From the NCBI GenBank assembly GCA_965112735.1, contig OZ218950.1, positions 930,001 to 994,000 on the forward strand: a stretch of DNA of 64,000 nucleotides, in the 5' to 3' direction. The notes below the pieces were generated by a model that saw only the letters and a list, made by a program, of their open reading frames with translations, had not been told where the DNA came from and did no database searches. This DNA comes from Phaeosaccion multiseriatum. Taxonomy: Eukaryota > Protista > Ochrophyta, other classes. This document shows positions 1 to 64,000 of this stretch, piece by piece; the stretch's first letter is position 1; every line of letters begins with the position of its first letter. The position numbers were made by a program, and so were the translations under genes.

Positions 1-419
1 GAGAGAGCGACCGAGTGGGTGACGGGCGGCGGCCTTAAGCAGTGCAGCAGAGAAGAGGGCGGAAGGGAAGGGTCTCCCCTGCCTGGTGCGTCAAGCAAAC
101 TGTGATCCGCCCCCCGCTCATTCGCCTATTCGCTCTTAGACCTTGGAGAAAGGCTCGAATAAGGGACCTCAGATGGCGTAGCGAAGTATATATATATATA
201 ATATATGGACGTCTCGAGACAGCCAAAAAGCCCCGCGCCCCCCCTCCATATCGAAGCTGAAACGTGCGGACAGCTCTCTGGCGATGAGCGATGCCATCGA
301 CATGAGTGCCCACTTGAGTCTGTGGAAATAGGTGAGGGTCTATCGGTGGGAAAGTGTAGCAAGCAATGAAAATCAAGTCCAGGGGCTCTCTAGATGTTCA
401 AGTGTCTGCTCTCTTTTCC

Positions 420-540
420 ACCTTTCGTATTCCCTCACTTGAAAACGAATCAGAGGAGGTGGGTCCATGGACACCTCAATACCTTTCGTATTCCCTCACT
501 TGAAAACGAATCAGAGGAGGTGGGTCCATGGACACCTCAA
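420..540. repeat. Direct tandem duplication of about 61 bp (acctttcgtattccctcacttgaaaacgaatcagaggaggtgggtccatggacacctcaat) x2
   Basis: Two adjacent, essentially identical copies just downstream of the PPR gene stop. Confidence 0.9.
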
Positions 541-631
541 TGCCGTCGGCCCTCCCTCTCCTTGCTCTCGAGTTGGGGTCTCCCTTGCCCCCAAGCCCTA
601 CACACGCACGAACGCGCTCACGTACGCACTC

Positions 632-964
632 CTACGTCCCAGCGGTTCCACCCCTCGCCCGCCAACCCTCTTTGGGCCGTCGCCGGAGAGACTGCAGAAG
701 AGCCGGGACGATGACGATGCTGCCTCCGCTCCTCAGCGTCTCGTCGGGGTTGGGCACCGAGATGCCCAAATAGTCCTGCAGGACGTCGTCTACAGCGCCT
801 GGGGTGGGGGGGGGTAGAGGCGTATAGGCAAGACGTAAGAGACCACAACAGGAAAGAAGGGGGGCACGTGCGGAAAATAAAGTGCGTTACCTATCCTCTC
901 CATGGCGGTGGCGGTGCTGCTACTACTGCTGCCCTCCTGGTCTTGCTCCTGCTGTAGCACCAAC

Positions 965-1005
<41 letters not shown>

Positions 1006-1571
1006 CCCTCGAGCGATGCCCCCTCCTCGCCTCCGTGAGCCCACCAGGATCTCGAGCTCCCTGCTGGGGTCGTGACGGTACATTCCAGGGGGGTACATCC
1101 CAGGGGGGTACATCCCAGGGGTGGAAGGGCGGCTGCTGCTGCTGCTGCTGCTGCCTCCCTGCTCTGTGCCAGGGCTGGTATCTCCTGCTGACCAACGGTT
1201 CGCATTCGGGGGCAGAGTTACAGAGTGTGAGACTTGTTGTGTATGTGGATGACAGGAAGAGGAGGCACCACAGCAGCGAGCATACGCGAGGAAAGAAAAG
1301 GGCAAGTTGAAGTTGATGGATGATGACTTGCTCGTCCAGTGGTCGCAGAAGGGCAAGCTGGAGCCACATCCACTCTCTTCATCTTTGGATCTCTCTCCCT
1401 CCCTCCCTCTCTCTCTCTCTCATTCTCTCTCATTCTCTCTCTCTCTGTGGCCTTTGCTGCGGCCTGGAGTGCCCTTTTCGCCTCGCACGTGAGGCGACAT
1501 GCGAATGAAGAGCACACCGCACACACGCATGTCGGCACACGGACACGCACACATACACACATATGTGTACG

Positions 1572-1606
<35 letters not shown>

Positions 1607-2784
1607 GCGCGCGCGCGCACCTGCAATGTCCTCGAGCACGAGGCGTAAGAGGTCGGCGGAGAGGGAGGGGCTGAAGCGCCTTAGATCCAGCACGCCGAGT
1701 CGACGGCTGCTCCAGGGGGACAGCACACCGGAGGAGAGAGCGTCTCTGCGGGGAGAGGCAGAGGATGGGTGGGTGGGGAGGGGGGGTGGGAGGGGGTGGG
1801 AGGGGTTGGGAGGGGGTCAAGACAAGGGGTCACTGAGAAGGAGCACTCTTTCATCCCGTCTCAGGTAGTTGTGTGGAAAGGGCGACATGGGTGTGACAGA
1901 GACAAGAGACGCCGTCGCCCATCCGTCTGTCAACCTGAAACTAAAACTGAAACTGAAACTGACCAGTCTGTCTCCTGTGCAGCACGCAAGCAACTTGTCC
2001 CCTCGCCTCGGTCAAACTGTGACAGTGATTCTGTGGCCGCCTGCCTCCATCCCCCTCCCGTCTCTACCCTACCCTACCCTACCCTACCCTACCCTACCCT
2101 ACCCTACCACACACACCTGCACACATCCAACGCCAGCTCTCCCTGCCCGGCAAAGGCCAGCACCTCAGACGCCGCTGCCACGACGGGGAGTGTCATTTTC
2201 AACCCCTTGGACGCCATCTCCTCCAAGAAGCCAAGCGCAAATACCCACTGGCCTTTCTGTGCGCATGAGCGAATGGCGACGACGTAGGAGTCAGTGGTGA
2301 GGGGGATGCGAGCGGCCCTCATCTCTTCGAGTAGAGCGCTGGCGAGGTTGGCTTGGCCAGCCTTGTTGCACGCCTCGATGGCGTGTGTGTAGCTGTACAC
2401 GTTGGGCGACACGCCTAAGATAACGGAGGGGAAGGGAAGGGGGGACGGGGTGGAGAGAGGAGAGAGAGTGGGGATGAACACGCGGCGGTGCGAAAGAGCC
2501 GAAGGAGGAAAGGCCAGCAGGGGAAAGATACCACATTCGCAGAGACGTGCCGTGCTGCCTGACTGCACACATGCCTGCCTGCCCATATGCCTGGCATACT
2601 CCCCCCCTCCCGCCCTGCCTTCCTCACCTTTCTCCTTCATCTCCCCGAGGACTGCGATGGCTCCGCGAGCCTGACCAGACGTGCTGAGGGCCTCCAGAGC
2701 AGCGGTGTAGGCCACCACTCCGGGAGGGACACGGTGCTCCTGGGGGGTGGGGTGTGTGTGGTTTGCGCGTGTGCGTGTTTGTGT

Positions 2785-2831
<47 letters not shown>

Positions 2832-4615
2832 CGTGTGCCTTGCGTGCGTTTGATATGTCCAGAAAGCATCTATGGCTCTCCACTCTCTCTCTTCTCATAT
2901 CCCTCCCCCCTCTCCCTCTCCTCTCCCCTCCCCTGCTCTCCTCTCCCCTCCTCTCCTCACCTCCTCCATTGCGTGCAGCAGCTTCAGCGCCTCTCTCCAC
3001 TGCCCCGACAAGCCACACGCTCCCATGGCGGCGGCGAAGCAGTGCTCGTTGGCTTCAATTCCGCGGTTGCGCATCACCTTGAGCAGATCAAGGGCACGCG
3101 GCCACACACCACACGCACCGCAGGCCTGAAATGGATGTAATTGGAGGCATACACGGAGATTGGAGGGAGACAGTGGGGTGGTGAGGTGTCGAGCAAGGCA
3201 TGGAAAGGGTCGCACGTACGTACGCACACACGCACACACGCACACACACCTTAATGACGGCTGCGAAGGTGAAGGCGTTTGGCCGGAGCCCGTCCCTCCC
3301 CATCCGATCGAGGAGCTGCACGGCACGGACCCACTGCTTGCCCTTCGCACACGCCTGGACCGCCGCTGTATAGCACTCCACCGTTGGGCGCAATCTCGGG
3401 CTGTTACTAATAATGCGGCTACTGCTACTGCTGCTACTGCTGCTGCCGCTCGCGTAGGCGGAGTGACGCGGGTTCGATCCCGTTGGTGCGCGCATCTCAT
3501 GCAGCAAGGAGATGGCCGATCGCCAGTCTCCCGTCCTGGCGCACGCGTTGATGGCGGCTCCGAAGCACTGGGCGGTGGGGGGCATGCCTGCTTCATGCAT
3601 GCTCTCCAGGGTCTGTTTATTTGTTTGGGTGCGTTCGTCAGAGACAAAGAAAGAAGGAAGCAATGACGGAAAAGGAAGGAGTTGTGGGCACATCTGAATG
3701 AAGGAATGAAGGCGCAAACGGATGGAAGAACTCAACAGCGCCCACCATTCAATAATTCTCTCCCCCCCCCCGTTCTTTATCTCCCCTCGCTGTTCTGCGG
3801 TGTTCACCCCCCCCCCCTCCCGCTCTCTCTCTCCCTTTCCCTGCGTGCCTTGGTTGAGCTCTTGTACGGTTACTACGGTTACTGCGGTTACTCCTAGCTC
3901 ACCTCAATGGCCTGATCAGGCCGCCTGGCGACTGCGTAGGCCTGTATTACACAACTGAAGGTGTGGGCGGTCGGCTGCAGCAGCAGACCAGAAGAATCGC
4001 CTCCTGATGACCCAGCACCACCACGACTTTCAGCACCATCTGGGTAGCCGTCCACTGCCATCTCCCCTCTCTCTCCTCTCTCTGCAATCTCTGCTGCCGC
4101 TAGTCCGGCGAGGTCGTCCCAAAGGCTCAGGGTGAGTGGCCATCGACTCACCCGGTTGCACGCACTCATGACAGCTGTGAAGCTCACCACGTCGGGAGGG
4201 GGCCCGGACTGGCGCATGCGCTGGGGTGGGGTATATCACCAACCGGTGGGGTGGGGTGGGGTAGGGAGGATGGCAGCAGAGGGCGCATAGGGCGGGGATA
4301 GAGGCAGAGGTGGAGAGGTGGAGAGAGAGGTAAGGAAAGTGTGAATTAAGTGGGCCCTATATATACACTCACCCCACTCAAACACTACTGCCCCGACCCC
4401 AACCCTGATGAACGACGCAGCAGATACATACACACCTCCCATCCCATCCCATTATTCATGAATAAATGCATTACATCTCCACTCGTCTCAACATATCCAT
4501 GCACACACGCACCTGCAATAGAGCAAGCGCTGCGTCGCACTCTCTGAGCTGACCGAACGCCGACAGCGCGGCATTCAACACCACCCGCCTCGATGCTTCC
4601 GCTGCTGTATCACCA

Positions 4616-4653
<38 letters not shown>

Positions 4654-5208
4654 TGGTTTGTCTTCTTGTTGCTGTTGACGCTGCAGCCGCTGTCTGTCCC
4701 TGTCGTCCAACACCTCCTCACACTCCCTCAGGAGGCTTCGTGCCCTGCCGAACAGCCCACCTTGCCCACATGCGGCCAGGGCAGTCGAGTACGTTGACGC
4801 ATCGGGGCGCACAGATTTGCTCGCGCCCGCGCCGGCAGCAGCAGTAGCAGTTGGTGATACCGCAGCAGCAGCATCGGCAGCATCGGTATCTGCACAGTCC
4901 TTCAACTCATCAAAGAGCAACAGCGACTGTTCCCACAGGCCTGTCAGAAGGAACGACGGGGAGATACAAAAGACGGGCCGGGCCGTAGTGGGAGGGTAGA
5001 GGAGGGGCATGAGGTTCTCACGTCCTCGTGCCTGCAAACTGAGCCGACACGACAGACAGCATTCACACCTCTTTCTCTCTATCTGTGCATGTGTGTGTGT
5101 GTGTGTGTCCTCCCCCTCCCCCCCCCGCTATCTCCATCTCTCTCCCTCTCTCCCCTCTCCGAATAACTACACAAACCCGGCACCTCTGACCTCGAGCCGC
5201 TCATGCAC

Positions 5209-5239
<31 letters not shown>

Positions 5240-6269
5240 TCCATGCACCATCCACTGCCATCCGCCTACCCACCCACCCACCTGCAGCGACAGCAGCTCG
5301 CATGGCACAGTTCCAAGAGGAGAGGGTGGGTGGGCCCAGCCCCTCGGTCCGGAAGGCTCGAAGCAGACGGAGGGCGGCCTCTCCGGCCCCTCTCGACTGT
5401 ATTGGGTTGCCTTCTCTCGAGGCTAGACGTTCACAGGCAGAGAGGGAGAGGCGGTAGGCAGCTCGGACCGCAGTTTGGGCTTTTAACAGAGAGGGAGAGA
5501 AAAGATGGCAGTGGATGGTGGGGTTGGGGAGAGGGGGGAGGAGAGGAGCAGGGACGACGAAAGCGGGATTGAGTTTGAGTTCGAGTTCGGTTCTTTGTGC
5601 CCCCTGCGCTCGCCTCCTTTGTTGTCAGACGTGTCTGCACCGGACTCTCGATCTCCCTCTCGTGCCTTGTGTCAGGATACAGTGTGTCAGGACACAGGAG
5701 ACGCCATCCAAATCTCTCTCTCCCCATCTCTTCTCTTTCTCTCTCCCCGTCGTCTCTCTTTCTCTCTATCAATCTCCACCCCTTCTTTCCCTCTGTGTCT
5801 CTCTCGTTCCGTCCCGTCCCTCTCTCTCTCTCTCTCTCTCTCTCTCGACCCCTCTTCTTACCTCGTCGTGAGTCCCCCCATGTTGACGTCGACATGTCAG
5901 CTCGCCCCCCTTTCCGCCGTCCCTGCTGCTGCCGCTGCTGCTGCTGTATCACCAACTGCTGCTGTTGCGGTTCCGCTGGGAGGGGCACCACGTCCTCCCT
6001 TAGCTCCTGCATGATTCGAAGCGCATCTGCTGCCATCCCCGCCGCCAGTAACGCTTCCATGCCCCCCGTCACGGCCTCGAGGTAGTAAGTGCTGGGGCTG
6101 AGCCACCCTCCTACTCGTCCTCCTGCTGCTCCTCCTGCCACTCCTCCTTCTCCACTCGGCAGCCCTCCCTTGCTTCCCCCACCCCCACCCCCACCGTCGT
6201 TTGCTCGTGGGTCACACGCCTCCTCTTCTCCCTCTACGCTGCTGCTGCGGGGTGTGCAACTTCCACGAC

Positions 6270-6310
<41 letters not shown>

Positions 6311-8115
6311 TTGTAGCTGTCACCGCTGCTGTCGCACCGCTTATGCCCGTCCCGTCGCCGCTTCTGCTGCTTCTGCATCACCAACTGCTGCTGTTGCTGC
6401 TGTTGCTGCAGCTGCTGCTGCTGCTCGCGCATGGCTCGGACAAGATGCACAATTTGGCGTACCTTCCCTCTGGCTACGACCGCCTCCACCCCTGCTTTGA
6501 AGCAGAAATCCGACGGGGAGTGTCCTGCCAAGAGGCAAAAGAGCAAAGCAGAGAGGGAAAGGCGGAGGGACATACATACCCCAGGGGCGCTCAGAGGGGG
6601 GAGGGAGGGTTCGAAGCGAGCTTGCAATGTGTGTGTGTGTGTGTGTGTATTCTCGGTATCAGCCATGCATGAGACAGAGCAGAGGGCTGTGCACTCGGCA
6701 CCTTTGGAAGTCCCCTCGCTCAAGACGGACAGACAGATAGACAGACAGACAGACATCCGCCTCCGCACCAGCCCCCTCGACACCAACTCAACAGCTCTCA
6801 CCGCCCCCACCCCTCCTCTCTCACCTCCCACCCCAAACACTTGCTCGCACACCTACCTGCCTCTCGCAAGCTCCTGAGCAGACTCAGGGTCAGTTGGAAC
6901 TTCCCTCTTCGATTACACAGCCCCATCACGCCTCCGAAAGCAAACACCACATCCGCCGCTGCCTGGGTCCGAAGGCGACCTGAAACCGCCGCATCATCAT
7001 CTTCTTGTCGCCGGCGCTTGGGGCTGGGCCTCTTAACACCAAGACTTGCGCCCCCGTCTCCATTCCCCTCTGCGGCTGCGGCAGGGGTGGTAGTAGTGGT
7101 AGCAGCTGCGGCAGGGGTGGTAGTAGTGGTAGCAGCATTCGTAAGAGGAGGAGGAGGAGTCGCAGTGCTGGCAGTAGCGGCAGCAATTGCGGTAGGTGGT
7201 GCAGCTGGTGATACAGCTGCAGCACCAGCAACAGCCGCGTCGCCAACCTCGTCCGCAGCACCCCCCGCACTGCTTCCCACCCCCCACCCCGCCCTCCCCT
7301 CCAGACACTTCAAGGCAGCCCCCAGGTCATCGGCAGCCACACAGACTAGCACAGCCGCCTTGAGCATGGCACAAGAGGTGGGGCCCACTGGGCCCACTCC
7401 GATGTCTGTATCACAAGAGGTGGGGCCCACTCCGATGTCTGTATCTGTGCCTGTGGTGCTCGAGCGTATGGCCGTCGTCGCTGCTGCTCGCTCTTGGGCG
7501 GCGCCCTCTCGGAGGATACCCAAGCAGCGCCGGTGCTGTCCCTTCTCCCCGCAGAGCTCCAACCAGGCAGGGTAGGCCCGGAGCGGCAAGGCCAAACTGA
7601 GCCTCTTCTCGTGGTCCTTCTTCTTCTCCTTCTTCTTCTCTTTGTTCTTCTTTTTCTTCTCCGTCTGCTCTCCGCTCTCCTTCACGTTCTGCACCCCGCC
7701 CTCATTCTCTTGAGGAGCTTGAGGATCGGCTTCTCCCGTAGCAGCGGCATGTTGCCCACCACCACCACCAGCAGTAGCAGTTGGTGATACAGCAACATGC
7801 ACGTAGCCGCAGAGATTCCGAACAATGGCCACGGCCTGTTGCCCACCATCCCCCCCTCCCTTCGCCTCAAAGGCGATGGAGGGGAGTTTACCTAGGGTCA
7901 GAAGAAGCGAAGCACACCCTTCCCCGCCTTCCTCCATGCCATTGCCAGCCCCTGTGGACGATGGTGCTGATGCTGCTGACGTGACTGTCTCGACAGCACG
8001 CCGTTTGGCAGCTTCGTTGAGCTTCCACACTGCCTGCTGCTCTGCCGCACCTCTGAGCTCAGCCACGCCTTCTCGAAGCACCCCCATGGCCTCTCCGCTC
8101 TGATGGCTGCTGGAC

Positions 8116-8195
<80 letters not shown>

Positions 8196-8569
8196 ACGAC
8201 CGCGTGCACCCCGCCGCTGCTCCCCAACCTCCTCTTCCGCCGCCGTTGATAGACTTTGCAGCAAACTCGCCCACGCCCCCGCAGTGGGAGTCAGAGCCTC
8301 TGCCTCGGCAGGCCGTCCTTCTCCCCTGCTGTGCAGTTCCACTTCTCCTTCTCCTCCTTCGCCTCCTCGGCCCCCCGCTGCCTCTGCCCGGGCCTTCTTG
8401 AGCACCCCCACGCACTCCCTCGCCATACCCGCTCTCAAATGGCCCACCACCACGGCCGCCAAGCAGTGCTTGTCCACACTGCCACTCGCCACCGCCTCCT
8501 GCAGCACCTGCAGCAGAAGCGGGATGTCCACCTTCGAAGGAGGCGGAGACGTGGTGCCATCTGCACTGC

Positions 8570-8607
<38 letters not shown>

Positions 8608-10142
8608 ATGGTGGTGGTGGTAACAAGACTGTCCCTGTCGTCGCCCCTGGGGGATGTCCTTGGCTTTGGTGACTTTCGTTTCTTTCCTGTGCCTGTGGGT
8701 ACGGGTATGGCAAAGGACCATGAAAGAGGAGAGTTCGCGTGATATGATTATGACAAGCAGAGTTCGCGTGGTATGATTATGACAAGCAGAGTTCGCGTGA
8801 TATGATTATGACAAGCAGAGTTCGCGTGACATGATTATGACAAGCAGAGTTCGCGTGATATGATTATGACAAGCATGATCTGAGGGAGGAGTTGCGTTCG
8901 TTCGCAGGGTCAGAGCTCAGAGCTGCGGATGACGGACTTTGGAAACATATCGCATTCGTCCGTATCCCTGTCCCAGCATAGCAACACCACAGGGTAGCTC
9001 AGTATAGAAGAGCACCCCCGCAGCACAGCACAGCGGAAAGACGGGGGCGCTCCTTACCCTCCTTACCGTGGTTACGGTGCTTACCCTCATTACCCTCCTT
9101 ACCGTGGTTTCCGTGGTTACCTGCCTTACCCTCCTCACCGGGCTTACCCTCCTTACCGTGGTTGGCGATGGTCCGGAGCACGCCCCTGTACACTTGCACG
9201 TCCGCCTGCAGCCCGAAGCTTGGGAGTCTGTGCAGCAGCTCCACCGCGGAAACGGGCAGGTCCATCGCGCTATATGCCCGCATGGCGCCCTTGACCTGGG
9301 CCAGGCAAGCAAGCGTATGGCAGGCAGGCATGGGGCAGAACGTATGCAAGGTGCAGCCGTCAGCAGGCAGGCGGCAGGCAGGCAGACAGGCAGGCAGACA
9401 GTCAGCGTATGAAGGGAGGAGGTTGGAGGTAACCGACTCTCAGGCGAACGTTTCGGTCCCGCTTCCTGGGGTGGTCCGCATCCGTATCCCAGACGCCAAT
9501 ACCAACCCCACCACCACCACCACCACCCTCGTGGCATCTTGCTGGCGGGCCTTCCTTGACAGCACTTGTCTCCTCCCTACCTCACCTTGTTCAAGTTACT
9601 AAAGTCCTCCATTCGCTCTTCTCGCATTCCTTCTAGAAGTTTCACCTTGAGAGTGTGTGGAGTAGGTGAGTGAGGGAGTGAGTGAGCGAGGACGGGAAGA
9701 ACAGCGATAGTATCCCCGCTCAAAAAGGGCTAACGGAGGGAGAGGAACACCAGAGAGACAGACCACCACACATTGGCGCTCTGACTTACTCAGTCACTGA
9801 CTTACTCAGTCACTGACTCACTCACCGCCGTGGCGTGCAACTTGAGCTTGAGGCTCATCTTGACGGCGGTGGAGTACATCTGCCGAGCCTCATCCGAGCT
9901 TCTGTCCTCCCTCACTCCTGGGGGGAGGTTCAGGCTGTCTAGGCGGCCATCCCATGCCAAGAGTTCCCTCCTCCACCCACCGATGTCAAGTTCCATGGTA
10001 AGCGTCACCGAAGGAGGTCCAGCGTTGCTGCTGCTGCTGCTGCTGCTGCTACTAATACTACTACTGCTACTGCTACTGTTGGTGGTGGTACCACCGTCTG
10101 ATGCTTCATCGTCCTCCAATCTATCAGTTTGGACATCCACAA

Positions 10143-10175
<33 letters not shown>

Positions 10176-10668
10176 GCCTGCGACCGGGAGTGTCCACGCC
10201 GACTTCCGCGTGCCCCCCAATGGACCGCGCTCTCCTCCTGCTTGTTCCCCTCCTCGATAGTTGCTGCAGGACAGACCCGCTTTGGCCAGATCGTGTTCCT
10301 CCTCCTATTGTAGAGTGCCCCACAAACGGCGAAGGCGCAGCAGCCAAAGCCGATTGGATTCCTCCCGCCACTCCGGTCTTTGTCGCACGCATGACTGGGG
10401 AGCATCGCCGACCGTGTTGCTTCGAGCATGCCCAGATCGTGTCTGATCTTCCGACGCTGCCACGACATCCGGTGCCATGCAGTCGGACACTACTGCAAGT
10501 TCCAGTGCCGCTTGGCCATGGTGGCGTTTTTTTATTGTCACCTTCCTTACTTGCTATCCGCCCGTGGGACAGAGAGCGCGGGCCCACGAGCATGGAGACA
10601 AAACAAGGAACGCCAGTTGAAGCTGTGCACAGAGGGCCATGGCTGTTGCTCTCCATGCCATGAAGCAT
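632..10668 (-). CDS. Large multi-exon pentatricopeptide repeat (PPR) protein with probable C-terminal Smr-like domain
   Basis: Many 35-aa PPR motifs in minus-strand exons, e.g. PDVVSFTAVMSACNRVSRWPLTLSLWDDL, PTVECYTAAVQACAKGKQWVRAVQLLDRMGRDGLRPNAFTFAAVIK, PNVYSYTHAIEACNKAGQANLASALLEEMRAARI, flanked by GT-AG introns. Smr-like VLDLRRFSPSLSADLLRLVLEDIA (~1620-1700), ELEILVG (~1035-1060) and last exon AVDDVLQDYLGI...GGSIVIVP with TAG at 632-634. The start codon (10668 or 10656) and some exon boundaries are uncertain. Confidence 0.85.
8730..8874. repeat. 29-bp tandem minisatellite x5 (agagttcgcgtgatatgattatgacaagc), intronic
   Basis: Five head-to-tail copies with 0-1 mismatches and no spacers. 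Confidence 0.95.
9053..9160 (-). repeat. 9-nt periodic repeat made of 5' splice-donor-like G|GTAAG units at a PPR exon/intron boundary
   Basis: Minus strand reads cacg|gtaaggagggtaagcccggtgaggagggtaaggcaggtaac...: about 10 GGT(A/G)A sites on a 9-nt grid, translating to GKE/GKP/GEE/GKA/GNH. Confidence 0.8.
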
Positions 10669-10806
10669 GAGGAGTTTGACGTGTTTGTGGTTCCCATCTT
10701 CTTGGCTTCCACATCCAGCAGGCGACAACTGTGAGGGACTTGCTCCCGCCCGGATCCGGGAGCCCGATGCGAACCGGCCCAAAATACGAGCTAAAAACGC
10801 ATCACT

Positions 10807-12290
10807 ATGAAGGTTAGGCGAGTCGCTGTGTCGACTCTGGGTCTGTCTCGGGCTGCTGCAGTGCATGGCTTCATCGCTCCAGCGCCGCTCAGGCTCCTCT
10901 CGAAGCACCAGCCCAGCAGCGTAGCCGGCTCCTCCTCCCTTGTCAGAGGCATGGCAGCAGCGACAGCAGCATCTGGTTCACGCAGGAGCTTAGGGAGACG
11001 GAAAAGCGCTCGGGCTGCGACTACGGAAGGCAGGCGAGGAGGAGACCGGGCTGGCAAATTTCGAGCACCCGAGATTTCCATCAGAGTAGTCGACGATGGA
11101 GAGGAGTATTGCGTCGCCGTCACTGTCACTGCAGAGACAGCCGCACCCACAAGGGACAAGGAGGAGGGTGAGGATGGCAATGACGATATCTGGAACGGCG
11201 GGCTCGGTGACGACGGCAACTGGGACACCAAGCAGGAGGACAGCATTTGGAGTAGGCCCGGTGGGAATCGCCGAAGTAGCCGCGAGAACTACGTCGTACT
11301 TAGGTCATGGGACGATGCGAAGTCGCTCCAAGACCTACTGTGTGCAAAGGTGGGGCAAGGTCTGCTGCCGCCTCTCCCCGGCAGAGGAGCGAGCCCGGAC
11401 AAGCTGGAGCTGTATCTGAAGGTGCTGTTGGGCAGCGAGGCCTGCGTCGCCTCTGCGGACAGCCCGCTGCTGCACTTTCTGGAAGTCGAGGGCCGGACGT
11501 GGGCGTCTCCATCTCCTCGAGGGTATTCTTCGACGCGCCCCTCTTCATCCCCCTCCACCTCCGCTACCACCACCACCACCACCACCACCACCACCACTGC
11601 CGCGCCGTCCTCTTCCTCTTCCTCTTCACCATCTTCCTCCTCCTCCGAATTCCTACCCGTTCTAGAGGGCGAGGTTTTGTCCGAAGACGACCCCGCCTTC
11701 TTCCAGCAGCCCCATCAGAGGCGGCGAAGAAAGCGATTCAGAACAGCGGATCCGGACCGGGACGCGTCAGAGGGGGCGGAGAAGTCCGATGCGAGTGAGT
11801 GGGCAGGTGGAGTGGCTCAGCTGTCGTGTTGTTTGTTTGTTTGTTTGTTTGTTTGTTTGTTTGTTTGTTTGTTTGTTTTTGTTTTTGTTTTGTAGGTAAC
11901 GGGTAACGTGCACGCGAAGAGCAGAGAGATGGGTAGGTCAGGCAGTGCAGCCTCTATGCTCTTTTCTTTTGTTTATCCTCGCTTCCACCCACCTCTTGTC
12001 GAATCTCAACTCAACTCCCCCACCCCACTCCGAATCCCCCACCCACACACCACCCCCACCGCACTACCGTAGCCATCGCAGGAGCCGTCATCGGTGGCCT
12101 GGTGGCAGGACCCGTGGGAGCAATGGTGGGAGGGCTGCTCGGCAGGGAGGGGGTGGAGAAGGACGGTTACATCGGTGACCTCGCCAGGGGCGCCGGAGAG
12201 GCCACACGAGCGGTCAAGGACAAGGCAAGAGACCTTGACAAACAGTTTGACCTCCGCAACACGGCAGGTGCGTGGGTGCGTGTGCGTGTG

Positions 12291-12354
<64 letters not shown>

Positions 12355-13210
12355 TGTGTGAGTGTGTGTGAGTGTATGTGGGTGTGGGTGTGTGGGTGTG
12401 TATGGTGGGGGGGGGGGGTGGCCTTCACAAGCAGCTTTGACCTGCGCAACACGGCGGGTGCATACATGCGGGTGGGAAGGACGTGTGTGTGGGTGGATGG
12501 GTGTGTATGTGGGTGTGTGCGTGTGTCTTTGCTCGCTCTATGGCTGGTGTGTCCCTCCACACAAGCGTGTGCGTGGGGGGGGGATCGGCGTGTCTCGATT
12601 TTGTGCCCGTATGCTTGTTTCATCTTGACGCGCCATCTATGTGCTTGGCATACGTTTCCCAGCTATTGGCACTCTCTTCTCCCCCTCCCAATCCCCCTTC
12701 TTGCGTCTCTCTGCCGTGTGTCGATTCCCCTTTATTTCTCTCAATCTCTCCTCCTTGTCTCTTCACTCCCTGACCTCATGTGTACGTGCGTGCGTGCGTA
12801 TATGCGTGCTTGGCTACAGGAAGGAGAGGTTTGGATTTGGCGCGGCGTGCGGGAAGGTAAGACGCTGCAGCGGGTACCTCCCTTCGCACCTCACACAAGC
12901 CCATCCACTGCCATCACTGCCCTTGATGGGCAGGGTGAAGGCCTTCCCTCCTACCCCGTACTGCCCTCTTCACCCTCTTCACCCCCTTCCCTGCTTCACT
13001 CTTCACTGCGGAGATTTTTTGGTTTGTTTGGGTTGGCTCACCTCTCCTCTCTGTGCATGTTATCAACCGCCATCTGCTGCCATCTTCAGGCGTACAGGCG
13101 AGATCTTGAAGGGCGCAGGAGAGCGCATTAGCCGAGCAGCGGAAGACTCAGATGGCGATGATGGAGAGGGCGCGGGGAGGACCAATAGGGCCAGCAGGGG
13201 CGGTCGATGA
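10807..13210 (+). CDS. Putative plastid-targeted protein with glycine-zipper membrane segment; exons 10807-11806, 12082-12267, 12820-12856, 13090-13210
   Basis: N-terminus MKVRRVAVSTLGLSRAAAVHG-FIAP resembles a signal peptide plus ASAFAP-type motif. The exons join in frame through GT-AG introns to give WAGAVIGGLVAGPVGAMVGGLLG...RRTGEILKGAGER...GGR*. Confidence 0.7.
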
Positions 13211-13747
13211 CATACGGAGGTGGCTAGCACCTTTCTTTTATTGCCGGACGTTCCCTGGTACTTTGACAAGCAAATTGCGTGTAAGGAGTAAGGAGGAGGG
13301 AATCCCTGCCCAGTTGGAAGGACAGAGCGCATGACATAGAGCACAAATTGTAACAACAAACCGAGAACGCGTTAATGACCTGCTTGTTGTTTCTGCTGCC
13401 GCTGCTGAAGGCCGCCGCCCGTCACCCACTCGCTCACTCTCTCTCAATATCTCTCTCTTCTCGACCACTGAACTCTCCAGTGAAACTTATCGTTACGCTT
13501 GCATCCTCGTACCCCCCCAGCCCACTTCGGCTCTCAGCTATGCTGAATTGCGGCGACGAACAAATCACCTTTTCGTCGTTCGTTTCTCAAGTTCGCTCGT
13601 ACACGGGTCGCGAGGCCAAAGGCCTATGGAATTACAGAGGCCTTCCATGTTTTCCCAAGGGGTTTTCGCAAGAAAAGGAGCCCTTTTCGTCTTGTGTGAG
13701 CGCGAAATGCACACACCACAAAAAGGTTGATCACGACGCCGCCTCCG

Positions 13748-15730
13748 ATGCAGTCCCTGCAAGTGTGGCTCGGTGCTCTGCAGCTGCTGCTTCCCTTTCC
13801 AGCAGTAGCAGCCGCGGCAGCAGCAGCACCAACAAGGGGTACCTTGGCCTCCCTGGAGGCCGACTTACGAGCCGGAGACTGCAAGGCGACGTTGGTGCCC
13901 GGAGCAAGAACCATCGAGACGCCGGTGTTGTGGGACCCTTCGAAGGGCCCGACTCACACGAGAGTGGAGAGGGTCGAGGTGGTGGCGGACGGACAGGGAA
14001 GTGGCGGCACACGAAGGAGACTGGCGCCGGGCTGCGACTTCTCCTCAGTGTTTAACGTGACCTTCTCGCCCAGCCCGGCCCCAGCCGAGGAAGTGAGGCA
14101 GGCAGAGGCGGCCACGGCCGAATCTCTGTGCATGTGGGCGGATGTTTTTGAGCCTGGCCGTGGAAGTCCGATCCGCCTCCGCATAGACCCTGTGGCGGAC
14201 CTGGATGAGCTGGGCGAGACTGCATTGGCGGGCACACGGGTCGACTTTCTCCCCGTCAAGTATTCGTACACTGACGGGAGAAAACTGTATCTGGACAAGA
14301 CCCCGGCACAGCTTCGCTACGGGGGGACCTTCAGCGAGGACGAGATCGGGGAAGAGTTCGACGGCGACATTAAGTTCAATCGATACGTTGACTGGCACTA
14401 CGGAGACGGCACGGATATCGCTTCGAACGAGGTGAGGCCGTCACTCTTGCCTGGCCACGCCATTTGCTGAGCTTCCTATCGGGGCGGAGGGGAAGGAGGG
14501 GGGACACCAAAAGCCCCAGGCGAGAAGTATCGCAAGATCGAGTGAAGGGGGCCAACAGAACAGCTGGCGACTGGCACAGCTGTCTGCTCTGCTGCTGACT
14601 CCTCCCACCCCTCCTCCTCACGCACGCACGCACGCACGCACGTGCCCCACAGTTCGATTTCACGACTGTAATGGCGCACGAGATCGGGCACACGCTGGGC
14701 TTCTACGATCCTTTAAGAGTTTTCGAAAACAATCGAACGGGCGTGCAAAGGGCCTTTTGGACGGAGTACGCGGACAACCAAGTGAGTCAAGGCATAGTGA
14801 GACGGGCGACAGAGAGAGAGGGGGGGGGGGGGGATAGTGAGAAGAAGAGAGGGCGAGAGAGAGGGAGAAAGAGAGGGGGGAAGTGAGAGAGAGAGGAGAG
14901 AAATCATCTAGGAACACTGACACGCTTGAGTTGGTAGAGCTGGTGGGATGGGCCTGTCTTGCTGTTGCTTTCAGCGTGGGCGCTGCTGCTGCTGCTACCT
15001 CCACACCTGTACATGAGGACAGCAAACATCCCTCTACCGACCTTAACTCCCCTCACCGCCCTCTATCTCTCTTTCTCTCTCTCCTCCTCCCCCTCTCTCC
15101 CTCCCCCACCAAGGGAAACCGAGTGACCAATTACCTCGGTTCGTTGTTCACGCTGGCCATGACCAACGGTTCCGCAGGCCTGCTACTCAGTCCCTTTACC
15201 TTTCCAACGTCCCAGCGCAATATCTCCAGTAACGCCATCTTCACAGCCGGCACGCTCTGCATTTTGGACGAGCCGAGTGAGTTCGCTTTCCAAATTTTCT
15301 CTCCCTCTCCTCCTTTGCTTAGGATGACTCACGGTCTTCGCTTCTTAACCCTCTTCTCCCTCCTTCTGCTGCCTTTCGTCCGTCCCTCCACTCCCTCCCT
15401 CGCCCCGCCGCAGCGGACACATGTGTGCCCATCTACACGCCGAGCGTCTACTACGCCGCGTCTTCCATGAGTCACTTCGACGAGTCCTACTTCCCCGCAG
15501 GGAAAGTCAACAGCCTCATGACCCCGGGGGCCACGAAGGCGGAGGTGGTGCGCTGTGTTGGTGCCCTTACACAGAGAGTCTTCGAACGGCTCGGATACAT
15601 CCTGTCTACCGACTGCCGCTCCACTTGCGCCAACCTGCTCACGGGGGAGACAGACGCGCATGCCCCCGAGTGCGAGAGCAGAAGCACCAGTCCTCCCCCT
15701 ACCCCTCCCCCCTCTGCTCCACCCCAGTGA
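13748..15730 (+). CDS. Secreted zinc metalloprotease (HEXXH); exons 13748-14431, 14653-14781, 15114-15276, 15414-~15670; possible further 3' exon to ~16030
   Basis: Hydrophobic signal peptide MQSLQVWLGALQLLLPFPAVAA. Spliced core DIKFNRYVDWHYGDGTDIASNE|FDFTTVMAHEIGHTLGF and later IYTPSVYYAASSMSHFDESYFPAGKVNSLMTPG. Exon phases are consistent. Confidence 0.75.
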
Positions 15731-16788
15731 CACCCTCGGAGGACGTGAGCTGTGCCGGGCTGGGGTGGGTGGCAGCGGTGGCGCCTTCAGCGACGCGGCC
15801 TCGAGCAAGTGCCGGACTCTCTCATCCTTCAGCGTGCGCATGGAGCAATGGCAGATGCGGTCAGTACGGTGGCGCCACTCGCACTCCCACACCTTCCACT
15901 TCACCTCCTACCTCTGCCCTGCCTGCCGTCGTGCCCCCCACGGGAGCTCCCACGTCAAGGGGTGCTTCGAAGTGCCGTCTGCATCGGTGTGAAGAGAGGA
16001 CTCAACTCGGAGGCACCGATCGACAATGAGATTGAGCAGAGCAGAGAGCGGGAGCGTCAGCATGAGCGAAGTCCATCTCCTGAGGGGTTCGAAACTCTTC
16101 GCTCTGCACTCTCACCCTACATGAGTTTCGTTTTTGGTTTAGCTCCGATTTCTTGCGCGCTACTACCGTATGGCAAGCGTTGCATTTCCGTCACGTTGGG
16201 GGTTCTCGTCGGGACACTGGGCGAGCAGCTTCGACGCTACGCCACCTCAGTTTCACTCTTTGAACCTTCCTCTCTGCGTCCACGGCGAATGGGGACAAGG
16301 TCTGAGGAGTGGAAGCTGGATCACCCGCGGAGGCCTCTGGCAATCTGAGGCCTTTCATTTGTTCCCCAGGGGGTCCACCCAAAAAGAGGCCTTGTGGCAT
16401 CTTAAATTCATTGAAGGTGAAGCAAGGGGCTGACGAAAGACCTCATCTCATTCACTGTCTTGTGCCTTCGCTCACGGTCAGCTTATGGCTCTGCCGCCAA
16501 TATCATTTCTACATCCACCACGGAATATGATTAGAGTTTCCTTCCGTGAGGGTCACCCTGTCATCCGGTCGGTCATTCAGCTTCCCCCGCTACTGACCGC
16601 TGCGAAACGGAGGGTGTGTTCAGGAAGAGGAACGAAGTGAAACAGTGACATTAGAAGACACAGAGAGGGAGAGACAGAGAGGGAGGGAGAGACAAAGCGC
16701 GGGCCAGAGGGGGTGGAGGCTGCGAAGGAGGCGTGGCATATGACGATCGAGAGGGTGGGGCGCTGCGTGCTGTCAAAGGGGCTGTGGA

Positions 16789-16845
16789 CTTGGTGTCAGG
16801 TACTTGGTGTCAGGACTTGGTGTCAGGACAGAGGGTGTCAGGACC
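16789..16845. repeat. 13-14-bp tandem repeat (cttggtgtcagg[t]a) in the 3' flank of protease copy A
   Basis: 3-4 copies; an expanded homologue lies at 25398-25520. Confidence 0.8.
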
Positions 16846-16854
16846 CTACAAGAG

Positions 16855-17741
16855 TCACTCACTCGAACCTCCTACTGAGGCTGCGGCTGGGGGCTGGGCT
16901 GGGGTAGGACTGCAGGCGTGGTCGATGCGCTGCCAATCCTGCCCCACCCTTCGCAGCTCCACCGTCGGCCAATAGAAGTACTCCGTACGGAGAGAGAACA
17001 TCTGCGCTCAGGCACACATACAGGCACACACCACATCACAGTGGGGTAAGGCAGAGACCGGCAGGGAAGGATAAGGTAGGGTGGGGTAGGGTAGGGTAGC
17101 CCTAATAGAGTTCGCGGCATTCTAGTTTGCGCGCACCCACGCACGCACGCACACACGCACCTTCGACTTTGAGGTCAAGTCCACTGTCTTCACGCGCACT
17201 GCCTGGCGGTCCGAGAGGGTCCGAACGGCTTCAATCTAGAGGCGTATGGGGAGAGAGACACAGAGAGGGAGGGAGGGTGTGGGGCCGGGGAGGAGAGAAG
17301 GAGAAGGAGGAGAGAAGGATACGGAGAGGGGACATTCGGAGAGAGACAGGGAGACGAGTATGTAGAATGCAATAGGAAAGGCGCGGTCGGGTGTGTATCT
17401 GGGCCTACACCCCCTCCTCCCCCCCCCTTCCAACAAAGGGTCAGTGACTTTTAGGAGCAGAGCTCACCCACCATCCCCCTCATTGCCACAGATGACACCC
17501 CCGCAGGGCAAGCGCTTTCTGCTGTCCAATCGAGGGACTGTCAAGCGCTTGACATATCGCTCGCCTTGAAGCCTTAGCCTTACCATGGCATCAAGCGTGG
17601 GAGTGGGCTTGTCGTTGACTTGCGTAATCCACATGGACGCTCGGAGTGAGTACTGCTCAGCCGGTGACCCGGAGGACCTTTGTCAAGTAGAGGAGTATGG
17701 GCAGGAAGGGGGGTGTGCCTAAGCTTCCACGCGACATGGTC

Positions 17742-17781
<40 letters not shown>

Positions 17782-17838
17782 TCCTTCTTCTCCTCCTCCT
17801 CTACCCCCTCCTCCTCCTCCTCCTCCTCCTCCTCCTCC

Positions 17839-17871
<33 letters not shown>

Positions 17872-19942
17872 CCATAACACATCAATGAAGCAATCAATCA
17901 CCACCCGCTTACCATCGAGAAACGTAAACACCGTGCTGCTGTTGTTGCTCACCGCCCTCCTGCCCCGGTGTGGAGGTAGTACCGGGCAGATATCCCCTCC
18001 ACGCCACTGCCAAATGCGGCTCTTGCAGGTAGAGACCGCACCACATGAGCGGCGGGTGCCCACAGTACTCAGCACGTCCGGCTGGACCTTCATCACGAGA
18101 GGCGTATGGGTGGAGCAGAAGGAGTGTTGGAAGCGGTGAAGGAGGAGGAGGGCGAGAGGGAAGGAGATTAGAAGCATAGGGGGGTTGGGGTAACGTCAAG
18201 ACTCTCGCAAAGGCCTCTGCCTCCCTCCGTATCTGCCTCTTTACCTGCAGCGTGAGTTCCTGCTGCTTCCTCAGCACCGTCATGGCCACCGTACCGCCCT
18301 CCCCCCTGTGCGCTGCCATCGCCTTCTCCACCCCGCGCTCCACGTCCTTGCATAGGGTCACAGGTTGCCCATCCACGGCGAGCACGACGTCGCCAGTCTC
18401 CAAGCTCTTGGCCGTGTTGGACTTGGCCAAGCAGCGCCGCACCATGAGCACCTGAAGTGCACGTCGGGAGGAGGTTAGAGGCGTATGGCACGAGAAAAAA
18501 TGTGAATCTGAAACCACCGCTCTGCACACTCACGTGCTGGCCTCCCCCACTGCTCTGCCTACATTTGATCTTGATCTTCTTGACCCACTTGGCGCTGAGG
18601 CCCATCGTTGCACATACTGTTCCGAGCGAGACGGTCACCTGAAGGGGAAGCAGGGCAAGGTAGGGGGGGGAGAAAGGGGAGGAGGAATGCGAGTCGGGAG
18701 GTTGGGCCACCGTTCAGAGACGGGCGTACTCGCTTCTTCGTCGATCGCTCCCTCTCTTCCTCCCTCTCTCTCCGCTCCTCTCCCCCCTCACCAGCTGTGC
18801 AGCGCAATAGGTGACGAGCGCCAGCCCCTCCTCCGGCGCTTCTCTCGCCTGGGCACTTCCTCGTCCTTCTGAATCACCAACGGCCATAGCTGGTACTTTC
18901 AAGGCGTCAAGCTCCTGCCTCAGCCGTGCCAGCACACGCCCCACAATCACCGCGGGCAAGCCTTTGTACACCTGCGTCCTCACCACCGCGTCTGGATCGG
19001 CGGTGGCCGAACCGCCAAAGAAGCCGAGCCACAGAGCCGCTACCTTGGGCATTTTGGGTGTACACCGCGCCTGCCAGGGAGAGGGAGGGAGGGAGGGAGG
19101 GAGGGAGGGAGGGAGGGAGGCAGGCAGGGAGAGAGGGAGGGAGGGACGGAGGGAGGGAGGGAAGGAAGGAAGGAAAGAGTCAATCTGCCGTGCGCCTTAC
19201 TCCTTGTCGCACTGTTGTCGTCCTAGAGACAGAGCCGGTCACACCCGCACCCACCCACACGCACACGCCCACACACACTCACCTTGTCTGACAGGGCGTC
19301 TGACGTTCGGCTCTTCTTGGCCGGGGCTGTCCTTGTAGGCGCTGTCTTGTCGCTCCTTCCTTCCCTCGCGTCGTCTTCCTTCAGCACGAAGACCCCTCCG
19401 AAGCACTTCCCCACGAGATCGAAATCAAGAACCTATCGTAGTTAAAAGACAAACGGATGGAGTGGAAAAGAGCAAGAGCAAGGCAGATGCATGAGCGGGA
19501 CTTGGCGACGATTGCAGCCTTGTATTCGAATCAAACCAAGTCAAAAGAAGAGTCGTGATTCTCCCCTTCCTCCCCCGCCTGCCTCGTGTATACCCACCTC
19601 AACGTTGAAGGCCGTGAAGCGTGGGGGACTGCAGTCGTTCAAGTGCAAGTGCTCCACCGTTCGCACCTTAGGACGCTGGAGGACCTCTGTCTGATGGGAG
19701 CCAAGGGAGGTGAGAGGTGGAGGGAATAACACACATGAGCGAAAGAGAGGGGGGGGGGTGCGCCTCCTTCCCTTCCTTCCCTTTCGCCCTCCTTCCCTCT
19801 TCTCCTCCCCCCCTTTCTCCGATTTTAGTGACTACACGTGCCTCACCAAGGCGTAGCTCAGCCCCAGGAAGTCAAGCTGCAGCCCCACGGGCAAGTCGTC
19901 GTGCTCAAGCAGAGAGGCCTCCCGCACATCCGCAGACGAGGC

Positions 19943-19992
<50 letters not shown>

Positions 19993-22900
19993 ATCGCATG
20001 GACGGGCACGTGTGGCGCGGTACGAAGAAGCCCACAGGGGTGTGGGGGTGGGTGGTGTAAGGGCGGTCATTGACTCCACTCACTCACGCACTCACTGACT
20101 CACTCACTCACTGATGACTGACTCGCTCACTCACTCACCCAGTCCCTCACTCACTCACTCACTCACTCACTCACTCACTCACTCACTCACTCACTCACCC
20201 ACCCACCCACTCCCCTTTGCCTCTACCCCCACTCACGAGTCAGGATCGTACTGGAGGATGCAAAAGTTGTGCACTGGGTGGAAGTACAGCGGCTTGGCAG
20301 GCACCTCCAGCACCCCGTTGAAGGTGATGCGAGCGTCGCCCAAGGCGATAGGTACGGTGTTTCGATCCACCACCACCAGGCCACGTTGGGTGTCCACGAC
20401 GATACCCAACCCGTGTTGGCTGTGTTCGGTGATGCCGTCCAGCAAGAAAGGAGTGTCGAAGGAAACGGCTACCATGCTCTTGCGGATGTGAAGATTCTCC
20501 TTCATACAAGCTTCTCGTGCTGCTCTTTCCTCCACATAGGCTGCTCGTACTGCTCTTCGTGCTACTCTTTCACACCCGTCTCTACCTTCCTCGCCCTCCT
20601 CCTCCTCCTCCTCCTCCTCCTCCTCCTCCTCCTCCTCCTCCTCCTCCTCCTCCTCCCCCTCCTCCTCCTGCCCCTCCCCCTCCTCCTCCACAGTTGGTGA
20701 TACAGGAGAAGGCAGAGGCGGTAGGGCGCTGGGAACAGGGTGCCACAGGCCGGTGGCCTCGTCCAAAACGCGGCGCTGCATCGGAAACCAACGCCTGTCC
20801 ACCGTGATGGGTGTAGTCCGAGGTCTTTCGAGCGACAAGGGTATCGGGGCAGAGCAAACGTGCAAGGGTGCGATTGAAGCACAAGAGTACTGAGCAAAGA
20901 GGGAGAGAAAAGCAAGGAGCGCAGCTTTGGGCACTCGATTCGCTCACCCTCTTCAAGCCTGGAAAAATGAAAAGCACAAAACAGGCAGGCGGGGCGAAAG
21001 TCACAAAGACCAAGACATGTCGGCCGTGGGAGACAGACAGGCCGATAGGGAGGCAAGCAGAGATGGGTAGACCGGTAGGCAGACAGGCATATGGGCAGAC
21101 AGGCATACGGGCTAGTAGTACCTGTGTCGGTCGGAGAGGGGCACGTAGAGCAGCGACAGACGCGTGCCGTCGGGGTGCTTGACGAGGGCCCTCTCGAAAG
21201 AGTCCAGGTCGGGGGTGGGGTCCTTGCCCAGCGAGGTGATGAGGCTGACACAGGCATATGGGTGGGAGGAGGGAGACGGGGGTGCGGGTACAGATGTCAT
21301 GGGATGAGAGGGAAGGGCCTTTCGGACGGGAGCCAGACCCCTCCGGCCTCCCCTCCCCTCCCCCTCCCCTCCCCTCCCCTCCCCTCCCCTCCCCTCCCCT
21401 CCCCTCCCCTCCCCTCCCCTCCCCTCCCCTCCCCTCCGGCCTCCCCTCCCCTCCCCCTCCCCTCCCCTCCCCTCCCCTCCCCTCCCCTCACCTCCCCTCC
21501 CCTCCCCTCCCCTCCCCTCGCCTCCCCTCGCCTTGCCTCCTCCTTTCCCCCTCACCAGTGGCACGTGGGCTCCACTCTCGCGAGCATATACCCGTTCAGC
21601 GCAATGAAGACGCTTCCTACGGGCATGTGGTAGTTCTTGGCCATTTGGTACGACAGAGGATGCACAATGCCAGCGCTCACCTGAGAAGAGCACATACAGA
21701 GGCACAGAGACACATAAAGAGTGAGAGGAGATTGAGGGTGAGCATGAGAGAGAGAGAGAGCGTGAGGGTGGTGCACTGGCTGGCGTATATGTCGCTTCGG
21801 AAACTCTCTGTATCTGAGCCCCATCGCGTACGTGGCGTGATGTGGTGGGCTCCATGACTCGCACGCACCAACACACACGTACTCGCACACACATACGCAC
21901 CTCCAAGAAGCAGCTGGGTGTGATGGAGTGCAGGCACTTGACGGTCATCGTCTTCGTCGCCGTCGTTCCCCCTCTTTGGACCTGCAGATGCATGGGCACA
22001 AGCACACACATACCAAGGCACAAGCAGGGGTGAGGCAGTCAGGCAGTATCCTCCAAACCAAACCATATGCCTCCCACATCATACACTTGACTAAAACTCG
22101 ACGCTGTCTAGGGTACCCCTTGTAGAGACCGCGCATCAATCCCGTACATTATGTACTTCCATAGCGAAAGGCTTTCGATGCTCCCTCAGCCAATGTGCTT
22201 GTGAATGACGGACTGACTGGTTGATTGATGACCTACCCACCTGCAGCTGAATCTCTTTGCCGACGTTGTCATCGAATGTCTCTCCAAGCGGCAGGAAGGC
22301 CGTCACCACGCTCTCACCGACGCGAAGAACCACATCCCCAGGCTCCAGCACGCCGTCGCCAGGCCCCCCTGTGTACGCATGTAATGTCCCACATTGAAGT
22401 GAGTGAGCGCATGGATATTCAGAGAGCAGTGGCGAAGGGCGATTGGTCGTGTGTGAGTGCGAGGCTTGTTTAGGGCTGGGCCCATCAGTCTCCTTGCACC
22501 TTGCAAGATGGGTGGGTTCTCACCCCCGTCTCTCTACTCGGCCGTTGGGGCGAGCAATGCCTGAGCAATGCCTGAGCACTGCCTGAGCACTGCCTGAGCC
22601 CCACCTCACCTGGGACCACTTGGTCGACGATGAGCATGCCTGTCTCCGAGGGGAGAAGAGAGCGGACCTCCGCCTCGATGGTGGGGGGCAAGCCCAACCG
22701 CCGCACCTGATCAAGTGCAGCAGGGAGTGGCGGTGTAACAGTTGGTGGTACGACAGAAGCGAGGGATCGAGGGGAGCGCTATCAGCTGAATAGGATAGAG
22801 TATGATAGGAAAGAGAGGAGTGATGAAGATGGCAGCGATAAAATAGAAACTGGAGATACGGACAGGGAGACACAAAAACAAAGAGAGGGCGACAAAGGGG

Positions 22901-24713
22901 ATGGAGAAATGGGAGAGACATCGAGGGACGAGACAAAGCGCGAGACAGCTTTGGGCCATGGCCACGTGGGAAGGTGCGAAGGTATGGAGACAGTAAAGGC
23001 ATGCATCGAAAAGGAAGGGAGGGAGGCCTACCTCGTCAAATGCGGCGTGCCTGAACACCGTCATGAGTGTCCCCCGCGGCACAGGGACGCCCCTCTGCAG
23101 CAGACCCAGCGCCCGCTTCACCCGATGCAGGGGCAGGAAGAAGCTCGACACTGCTTTCCTGGAAGCACCGCAATGGAGAGCCACGGCCTTACCCTCGATG
23201 CTGAGGATGGGGCTTCCGCTGCTGCCCCCGCTGCAGCCGCTCGCCGCTGCGATATAGAAGGTGTTAAAGTCGCTGTACGTTGTAGCGCCATAGTTCGGGG
23301 CGTCTCTGTCCACTCGCGCCAAGATCCCGGGGAGGATGCTTCGTTTCAAGTTGGTGTAGGGAGTAGGGAAGGCAAGAAAATGAGAAGACGGAGAAAACAC
23401 GACAGAGCCATGGAGTAGCAGCAGCAGCAGCAGCAGCAGAAGTTGGTGATACAGAGTGAGTCGCCCGCCTGAGCCCTAAGCCGCACGCTCCCCACCACAC
23501 GTCCCTCTCCCTACATACTCCGACAGCGAATTGAGAAGGAAGGCAGGAAGGAGGGAAGGAAGGAAGGAAGGAAGGAAGGAAGCAAGCAAGCAAGAAAGCA
23601 TGAGAGCAGCACCACCACGGTATGCCTTTATGTGGCGCTGTCTGGGTTGTGTGTACGCGTACCTGAGCTTCTCCCCATTGTCGTTGCCGACAACGCGGAT
23701 GTCCAGGCCCACCTTGGCCCCCTCGGGATCGAGCTCAATCTCCTCCACCGCCATGAACCGCACCGCCTGTACAGGTATATTGGGGGGGGGGAAGGATGGC
23801 AGTGGACGGGAGGGAGGGAATGGGGGGGGGGGGGGGGGATGGGAGGGAGTAGGGGGACGGAAGGAGTGGAAGGAAGAATACCTTTTTGGCAAAGGCGAGC
23901 GAGAATTGCACAGTGCACACAACTACAGGTGTGTATGTTGAAAGGACTAATGTGAAGAACGTCACACAACAAGTGTGTATGTTGAAAGGACTAATGTGAA
24001 GAACGTCACACAACAAGTGTGTATGTTGAAAGGACTAATGTGAAGAAAGTGTACTTGCAGCTCTGCTGCTGGCCTACCTTAGGGTCGAACTGATAGAAGC
24101 CAAAGTCGTGCACGGGATCCCTGTAAATGGCCTTAAGGTCCAGCTCCTCCTTGTTCTCGAAGATCGCATCCGCTACGACAGGCCCTGGCGGCGGGGAAGC
24201 AGATGGTCCATGATGTAGATCGAAAGGGGGGGATGATGATTGAAAAAAAAAAAATGAGGCACCCCCAGAGAGCCGGAAGGGAGAGAGAGAAGAAAGGAGA
24301 TGGTGAAGGGAGAGGGATAGAGGGAATATTCCGAAAGGCTCGACTGAGAGGATACGATAAGACGACGAAAGGGGGGGAAGCATCTTACCTGGAGTGACGA
24401 TGTGCCTATTCGTCAGCACAATGCCCCTCTCCTTGTCCACGATGAAGCCCGTGGCGAAGTTGTACGTCGCTTGCTCACCGTCAAAGCTTCTCACAGAGCA
24501 CAAGCGGATAACCACGATGGAAGGGATGGCCTTCTCAAGACAATGGCGCCACCTCCGAGCGTTTGTACCGTCCCCCACCCCCTCCGCGATGACGGTATCC
24601 AGCACTGTCGCTGATGTTGCAGGTGTGACAGGAAGGGGTGGAGCTTCTTCCACTCCAGACGCATCTACTGTTCCTCCCCCAGACGATCCCTCCCTCGCCG
24701 GCTCTTGCTCCAT
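16855..24713 (-). CDS. NMA111: Nma111/DEG7-like HtrA serine protease (protease-PDZ-PDZ duplicated), tandem copy A, roughly 20 exons
   Basis: Catalytic triad motifs LTNRHIV (His), [10 protein letters not shown] (Asp) and [13 protein letters not shown] (Ser); [12 protein letters not shown]; second degenerate protease domain [21 protein letters not shown]...HPVHNF; C-terminus [15 protein letters not shown]; stop at 16855-16857. Confidence 0.9.
21349..21535. repeat. (CCCCT)n microsatellite, intronic in protease copy A
   Basis: Pentanucleotide run seen directly. Confidence 0.95.
23929..24047. repeat. 44-bp tandem repeat x~2.7, intronic, copy A only
   Basis: gtgtatgttgaaaggactaatgtgaagaacgtcacacaacaagt starts at 23931, 23975 and 24019; absent from the paralogous intron of copy B. 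Confidence 0.9.
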
Positions 24714-25397
24714 GACTACAGCTGTTTTCTCCCTTCTGCGTGTCGCCCGCTTTCTCCCCCCCTTCCCTCTTATCAATCACAAGCTAGCGCGGGAATCAAC
24801 ACGCCCTGTGCATCGTGATCTGTGCCTGTGCGGATACAATTAAAATTAACGTGTGGCTGAAGTGAACGTGTTGGTGGAATGGAATCGCCATTTGGGGGCA
24901 AGCCGTGGTGCTTTCGGTCGGCGATCGCGATCGCTACATGTATCCCACTCTCTATCCCCCCACAGTAATTGTTCTTTTGGTATTTGTTCTCTTCCTCTGT
25001 CCCCCACAATATGATGTCCTGCTGCTGCCGCAATAACATTAAGGAATGACCCCTTCACCCCTTCACACCATTCTACTGTCTTGCGCCTCCTCCCTCGCAA
25101 GGTAATTCCTACTAAGTCAACCAAACCTACTAAAGTCAAAAAATTCTTGCCCTCCCTCGGCCAGATAAAGCCTCTACCGCTCCTATTCTATACAAATCCG
25201 CCATGGAAGAGCGCTTCATTCCGTGAGGGGCATTCCGTGGTAGTCCGGTCACCCGTCGGTCATTCACCACCAACCGAGCTTCCCCCGGTGCTGGCCGCTG
25301 CGAAACGGAGGGCGTGTTCGGGACAAGAGAGCGTGAGAGGACGAAGTGAATTTGGTGAGATCGGAAACGACGGGAGAGGGGGGGGGGGCGCCTGACG

Positions 25398-25520
25398 ACT
25401 TGGTGTCACTTGGTGTCAGGTACTTGGTGTCAGGTACTTGGCGTCAGGTACTTGGTGTCAGGACTTGGTGTCAGGACTTGGTGTCAGATGCTTGGTGTCA
25501 GGACAGAGGGTGTCAGGACT
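25398..25520. repeat. 13-14-bp tandem repeat (cttggtgtcagg[t]a) x~8 in the 3' flank of protease copy B
   Basis: Seen directly; homologous to 16789-16845. Confidence 0.85.
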
Positions 25521-25529
25521 CGACAAGAG

Positions 25530-25870
25530 TCACTCACTCGTACCTGTGCCTGCTCTGGTAGGGGCCGCCTGGGCTGGGGTAGGACTGCAGGCGTGGTCGA
25601 TGCGCTGCCACTCCTGCCCCACCCTTCGCAGCTCCAGCGTCGGCCAATAGAAGTACTCCGTACGGAGAGAGAACATCTGCGCTCAGGCACACATACAGGC
25701 ACACACCACATCAGGATGGGGTAGGGGGACAGGTGATGGGGCTGAGGAGGGTACGTGGAGGAGAGAGGGTCCCCCTCAAGATACACCAACAGTGAGGTGT
25801 AAGGTATGAGAGAGGGAGACCAACTTGACTCTTATTCTAGTTTGTGGTATGCTATTTTGCACGTACAGTA

Positions 25871-25910
<40 letters not shown>

Positions 25911-26435
25911 CGTACGCACACATCCTCACCTTCGATTTTGTGTTCAAATCCAATGTCTTGAGACGCACTGCCTGGTGATCCGAGAGGGTTCGAATCACAT
26001 CGATCTAGAGGGGTACGGGGAGGAAGGAGAGAGAGGGAAGAGAGGACAGGGGAATAAATAGAGGGACGAGAGAGGGAGAGACTTTGAGCATTCATGCAAA
26101 TATGTTTGTAAAGTATCCCCTTTCCTCCACCCTCTCTCTCTCCCGAGCGGCGCATCGCTTTCTGCTCTTTAATCGAGCGACTGTCAAGCGCTTGACGTAT
26201 CGCTCGCCTTGAAGTCTTAGCCTTACCATGGCATCAAGCGTGGGAGTGGGCTTGTCGTTGACATGCGTAATCCAAATGGTCGCTCTCAGGCCGTACTTGT
26301 GGGAGGGTGACCCGAAGGACCTTCGCAAAGTACAGGCATATGGGTGGGGAGAGGCGAGTGGTTACAGAGAAGCAAAGTCCGGCCGAGCTACAATTGGAAC
26401 CCGCTTCCAGCCGGTGGAAGAGTGTCACCACCACC

Positions 26436-26469
<34 letters not shown>

Positions 26470-26511
26470 TCATCACCACCATCATCACCATCATCAATCA
26501 TCATCACCATC

Positions 26512-26588
<77 letters not shown>

Positions 26589-26663
26589 CATCAATCATCA
26601 TCATCACCATCATCATCATCACCATCATCATCATCCGCTTACCATCGAGAGACATAAACACCG

Positions 26664-26695
<32 letters not shown>

Positions 26696-29347
26696 CTGCT
26701 CGCCCCCCTGGGCCCCACCGTGTGTGCTCAGAGTGCCCCCTCCCTGCCCAGCCGTTGTGGAGGTGCCGGGTAGATAGCCCCGCCACGCCACGGCTAAGTG
26801 CGGCTCCTGGAGAAACAGGCCGCACCACATGAGCAAGCGCCGACTACCCACGGTTCTCAGCACGTCCGGCTGGACCTTCATGAGTTGAGGCGTATGGGTG
26901 GAGCAGAAGGAGTGTTGGAAGCGGTGAAGGAGGACGAGGGGGAGGGAGGAGGAGAAGGAAGGAGATTAGAGGCATATGAGGAGAGATGGGTTCCCAACAC
27001 CCGAAGGGTTTAGGTAACTGCCTCGATCCCTCTGCCTCTATACCTGCAGCGTGAGTTCCTGCTGCTTCCTCAGCACCGTCATGGCCACCGTACCGCCCTC
27101 CCCCCCGTGCGCTGCCATCGCCTTCTCCACCCCGCGCTCCACGTCCTTGCATAGGGTCACGGGTTGCCCATCCACGGCGAGCACGACGTCGCCAGTCTCC
27201 AAGCTCTTGGCCGTGTTGGACTTGGCCAAGCAGCGCCTCACCATGAGCACCTGAAGTGCACATCGGGAGGAGGTTAGAGGCGTATGGGTGAGGGGGAGAG
27301 AGACGTGGAGAGAGGGAGAGAAGCCAATGGGGCAGGGAATGGTACGGTGGGAGACTAAACGCTCCAGCAGAGGAGTGACGCTAGAGACGAGCAGTAAGCA
27401 TACCGCCTGGAACAACCAATGAGGTGAACAACAGGAATCTGAAAGGACTCACCAGCTGGCCGCCCCCGTTGCTCTCCCTGCACTTGACCTTCATCTTGTG
27501 TGCCCACTCCGCACTCAGGCCCATCCCTGCGCACACTTTCCCGAGCGCCACAGTCATCTGAAGGGGGAGTAGGGTAGGGTTGGGTAAGGGGAGGAGAAGG
27601 AGTGTCCAGAGGTTGGGCCAAAGTTTTGAGACAGGCGCGTCTTCGTTTCTGTTTCTCTCTCTCTCTCTCTCTCTCCCTCTCTCTGTTGTCTTTCTCTGGT
27701 ATCGTTCTCCCCTCTCACCAGCTGTGTAGCGCAATAGGTGACGAGCGCCAGCCCCTCCTCCGGCACTTGTCCTGCCTTGGCGCTTCCTCCTCCTTCTGAA
27801 TCACCAACGGCCATAGCTTGCACTTTCAAGGCGTCAAGCTCCTGCCTCAGCCGTGCCAGCACACGCCCCACAATCACCGCGGGCAAGCCTCTGTGCACCT
27901 GCCGCCGCTGCCCCGCGTCCGTATAAGCGAAAGAGAGCCACAGGGCCGCCACCTTGGGCATTTGGGGCGTGTCTCGCGCCTGAAGGTAAAAAGGAAGGAA
28001 GGAAGGAAAGGGACAAAGGAGAGAGGGATTGAGAGAGGCAGGGAGGTAGGGAGGGAGGGAGGGAGGAAGGGAGGGAGGAAGGAACGAAGGAGCGAAGGAG
28101 GTAGGGAGGGAGCGAGAGAGAGGCAGGGAAGTAGAGAGGCAAGGAAGGAAGGAAGGAAGGAAGGAAGGAAGGAGGGAGGGAGGAAGGGAGGGAAGCAAGG
28201 AAGGAAGGAAGGAAGGAAGGAAGGAGGGATGGAGGGATGGAGCGAGAGAGGCAGGGAAGTGGGAGAGGCAAGGAGGGGGTGCGTGGGTAGGAGAAAGGGG
28301 GGGGGAGAGAAATGGAGCAACAGAGAGAAAGCCGTTCGCCTACTACACGGCAGCACGCCAGCACACCACTCTATAGCCGCATCACGTAGCTCAGTGTACC
28401 TGTCGTAGACAGAGCCTGCCACGCGCGCACCCACCCACACACTCACTACTCCCACACTCACCTTGTCTGACGGCGCGTCTTGCCGTCGCCTCTTCTTGGC
28501 TGGTCCCGCCCTTCCACTCCCCGTCTTGTCCCCTTCCCCTCCTCCTCCTCCTCCTCCTCCTCCTCCTCCTCCTCCTCCTCCTCCTCCACCTTCTCCTCCT
28601 CCTCCTCCTCCTCTTCCTCCTCCTCCTTCTCCTCCCCCTCCTCCTCCTCCTCCTCCTCCTACCCTCGCATCATCATCCTTGAGCATAAAGACACCTCCGA
28701 TGCAAGAAGCCACACGGTCGAAATGCAGCGTCTACACGGGTCATGGAGTGGAAAGAGCAAGGCAGACGCATACGAGGGGGGGCGGATTGGTGACGAATGA
28801 CGTAAGTCGCACTCGAGTAGCAGTCAGCCGTCTGTCCGCCTGGCTGGTTCTCACCTCAACCCAAGCTTTAGTCATCGATCTATCCCATAAAAAGAGTAAT
28901 GACATACTAAAAGCCATTGACACATCCTAAAAGTCATTGATCCACCCCCCAGCTCCAATCCTCCTCCTCCGCCTCCCTCAGGCACTCACCTCAACGTTGA
29001 AGGCCGTGTACTGGGGGGGGGCAGAGTCCTTTAGCCGTAGGCGCTCTACCTTTGTCACCAGAGGGCGCTGGTACACCTCAGTCTGGTAGGACGGGAGGGG
29101 AGGGGTGGCAGCAGATGGGAGGGGCAGGAAGAACATACGAGCGAAAAAAGAGGCTGTGAAGGACCCGGTCCATTCCTTCGCTCTCCTTCCCTCTCGTCTG
29201 CCGTGGCCTCTGTCACTCCTCCCCTCGCCCCTTTCTCCCCCTCCCTCACCATGGCAACGCTCAGCCCTAGAAAGTCGAGCTGCAGCCCCACGGGCAAGTC
29301 GTCGTGCTCAAGCAGAGAGGCCTCCCGCACATCCGCAGACGAGGCCC

Positions 29348-29403
<56 letters not shown>

Positions 29404-30614
29404 ATCGCACGGACGGGCACGTGTGGCGCGGTACGAAGAAGCCCACAGGGGTGTGGGTGAGGGGTCAGTATGGTCACTCACTCACTCCCCCACCCACTCA
29501 CTCATTCACTCACTCACTCACTTACACACTCACTCACTCACTCACTCACTCACTCACTCACTCACTCACTCACTCACTCACTCACTCAACTCACACACTT
29601 ACTCCCTCCTTCCCTCCCTCTCTCCTTCCTCCTCCTTCCTTTCTCCCCTCCCTCCGTCCCCCACTCACGAGTCAGGATCGTACTGAAGGATGCAAAAGTT
29701 GTGCACTGGGTGGAAGTACAGCGGCTTGGCAGGCACCTCCAGCACCCCGTTGAAGGTGATGCGAGCGTCGCCCAAGGCGATAGGTACGGTGTTTCGATCC
29801 ACCACCACCAGGCCACGTTGGGTGTCCACGACGATACCCAACCCTTCATAGCTGGGGCACGCAATGCCGTCCATCATGTAAGGGATGTCGAAAGTAACCG
29901 TCACCATGCACTCGCGGATGCGAAGGCTCTCCGCCTTATCAGCAGCTCGCACTGCTCGTGCCGCTCTCTTCCCCTCGCCCTCGTCCTTGTCTTCGCCTTC
30001 CTCCTGCTCCTGCTCCTCCTCCTCCCCCCCTTCTTCGGCATCGCTGTCACCATCAGTGGTCTTTCCCCGTACGACAGCAGCAGCGACTTCCCCTTCATCA
30101 ACGTCCATGTTCGCGGTTTGACCGACCTTGGTCGCTGCCTCCCGCGTACCTCTTTCCTTCTCCTCACCGCCATCCTCGCCACCTCCCTTGGGAGCACCCG
30201 CAGCAGTTGGTGATACAGGAGAAGACGAAGGCGGCAGCGGGCTGGGGGTGGGGTGCCACAGCCCGGTGGCATCATTCAACACGCGACGCTGCATCGGAAA
30301 CCACCGCCTGTCCACCGTAATAACAGCAGTCCTCGTTCTGTTGAGCAGGAGGGGGGGGGGCAGAGAGGGAGAGCAATGGGCCCGTACGACGGGGGTTTGG
30401 GGCATTGATGAAAATCAAGATTGGTCCAAAGAGGGAGGAGGGAGGGGGGATTTGAGGAAGTCAGCGGCCACAAGGACGGGTAGGTACGTAGGCAAGCAGG
30501 CAGGCTAGAAAGGCGGACAGACAGGCAGGCAGGCAAGAAAGGCATACAGACAGACAGACAGGCAGGCAGGCAGGCAGGCAGGCAGACAGGCAGGCAGGCC
30601 GGCAGGCAGGCAAG

Positions 30615-30651
<37 letters not shown>

Positions 30652-30838
30652 CAGACAGACAGACAGGCAGGCAGGCAGGCAGGCAGGCAGACAGGCAAGC
30701 AGGCGGACAGGCGGCAGGTAGACAGGCCAGCAGGCAGGCAGGCAGGTAGACAGGCAGGTAGGCACGCAAACACACAGGCAGGCAGGCCAGCAGACAGGCA
30801 GGCAGGCAGGCCGGCAGGCAGACAGACAGACAGACATG

Positions 30839-30878
<40 letters not shown>

Positions 30879-30908
30879 CGAGGAGGAAGACAGACAGGCA
30901 AGTAGGCA

Positions 30909-30942
<34 letters not shown>

Positions 30943-33439
30943 CAAGAAAGACAGACAGGCAGGCAGGCAAGAAAGGCAGACAGACAGGCAGGCAGGCAGG
31001 CAGGTAGGCAGGCAAGCAGGCAGGCAGACAGGCAGGTAGACAGACAGACAGACAGCTCGTACGAGCTGTGTGTACCTGTGTCGGTCGGCGAGGGCCACGT
31101 AGAGCAGCGACAGACGCGTGCCATCGGGGTGCTTGACGAGGGCCCTCTCGAAAGAGTCCAGGTCGGGGGTGGGGTCCTTGCCCAGCGAGGTGATGAGGCT
31201 GACACAGGCATATGGGTGGGAGGAGGGAGACGGGGGTGCGTGAGCAGGGCTCCGTCATGGGACGAAAGGGAGGGGCCTTTTACCGGAAAAGGGCCAGACA
31301 ATTCTGTCGTTCCCCTCTTCACCTCCAGCACTTCCTCCCCTCACGTGCCCTCTCCACTCTTTCCCCTCCCCTCCCCTCCCCTTCCCTCTGCCCTCCCCCC
31401 TCACCAGTGGCTGGTGACACCCGCTCTGGCCAGCATGTACCCTGACTGAGCCATGAACACGCCCCCCACGGGGAGATTGTAGTTCCTGGCCTGCTGATAG
31501 GACAGAGGATGCACAATGCCAGCGCTCACCTGAGAGGCGTACATGGGGAGAAAGGATACACATGTACACAGGGGAGAGAGAGCAGACAGACAGAGAGAGG
31601 AGAAAGAGATACACACAGATACAGAGAGGGAGAGAGAGAGCGTGGGGAATACCAATGCGTCACGTGATGAGGAGGGATGGGGGAGAGAGAGCTATGGCGC
31701 GCACGTCAGTTCGGGATGGTTGGGGTAGAGCGGAGAGGGAGCATTGAAACGTTTGCTCTTCTGCCGGTGTGGCTTCCTGGCTCGCGCACGCACACACGTA
31801 CTCGCACTCTTACGCACCTCCAAGAAGCAGCTGGGTGTGATGGAGTGCAGGCACTTGACGGTCATCGTCTTCGTCGCCGTCGTTCCCCCTCTTTGGACCT
31901 GCAGATGCATGGGCACAAGCACACACATACGAAGGGACGAAGGCATAAACGGACGGAAGGTCCAGAAGTCAGTGTCGTCTTCCCACAATCCCACATTATT
32001 GACTGACTGAATGTGTGACGTCAGTCTGCCTGCCCCTGACTGACCGACCTACCCACCTGCAGCTGAATCTCTTTGCCGACGTTGTCATCGAATGTCTCTC
32101 CAAGCGGCAGAAAGGCCGTCACCACGCTCTCACCGACGCGAAGAACCACATCCCCAGGCTCAAGCACGCCGTCGCCAGGCCCCCCTGTGCACACACGTGA
32201 GCATCGCACAATGAGGTGAGCATGTGGATAGAGTGCTGTGTGCGAAGGACGACTGTCTGTGACTGTCTGTAACTGTCTGTAACAGTCTGTAAGTGCGGGG
32301 CTTGTTTAGGGCTGGGCCCATCAGTCTCCTTGCACCTTGCAAGATGGGTGGGTTCTCACTCCCCTCTCTCTACTCGGCCGTAGGGGCGAGCAATGCCTGA
32401 GCACTGCCTGAGCCCCACCTCACCTGGGACCACTTGGTCGACGATGAGCATGCCTGTCTCCGAGGGGAGAAGAGAGCGGACCTCCGCCTCGATGGTGGGG
32501 GGCAAGCCCAACCGCCGCACCTGCTCCATGGATGTAGTGCATACAGAGAGACGCAGAGAAAATGAGATGCGGAGAGAGACGGCGACACATTTAGAGAAAG
32601 AGAGAAGGAGGGAGAGGGAAATGGCATGGTGGGAAGGAGGATGCGAAGGTGGTTAAAGGCAAGAATCGCAAGGGTAGGAGAAACAAGTCTCACCTCGTCA
32701 AAGGCTGCGTGCTTGAACACCGTCATGAGTGTCCCCCGCGGCACAGGGACGCCCCTCTGCAGCAGACTCAGCGCTCGCTTCACCCGATGCAGGGGCAGGA
32801 AGAAGCTCGAAGCCCCTTTCTTGGAGGCACCGCAGTTGAGAGCCACCGCCACCCCGTCGATGCTGAGGATGGGGCTTCCACTGCTGCCTCCGCTGCTGCT
32901 GCTGGCCGCGGCAATATAGAAGGTGTTGAAGTCGTTGTAGGACGTGGCACTATAATGAGGGGCGTCCCTGTCCACTCGCGCCAAGATCCCAGGGAGGATA
33001 CTTTGTTTCAAAAGTTGTGTAGTGAGAGCAGAAGCAGCACCAGCAGGGGGGGGGGGCGGGAGGGAGGGAGAGAGGAAGCAAGCAAGCAAGAAAGCATGAG
33101 AGCAGCACCACCACGGTATGCCTTTACGTGGCGCTGTCTGGGTTGTGTGTACGCGTACCTGAGCTTCTCCCCATTGTCGTTGCCGACAACGCGGATGTCC
33201 AGGCCTACCTTGGCCCCCTCGGGATCGAGCTCAATCTCCTCCACTGCCATGAACCGCACCGCCTGTACAGGTATATTGGGGGGGGGGGAGGATGGCAGTG
33301 GACGGGAGGGAGGCAGGGAGGTAGGAAGGGAGGAGGAGTGGTCAGCAAAGGTGGGGCTTGCACCAGACACGTGACACGGCAAGAGTACGAGAGGGTGTCT
33401 GTTCATTGGAGAGAGAGAAATGAGGATGTGCTGAATGTG

Positions 33440-33470
<31 letters not shown>

Positions 33471-34203
33471 TTTCCTCTCTGCTCTGCTGGCCTACCTTGG
33501 GGTCGAACTGATAGAAACCGAAGTCGTGCACGGGGTCCCTGTAAATGGCCTTAAGGTCCACCTCCTCCTTGTTCTTGAAGATGGCATCCGACATGACCGG
33601 CCCTGTGGTGCGAGTGGACGGAGGAGGGAAGACGGTCGATGGAGGAAGAGATTGGGGGAGAGGCAATGAAAAAATACACGTATAAAGCCAAGGGAGCGTG
33701 GGAAGCGGGAGAGGGCGAGAAAGAGAGAAGGAGGGGGGGAGGGAGAGCTGGGGGCGGGTGGGGACGGAAACAAAAAAATGATAGTTCAGGCCTTGAAGCG
33801 GGCGGAGGGGGAGGGAATTGAGCATCGTACCTGGAGTAACGACGTGCCTATTCGTCAGCACAATACCCCTCTTCTTGTCCACGATGAAGCCCGTGGCATA
33901 GCTGTACGACGCCCCGTTCCCGTCAAAGGCTCGCACAGAGCACACGCGAATGACCAAAATGGAGGGGATGGTCTTCTCGAGACATTGGCGCCACCTCAGA
34001 GCGTTGGTGCCGTCCCCCAAACCCTCAGTGATGACGCTACCTAGTACCACCTCTTGTGCTGCAGTGCTCGCGACAGGAAGGGGTGCCGCTTCTTCTGTTC
34101 CGGAGGGATCCATTGACCCCCCCTGCCGAAATTCCTCCTGCATCACGGCTACCCTCTCTGGAGCTCCCTCGACAGCTTTTGCTTCTCTCGGTTTGCCCTC
34201 CAT
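25530..34203 (-). CDS. NMA111: Nma111/DEG7-like HtrA serine protease, tandem copy B
   Basis: [30 protein letters not shown]. Same exon series as copy A; stop at 25530-25532; probable ATG at 34203 (MEGKPREAK). Confidence 0.9.
26425..26634. repeat. (CAC)n/(CAT)n trinucleotide microsatellite, intronic
   Basis: Seen directly after the donor of the GVYVSRW exon; shorter homologue at 17742-17875. Confidence 0.95.
30490..31055. repeat. (CAGG/CAGA)n tetranucleotide expansion of about 560 bp, intronic in copy B
   Basis: Seen directly; the paralogous intron of copy A has only a few such units. Confidence 0.95.
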
Positions 34204-35140
34204 CCTACTTCTAACCTTGCTATCTGCCCACGGCACGTCTTTAAGCCTGGGCTGCTCTGCCTGTCTACGAGCGCTGTGTGGCGCCAACAGTTCTTGAGGA
34301 ACTTGTTCGGACACTCGCGCTAAAGTTCCTAAAAAAAAAAAGGATCTTCCGTGCCGCTGAGTTTACGAGAGGTTCATGTGTAGTCAGGGACCTTATAGAG
34401 AGGACGTCGAGGACTGCTTACTGCTATCCAACCAACCGTTGGAGGAAGAACCCACGCCGCTGTTCGTGTCAAAAAAAATATCCAGGTCGGTCGTCGCCAG
34501 CCTGCTGAAACTGCCCGTACCCCATAGATCACAGTGGCAGGGCGCGTCATCCTCATGTTTGCGTCATTCGGCGGCGATTGGCCGTAGCGCTCCAGCGGGC
34601 CCGACACGAACGATCGATTCGACACAGGATCCTGGCTGGTATCAACTTTGTGCCGATGGGGAGAACTGACGAGTCGGAGGAATACCTCAGTACCTGTTTC
34701 CGAGTGGTGGAAAGCTAGAAACCCGTCTGGGGGCGAAGCTACTGGCTGGGCAAGGCATGCCGATGAGCAGCCGAGCGGCGGTGGAGCATGCTCCATGCGT
34801 GGCTGTCTCTTCTCTCGACTTTTGCCATGTGAAGCCTTCATGAGCTCTCCTCTTTACAGCTGTCGTGTCGCCGTCGCCGGCGGTAAGCTGAATCCGGCCA
34901 TTTGGCCGGCCATACGTTGAAATCGGACAGGCCGACGCCGGCCATGCCGCCATAAGCATGTTTTATCCTGTCCAGGGTCGAATCTCTGATGAAAATGACA
35001 TGGTTCATTTCAAAGTTAATGAGCTCAAAGCCAGCTCCGGAGAACTGGGGCCGGCTGCTCTGCTGTTCTATTTGTGGTCCTTCAGGCGCCAGAGAGAGAG
35101 AGAGAGGCTCAAACACATGAGCACGCACACCTAACGACGG

Positions 35141-36160
35141 TTACACGTCGTCGGCCACGGTTACATCGGACAAGTCCTTCCCAAAGAAGAGCTTCTTGTG
35201 AAGACGGTAGCCAGCCATCCGCATGTCAGCGTAGGCCAGGAAGTCAAAGTCGATGAGGGAGTGTCGCGCCTGAAGAGAGAGGGGGGCAGAGGGGGGCGAG
35301 AGAGACAGAGAGCATGACTTCAACGAGCATCGATTGATAACAATGGCGCATGATGATATCGACGTCAATGAGGCCATGAGCAACGAGGGAGGGCGTTGGT
35401 ACCACATCCCAGGCTCAGGGGTAGGGGCATCTTCTGTTCCATGGCCCTCTTTGCCACGCACCCCCCTCCCCACCTGTCTCTCGGCCTTCCCACCCTGCCT
35501 GCCACCCTGCGCTGCCCCTCTGCCCCTGCTAGCCCCGTCCCTCCCTCCCTCCCTCCCTCCCTCCCTTACCTGAACGACAGCCCACACTGCCCAGAAGATG
35601 TGACTGAGGACGGCCCACTGATTCACACCCGTTCGCAACTCCTCCAAGAGCTCTGCTCGGCGCCTATCGTTGTCACCGTCGCTGCCATTGTCATTGCCAT
35701 TGCTCGTTGAGGAGAGCATCTGCGGGCAGGCGGTATTGAGGTAGGCCTCAATGAAGCGGGTCTGCACTTCTTTGCTCGGGTACCCCTTCTCATAGTCACC
35801 GTCGAAGCCCGCGTGCTTTTTAACAGGAAGGAAGGAAGGAAGGAAGGTAGAGAGAATGAATGCATGCACCAATGAAAGACAGAAAGGGCAACGAAAGTGA
35901 CGAAGAGCGTGGCGGGGAAACGTGGAGGAGAGAACGGGGAGAAACCCTTGTGTACATACTTCGCAAAAATGGTTCCCGAAGTCGAAGCCGCGGTTGTTGT
36001 AGCCTGAGTACTCTGTCAGCACAAGAGTGGAGGAGGAAGAGAGGAAGGCGGTGGTGAGTACGTGCGTCAGTGAGAGCGACTCCTTTTGCATTCCACTCAC
36101 TCGAGACGGGACATCAGCATCGCAGTCTTTGGGGCAGAAATACATTTTTCTTCTCCATTC

Positions 36161-36200
<40 letters not shown>

Positions 36201-37919
36201 ATGTCCCAATCTTCTCTACCTCCCTCTCCCCGTCTTTTCTCTCTCTCTCTCCCTCCCTCCCTCCCTCCCTCCCTCCCTCCCTCTCACTGCTCACCAAAGT
36301 CAATGAACTGCACTCTAGTCCAGCCTTCGCTCCACAAAATGTTACCCCCGAGCAGATCTTGATGACAGAACACCACCTCCCTCAGGAAGGCCTTGGCCGA
36401 AGGAGAGGAACTGACACACACATCCCCATCGCTGCTGGCACTGCTGTTGCTAGGACTCGTCGCGTCGCTCGACGGCTCCAAAGGGTGCTGGCCATGACTT
36501 TTGCCCATGAGACTCGCTTCTAACCACTCCGCTTGAGCCCCGAGACTGCCTAGGTTTAGCTTGAGGAGGGCATCAGCCTTGGTGCTATCGTCAGGGAAGG
36601 ACACCTCTGTGGGACACGACAAGGCACACACCGACAAGACGCACCACCAATACCACCACAGGACGGAGCAGAGCAAGCGGAGGGTGGAAATGTGAGGAGA
36701 GCAAGAGAAAGGGGAGTGAGTATATGCCATGCCTCCAAGTGAACGTGAGGGAACGAGAAAAGGAGGGACATGAATGACTGGGTTGGGTTGAGCGCGGAGC
36801 ATTGAAAGTTACCTTTGGCGAGCTCTAACCAGCGCTTCAGGAGGATAGACCCGTTCGTTTCGAACGTAATGCCGGCGCTGGCGACACTTTCCTCTCCCCC
36901 GGGCCGCAGCTTATGCAATCGAGCCATCTCAGAAGCGATGAATGTGGAGATGTCAGGGAGGCCGAGCTCGTTCGCCTTGAGTTCTCTGGGCATTCATTTA
37001 ATGTTGGCATGGCGCGAGAGAAGCGGGTGGGCAAAGGAGGAGGCAGTGGTGAGAGAACGGAGTCAAAGGAAGCACATCGAGGGTGGGACGAAGGGGTCAG
37101 GAGGGTCGAGGAAGGAGAAAAGCAAAGCAAGCTCGTATGACCCAATCACTGCCGTTGCTTGGCTATCACAGGGAGGGGGCGAGGAGCAATCGGTCTACAT
37201 GTACAGCGCAAGGAAGGATGGCGAGCTTCATTTACCTGGCTTGGATGTAGCCTTCGAGCCGTCCGTTCTCAAAGCGGCCGTGGTAGGTGGGCCCAAAGCC
37301 AGTTACTGACAGCTCTGCCAAGAGGGCGTTGTCTCGCTCCCTGCAGAAAAGTGGAGGGAAGGAGAAGGAAGGACGGGGGCAGTTAGCTCAGTAGCAGCAG
37401 TAGCAGCCGCAGCAGCAGCGCGCAGTGAATTCCGACGCGGGCGAGAAGACAAACACGTATACGGAGGGGGGTTTAGAAAGAGGGAGAGAAAAAGAACAGA
37501 GAGTAACATACGGCCAGAGGGGGACTCGAGTGGTGAACGACAAATAAGAGGACGGAAGGGGCGTCGCATGGCATGTCATATGCCTCCGTTGTCTCTTACC
37601 TATCGATGAGGACCTCCGAATTCACCCCGTATACTCGGGCAAGGACGTCGTGGCCGGCGGAGCCTGCCGCAGGCTCTGCGGTGGGCTCTCCGTGCAGGAG
37701 AAAGAGCATATTCGTAAGGGCCCCGCTGATCATCCTCACCGTCACCTGATCATCAGAGAGGGTGTCCCACACCCCTCCCACAATGCTTCGGACCACCTTC
37801 TTTAAGGCGCGGTCCCTCGCCTCTGCCCCTTCTTCGAGCGGCACTCGGACTGCAAGGCTCTTTCTTGGATTGTTAAGAAATATCCCCCCCCCCTCCTCAT
37901 GGTCCGAACCATCAGGCAT
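35141..37919 (-). CDS. Choline/ethanolamine kinase, multi-exon
   Basis: ISGALTNMLF, VLARVYG, GRFENGRLEGYI, IASEMARLHKL, Brenner motif VVFCHQDLLGGNIL, choline kinase motif VQFIDF|EYSGYNNRGFDFGNHFCE, HIFWAVWAVVQ, and IDFDFLAYA. Confidence 0.92.
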
Positions 37920-38379
37920 TTGCTGCGCGAACTGGGACCAAATCCCGACCAAATCCCAGGATGAAAGCATAGCAGTTGGTGATATGCAAATTTTGGAGGT
38001 GTATAGGCCGGAGGGTGACTGGAGTTCTGGGGTTTGCCACCCCCATTCTATCAGCCTTTCCTCGACGCCCCACTTTTCACCACTCTACAGCAGCCGTGTC
38101 TATGAAGCTTTTAGAGTAGGAGGGCCTGCGTTGCGGGGGCGGGTCATGAGTTGCATCAATGGAAATCCCCCTGGTTCGTCTTGTCCTTGAAGAGTGAGGA
38201 CCTGTGAGGGGGAGGCTTCGTCTCCCCACGTGACAGATAGGCATACGGGAGAAAAAGATATCTCTCCCTGCTGCTCGAGGGAAAGCTTCAGTGAGGACGA
38301 AAGACGGAAGAGCAGCAGAAGAAGCAGGAGAAAGAAGAATTCTCTTCTGAAAGAAAAAATAAATAGACGGGTGACGACC

Positions 38380-38564
38380 ATGATGGCTCCACCCCCTCCC
38401 TCATTGGCCCTTTCACCGCCCTTTGCAGCAGCAGCAGGAGCAGCAGCAGCGGGAGGAGGAGGAGGAGTGATAGTAATCCCTGCTCCTCCCGTGCCTGATC
38501 TACCCACGACGTTGCATAAACGTGAGCTCCAGCAGCAGCAGCACCTGCAGCAACCATTAGTGTC

Positions 38565-38615
<51 letters not shown>

Positions 38616-39495
38616 GCAGCAACAGCAGCAGCAACAGCAGCAGCCACCACCAGCAGTACCACAGCAGCAGCAACAGCAGCAGAGGCGGCGGCGGCGAGCA
38701 CAGCAAAGGTACGCTGATGTGGGGCCGGTCAAGTGCAGACTGTTCGATGCGGTGCTGGCCGGTGGGGCCGGGGGAAGAGGCTGGGCAAAGTACTGGGAGA
38801 CGCTGGGAGGCTTCCTTCGAGGGGAAAGAGGGAAGGAGGAGCTAGACGAGGCCGTCCGGGAAGCGCTGGGTCGGGGCAGCAGCGTCAAGTATCACAACGA
38901 CCTCATCAAGGTGAGCCATTGGCTGCTTACTTCCATCCTTGATGAGCCATTGGCTGCTTACTTCGATCTCTTCTGGGGGTTGGTGGTAGCATTAGGAGCA
39001 GCAGCCGAGTTTAAATCTGTAGAAGAAAGGAGCAGGAGGAGGAGGAGTAGTAGTGCTCAACTTCCCCTCTCTCGTTTGTCACGCTGCATCCCCTAAACTC
39101 GCTGCTGCTGCTGCTCTGCTGCTGCTGCTGCTCTGCTGCTGCTGCTGCTCTGCTGCTGCTGCTGCTCTGCTGCTTCTTGTGTGTGCGACGTACACAGGTG
39201 CTCATAAACAATGCCCATTGCATCAAAGTGCCGCACTCTCTCCAGCAAGTGTCTCAGAAATTCCTTCAACACAGGCCTCCTCCCACTCGTGGTGGCACAT
39301 TCTCCCCGTCCTACAAGAGGAGCCGGGTGCCGCCTTCGTCGCCCCTTCCTTCGCATCCATCATCGGCACTCGCATTAACATCGCCTGCACCTGCGGCATC
39401 AGCAGTTGGTGATACAGCAGCAGCTGCAGGCGGGCCAAGTGGGGCCCTTCTCAAGACTCAGGCGGTTGTTAAAGATGAGCCGGTAAAGGGGTGGG

Positions 39496-39541
<46 letters not shown>

Positions 39542-41588
39542 GCAGCAAGAGGCGAAGTGCCGACATAGTCTAGACAGCATTTACAGCGAGTTCAGTCAGG
39601 GAGCGAGTGTCTGGCGGCCTGGCGACGTCGTTCCACCGTTGGCCCTGCCCTTCTCACAAGGAGGCGGTGGTGCAGCTTCCTGGGCTTGGGCTCCACAGGG
39701 AACCCAATACCTCCCCGGGGGGGCACATGCTGCTCAGCCTCAGCGGGAGGGGCAGGTGCTTCGAGCAGGGCGGCCGAGCGCGAAGCGAGAGCGGGGAGAG
39801 GAGGGAGATAGAGCACCTGGCGCGACTGTATCACCAACGTGTGGTGCGACTGCGCCGCAGGATGCGAATGTGTCTCGCCAGGAGAACGAGCAATATAGGA
39901 AGCGAGTCAAGGTTGAGCCGTCGCCGCAGCCGCCGCCGTCGGATGATGGGGAGGTGCAGCGGAAGGAGGGAGCTCATCCCCCCCTGTTCGTGAGCAATGG
40001 AGGTGGAGCCAATGGCCATAACAGCAGCGCTAGCTCCTCAAGTAGCAGCAGCCGCGGCAGCACCAGCGGTGTCGATGGTGGTACGGGTGTGGGTCCGTCG
40101 GTTCGAAGGGGCCCACAGCGAGCGGGGGCAGGGACAGTCTTCCTACCCCAGCGGCTTCCTGCTGCCAAGATCCTTGCCCCTTACATACAAGCACTGACGG
40201 CACAGGAGCACATTCGGGTGTCTCCTGACGTGGTTCGACTCGTAACGGTCGTCGCCAAAGAGTGAGTCCAGACCAGCAAGCACGAGGGGGCAGGGGACAG
40301 GGTATATATCGAAGAACTTCACAGGCATCGCTCTGTTTAGTTGAGGCCCTGCCATGGCGATGCGTTTCTTCCTCCCCGCCCTCGCCCCCTCTCTCCCCAC
40401 ATTTCCGAGATGTGGTGCCCTCAGTCACTCTACTGGATCTGATTGGACGCATCCCTTTGCTCACCTCTTTGGTCATGGTTCCTGCCTCCCCCCCCCCCCC
40501 CCCCCGTCGGCCCCTGTTCCGTTCCTTTCCCTGCTACACCCTTCTGTGTCTTAAGGTACGGCAAGCGACTCTTGATGGGATGCCTAAGCTGCGCGAAGGA
40601 GGGTGGTGGGGCAAGGAAACAACATGCCACGAATCATCCTGGCAGTAGCGGTGGAAATTCTTTAACGACAAAGAAGGAGGAAGCTCAAAGTGGTGGAGGA
40701 GCAGCCACAGCAGCCACAGCAGCAGCAGCAGGAGGAGGAGGAGGAAGAGGGGGAGGAGGAGGAGGAGGAGGAGGAGGAGGAGGAGGAGGAGGAGGGCAAG
40801 CAAAGTTAAATGGCGGCGTATCCAGCGTGACCACTCCATTGGGAGTGGGACGGCCCGGCGTGGTTGGGGCGGGTGTAGAGTCCGGGGCTTTGGTGAAAGC
40901 CGAGCAGACCGCCTCGACCGAGGCAGGAAGCGAGCCCGCCCTTCCTGCGGCAGGAACGACGACAGGAGCCGCGGAGAGCGACTCGGCGAGAAGGGGAGAG
41001 GCGGCAGGGACAGCAGCAGCAGCAGCAGCAGCATCAGTTGGTGGTCCGGCAGTGCCGACAGCATCAAATGCTACACCCAGTGCTGGTACACACGCGCCAC
41101 CACTGGTAGGAGGGGAAGAAGAAGAAGAAGAAGAAGGAGGAGGAGGAGGAGGAGGAGGAGGAGGAGCAGCAGCAGCAGCGGCAGGAGGAGGAGGAGGAGG
41201 AGGAGCAGCAGCAGGGGGAGGAGGAGGAGGAGAAGGAGAAGGAGGGGGGACAGGAGAAGCAGGAGGATTAGCAGTCTTGCCAACGGGAAGTGCCGACAAA
41301 GACAAGGCCGGACCGTCGAAGGAGGGCAGCACAGGCTCTCCAGACGTTGACATGGTCACAAGCAGCAGCATCAGCCCTGCCACCAGTGCCAATGACATCC
41401 GGATTACTGTACCACCAACTGCTGCAGTTCCGATGCTCACCAACGCCCCGCTGTACTGCGCCAACCGCACCCCGCTGCGCCCCTCCCACCTTCGTGCCGC
41501 TCTTGTGCGCCACAAGGGGCTGGCAGGCACTCAGAGGAGCGCTCTCTTGCAGTGGGAGAGGGCAGGAGCGGTACCTAACCTTCCTTAA
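38380..41588 (+). CDS. SAGA complex ADA1/TADA1 (SAGA-Tad1)-like transcriptional adaptor; exons approx. 38380-38910, 39198-40261, 40556-41588
   Basis: N-terminal domain KYWETLGGFLRGERGKEELDEAVREALG...KYHNDLIK|VLINNAH. Histone-fold LPAAKILAPYIQALTAQEHIRVSPDVVRLVTVVAKE|YGKRLLMGCL. C-terminal PLRPSHLRAAL. Poly-Q/G/A tracts. Confidence 0.75.
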
Positions 41589-41636
41589 GTAGGGGAGGAG
41601 CGGTACCTAACCTTCCTTGAGTAGGGGAGGAGCGGC
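41564..41636. repeat. 32-bp tandem duplication spanning the ADA1-like stop codon
   Basis: ggagcggtacctaaccttcctt(a/g)agtagggga x2 plus a partial third copy. Confidence 0.85.
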
Positions 41637-42567
41637 GGGGTGCCCCAGGTCAACAGCAGCGGCAGCTAAGGAGAGGGCCAAAGACTTGGAGGGATATTGA
41701 GCAGCACTTGCAGTAGCGGTGGCAGCACCAGCAGCAGCAGTAGCAGGAGGAAGAGGAGCAAGAGGAGAAGAGAGAGGAGGAGCGGTGAAGCTGACCGCAA
41801 CGGGCCAGTAGAAGAAGCGGCGAGGGAGGTGTACCGTCGGGGGCAGCTTGGTTCCCGTTACTACCACCATTAGCAGCAGTAGCGGTAGCAGTTGCTGCCA
41901 CACAAGCCGTGTCGGCGCACCAAGTCCGGGGCTCTATAGCCGCCACCGCGGAGCCCTCTTGGAGAGTGAAGGCGGTCCTTGTTGCGATGGCCGGCTGAGG
42001 ATGTCAGCGAAGGGAAGATGCGTCGAGGGAGGCAGCTCGTGATCAGCTCGCGACGTTGACATCGTTGTCGCACTTGGGCCCCATGGGGTGGGTCGAATGC
42101 ACTAGAGGCGACGCTTGCAACGACAAGCAAGGCCCTCTTGATGGGCTGCGCGAGGCACACGTTGCAGCTTAGCGACAGAGAGGAGAGGCGAGCAGGAAAG
42201 GGGATGAGCAAATGTCAGGTATCCCACGTAAAAAGTGGGCGACTGACTGACTAAGTGGGTGAGTGGGTGGGTGGGTGAGTGAGTGAGTGAGTGAGTGAAT
42301 GGGTGGGTGAGTAGGTGAGTGAGGTGTCTCCGACACGAGGTCTCGCTCGCGTGCTCGCTGCCACCCCCCCTGACTCGAGTAAAGCAAGAGCGAGGAAGAG
42401 AGCTGCCACCCCCCCTGACTCGAGTAAAGCAACAGCGAGCGAGAGCGACCACCGCTGCTCCACGAGAAGCGAAGCCAGGCAAGCACATGTGTACTCACAG
42501 GGCAGTGGTAGCAGCAGTAGTAGCAGCAGTAGCAGCAGCAGTAGCAGCAGCAGCAGCAGAAGCAGCA

Positions 42568-43386
42568 ATGGCAAGAGCAGCAGCGCCAGAGGGAAGGGCT
42601 GACTTAGCTCGGACTGGATTGACTCCTGCCGAACAGCGCCCGCCCGCCAACGCGCTGCGAGTCACCAGCCAGGCCCTCAAGGAGGAGCAGAGGAAGGAAG
42701 CTCTCTCTCTCAAGGAGGTAGGGGCCGAGTTACTCAGGCCTACGGGGCTTGCACCGCCGCCACTGAGCCTGAGGGGTGGGGTGAGGATTTCGGTGCAGGA
42801 TGAGGGGTCTATAGATCGGGTCCCTCATCTCAGCGTCACTCCAAAACCCCATTGTACACAGTGCAAGCATGAGGGGGCATATACAGAAAGTATCTAGTGA
42901 TTCTCTGTTAAGTTAATGAAGGCTTCCATACGATTGGAACTGTGTCTGGAACCTCCACAGGAGGCACACGCCTTTAAAGAAAGTATAGCAGGGCAAAGGG
43001 GGGGGGGGTTGACCAACGGGCCCAAGGGTTCGCTTAAGCCCTGGCCAACTTTGCTTTGCGTCTGGGGGAGTGGGTGTGTGAGTTTGTGCGTGCGTACGTA
43101 TGTGTGTGCGCAACGCAACGCCCAAAAAACAACCAACCAACCAACCAACCAACCAACCAAACCATGTTCTCTCGCATCTTGTCCTCAGTTGCTTGTGTCT
43201 CATAGTGAAGCCCGTGCTGCAGCTCGGACCAAGCTGCTGCGACAAGAGGGGATGCTTCTCTGTGGGGGTGCCTCCGAGACGTTCGCTCACAATAATACCG
43301 GCTTCAGCGCTCTGGCATTTGGGAATTGCCAGAGTATCACACACCCACGCGTACACACTTCGTCGGGGAGTGGAGAGGTCAAGTAG
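42568..43386 (+). CDS. Possible small spliced hypothetical protein
   Basis: ATG at 42568 (MARAAAPEGRADLARTG...LSLKE|gtag) and downstream acceptor-bounded open segments; no recognisable domain. Confidence 0.25.
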
Positions 43387-44037
43387 AGAGCATAAGCTGC
43401 TGCTGCTGCTGCTGCTGCTGCTGCTATATAGCTATTGCGACCGCTCTAGCTTCCTCTCCGAGGGAGGGGAGAGAGAGGGAGACAAGCAGAAGCGGCAGCA
43501 CTGAAGCGATGGAGTACGTTGGACGGGCGGGCTCAAAAAGTAGAGCCAGCACCTTTGAAGAGCAGTGCGTATGGCGTCTGCTGCACACACTATCATAAAA
43601 AGGTAACACCGTTCACTTTTGGGCTATCACCAATGCCCTGCTGGTTTCCGCCGACGAATAAACCTATTCCTCCCCTGACCGGCAAGGTCGCCAGGAGCAT
43701 GACTGAGGAGCCGACTAGACCTCTCGCGCCAGCCCACCACGCGCCGTCAAACCCGAGAGAGGCTTACCAAGCAGACTCCTTTGACTCCTTTACTCCGTTA
43801 CTCCCAGCCCTCTAAATACCTGACCCTCTGCTAACCCTACTATTTCACAGGCCTCCCCCCACCCCAACCGCCAACCACAGCCGACCCTCAGTCGCGAAGT
43901 CACTTGTGTCTACCGAGGGTAAGCAAAGACAGACTGAAGTCGGTGTGGAACCTCTCTTCGAGAAGGTTTGTAACGGTCTTCCAACGCGTCGAAGAGGGCC
44001 TTCAGCCTCAACTACTGGAAGAGCATCGCGCTTCACT

Positions 44038-45136
44038 TCACACACCTCTTGCTCCGTTTTCGTTGACATGCACCACTCCGCCCCGCGTCACACCGAGGGG
44101 GGTGATGCAGGAGTCGAACTGGTCGAAGCCGCAATACTTACAATGGGTGTTTGAGATACAGCCGAGGCCGTGGCAGGGAGCGCCGACGTTGATGCAGCTG
44201 TGCCCCGGGACAGCGCACCCCATCACTCCCTCGCAGGAGGAGTCCATTTCCGTCACCCGCAGTCCCCCTGGCCGCGTCATGCCGATGGGGGTGATGCAGG
44301 GGTCGAACTGGTCGAAGCCGCAGTACTTGCAAGTGGACAGTGGGATGCACCCGAGGCCGTGGCATGGAGCTCCAACGTCAACACACATCTGTCCCGGGGC
44401 ACTGCAGCCCGCCACTCCAGCGCAGGAGGAGGAGTCGCCTGCAAAAGGCGATGAGGAGAGCGACAAAAGTGAGCCCGCCGTGGGGATGGGTAGGGGGAGG
44501 CAGCAACAGCAAAGCGCGAGTACCAGAGATGCCACGGGAGACGTTACATCTGCCCATTCTGCAGAGTGTGCTCGCTTCCGGACGAAAGGTACAGCGTGGG
44601 TGAGAGGCGAGGGACACAACAACGTGGCTGGAGCGAGATGATGCACAGCCCCATTAGGAGGACCAAGGAAGGAAGGAAGGAAGGAAGGAAGGAAGGAAGG
44701 AAGGAAGGAAGGGCCAGAGGCCAGGGACGACGAGCGTGCAAGGCTGACGTACCCGGAACCGGAGTGTCGGGAGTGTCGGGCGTGTTGTCGTCGCCAGAGC
44801 AGGGAATGGATGAGTACTGCGCGAAGCCGCAGAACCTGCAATTGGTGTTTGAGATACAGCCGAGGCCATGGCAGGGAGCGCCGACGTTGATGCAGCTGTG
44901 CCCCGGGACAGCACACACCATCACTCCCTCGCAAGAGGAGTCCATTTCCGTCACCCGGAGTCCCCCTGGCCGCGTCATGCCGATGGGGGTGATGCAGGGG
45001 TCGAACTGGTCGAAGCCGCAGTACTTGCAAGTGGAAAGTGGGATGCACCCGAGGCCGTGGCATGGAGCTCCAACGTCAACACACATCTGTCCCGGGGCAC
45101 TGCAGCCCGCCACTCCAGCGCAGGAGGAGGAGTCGC
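44038..45136 (-). CDS. Two duplicated exons (44753-45136; 44038-44438) encoding four Cys-rich modules CxxPGxxCxxVGAPCHGLGCIxxxxCxxCGFxQxxxC
   Basis: Nearly identical ~300-bp exon copies, both starting at ttttgcag|GCGACTCC. The first is a 384-nt phase 1-1 exon. These may be the 3' part of the gene at 46079-47062. Confidence 0.75.
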
Positions 45137-46078
45137 CTGCAAAAGGAGAAAGAGGTGCGTTACGTTGGTGTGTGTGAGCCGCGCGCTCCTTGCAATGCCG
45201 TGAACCCTATATTACGGAGAGCGAAGGAATCGAATGCACAAGATGGGCGTGCTTCGCTTGCTGCCCTTCCTTCCTTCATTCCACTTATCCCCAAGAGCCC
45301 CCTGCAGATCAGCCAAGCCGCACGCCGTATAAAACCCGACCCGAGCGTGGCCAATACACACACCGTACGAATACACACCGTCTATGGCTTGCTCATCTCG
45401 TTAGTTTACGTAACGTTTCTTCATGGTCAAGCGTTTCATGCGAGTACACACCCGTAGTTGGCGGGACCGGGCCTGGAGGGGTGCGAACGGCCGCACCTTC
45501 GTTGATGAGGCGAAGCGTGGCATATATCTACTGGCGCCAGCGGTAAGGAGGGAGGAAAGCGAGGAGGGACCGAGGGACGGATGGGGTCGTCAATGTCATG
45601 ACAGGGGGCCGTGGAGATATCTCAATAGAAGAAGGAGTGAGCATAGTGAGGGCACGAGAAGAGAGCAAAGCCGACGGCACTTAGTCAGCCGTAGCCGCTT
45701 GGAGGGGAGCGAGTGAGTGAGCACTTGTCGTGTGTCTGTCGCTCACCGAGTTGGGGATGCATTCTCGAATACCACAGGAGCTGACCTCGCTCGACAACGT
45801 GAAGCCTGAGTGGGCAAGGCACGGGGACGGTCAGCAGAGGGTTCAGCGACATATATGATGAGGGATGAGATGGAGTTAGCGCAAGACCAGTCATGCGCGA
45901 GAACGATAAGCAAGGGCGGGCGTGTTGACGTCTGTTCGCTCTTAACGAGGTCAGCCCTCTACCCGCCATTGGAGGGTGGTGGAGGGTGGGTGCCTGTGCG
46001 ATTGCGTAGGCGTGTCACGTTTTTCGACCCACAGCCATCATCCGCTCCACTGTCACGACTTTCGCTCCTCGGCGGTAC

Positions 46079-47062
46079 CTGAATGGCAGACTTCGCACCC
46101 AACGCCGTCCACACAAAGCGCACACCCAACAGAGTCACAGGCGATGCAAGGATAAGTGTCGGCGCTGCTTGCGGTCCCGGGGTGGAAGTAGCCGGCCCTA
46201 CACGAAGGGCACAGGCCGTTCCAAGAGGGGTTGCATTGGCAGGAAATCTCGTCCGCAATGCCGCAGTCCAGGGGGCAAATGTTGCCCATACGAAGCCAGC
46301 GCGCAGATGGAGTGCCGTACTCGATGACCGCCACTCCATCCTCTTCAAGGGTCAGGTCCGTTAAGTCAGGTTCAAGGAGCGCGGCAAGCTCGTGCAGAAG
46401 CGCCTCGGCCAGCGAAGAGTCCGAGTCTCCGCGGACGATGAGAGACATCGTCATATTCACAGTCCCGGTGTTGTCAGCGGTGTTGGCTGCTGCCAAGGCG
46501 CCTGCGGCTGCTTGCACCACCTCCCACGCCTCGAGGGAAGCTTCAACAGTGGGTGTTCCCTCCGTCGCGTCGAGGAGTGTCGCCGTGACGGCTGTCCTCA
46601 GCACGAGAGACAGCGCCTCCCCCTTCATCGCGCTCGAGGAGGTGATGACCTTGGCTGACGCGCTGAACTTCACCTTCTCGTCTTGCGCTCGCCAAGTGGG
46701 GGCCACGCAGCAGTCCTGCTCCTCTCGATCGCCAAACTCCATCACGGCATCAGGGTAGAACGTGTTGAACACGGTGTCGCAGTTGTCCAGGCCGCACATC
46801 AGCGAGCCATGGCACTGGGGGAGGAGGAGCAGAACAAGCACATGAGAGTGAGCATACGAATCGAAGAGCGTCAGTGGGCTGGATTCAAGTGCATTACGGA
46901 GGGATTGATGTACCAGGAACCGTTCGTTGAGCTAGATTTCCTCACATCATCGTTCGTCACACAAGGGCCGTCTCCCTCAGTTATGCCACTGCCCAGCGCG
47001 GTAGCGAGACCAAGAAGAACAATCGCCACCGCCATCAGAGCTGTAGGCACTGCCATCCCCAT
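46079..47062 (-). CDS. Secreted Cys-rich protein, 5' exons (signal peptide, EGDGPC..DD|CHGSLMCGLDNC..DCC module, furin/EGF-like CxxC repeats)
   Basis: MGMAVPTALMAVAIVLLGLATALG signal peptide. GAT|gtgagg donor joins in frame to cag|TGCCAT. CPSCRAGYF...CIACDSVGCALCVDGVGCEVCHSG|gtacc. Confidence 0.7.
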
Positions 47063-47159
47063 GTTAGTTTCTGTTGCGATTTTTGTCGCATGGGTTTGAT
47101 TAACGCGGGCGCGGGCGAAAATTATACTTTGAAGAGCCGGTACAGCAGGTGGTGGTACA

Positions 47160-47400
47160 GTGAGTGAGTGGTGGGTGAGTGAATTTCAAGTGAAATGAGT
47201 GAGTGAATGAGTGTAGTGAGTGAATGAGTGAGTGAGTGAGTGGATGAGTGAGTGAGTGAGTGGATGAGTGAGTGGATGAGTGAGTGAGTGAGTGAGTGGA
47301 TGAGTGAGTGAGTGAGTGAGTGAGTAAGTGAGTGAGTGAGTGAGTGGGTGAGTGAGTGAGTGAGTGAGTGAGTGAGTGAGTGAGTGAGAGTGAGTGAGTA
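47160..47400. repeat. (GAGT)n microsatellite, intergenic
   Basis: Seen directly. Confidence 0.95.
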
Positions 47401-47925
47401 GACGTCGAGAATCACATTTAAGAGTGGAGTTGATTAAGAGGTGCCACTGCCCTGGCTCACACGCTAACAACTTAGCTAAGGTGCCAAGCAGGATTACGAG
47501 GCAGGAAAGAAACAAGCGTGTGGGATACGAGAGGCCTGTATAAGCCAGCCCTGACGCCGATCAGCCCAGACTACCAAAAACTCCGCCCCCCTCCCTCCTC
47601 CTTTCCCCTCTGCCTCACTCCCGCTCTCTCGTCGGGCACTCCCTCCAATCACTCCACGTCCCTCCATGCGCCCCCTCAGCCCCACATCCCCACGACTTCA
47701 CACAACCCCACTGACAACCCGCCACTCCCGGCCTGGCTGGCCCGCCCTCCTCCACACGGACTCTCGAGTCTCCCCCCTCATCTGCGGAGGCGCTCCGCCC
47801 CTCTTCGGTTTGCCATTCCTCCTGGCCCTCCAGCCCCCATCGCCCCGTCACGCTTCGTCCTCCCGCTCCTCCTCCCTCGTCCTACTAGGCTACTCCCGCT
47901 CCGCTTCCTCCTCTTCGTTCTTCTC

Positions 47926-50822
47926 CTACTCCTCCTCCTCCTCCTCCTCCTCCTCCTCCTCCTCCTCCTCCTCCTCCTTTTCCTCTTCCTCTTGATGTTG
48001 TGTGGAGACAATCCCGCGGCCCTCTGTGCTGTCGATGCCACCGCCCCTCTTCTTCCTGGCCGGGTATCTGGGGCAGGTTTGCATCATCTCTTCCAATCTG
48101 CCGGGCATCTGCTCTGCCTCTGCCCCCAGCTGCCTGGCAATGTGCGCGCGCAGGATCGTGTGCATTTGATGGTATCTCATGCAGCAGATCTCCGCTTCAA
48201 GCCTGAGGAAGTCCTCCCCGCCCGCCACTCTGTCAGCGACATCTAGGGCGGCCTCCCTCACCGTCTTGAGCATCTGAACCTCATCTCTCCAGCCCTCGAG
48301 CTGGGCACGCATCTGCAACTCCTCCTGTGGCTCGGTCGTGGGCGCCAGAGGGGAGGGAGTCTTGCGAGGGCGACCTCTCCCGCGCTTCTCCCCTCGCTGC
48401 TCTCCCCGAGGCACGGGGGCGGATGGGGTCTTGCGCGGGCGGCCCCTCCCGCGCTTCTGCAGTGGGGGCCCGTCTCCCTTGGAAGACGCTTTCTTCCTCT
48501 TGGGACCCCTCTGCGGCTGCTGTGGGGCCTCCCCCTCGTCGTCGGTGGAGGAAAGTGAGAAGCGTCTCTTGGTCTTCCCCTTGCCATCCTTCTTTGGGTT
48601 CTGAGTAGGTTGCGCCTTGGGCGAGGGTGAGCCCCCGGCGGTCGATGAGCCTGAGCTCGGGGTACTGGAGAGCCGTCGATGGTTTCTCAGGCTCGTCGCC
48701 TTCTCGAGCCTCCGCCCCCCAGAGTCCGCGCCACTCTCCTCCCCCTCCCCCTCCTCGTCCTCGTTCTCGTCCTCCTCGGCATCCTCGCCTCCCTCCTTGC
48801 TGGCCAGCACACCGGCGAGTGCTCCAGCCTTGGGCGAGGGTGAGCCCCCGGCGGTCGACGAGCCTGAGCTCGGGGTGCTGGAGAGAGAGAGCCGTCTATG
48901 GTTTCTCAGCGCCGCCGCCTTCTTGAGCCTCCGCCCCTCAGAGTCCGCAGCGCTCTTCTCCCGCTCCTCCTCCTCGTCCTCGGTCTCGTCCTCATCGGTT
49001 TCCTCCCCCTCCTTTGTCTGGGCCAGCACATTGGCGCATGCCTTCAAAGCGGCTTCGTTCTCCATGTTGCCGCCGCTCTCGTCGATCAGCACAATGCGTG
49101 CGCCCATGCCCAAACAAAGCCGGCGCACCTTGGCCAAGAGCCACACAAAGTCGAACTTGTTGAAGTCCTCCTCGATGTTTGCTGGGATGTCGAAGGTGGC
49201 GCCACAGATGACCAGGTTCGGCTCGAACCTCTCCAGCGCGGGGAGCACTTTGGTCTCGTAGATTTCCTTCCACTCTTCTCGTCCGCCTCCCAAGAGCAGG
49301 GGGTAGTGGTGGATGTTCTTGATGTAGAAGTGGTGAGGAGGGTATATGCGAAAAAAAGGAGTGGCACAGCAGTGTGGAACTTGAAGTGTCAGACACATGC
49401 ACGCGTTCCTTCCTGCGTCTCCTCGGTGGTGCTGCGGTTGGCTGAGCACGGAAGCCTACCGAGTAGTGAGACAGCACGCCATGAGCGAGCCGCCCCACCC
49501 CAGCCAACTGGCAGCTAGCTCTACAGGTACGCATGCACCTACGCATCCGGCCGCGTTAGGAGCGAACTCTACTGTGTGCTGCACCTCCTACCCTGCCTCG
49601 TACTCCCACCACTTCTCCTCACCTTCGTCGCGGCTTTGCGGCCAAGCTGAGTGTCAAACATCCCGTGGCACTGCGCTTCTCCCGCATGCACGGACACCAC
49701 CATCGCCCTGTCCCTGTTCTTGACGCTGTCCTTGCTCTTCAGCAGCATGTTCTGCATGCCTGCGGCGAAGCTGGCGCCGATGTTCACAACCGCGACCCGC
49801 TTCTTTGGGTTGCTCCGCAGGTAGTAGAGGGCGCCCAGAGCCGCGTTGTTGAAGAAGCAGTCCTTCACCGCCCTGGCGCTCTCCGCATGCTGCCCGCCTT
49901 GGCCGGTGAGACACACCGCGGACGCGAAGGTCTCGTTGCCCCCCTCCCTGCTGCTGGCGGGGCGGGAGGTCATTGTAGCCAGGGGCTTGGAGGTGATATC
50001 TCCAGCAGGGGCGCCTGTCCCTGTCACGGCATCGACGGCAAGCTTGACGGCTCCTGCTGCCCTGTAGATGCCTTCTTCGCTCCCGTGCCCGACCAGGGCC
50101 GTGCCAGCCGTGTCTACCCAAACCGGCCCGCCGTTTTCGTCTCGCTCGGCCTCCCTGGGCCACGAGGAGCGAGCAACACAGCGGTGTTTCGAGAGAGGCA
50201 GGCCAAAGAAGGAAGGATGTGGGGTTGGGGGAACCGTCAAGGGAAGGGAGCTTCGACGGCCCTCATGGGAAAGTGAGCTTGGAGAAATACGCACCAGACG
50301 GAGCAAGCTGGGTCTCTGAGCTAAACTTAAACGTATTCCCTACAGCTTCCCCAAAGCTTCCCCTATGCTTTATTTGAAATCGACCCACTCAGACGTCTGA
50401 GGCCCCGTCTTCTGTCAAGCGCGAGTGCAATCCCTCCGCTTCAAAAGTTTGCGAAGCGTGACGAGCCAGGAAGCCGAGATAGGCATTGTGCGAGAATGCT
50501 CACCTGCAGCGCTGCTGTACTTTCGTGACGTACGCCTCTGTGTGTCCTATCTCCAGAAAGTCCCTGTCGGCCCTGGGGGCAATGGTGTATCTCGAGTTGC
50601 CATTTCCCACCCTCTCGGCCGTGTTCGTGCTGCGGAGCGTTGGCGATTACAAGGCAATGGCGCCAGATTACGGGCGGGAGCGGGGGAGAGAAGGGGGGCA
50701 AACTGGAGATGGATGGCCAAAGAGAGAGTCAAGTGACGGGATCAATGCACCAACCTGTCCGACTGGGGGTGGTAGACGATCAGGACACGCGGCCCTGCAT
50801 CAGTCGCAAGAGGAGATGCCAT
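47926..50822 (-). CDS. Degenerate histone deacetylase-fold protein with two AT-hooks and acidic tracts
   Basis: HDAC-like segments in order: APRADRDFLEIGHTEAYV; IYRAAGAVKLAVDAV; GGQHA..DCFFNNAALGALYYL..KRVAVVNI; VVSVH; KVLPALERFEPNLVICGATFD; RIVLIDESGG. Then KRGRGRPRK x2 and a poly-E end. Confidence 0.75.
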
Positions 50823-51619
50823 AGTCTCAATCTCAGCGAGTAAATGGGGCGTGGCGGGAACAAGCGCAAAGAGGCGCTAAGAGTCTGTGTCCGAGACTAC
50901 CTGCGCCCTTCTCAGAAAGGAGAGGACGAAGCGAGAGGAGCACAACGACAGCCCAGGCTTCTGCGCTGTTTGTGTACCGCTGTGTGTGCGGCTGCTCTCT
51001 TTTGTTGGAGGGGGGAAAGCCGAGGATAAGGGCCGCTTTTTCAAAATTGTGAATGAATCCCGAGGGGGGGTGGCCCCCGCCTCAGGAGGCGCGAGGCAAA
51101 AAAAAGCAACATACAGTTGTATCAAGGAAAGAAGGAGGGGAGCAGTAGCCCGCAGCGCTCGCCACTGGGAAGGCCCTCCGCGTGTGGGATGATGTGCAGC
51201 TACAGCAGGCTGGGAGGAGTGGTCTCCAAGTTAGAAGGAGAAGGAGGGGAATGGCCAGCAATGATACTCGAGACTTGATGAAGACGAGGTGGGACGTGAG
51301 GTGTATTGAAGAAGAGGCTGCAGCGCGCAGAGTATGAGCCAACTGGGAGGGGGAGCATTGCGTGAGTAAGTAGAGGGGGTTGGCTTCATGCCCCTGCCCC
51401 AAGCGTGCTTCAGTCGAGTGTGTGGCTCTCGTCGGCGACGACCAAAGTGTCGGAGGTACCACCGGTGTAGACCAAGAGGCCAGAGAGAAGGGAGAGAGAG
51501 CCCAAGAGCAGTCAGCGATGTTTGCGCGCTTGCAAAAGTCTCAATCATTATTTTCATTGTACATCCAGCCTTTCCGCTTGCCCTCTTCGCGAAAATAGAT
51601 ACAGCTCCACGCCCCCCTC

Positions 51620-51730
51620 AACTCACTCCACTCCACTCGACTCCCCTCCACTCCACTCCACTCCGCTCCACTCCACTCCACTCCACTCCACTCCACTTCA
51701 CTCCACTCCACTCCACTTCACTCCACTCCA
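51620..51730. repeat. (CTCCA)n microsatellite
   Basis: Seen directly, 3' of PPDK. Confidence 0.9.
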
Positions 51731-51779
51731 TCCCCCCTCCCCACAGCCCCTGAGTCCCACCTTTCCCTCATCCCTCTCC

Positions 51780-54700
51780 TCAGGCTCTCGGCCCCGCCAC
51801 TGGCGGCATGATCTTGGCCTCTGCCCCCCCCCCCTCCCCCGCCTTCGTCTTGCCCGACGACACCGAAGACGACGCTGCTCCTGCTGCTCCTGCCCCCTTC
51901 TCCTCATTCTCGGCCGAGTCGCGGCGGAGGATGGCAGCTTGCGCGGCGGCAATACGGGCAATCGGCACCCGCAGCGGCGAGCAAGACACGTAGTTGAAGC
52001 CCGCTCCGTCGAAGAAGGTCACCGAAGTCGGCTCTCCCCCGTGCTCTCCACAAATGCCCAAGGTGATGTTGGGATCCACCGCCCTCGCCTTCTCCACCGC
52101 TGAGGAAGGGAGTGATAGAGGGAGAGCGAGAGAGTCAATGAGTGAGTGCGTGAGTATGCGGTGAGTATGCGAGTGAGTGGGTGAGCGAGTGCGTAAGCGA
52201 GTGAGCATGTGAATGTGTGAGCAAGGGAGTGAGTGCGTGAGCGAGTGAGTGTGTGAGCGCTGTAGCTCCCTCCCCCCCCAGTACCCTCAGCAACTCCACC
52301 ATAAACACCGCACCGATCTTGATGAGCTGCCCCACCCCCCGCTGGTCGAGCACTGAGAAGGGATCCACCGCAAGGACTCCGTTGTCGACGTAACTGCCCA
52401 GGAACTTGGGGATGTCGTCTCGGGAGAAGCCCCACGTGGTTTGGGTGAGGTCGTTGGTGCCGAAGCTCATGAAGGAGACTCCTGCCTTGGTCAGAGTGTC
52501 GGCCATCAAACAGGCTCGGGGTAGCTCGATCTGTAGTGGGAGAGGGAAGAAGGGGGGGAGGGAGGGACGGACGGAGGGACGGAGGGAGGGCAGGAGGGCA
52601 TCAGCATTAGGATGAAGGGAGGGAGGGCATCCGCTGATACACACACACGCACACACACACACACACGCACACGCACACACGCACACGCACACACGCACAC
52701 GCACACATGCCCACGCACCATGGTACCAAGCTCATAGTCGACTCGCTCGCCCTTCTCCTCGAACACCTTCTCCATCTCCGCCTTGAGCTGCGGCAGTATG
52801 AGCTTGAGCTCCTTCTCCGTGGACACCACTGGCACCATAATCTCGGGCTTGGGTGACAGCCCCTGCTGCTTCAGAGTCACGGCCGCAGCAGCGATGGCGC
52901 GGACCTGGTTTCGTTCAAAAAAACGAAACGAACACAAAACACATGAGTCCTTGCGCGCGTACGTGCATGGGTGAGTATGGCTGCTTTGCCACACGCTCTT
53001 GACTTGCGCACGCACCTGCATGAGACTGATCTCCGGGTATACCACCGAAAGACGGCAGCCACGGAAGCCCAGCATGGGGTTAACCTCCTCAAGACCGTTC
53101 GCCACGTCCTTCACCACCTGCGACACACATGCACACACACGTAAATACACACACCCAGGTCGGATCAAAGGTTTTTGAACGATGCCTCTCTGCCTCCTCC
53201 TTGGTTTTGACTGCGGGCTGCCTTCCCTCCGCTCCACTCCAATCCCCTCCCCTCCTCCCCCCCCCCCTTCCCTTCTCTTCCCTCCCCTCCACTCACCTCC
53301 AAGTCCTTTCCACTGAGCTCCGCGAGCCTCTGCATGGCCTCGTCCCCCTTGGGGAGGAACTCATGAAGGGGGGGGTCCAACAGACGCACCGTGACGGGCA
53401 GACCGTCCATCTCCTTGAGCAGGCCCGTCATGTCGTCCCTCTGGAACACTTCGAGCTGGGCAAGGTGCTTGAGCCTCTCCTCCTTGCTCTGGGACATGAT
53501 CATCATGCGCATCACGTCGATGCGGGAGGGATCGAAGAACATGTGCTCCGTGCGGCAGAGGCCAATGCCCTCGGCACCTACAGAGACAGATAGAGAGTGT
53601 GTGAGAGAGTGTGATGGGAGAGAGAGAAAGAGAGCACCACGCATATGCCAAGTAGCAGAGGAAAGGCAGTGAAGTCAGGATAGATACGCCCACTTAAATC
53701 AATCATTGCATTGCTCGGCTGGGTTGAGTGCGTTGGTTCTTCACTACGTACTCACCCCAGTCGTGAGCAACCTTGGCGTCTTCCGGGGTATCTGCATTGG
53801 CCATGACGCGAAGATCGCGGAAGGAGTCCGCCCACTCCAGGATCTGCTGGAAGCGCTGGTCCGAGGCAGAGTCCACCCTCGGGACCTCGCCCTTGAGTAC
53901 CATCCCGCGAGCGCCATCAATGGTTATAACGTCGCCCTCCCTCAGTATCTGCTCTCCGCCTCGGCAAGTCACCGTGCCTCCCTCCACGTCCACGCTAATC
54001 TCGCCGCAGCCGGACACGCAAGCCGTGCCCATACCTCGGGCTACGACGGCGGCGTGGGAGGTCATACCGCCGAGCTGAGTGAGGATGCCCTGCGAGAGCA
54101 GACAGGGGCGAGGGAGAAGGGTGGTGAGGGGGGGGAGTGATGGTAAGCAAGGCGAGGCGCAGAGGGGTGAATGCGGCGAGTGAGGGAGAGAGGAAGGGAA
54201 GGGAAGGGAAGCGGGAGGGAGGGAAATGATGAACTCAGGCGCAAGGTGCCGCTCATGGAGCGCTCCTCCGGGCTCACCTGTGCGGCCTTCATGCCGTGGA
54301 TGTCCTCCGGAGTCGTCTCCTTCCTAACCAGAATCACCTGAGGGAGCGAGCGAGCGAGACGCAGGAGAGAAGGAAGGAAGGAAGGAAAATGAAGCGAGTC
54401 GAAAAAAGTGCACGAGCAAGATGAAGGAAAGCAGCGAGACGCACCCACTCACGCACCCACGCACCCACGCACCCACCCACGCACGCACCCACGCACGCAC
54501 GCACCCACGCACCCACCTTCTTGCCCTGCTTGGCTAGCTCCTCTGCTCCGTCCGGAGTGAGCACCACCTGCCCCGTGGCGGCTCCGGGACTTGCAGGCAG
54601 GCCCTTACCCAGCACCTCGTACTTGTCCTTGTCCTTGCCAAACACCTGGGGATCGACTGAGGAGTGGAGGAAGAAGTCCATCTGGCTGGCCCCGCAGCGA

Positions 54701-57227
54701 GACACGGCTTCCTTGGTGGAGATGAGGCCCTCCTCGACCATGTCACATGCCATTCGGACCGCTCCCTGGGGGCATGATATCATGATGCATATGCGACAGG
54801 GGGTTTTGCGACAGCGGATGGAACGACACGTCTCGTTAGCTTATGCACGCCGCGCATGCACACATGCATTGCATTCACGCAGTTGCATGAGGCTACCTCT
54901 ACCCCCCTCCTCGGCGTGATGCTTCGGTTCCTTCCTTCCTTCCTTCCTTCCTTCCTTCCTTCCTTCCTTTTGCTCTTAATCTTACCTGGGCGGTGCGCTT
55001 TCCGTTGCGGCACTGCAGCATGAAGAGTTTGCTGTTCTCGATGGTGAACTCCAGATCCTGCATGTCTCGGTAGTGCAGTTCCAGCTTTTGAGAGAATCGT
55101 GGGGGCGTATGGGGAGGGAGGAAGGGAGGGGGGTAAGGCATTGCGAGTGAGTAGGCAGCGAATCCGAGCCACTTAGAGAGATGTACACACAGACAAAAGA
55201 GAGGGAGAGAGAGCACTGACCTTCCTCTGGTAGCCGTCGAGCTCCTCGTAAATGTCGGGCCAGATGCGCTGCAGCTCTGAGAGGGGCTTAGGGGTGCGGA
55301 TGCCTGCCACCACGTCCTCTCCCTCTGCGTTCTCCAGGAACTCCCCGAAGAAGACCTATGCGACGTCGACATTTGTTGCAGCAGGATAGAGGCACATCGG
55401 CAGATAGACAAGAGGCAGAGGGAAGATGAGGCGAACGCGTGGTCCCACCACACGCACAGACAAGGCAGACAGACTCTTCCAACAACCCCAAAACTCACAT
55501 TCTCTCCCGTGGCAGGGTTCCTCGTAAAGGCCACCCCTGTGCCGCTCTCCTCATTCAAGTTGCCAAAGACCATGCTCTGTACATTGACGGCGGTGCCCCA
55601 GCTCTCGGGGATGTTGTTGTAGGCTCGGTAGCGCACCGCACGGGCATTGTACCAGCTGCGAAAGACGGCCTCGATGGACATCCACAGCTGCTCGAACGGG
55701 TTCTCGGGGACGTTGGGGTTGATCTGTCGGAAGGAGGCAAGCAGCTCTTCGAGATTCTCGGCGGTGAGGGAGGTATCGTCTTCGACGCCCTCGCGTTCCT
55801 TCAGCTCGGAGATGGCCTGTGATGGAGGGTGGGGTGACGGGGCAGGGCAAGGTGGGGGCAGGCGAGAGTGAGGGCAGGACAGGGCAGGGGCAGAGAAGGG
55901 CAGAGTGTAGGCAGAGCACCGTATCGAGAAGGGTGGAGGTAAGAAGGAAGAGTAGACAAGGCATGACGCAGCCTGCCCTGGGCAGTCGGGCGGGCGGCAG
56001 TAGAGACGTTGCATGGGTCAAGGGCGCGCAGGGTTTCTGACGGGCAATTTGCGTGTCACACCTTTTCGAAGAGCGCTCCGTCGATGCCCATGACCACATT
56101 GGAGAACATCTGGATGAAGCGCCTGTGATAGAGGCGGAGATAGGCAGAGAGAGGGAGGCAGGTGGGCGGGTGTCGGCATGTTGGGGGACGACGGGCGGTA
56201 TGGAAGGAGGGGGAGGGGGATGGCGTACCTGTGCGTGTCGAACGCCCATCTGGCATTTCCCGTGCGCTGAATCATGGCGTTGCGAATGTCGTCGTTCAGT
56301 CCAAGATTCAAGACAGTGTCCATCATCTGATTCGGCATAGCGAGCGCGTGTGAGACAGGGGGAGTGGGAAAGTGAGAGGGAGAGAGAGTGAGTGAGTGAG
56401 TGAATGAGTCGAAGTGAGTAAGGGAGGGAGGGACGGGGAGTGAAAAAAAAGAGGGAGTGAGTGAGGAAGGGAGCAGAAGGCCAGGCTTGGGGTGGAACCA
56501 AGGCCCCAGGGGCTAGTGTGACTTACTCCGGGCATGCTGGCGGGGGCTCCGCTGCGAACGGAGAGGAGCAAGGGGTCGGGGTCGTGAGGCACGCCAAAGT
56601 GCTTACACATCTCCAGCTCCACTTGATGCAGGGCAGTCTTGATGGACTTGCGCAGCTCCGTGGGCAGCTCTTTCGTCTCGAAGAAGTCCTTGCAGCACTG
56701 TGGTCACGATGAGCAAGGAAACGCACAAGATTCAAGAGTAGATGGGGACCCAAGGATTAGAGGGTAGGGTGGGGGGGAACAAACTTCAACAATGAAGAGA
56801 AGAATAAACAAACCTGCGTGGAGATAACGAAGCCCGCTGGAACCGGCAAGCCCAGATTGGTCATCTCGCAGAGATTGGCTCCCTTGCCTCCGAGGAGCAT
56901 CTTCAGGTCCTTGCTCCCCTCCTTGAAAAGGAAGACCTGCTTCCCTTCTTCCACGCTGGGTGTGGCTTCATCGTGTTCTGTAGCTGCGGGAGAACAGGGT
57001 AAACGGGAGAGCAAGCCAAGTCAGAGCAAGCTCAGTTTGGCGTTGGCGCATTGGTCCCACAGGTCCCACACTTGAAGAAGAGCAAGACCCGTTCAGGTCC
57101 GGGAGAAAAAAGTCTTGCCTTGTTGAGTCTTGTGATGAGGCGTCTCGTGCAAGTGCTCCTTCTCGCGGGAGGCGTGGTCGCTGTCATCTTGAGCAACGCT
57201 GAAGCGGCGGTGCAGTATCTTCATCAT
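51780..57227 (-). CDS. PPDK: Pyruvate, phosphate dikinase, multi-exon
   Basis: [27 protein letters not shown]|[40 protein letters not shown] (phospho-His), [51 protein letters not shown]. Confidence 0.97.
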
Positions 57228-57528
57228 GTTTGGATGGCTTGAATGGGGGGGAAAAAAGTGGGAACAAACATCGTAGAGCCAGTGTTCCATCCGCTGCCAT
57301 CCAGTTTGAGTTTCAGCTAGTGAAGGAGGCCATGGGCTGCTCCACCCTCTTCCAATACGGTCTCTCGCGGCACCGCAGCGGCTACGCGCCACGGGGCAGC
57401 AGCAGTAGCACCACACCAGGAGGCCTGGGTTACGCTGGAAGGCGCGTGGAGCGCCGGTCTAGGGCTACTTTGGGATCTTTGCGGAGCCCCCGCATAATTC
57501 CAACAGGCTTCCCCCACCTCTCACAAGT

Positions 57529-57738
57529 ATGGCTCCAGGCTGGGATTGCAAGCTCCATGCTCGGAACTTCCTTGAGTGCATGCGAGACCAGGAGTGCATG
57601 AAGAGCGGGAAGAAGCTGAAGGAGTGCGCGCAGACGGAGGACGTGACGCAGTGCCAGGTGGAGCGCATGGCCTACTTTGATTGTCGGAGAGGAATGATGG
57701 ATCCCCGCTCGAGGATAAGGGGGAACCGCCACGGATAA
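57529..57738 (+). CDS. COA5: Cytochrome c oxidase assembly factor 5 (PET191/COA5)
   Basis: 69 aa with three Cx9C pairs and C-terminal YFDCRRGMMDPRSRIRGNRHG, typical of PET191/COA5. Confidence 0.85.
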   Translation: MAPGWDCKLHARNFLECMRDQECMKSGKKLKECAQTEDVTQCQVERMAYFDCRRGMMDPRSRIRGNRHG

Positions 57739-58419
57739 AGCGTATGGGGTGATGCTATCGAGGAGACTGAGAGAGAAGAGAGAGAAGGTGAGAGAGACGT
57801 TGAAGAGATGGGGGGAGAGATGGGGAGAGGAGAGAGAAGGTAATCCCGGGCGGAGAGGCATACGGGGCGGCCCTAAGCAGGGGGCATGCGCCATAGGCTC
57901 CGCTGCCTCCGCCCTCAAGGGGCGGCAGTATAAGCAGGCAGGACTCTCCCTCCCTTGTTTCTAACCCCCCGCCCCCCTTCCCTCAGATACGAGCTGGAGC
58001 TGGCGACGACCTTCTTAAGTCGCATGGGGCATTTGTCATAGTTTCTTGAGTGGTCCTGTCCCCGAGGCAAACTCTGTCCGCTGCAGGACGAGACACGGAG
58101 GGCAGCGGATGAAGGCAGGGAGGGGAGCGTGGAGGGGCTCTTAGGGGGGAAGGTACCGACAAGGCAGAGAGGCAAGGACGAAAAAGAAGAAAAGAACGAA
58201 GAAAAGAAAACAAAGTTCGGGTCCCCATGACCAAGAGAATTGGGTCCGTAGCGAGGGCGCACAGAAGCATGTAGCGGTACGCAAAGGCAACACCATGAGA
58301 GCGAGGGAGCCACTGCCACTGCCGCTGCCGCTGGTGCTGGTGCTGCTGTTGCTGCTGTTGCTGCTGCTGCTACTGCTGCTGTCGGGGTGGGGGGTGCAGA
58401 CTCCTCTGAGGCCTCTCGA

Positions 58420-59064
58420 ATGTTGCTCATGAACCCGCTCTCACGGCAGCTGGTGCACCTTCGAGAGCGGCAGATGAGGCAGAGGGAGAGCGACGACGAG
58501 GCGGCAGCGGCGGAGGACCAACTGTTGCAGGAGCAGCAGAAGAAGAACGGCAACGGCCAAAAGGGCCGCTCTCTGCTGAGGAGACGAAGCAGCAGCAGTA
58601 GTAGCAGGAGCAACAGCGGAGGTACTGGCAGTACTGGTACTGGCGGGAGTGGGAGAGGCAGCATCGACAGCAGCGCTGATGCCAGCAATACCACCAACAG
58701 CAGCAGCTAACAGATGACCAAGCTTGGAGCGGGCGATTTTCATCCGGACACCAAGATGAAGCGCCTCATGATGGAGGGAAGCAACACACAGCAGAGGAGC
58801 GACGGGGCCCAGCGAGGGAGGGACTCCGGGAGGATATCACGTGATTCTTACTCAAAGCTAATGTCATGTAATGTCACTTTCCCAACGATAGCTGAGCTTG
58901 CACAGTGGGAGTATGCGTGCCGGTGCGACCCGAAGCCACAGGGTATGGCCTCCCACATACGTCAGTACCTGCAGCACGCCGCATCCATCAAGGAAGGCGC
59001 CCTCCAGCCACGCAAGGAGGGCAGTACGTGGAAAGCCGAGGGGGGGGGGACAGCTGTTTGGTAG
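58420..59064 (+). CDS. Hypothetical protein or pseudogene (two same-frame ORFs separated by a single TAA)
   Basis: ORFs 58387-58710 and 58714-59064 share a frame; no recognisable domain. Confidence 0.3.
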
Positions 59065-59600
59065 TGTGTGAGGCAAGGCAGTGGCACCCCTTCGCAACCC
59101 TGCTCATTGCAGCTGTCGAACAGCCTAAAAAGTGAGAAAGAAGTGATACATGTGGAGAGGAGAAGGTGCAGGTGTATATTGACGTTGCTAATGCCTTAGA
59201 GTACCTTCCTGACTACCTTGCCCCTCCGACCCTGTGCTCCAACGCCGTAGACGCTCCTAACCCTCCCTCAAACTCCCTCCATGCCACTTCAGGCATATCG
59301 GCGTGTCCGCGTTGACCACGCCTTGAAGTCAACGAAAATAAAAGTAAAGTCTCGGCCGGGGGAAATGGCCGGAACGATGTCCGGAACCTGTTCGCTGCAT
59401 CCGAGGCATTACATCCATCAATTGCAGCAGCATCGCCCTCCTCACTAAAGAAGCGACGGCCTCCAGTCACCTTGGCATTCTGGGGAGGCCATCATTCAAG
59501 AACCGTGGAGCAGCAGGCGCTAGGTTTCTTGCCTCTGTGAATAAGGAACGAGCGAAGAAAAAGGAACAGGGAGAAGAGAGGGGGGGTAGGAAGGGGAGAA

Positions 59601-62600
59601 ATGACATCCCGGGACGTGTTGGTGTCGCTGTTTAATTGCACGGGAGGAGCTCGATGGAACAAGCACAGCGGATGGGACGAATTGGGCACCATTACACCGG
59701 GCAATCATCGACATCATTTGTATGGGGTGAATAAGAAGGGGAGGGAGGGAGTGGGGGGGTGCTATTTAGAAAATGTTACAAGCGTAGTCGAGCTCTATCT
59801 ACAATGGAATGGACTAGAAGGTGAGAGACGTGCTTGTCCTTCACGGTCCTGGCTGATGGGAGTCTAAAGAGACTGCTGCTGCCCTTGTCCACACACAGGC
59901 ACGATACCGGCCGAGCTCGGCGGATTACAAGCACTGACGGTGCTTCACCTTGATGGCAACAAGTTGACAGGTGGGTTACAGGCATGATGCCATCCACATC
60001 TCGTCCCTTCTCCTCGCATGTCCACAGTGCTGAGGGGTTTTTAAGACGTGTTGCTGCTGCCCTTGTCCACACACAGGCACGATACCGGCCGAGCTTGGCC
60101 GATTACAAGCACTGACGACGCTTTGGCTTGGTGGCAACAAGTTGACAGGTGGGTTACAGGCATGATGCCACCCACACCTCGTCCCTTCTCCTCGCGTGTT
60201 CACAGTCCTGAGGGGCTTTTTATGACGTGTTGCTGCTGCTGCCTTTGTCCACACACAGGCACGATACCGGCCGAGCTTGGCCGATTACAAGCACTGACGA
60301 CGCTTTGGCTTGGTGGCAACAAGTTGACAGGTGGGTTACAGGCATGATGCCATCCACACCTCGTCCCTTCTCCTCGCGTGTTCACAGTGCTGAGGGGCGT
60401 CTTAAGACGTGTTGCTGCTGCCCTTGTCCACACACAGGCACGATACCGGCCGAGCTTGGCGGATTACATTCACTGATGGAGCTTGACCTTAATCACAACA
60501 AATTGACAGGTGGGTTTTGACAGACATGATGCCATCCACACCTCGTCCCTTCTCCTCGCGTGTTCACAGTGCTGAGGGGCTTTTTAAGACGTGTTGCTGC
60601 TGCTGCCCTTGTCCACACACAGGCACGATACCGGCCGAGCTTGGCGGATTACATTCACTGATGGAGCTTGACCTTAATCACAACAAATTGACAGGTGGGT
60701 TTTGACAGACATGATGCCATCCACACCTCGTCCCTTCTCCTCGCGTGTTCACAGTGCTGAGGGGCTTTTTAAGACGTGTTGCTGCTGCTGCCCTTGTCCA
60801 CACAAAGGCACGATACCGGCCGAGCTTGGCGGATTACAAGCACTGACGGTGCTTTGCCTTTCTGACAACAAGCTGACAGGTGGGTTTTTTTAGGGCATGA
60901 TGCCATCCACACCTCGTCCCTTCTCCTCGCGTGTTCACAGTGCTGAGGGGCTTTTTAAGACGTGTTGCTGCTGCCCTTGTCCACACACAGGCACGATACC
61001 GGCTGAGCTTGGCCGATTACAAGCACTGACGGAGCTTCACCTTAATGACAACAAGTTGACAGGTGGATTACAGGCATGATGCCATCCACACCTCGTCCCT
61101 TCTCCTCGCGTGTTCACAGTCCTGAGGGGCTTCTTAAGACGTGTTGCTGCCTCCCTTGTCCACACGCAGACACGATACCGGCCGAGCTTGGCGGATTACA
61201 AGCACTGACGGTGCTTAGTCTCCACAGCAACGAGTTGACAGGTGGGTTACAGGCATGATGCCATCCACACCTCGTCCCTTCTCCTCGCGTGTTCACAGTC
61301 CTGAGGGGCTTCTTAAGACGTGTTGCTGCTTCCCTTGTCCACACGCAGACACGATACCGGCCGAGCTTGGCGGATTACAAGAACTGACGGTGCTTAGTCT
61401 CCACAGCAACGAGTTGACAGGTGGGTTACAGGCATGATGCCATCCACACCTCGTCCCTTCTCCTCGCGTGTTCACAGTCCTGAGGGGCTTCTTAAGACAT
61501 GTTGCTGCTGCCCTTGTCCACACACAGGCACGATACCGGCTGAGCTTGGCCGATTACAAGCACTGACGGAGCTTCACCTTAATGACAACAAGTTGACAGG
61601 TGGATTACAGGCATGATGCCATCCACACCTCGTCCCTTCTCCTCGCGTGTTCACAGTCCTGAGGGGCTTCTTAAGACGTGTTGCTGCTGCCCTTGTCCAC
61701 ACACAGGCACGATACCGGCCGAGCTTGGCGGATTACAAGAACTGACGGTGCTTAGTCTCCACAGCAACGAGTTGACAGGTGGGTTACAGGCATGATGCCA
61801 TCCACACCTCGTCCCTTCTCTTCGCGTGTTCACAGTCCTGAGGGGCTTTTTAAGACGTGTTGGTGCTGTCCTTGTCCACACACAGGAACGATACCGGCCG
61901 AGCTTGGCGGATTACAAGCACTGACGGTGCTTCGGCTTGATGGTAACAAGTTGACAGGTGGGTTTTTACAGGCATGATGCCATCCACACCTCGTCCCTTC
62001 TCCTCGCGTGTTCACAGTGCTGAGGGGCTTTTTAAGAATTATTGCTGCTGCCCTTGTCCACACACAGGCACGATACCGGCCGAGCTTGGCGGATTACAAG
62101 AACTGACGGTGCTTAGTCTCCACAGCAACGAGTTGACAGGTGGGTTACAGGCATGATGCCATCCACACCTCGTCCCTTCTCTTCGCGTGTTCACAGTCCT
62201 GAGGGGCTTTTTAAGACGTGTTGGTGCTGTCCTTGTCCACACACAGGCACGATACCGGCCGAGCTTGGCGGATTACAAGCACTGACGACCCTTAGCCTTT
62301 TTGGCAACGAGTTGACAGGTGGGTTTTTACAGGCATGATGCCATCCACAGCTCGTCCCTTCTCCTCCCGAGTTCACAGTGCTGAGGGGCGTCTTAAGACG
62401 TGTTGCTGCTGCCCTTGTCCACACACAGGCACGATACCGGCCGAGCTTGGCGGATTACAAGCACTGACGATCCTTAGCCTTTATGGCAACGAGTTGACAG
62501 GTGGGTTTTTACAGGCATGATGCCATCCACAGCTCGTCCCTTCTCCTCCCGAGTTCACAGTGCTGAGGGGCTTTCTTAAGAGGTGTTGCTGCTGTCCTTG

Positions 62601-64000
62601 TCCACACACAGGCACGATACCGGCCGAGCTTGGCGGATTACAAGCACTGACGGTGCTTTGCCTTAATGGCAACGAGCTGACAGGTGGGTTACAGGCATGA
62701 TGCCATCCACACCTTGTCCCTTCTCCTCGCGTGCTCACAGTCCTGAGGGGCTTCTTAAGACGTGTTGCTGCTGCCCTTGTCCACACACAGGCACGATACC
62801 GGCCGAGCTTGGCGGATTACAAGCACTGACGATCCTTAGCCTTTATGGCAACGAGTTGACAGGTGGGTTTTTACAGGCATGATGCCATCCACAGCTCGTC
62901 CCTTCTCCTCCCGAGTTCACAGTGCTGAGGGGCTTTCTTAAGAGGTGTTGCTGCTGTCCTTGTCCACACACAGGCACGATACCGGCCGAGCTTGGTGCGG
63001 TGCTCTAACCCCCCCCCCCCACTCCTGCCCCTGTCTGCTCCTCCCCCCTCAGGCAGCATTCCTGCGGAGCTTGGTGAGGTCCACAACCTTCAGTACCTGA
63101 CGCTCGAAGGCAACCAACTCAGAGGCACGATTCCTGTGGAGCTTGGGTCTCTACCCAGACTAAGTTACGCCTGTTTTACTCCCGGGAACCCTGATCTCCA
63201 CGGTAAGCCCTTCCAGCTGGTCCGAAGCCTGCTCTCAGCTGTTTTGCTTGCTTGAATGTCTATTCTCGTCCTCCATAATCCATGGGATTCGACTGTACTT
63301 GCGGTTAAGCAAGCCACGAGTGACCTCCCCTGCGCTCGAGGAGTAGCGAGGAGGAGAGGAGACCCCGCTCTGTCCTGCCTTGCTGTGTAGTAGGTGTAGC
63401 ATTGGTTGGCGTGACTGACTCTCTCTGACGCGCCGATCTCTCTTCTATGCGCGGTCCGCAGGCAACCCCGGTAGGCTACAAGACCGGGACAAAGTGCAGA
63501 TTTGGCAGCGAGACATTCCGCTGCTGACCGAGAGAGATATAGCCCGCTACGAGCTGCAGACTGAAAGGGCCTCCTTCATCACGCTCAAGGCCGAGCTTGA
63601 GCAGGCCAGACGAGACACAGAGTCTCTGCTGGAGGAGGCACAAAGAGCGTCGCTGTCTTCCGGGGTGGGCATGCTGCTGGCCGTTACGGACGCTGTAGCG
63701 AGCACCAGAGGCCATAAGCAGAAGGAGCACAGCTCTGAGGTGCAAGAGCAGCATCAGAGAGAGGGTGTTGAGGAAAGGGCCCAACTTCCAACAGCCTCCT
63801 GGAGGGGTCTACTCAAGGCGATTGAGCTCATGTCCAAAGGCGAAGCGACGCAGGACAATGGCACAATCGGGACAGAAGCTCTGGCTGAGATGGTGCAGGA
63901 GGAAAGGCGGGCAAGTGGGCACTGGGACTCTCTCAAGATGCATCAGAACATACTGAGGGAGTGGAGCCAGTCTGTGTCGGGGGAGGCTCGGGCGGAAGAG
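59601..64000 (+). CDS. Leucine-rich-repeat protein: N-cap exon 59601-59820, 17 single-LRR 72-nt exons, possible 21-nt exon 62974-62994, exon 63053-63202, and helical C-terminal exon 63462 to window end (3' partial)
   Basis: N-cap MTSRDVLVSLFNCTGGARWNKHSGWD...VVELYLQWNGLEG. Repeats GTIPAELGGLQALTxLxLxxNxLT. All introns are phase-1 GT-AG. The last exon is open to 64000 (GNPGRLQDRDKVQIWQRD...). Confidence 0.92.
59899..62994 (+). repeat. Tandem array of 17 exon+intron units (178-185 bp) plus one truncated unit
   Basis: Exon starts: 59899, 60077, 60259, 60438, 60623, 60808, 60991, 61170, 61349, 61528, 61707, 61886, 62068, 62247, 62429, 62612, 62791, (62974). Each full exon is 72 nt. The introns are 106-113 nt and near-identical (gtgggttacaggcatgatgccatccacacctcgtcccttctcctcgcgtgttcacag...ccttgtccacacacag). 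Confidence 0.97.

Follow-up and report, generated by a model that had tools for sequence, protein, structure and literature searches.

Does a gene built from tandem exon+intron cassettes supply one individual with many receptors, or is it a young array that evolves in the germline? The question is raised by an LRR-exon array in the window (the whole 64-kb stretch of DNA analysed), for which the first-pass annotation proposed unequal exchange, germline or somatic, and combinatorial exon skipping. The within-individual reading is also the hypothesis put forward for brown algae by Zambounis 2012 (PMC3341825) and, if true, would mean 'adaptive-like' immunity, as proposed for these algae in 2012 and never demonstrated. 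Nothing at the locus shows diversification within an individual. The locus is most probably the 5' part of an LRR-protein gene of the brown-algal 'type I LRR exon' kind, in which a young array evolves in the germline under diversifying selection. The design, in which each symmetric 72-nt exon encodes one LRR, the concave face is hypervariable and the array is shuffled, has already been published, and the locus is a clean further example of it, not a new kind of system.

Anatomy of the array and its gene

Tandem Repeats Finder reported one single array, with 91% matches, 1% indels and a score of 4792 (Table 1). Each of the 17 array exons is exactly 72 nt long, lies between an AG and a GT, and encodes one 24-residue LRR. 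All are of phase 1-1: each exon opens on bases 2 and 3 of a Gly codon and closes on base 1 of the codon that follows. The introns between them measure, in order, 106, 110, 107, 113, 113, 111, 107 (five times), 110, 107, 110, 111 and 107 nt, and another 111 nt lie between LRR exon 17 and the cut-off 18th unit. Mean pairwise identity is 91.6% for the introns (a gap counting as a mismatch) and 87.2% for the exons, and a 47-nt intron core has 17 matches at three or fewer mismatches where shuffled sequences lead us to expect none. Repeat finding and exon parsing thus bear out the first-pass description of 17 phase 1-1 exons of 72 nt separated by introns of 106-113 nt, and the coordinates given there (59899-62994) correctly span the first exon through the cut-off 18th unit. 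This last unit most likely sits within the array's final intron (190 nt, 62863-63052); apart from it, no LRR motif was found on the reverse strand or elsewhere in the 64-kb window.

When the cap exon, the array and the two downstream exons are spliced together, the resulting model of 2133 nt (711 codons) is stop-free and exits the window. A look-up of the exact product, aimed at DNA past the window end, returned no record. All 19 of its introns have GT-AG ends, and retention of any array intron leads to a stop within 4-7 codons. No obvious signal peptide is present in the first coding exon, and the encoded LRR protein is probably cytosolic. In a paralogue among the DNA unitigs, an intron separates the two LRRs of the exon at 63053-63202. 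The post-LRR exon is taken as coding from its open frame and phase-compatible acceptor only; its 180 residues contain no P-loop and match no Pfam family, and an exhaustive phmmer search with this region returned two unrelated repetitive proteins and no relatives. A neighbouring dikinase exon gave matches that are generic, bacterial and partial. The gene is predicted to be expressed and the concave face of its product to bind a ligand; a role in recognition or immunity would follow by analogy only.

Table 1 Features of the LRR locus (letters in brackets are the five variable residues of each repeat).
Feature	Position	Strand	Remarks
First coding exon	59601..59820	+	ATG and LRR N-terminal cap; phase 1 end; GTGAGA donor; in-frame stop upstream at 59538
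First intron	59821..59898	+	78 nt; final 25 nt are the array start
Tandem array	59874..62995	+	exon+intron units; period 179 bp; 17.3 copies (Tandem Repeats Finder)
LRR exon 1	59899..59970	+	(V,H,D,G,K)
LRR exon 2	60077..60148	+	(T,W,G,G,K); same sequence as exon 3
LRR exon 3	60259..60330	+	(T,W,G,G,K)
LRR exon 4	60438..60509	+	(E,D,N,H,K); same sequence as exon 5
LRR exon 5	60623..60694	+	(E,D,N,H,K)
LRR exon 6	60808..60879	+	(V,C,S,D,K)
LRR exon 7	60991..61062	+	(E,H,N,D,K); same sequence as exon 10
LRR exon 8	61170..61241	+	(V,S,H,S,E); first residue D, not G
LRR exon 9	61349..61420	+	(V,S,H,S,E); first residue D
LRR exon 10	61528..61599	+	(E,H,N,D,K)
LRR exon 11	61707..61778	+	(V,S,H,S,E); same sequence as exon 13
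LRR exon 12	61886..61957	+	(V,R,D,G,K)
LRR exon 13	62068..62139	+	(V,S,H,S,E)
LRR exon 14	62247..62318	+	(T,S,F,G,E)
LRR exon 15	62429..62500	+	(I,S,Y,G,E); same sequence as exon 17
LRR exon 16	62612..62683	+	(V,C,N,G,E)
LRR exon 17	62791..62862	+	(I,S,Y,G,E)
Cut-off 18th unit	62974..62995	+	LRR exon cut off after 22 nt; right array edge; exact repeat 62753-62995 stops here
Two-LRR exon	63053..63202	+	150 nt; phase 1-1; both LRRs more divergent than those of the array
Post-LRR exon	63462..64000	+	180 codons, open up to the window end; non-LRR, charged or coiled-coil-like
Exact 207-nt duplicate pair	60413..60619 = 60598-60804	+	offset 185 (1 unit)
Exact 188-nt duplicate pair	60963..61150 = 61500-61687	+	offset 537 (3 units)
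Exact 206-nt duplicate pair	61681..61886 = 62042-62247	+	offset 361 (2 units)
Exact 243-nt duplicate pair	62391..62633 = 62753-62995	+	offset 362 (2 units)

Hypervariable codons and intron similarity

Differences between units are concentrated in codons 15, 17, 19, 20 and 22, on the LRR's concave face, where the p-distance reaches 0.44. Introns reach 0.060, framework codons 0.056 at their third positions, and the remainder of the exon 0.046. The hypervariable codons therefore differ about seven times more than introns or silent framework sites, although part of this excess could reflect old cassettes with conversion-homogenised flanks rather than fast substitution. Because of this contrast the introns appear young and not specially conserved. 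They are no more conserved than silent exon sites, so what had looked like a 'homogenised' intron is better read as young or recently exchanged than as constrained. Thus, the near-identity of the introns holds, but the homogenised repeat unit is not the unusual feature it was first taken for: the whole unit is young, and exon+intron units have been published for Tetrahymena (PMC6564038). The locus offers a clean internal rate comparison in which intron similarity reflects youth, not function.

Diversifying selection on the five concave-face residues (x3, x5, x7, x8 and x10 of LxxLxLxxNxL) would make the repeats differ from one another, with the framework presumably under mild purifying selection.

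Duplication and exchange of units

Four exact duplications lie one to three units apart (Table 1), and adjacent units are more alike than remote ones (Mantel r=0.22, p=0.015). A PHI-type test detects mosaicism when all informative sites are used (p=0.001), and the signal is weak when the test is restricted to non-hypervariable sites (p=0.089). Exons and introns are also discordant in their affinities; exons 2 and 3, for instance, share one sequence but have different introns. The duplications, the mosaic signal and the neighbour similarity point to germline unequal recombination together with diversifying selection, and on these grounds the array is indeed the substrate for unequal exchange that the first-pass annotation had recognised. 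In each unit, a hypervariable patch of some 25 nt would be flanked by near-identical sequence, the intron together with exon nt 1-42, that amounts to about 150 nt. Since so much near-identical sequence is on offer, out-of-register homologous recombination, gene conversion or replication slippage could duplicate, delete or re-order whole repeats, and every recombination product would be in frame because all exons are 72 nt long and of phase 1-1.

The same mosaicism and exon/intron discordance would also be seen in an old array under concerted evolution, with ancient patches kept apart by selection while frequent gene conversion homogenised the introns and framework. Low intron divergence would then not date the array. 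Unit pairs with 2.6-3.2% divergence in their flanks do differ by 24-40% in the patch, and Nei-Gojobori pS within the hypervariable codons is high (0.51). However, two codons within the patch, Leu16 and Asn21, have silent sites that are invariant in 17/17 units, and Leu18 has two states, whereas an old patch should vary; with three such silent sites, the sample is too small to decide between fast substitution and old cassettes. Moreover, the four exact duplicates of 188-243 nt include the patches and so represent real recent duplication. We therefore regard an old, conversion-homogenised array as a possible but rather unlikely explanation.

Integrity of the array

A young repeat expansion could alternatively be non-functional or unexpressed (a pseudogene or a useless array), or its unit number could be an artefact of assembly. 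Unit number and order do rest on the assembly, because the short unitigs do not span the array and cannot confirm either. Run searches recovered only four runs of one sample and one other. The four runs that contain the locus consist of DNA-like unitigs in which introns are present and spliced joints absent, the C-terminal part is without relatives, and pseudogenes are many in brown-algal families of this kind. Yet none of the 17 exons is disrupted, their splice sites are canonical, the frame of 711 codons stays open, and unit-specific 31-mers of the array occur in the DNA runs (share of words 0.5-0.6). The framework also varies less than the introns (11 variable sites of 57 versus 29 of 107), with a pN/pS of 0.47. 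Taken together, these observations make a non-functional or artefactual array improbable.

Two irregularities in the read data were considered and rejected. GT..AG 'joints' seen in unitigs carry 16 replaced letters and originate from paralogous units, not from splicing. An apparent 371-nt deletion (59865/60237) is a variant of the first intron, allelic or paralogous, with three changes, that the aligner misplaced.

Splicing and somatic readings

Somatic cassette recombination or regulated combinatorial exon skipping would make the locus a repertoire generator, yielding many receptors from one gene. Symmetric phase 1-1 exons would keep skips and swaps in frame, the long tracts of identity lend themselves well to recombination, and alternative use of LRR exons has been reported for Ectocarpus ROCO genes. 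A possible hairpin that buries each 5' splice site could influence splicing and might tune exon choice. However, intron structure is not significant (z from -1.25 to +1.1), and a conserved intron structure was rejected for this reason. Intron definition is favoured by short introns, here about 107 nt in length; exon skipping should therefore be rare, and less likely than in the long-intron brown-algal genes.

The comparison with two known repertoire systems leads in the same direction. Lamprey and hagfish VLRs, an analogy that has been invoked for brown algae, likewise consist of LRR cassettes with variable concave-face residues. In the germline a VLR gene lacks parts that somatic assembly supplies from flanking cassettes, whereas the germline gene here is complete, in frame and spliceable, and the 64-kb window contains no donor cassettes. 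Arthropod Dscam also has tandemly duplicated exons, exchangeable in frame, in a recognition molecule (a role that is putative here). Its mutually exclusive splicing is guided by docking/selector RNA pairings. In contrast, an inverted-repeat scan for such pairs turned up nothing beyond low-complexity matches (G/C-rich and CAG/CTG), and the exons here are all expected to enter the same transcript.

Two further intronic signals were considered and set aside. An intronic snoRNA had been suspected from AUGAUGC and CUGA, but no Rfam match came near the gathering score (the best, on the opposite strand, scored 18 bits versus 40), and a terminal stem is absent where C-box-like and CUGA motifs are present. 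CACAGTG, as in a V(D)J-like signal, occurs in 9 of the 17 introns with no nonamer at 12 or 23 nt and was treated as coincidence.

Since germline processes explain all of the diversity observed, a within-individual repertoire is very unlikely at this locus, and so is a scenario in which mitotic rearrangement or combinatorial splicing in one individual gives rise to clonal lineages with different receptor variants. The whole 17-repeat array occupies 3.1 kb, short enough for a single PCR amplicon or accurate long read to span it in DNA or cDNA. Whether receptor diversity in the lineage arises somatically or through splicing, a question of long standing, can thus be tested cheaply at so compact a locus.

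Comparison with other repeat arrays

Brown-algal 'type I LRR exon' genes (LRR-ROCO and other LRR loci of Ectocarpus, Saccharina and others) encode one LRR per 72-nt exon, with positive selection at four concave positions (PMC3341825, PMC11378527). The array described here shares their exon length in 17/17 exons and their register, GxxPxxLxxxxxLxxLxLxxNxLx, in which exon nt 3-71 make up 23 whole codons; all 17 peptides fit, two of them with D for the first G. An LRRNT-like cap without a signal peptide, hypervariable concave-face x positions and recent intragenic rearrangement are likewise common to both, and theirs have up to about 18 repeats. The excess variation at exposed beta-strand positions that serves as a criterion in brown algae is found here as well (0.44 versus 0.046-0.060). 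The cap resembles both the LRRNT_2-like cap reported for Ectocarpus ROCO and that of a bacterial locus (L019, below). The link to the one-LRR-per-72-nt-exon genes of Ectocarpus drawn in the first reading is thus upheld by exon length, register and cap. As for membership of LRR-ROCO, no ROC-COR domain is visible within the window, which the gene exits, and in Ectocarpus ROCOs a linker precedes ROC.

Differences lie mainly in how rearrangement shows itself. Ectocarpus and kelp counterparts have long introns with decoy exons, whereas the present array is a clean head-to-tail tandem with near-identical introns of 106-113 nt. Inverted or inactivated LRR exons in introns, which are frequent but not universal according to Zambounis 2012 (PMC3341825), are absent here except for one 22-nt remnant, and rearrangement is visible as duplications and mosaicism instead of decoy exons. 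Intron homogeneity, unequal crossing over and gene conversion are not described in the brown-algal reports (PMC3341825, PMC11378527).

In Tetrahymena, LRR arrays with 90-bp exons have been attributed to clonal origin and successive expansion, with unequal crossing over proposed (Xiong et al. 2019, PMC6564038). They too consist of tandem exon+intron units in which exon length is fixed and the introns share one phase, but differ in exon size (90 bp), phase (2), LRR type, ciliate host and association with a LINE-like element. The likeness is one of architecture and proposed mechanism. A germline example of in-frame repeat units is also provided by human LPA kringle IV-2, in which the unit comprises exon(s) and intron(s) and unequal recombination varies the copy number. 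Unlike the array here, it has a kilobase unit, an unrelated fold and no hypervariable binding patch.

A search of metagenomes with an LRR profile recovered 19 loci (L001-L019), essentially all intronless and bacterial-looking; a search of metagenomes with the array's intron gave 0 matches. These loci have the same GxIPxxLGxLxxLxxLxLxxNxLx repeat as here, at 54-75% identity, and L019 also shares the N-terminal cap. Their repeats are contiguous, in one frame at 72-nt spacing. Because bacterial-type loci carry the repeats without introns, the cassette architecture appears to be a eukaryotic addition.

Organization of the LRR array and its gene

Tandem Repeats Finder identifies a single tandem array at 59874–62995 (period 179, 17.3 copies, 91% matches, score 4792). 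Parsed against the sequence, the array yields 17 LRR exons of exactly 72 nt, each with AG before and GT after it, together with introns of 106–113 nt; an 18th unit stops after 22 exon bases, at 62995. Every LRR exon opens with positions 2 and 3 of a Gly codon and closes with position 1 of the following one; all 17 are therefore phase 1-1. Each encodes a single 24-residue repeat, G-T-I-P-A-E-L-G-x-L-x-x-L-x-x-L-x-L-x-x-N-x-L-T. Copies of a 47-nt intron core number 17 at ≤3 mismatches (0 in 100 shuffles), and nearly all intron length differences stem from a microsatellite and a short indel. The array as described and positioned in the first-pass annotation, which was made from the sequence alone, is correct.

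With the flanking exons included, the spliced model is a stop-free 2133 nt (711 codons) in which 19/19 introns are GT-AG, and retention of any array intron introduces a stop within 4–7 codons. The predicted N-terminus appears to have no obvious signal peptide. For the 180 residues past the LRRs, a Pfam search found no family, and phmmer, run exhaustively against 1.8 billion representatives, returned only two unrelated repetitive proteins. Across both strands of the 64-kb window, no further LRR exons were found outside this gene.

Features of the gene surrounding the array and of its repeated introns
Feature	Position	Description
First coding exon, 220 nt	ATG 59601	Codes LRR N-terminal cap; ends phase 1; in-frame stop upstream at 59538
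Post-array exon, 150 nt	63053–63202	Phase 1-1; two more divergent LRRs
Further exon	from 63462	Open to window end
(TGC)3–4 microsatellite	60052–60064 and equivalents in each intron	3' part of intron
T3 indel	each array intron	After 5' splice site

Relative to caps from bacteria and brown algae, the one coded here is longer by ~14 G-rich codons (59729–59770) between its G-V-N-K-K-G and V-V-E-L parts, perhaps through an insertion or as part of some unrecognised feature. Within this exon, a G-rich tract (59743–59759) shows 88% complementarity across 17 nt with a C-rich tract just past the array (63014–63030), and the two bracket the whole array; since both are low-complexity, this pairing is probably due to chance.

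Independent sequence runs and paralogues

Searches of sequencing runs recovered four from a single sample plus one more; over 59300–64000 their sequences are short unitigs. They include introns and exon-intron borders, and no genuine splice joints were found among them over this interval; they therefore behave as DNA. Unit-specific words were confirmed in these independent data, which also reveal paralogous copies of locus sequence. In one variant (runs X1–X4), an array-family intron lies directly before the second LRR of 63053–63202, which in the window is fused inside the exon. This implies a paralogous array elsewhere in the genome and the loss or gain of one intron. Positions 63479–63515, in the 3' exon, differ from the window at several sites in all four runs.

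Divergence among units

Codons 15, 17, 19, 20 and 22 show a mean pairwise p-distance of 0.44, compared with 0.046 for the other 57 exon bases, 0.056 for third positions of framework codons and 0.060 for introns. The five codons correspond to x3, x5, x7, x8 and x10 of LxxLxLxxNxL, on the concave beta-strand face, and are ~7-fold more divergent than the neutral proxies. This clustering of replacement changes on the putative ligand face is the classic diversifying-selection signature of LRR receptors. Part of this excess could derive from old cassettes with conversion-homogenised flanks, but within the patch the invariant Leu16 and Asn21 codons show no silent variation (three sites only) in any unit.

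The framework is slightly more constrained than the introns (pN/pS 0.47; variable sites 11/57 vs 29/107). The near-identity of the introns, highlighted in the first-pass annotation, is real, but as it equals that of silent exon sites, the array introns are not unusually conserved; rather, the unit in its entirety is either young or the product of recent exchange. The locus is a real, tidy, recently expanded one-LRR-per-exon gene.

Probable recombination within the array

Error-free duplicated stretches of 243, 207, 206 and 188 nt occur at offsets of 2, 1, 2 and 3 units, respectively, and five pairs of LRR exons are identical (2=3, 4=5, 7=10, 11=13, 15=17). The affinities of the exons conflict with those of the introns: the introns of exons 2 and 3, for instance, differ although these exons are identical. 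Mosaic ancestry is indicated by a PHI-type pairwise-incompatibility permutation test (37 informative sites, p=0.001; p=0.089 without the hypervariable patch), and units lying farther apart in the array are more divergent outside the patch (Mantel r=0.22, p=0.015). The duplications, mosaicism and distance trend fit repeated out-of-register germline recombination, conversion or slippage between units, for which the ~150 nt of near-identity flanking each 25-nt patch would be the substrate.

Comparison with known LRR systems

The Ectocarpus "type I LRR exon" is a 72-nt exon coding GxxPxxLxxxxxLxxLxLxxNxLx, found in proteins that carry as many as 18 tandem LRRs behind an LRRNT_2-like cap, for which exon shuffling and diversifying selection were reported and somatic recombination was proposed (Zambounis et al. 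2012, PMC3341825). The class was extended to four brown algae, with exon nt 3–71 encoding 23 residues, four positively selected concave-face sites and alternative LRR-exon usage (Teng et al. 2024, PMC11378527). By exon length, register (nt 3–71) and hypervariable face, the present locus has the defining features of this class as judged from its sequence, although inverted or inactivated exons within introns, frequent in Ectocarpus, are missing here. It may belong to the ROCO genes, the part downstream of its LRRs extending past the window. Homogeneous introns, unequal crossing over and gene conversion go unmentioned in both papers; exon+intron LRR arrays in Tetrahymena (90-bp exons) were attributed to clonal expansion together with unequal crossing over (Xiong et al. 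2019, PMC6564038).

The diversifying immune-receptor locus proposed initially is a restatement of a published hypothesis, and its supported part is the germline one, backed by the exact duplications, mosaic signal and distance trend. At a compact 3.1 kb, the locus is chiefly useful for testing the unproven hypothesis of somatic or splicing diversity.

In metagenome contigs the intron core was absent, and an LRR peptide profile matched 19 loci with the same 24-residue repeat. Nearly all are bacterial-looking, with contiguous repeats at 72-nt spacing in one frame, and hence intronless. One of them (L019, e.g. 1949–2311) shares the N-terminal cap motif A-L-x-A-L-Y-N-A-T-G-G...W of the window gene.

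Other readings of the introns and the neighbouring gene

A Dscam-type mechanism was rejected, since an inverted-repeat scan found no docking/selector pairs except low-complexity tracts. As snoRNA hosts, the introns carry C-box-like and CUGA motifs without the defining terminal stem, and an Rfam search of the intron found no family near threshold. A VLR-type reading would require an incomplete germline gene, whereas the frame here is complete and stop-free. A CACAGTG heptamer is present in 9 introns, where the accompanying nonamer is absent.

A possible hairpin at the start of each array intron (59971–59997 and equivalents) would bury the 5' splice site, with GUGGGU (nt 1–6) pairing with AUCCAC (nt 22–27) and an inner stem of GGCA/UGCC. 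The outer stem has just two substitutions, G5>A (introns 7 and 10) and U23>C (intron 2); they affect one and the same base pair, each converting G·U to a Watson-Crick pair. Whole-intron folding is not significantly better than that of shuffles (z from -1.25 to +1.1).

On the minus strand, an ORF at 54899–56014 contains a PPDK_N domain (PF01326, E=5.6e-26), is 50–60% identical to pyruvate phosphate dikinases, and is a predicted exon of a neighbouring dikinase gene.
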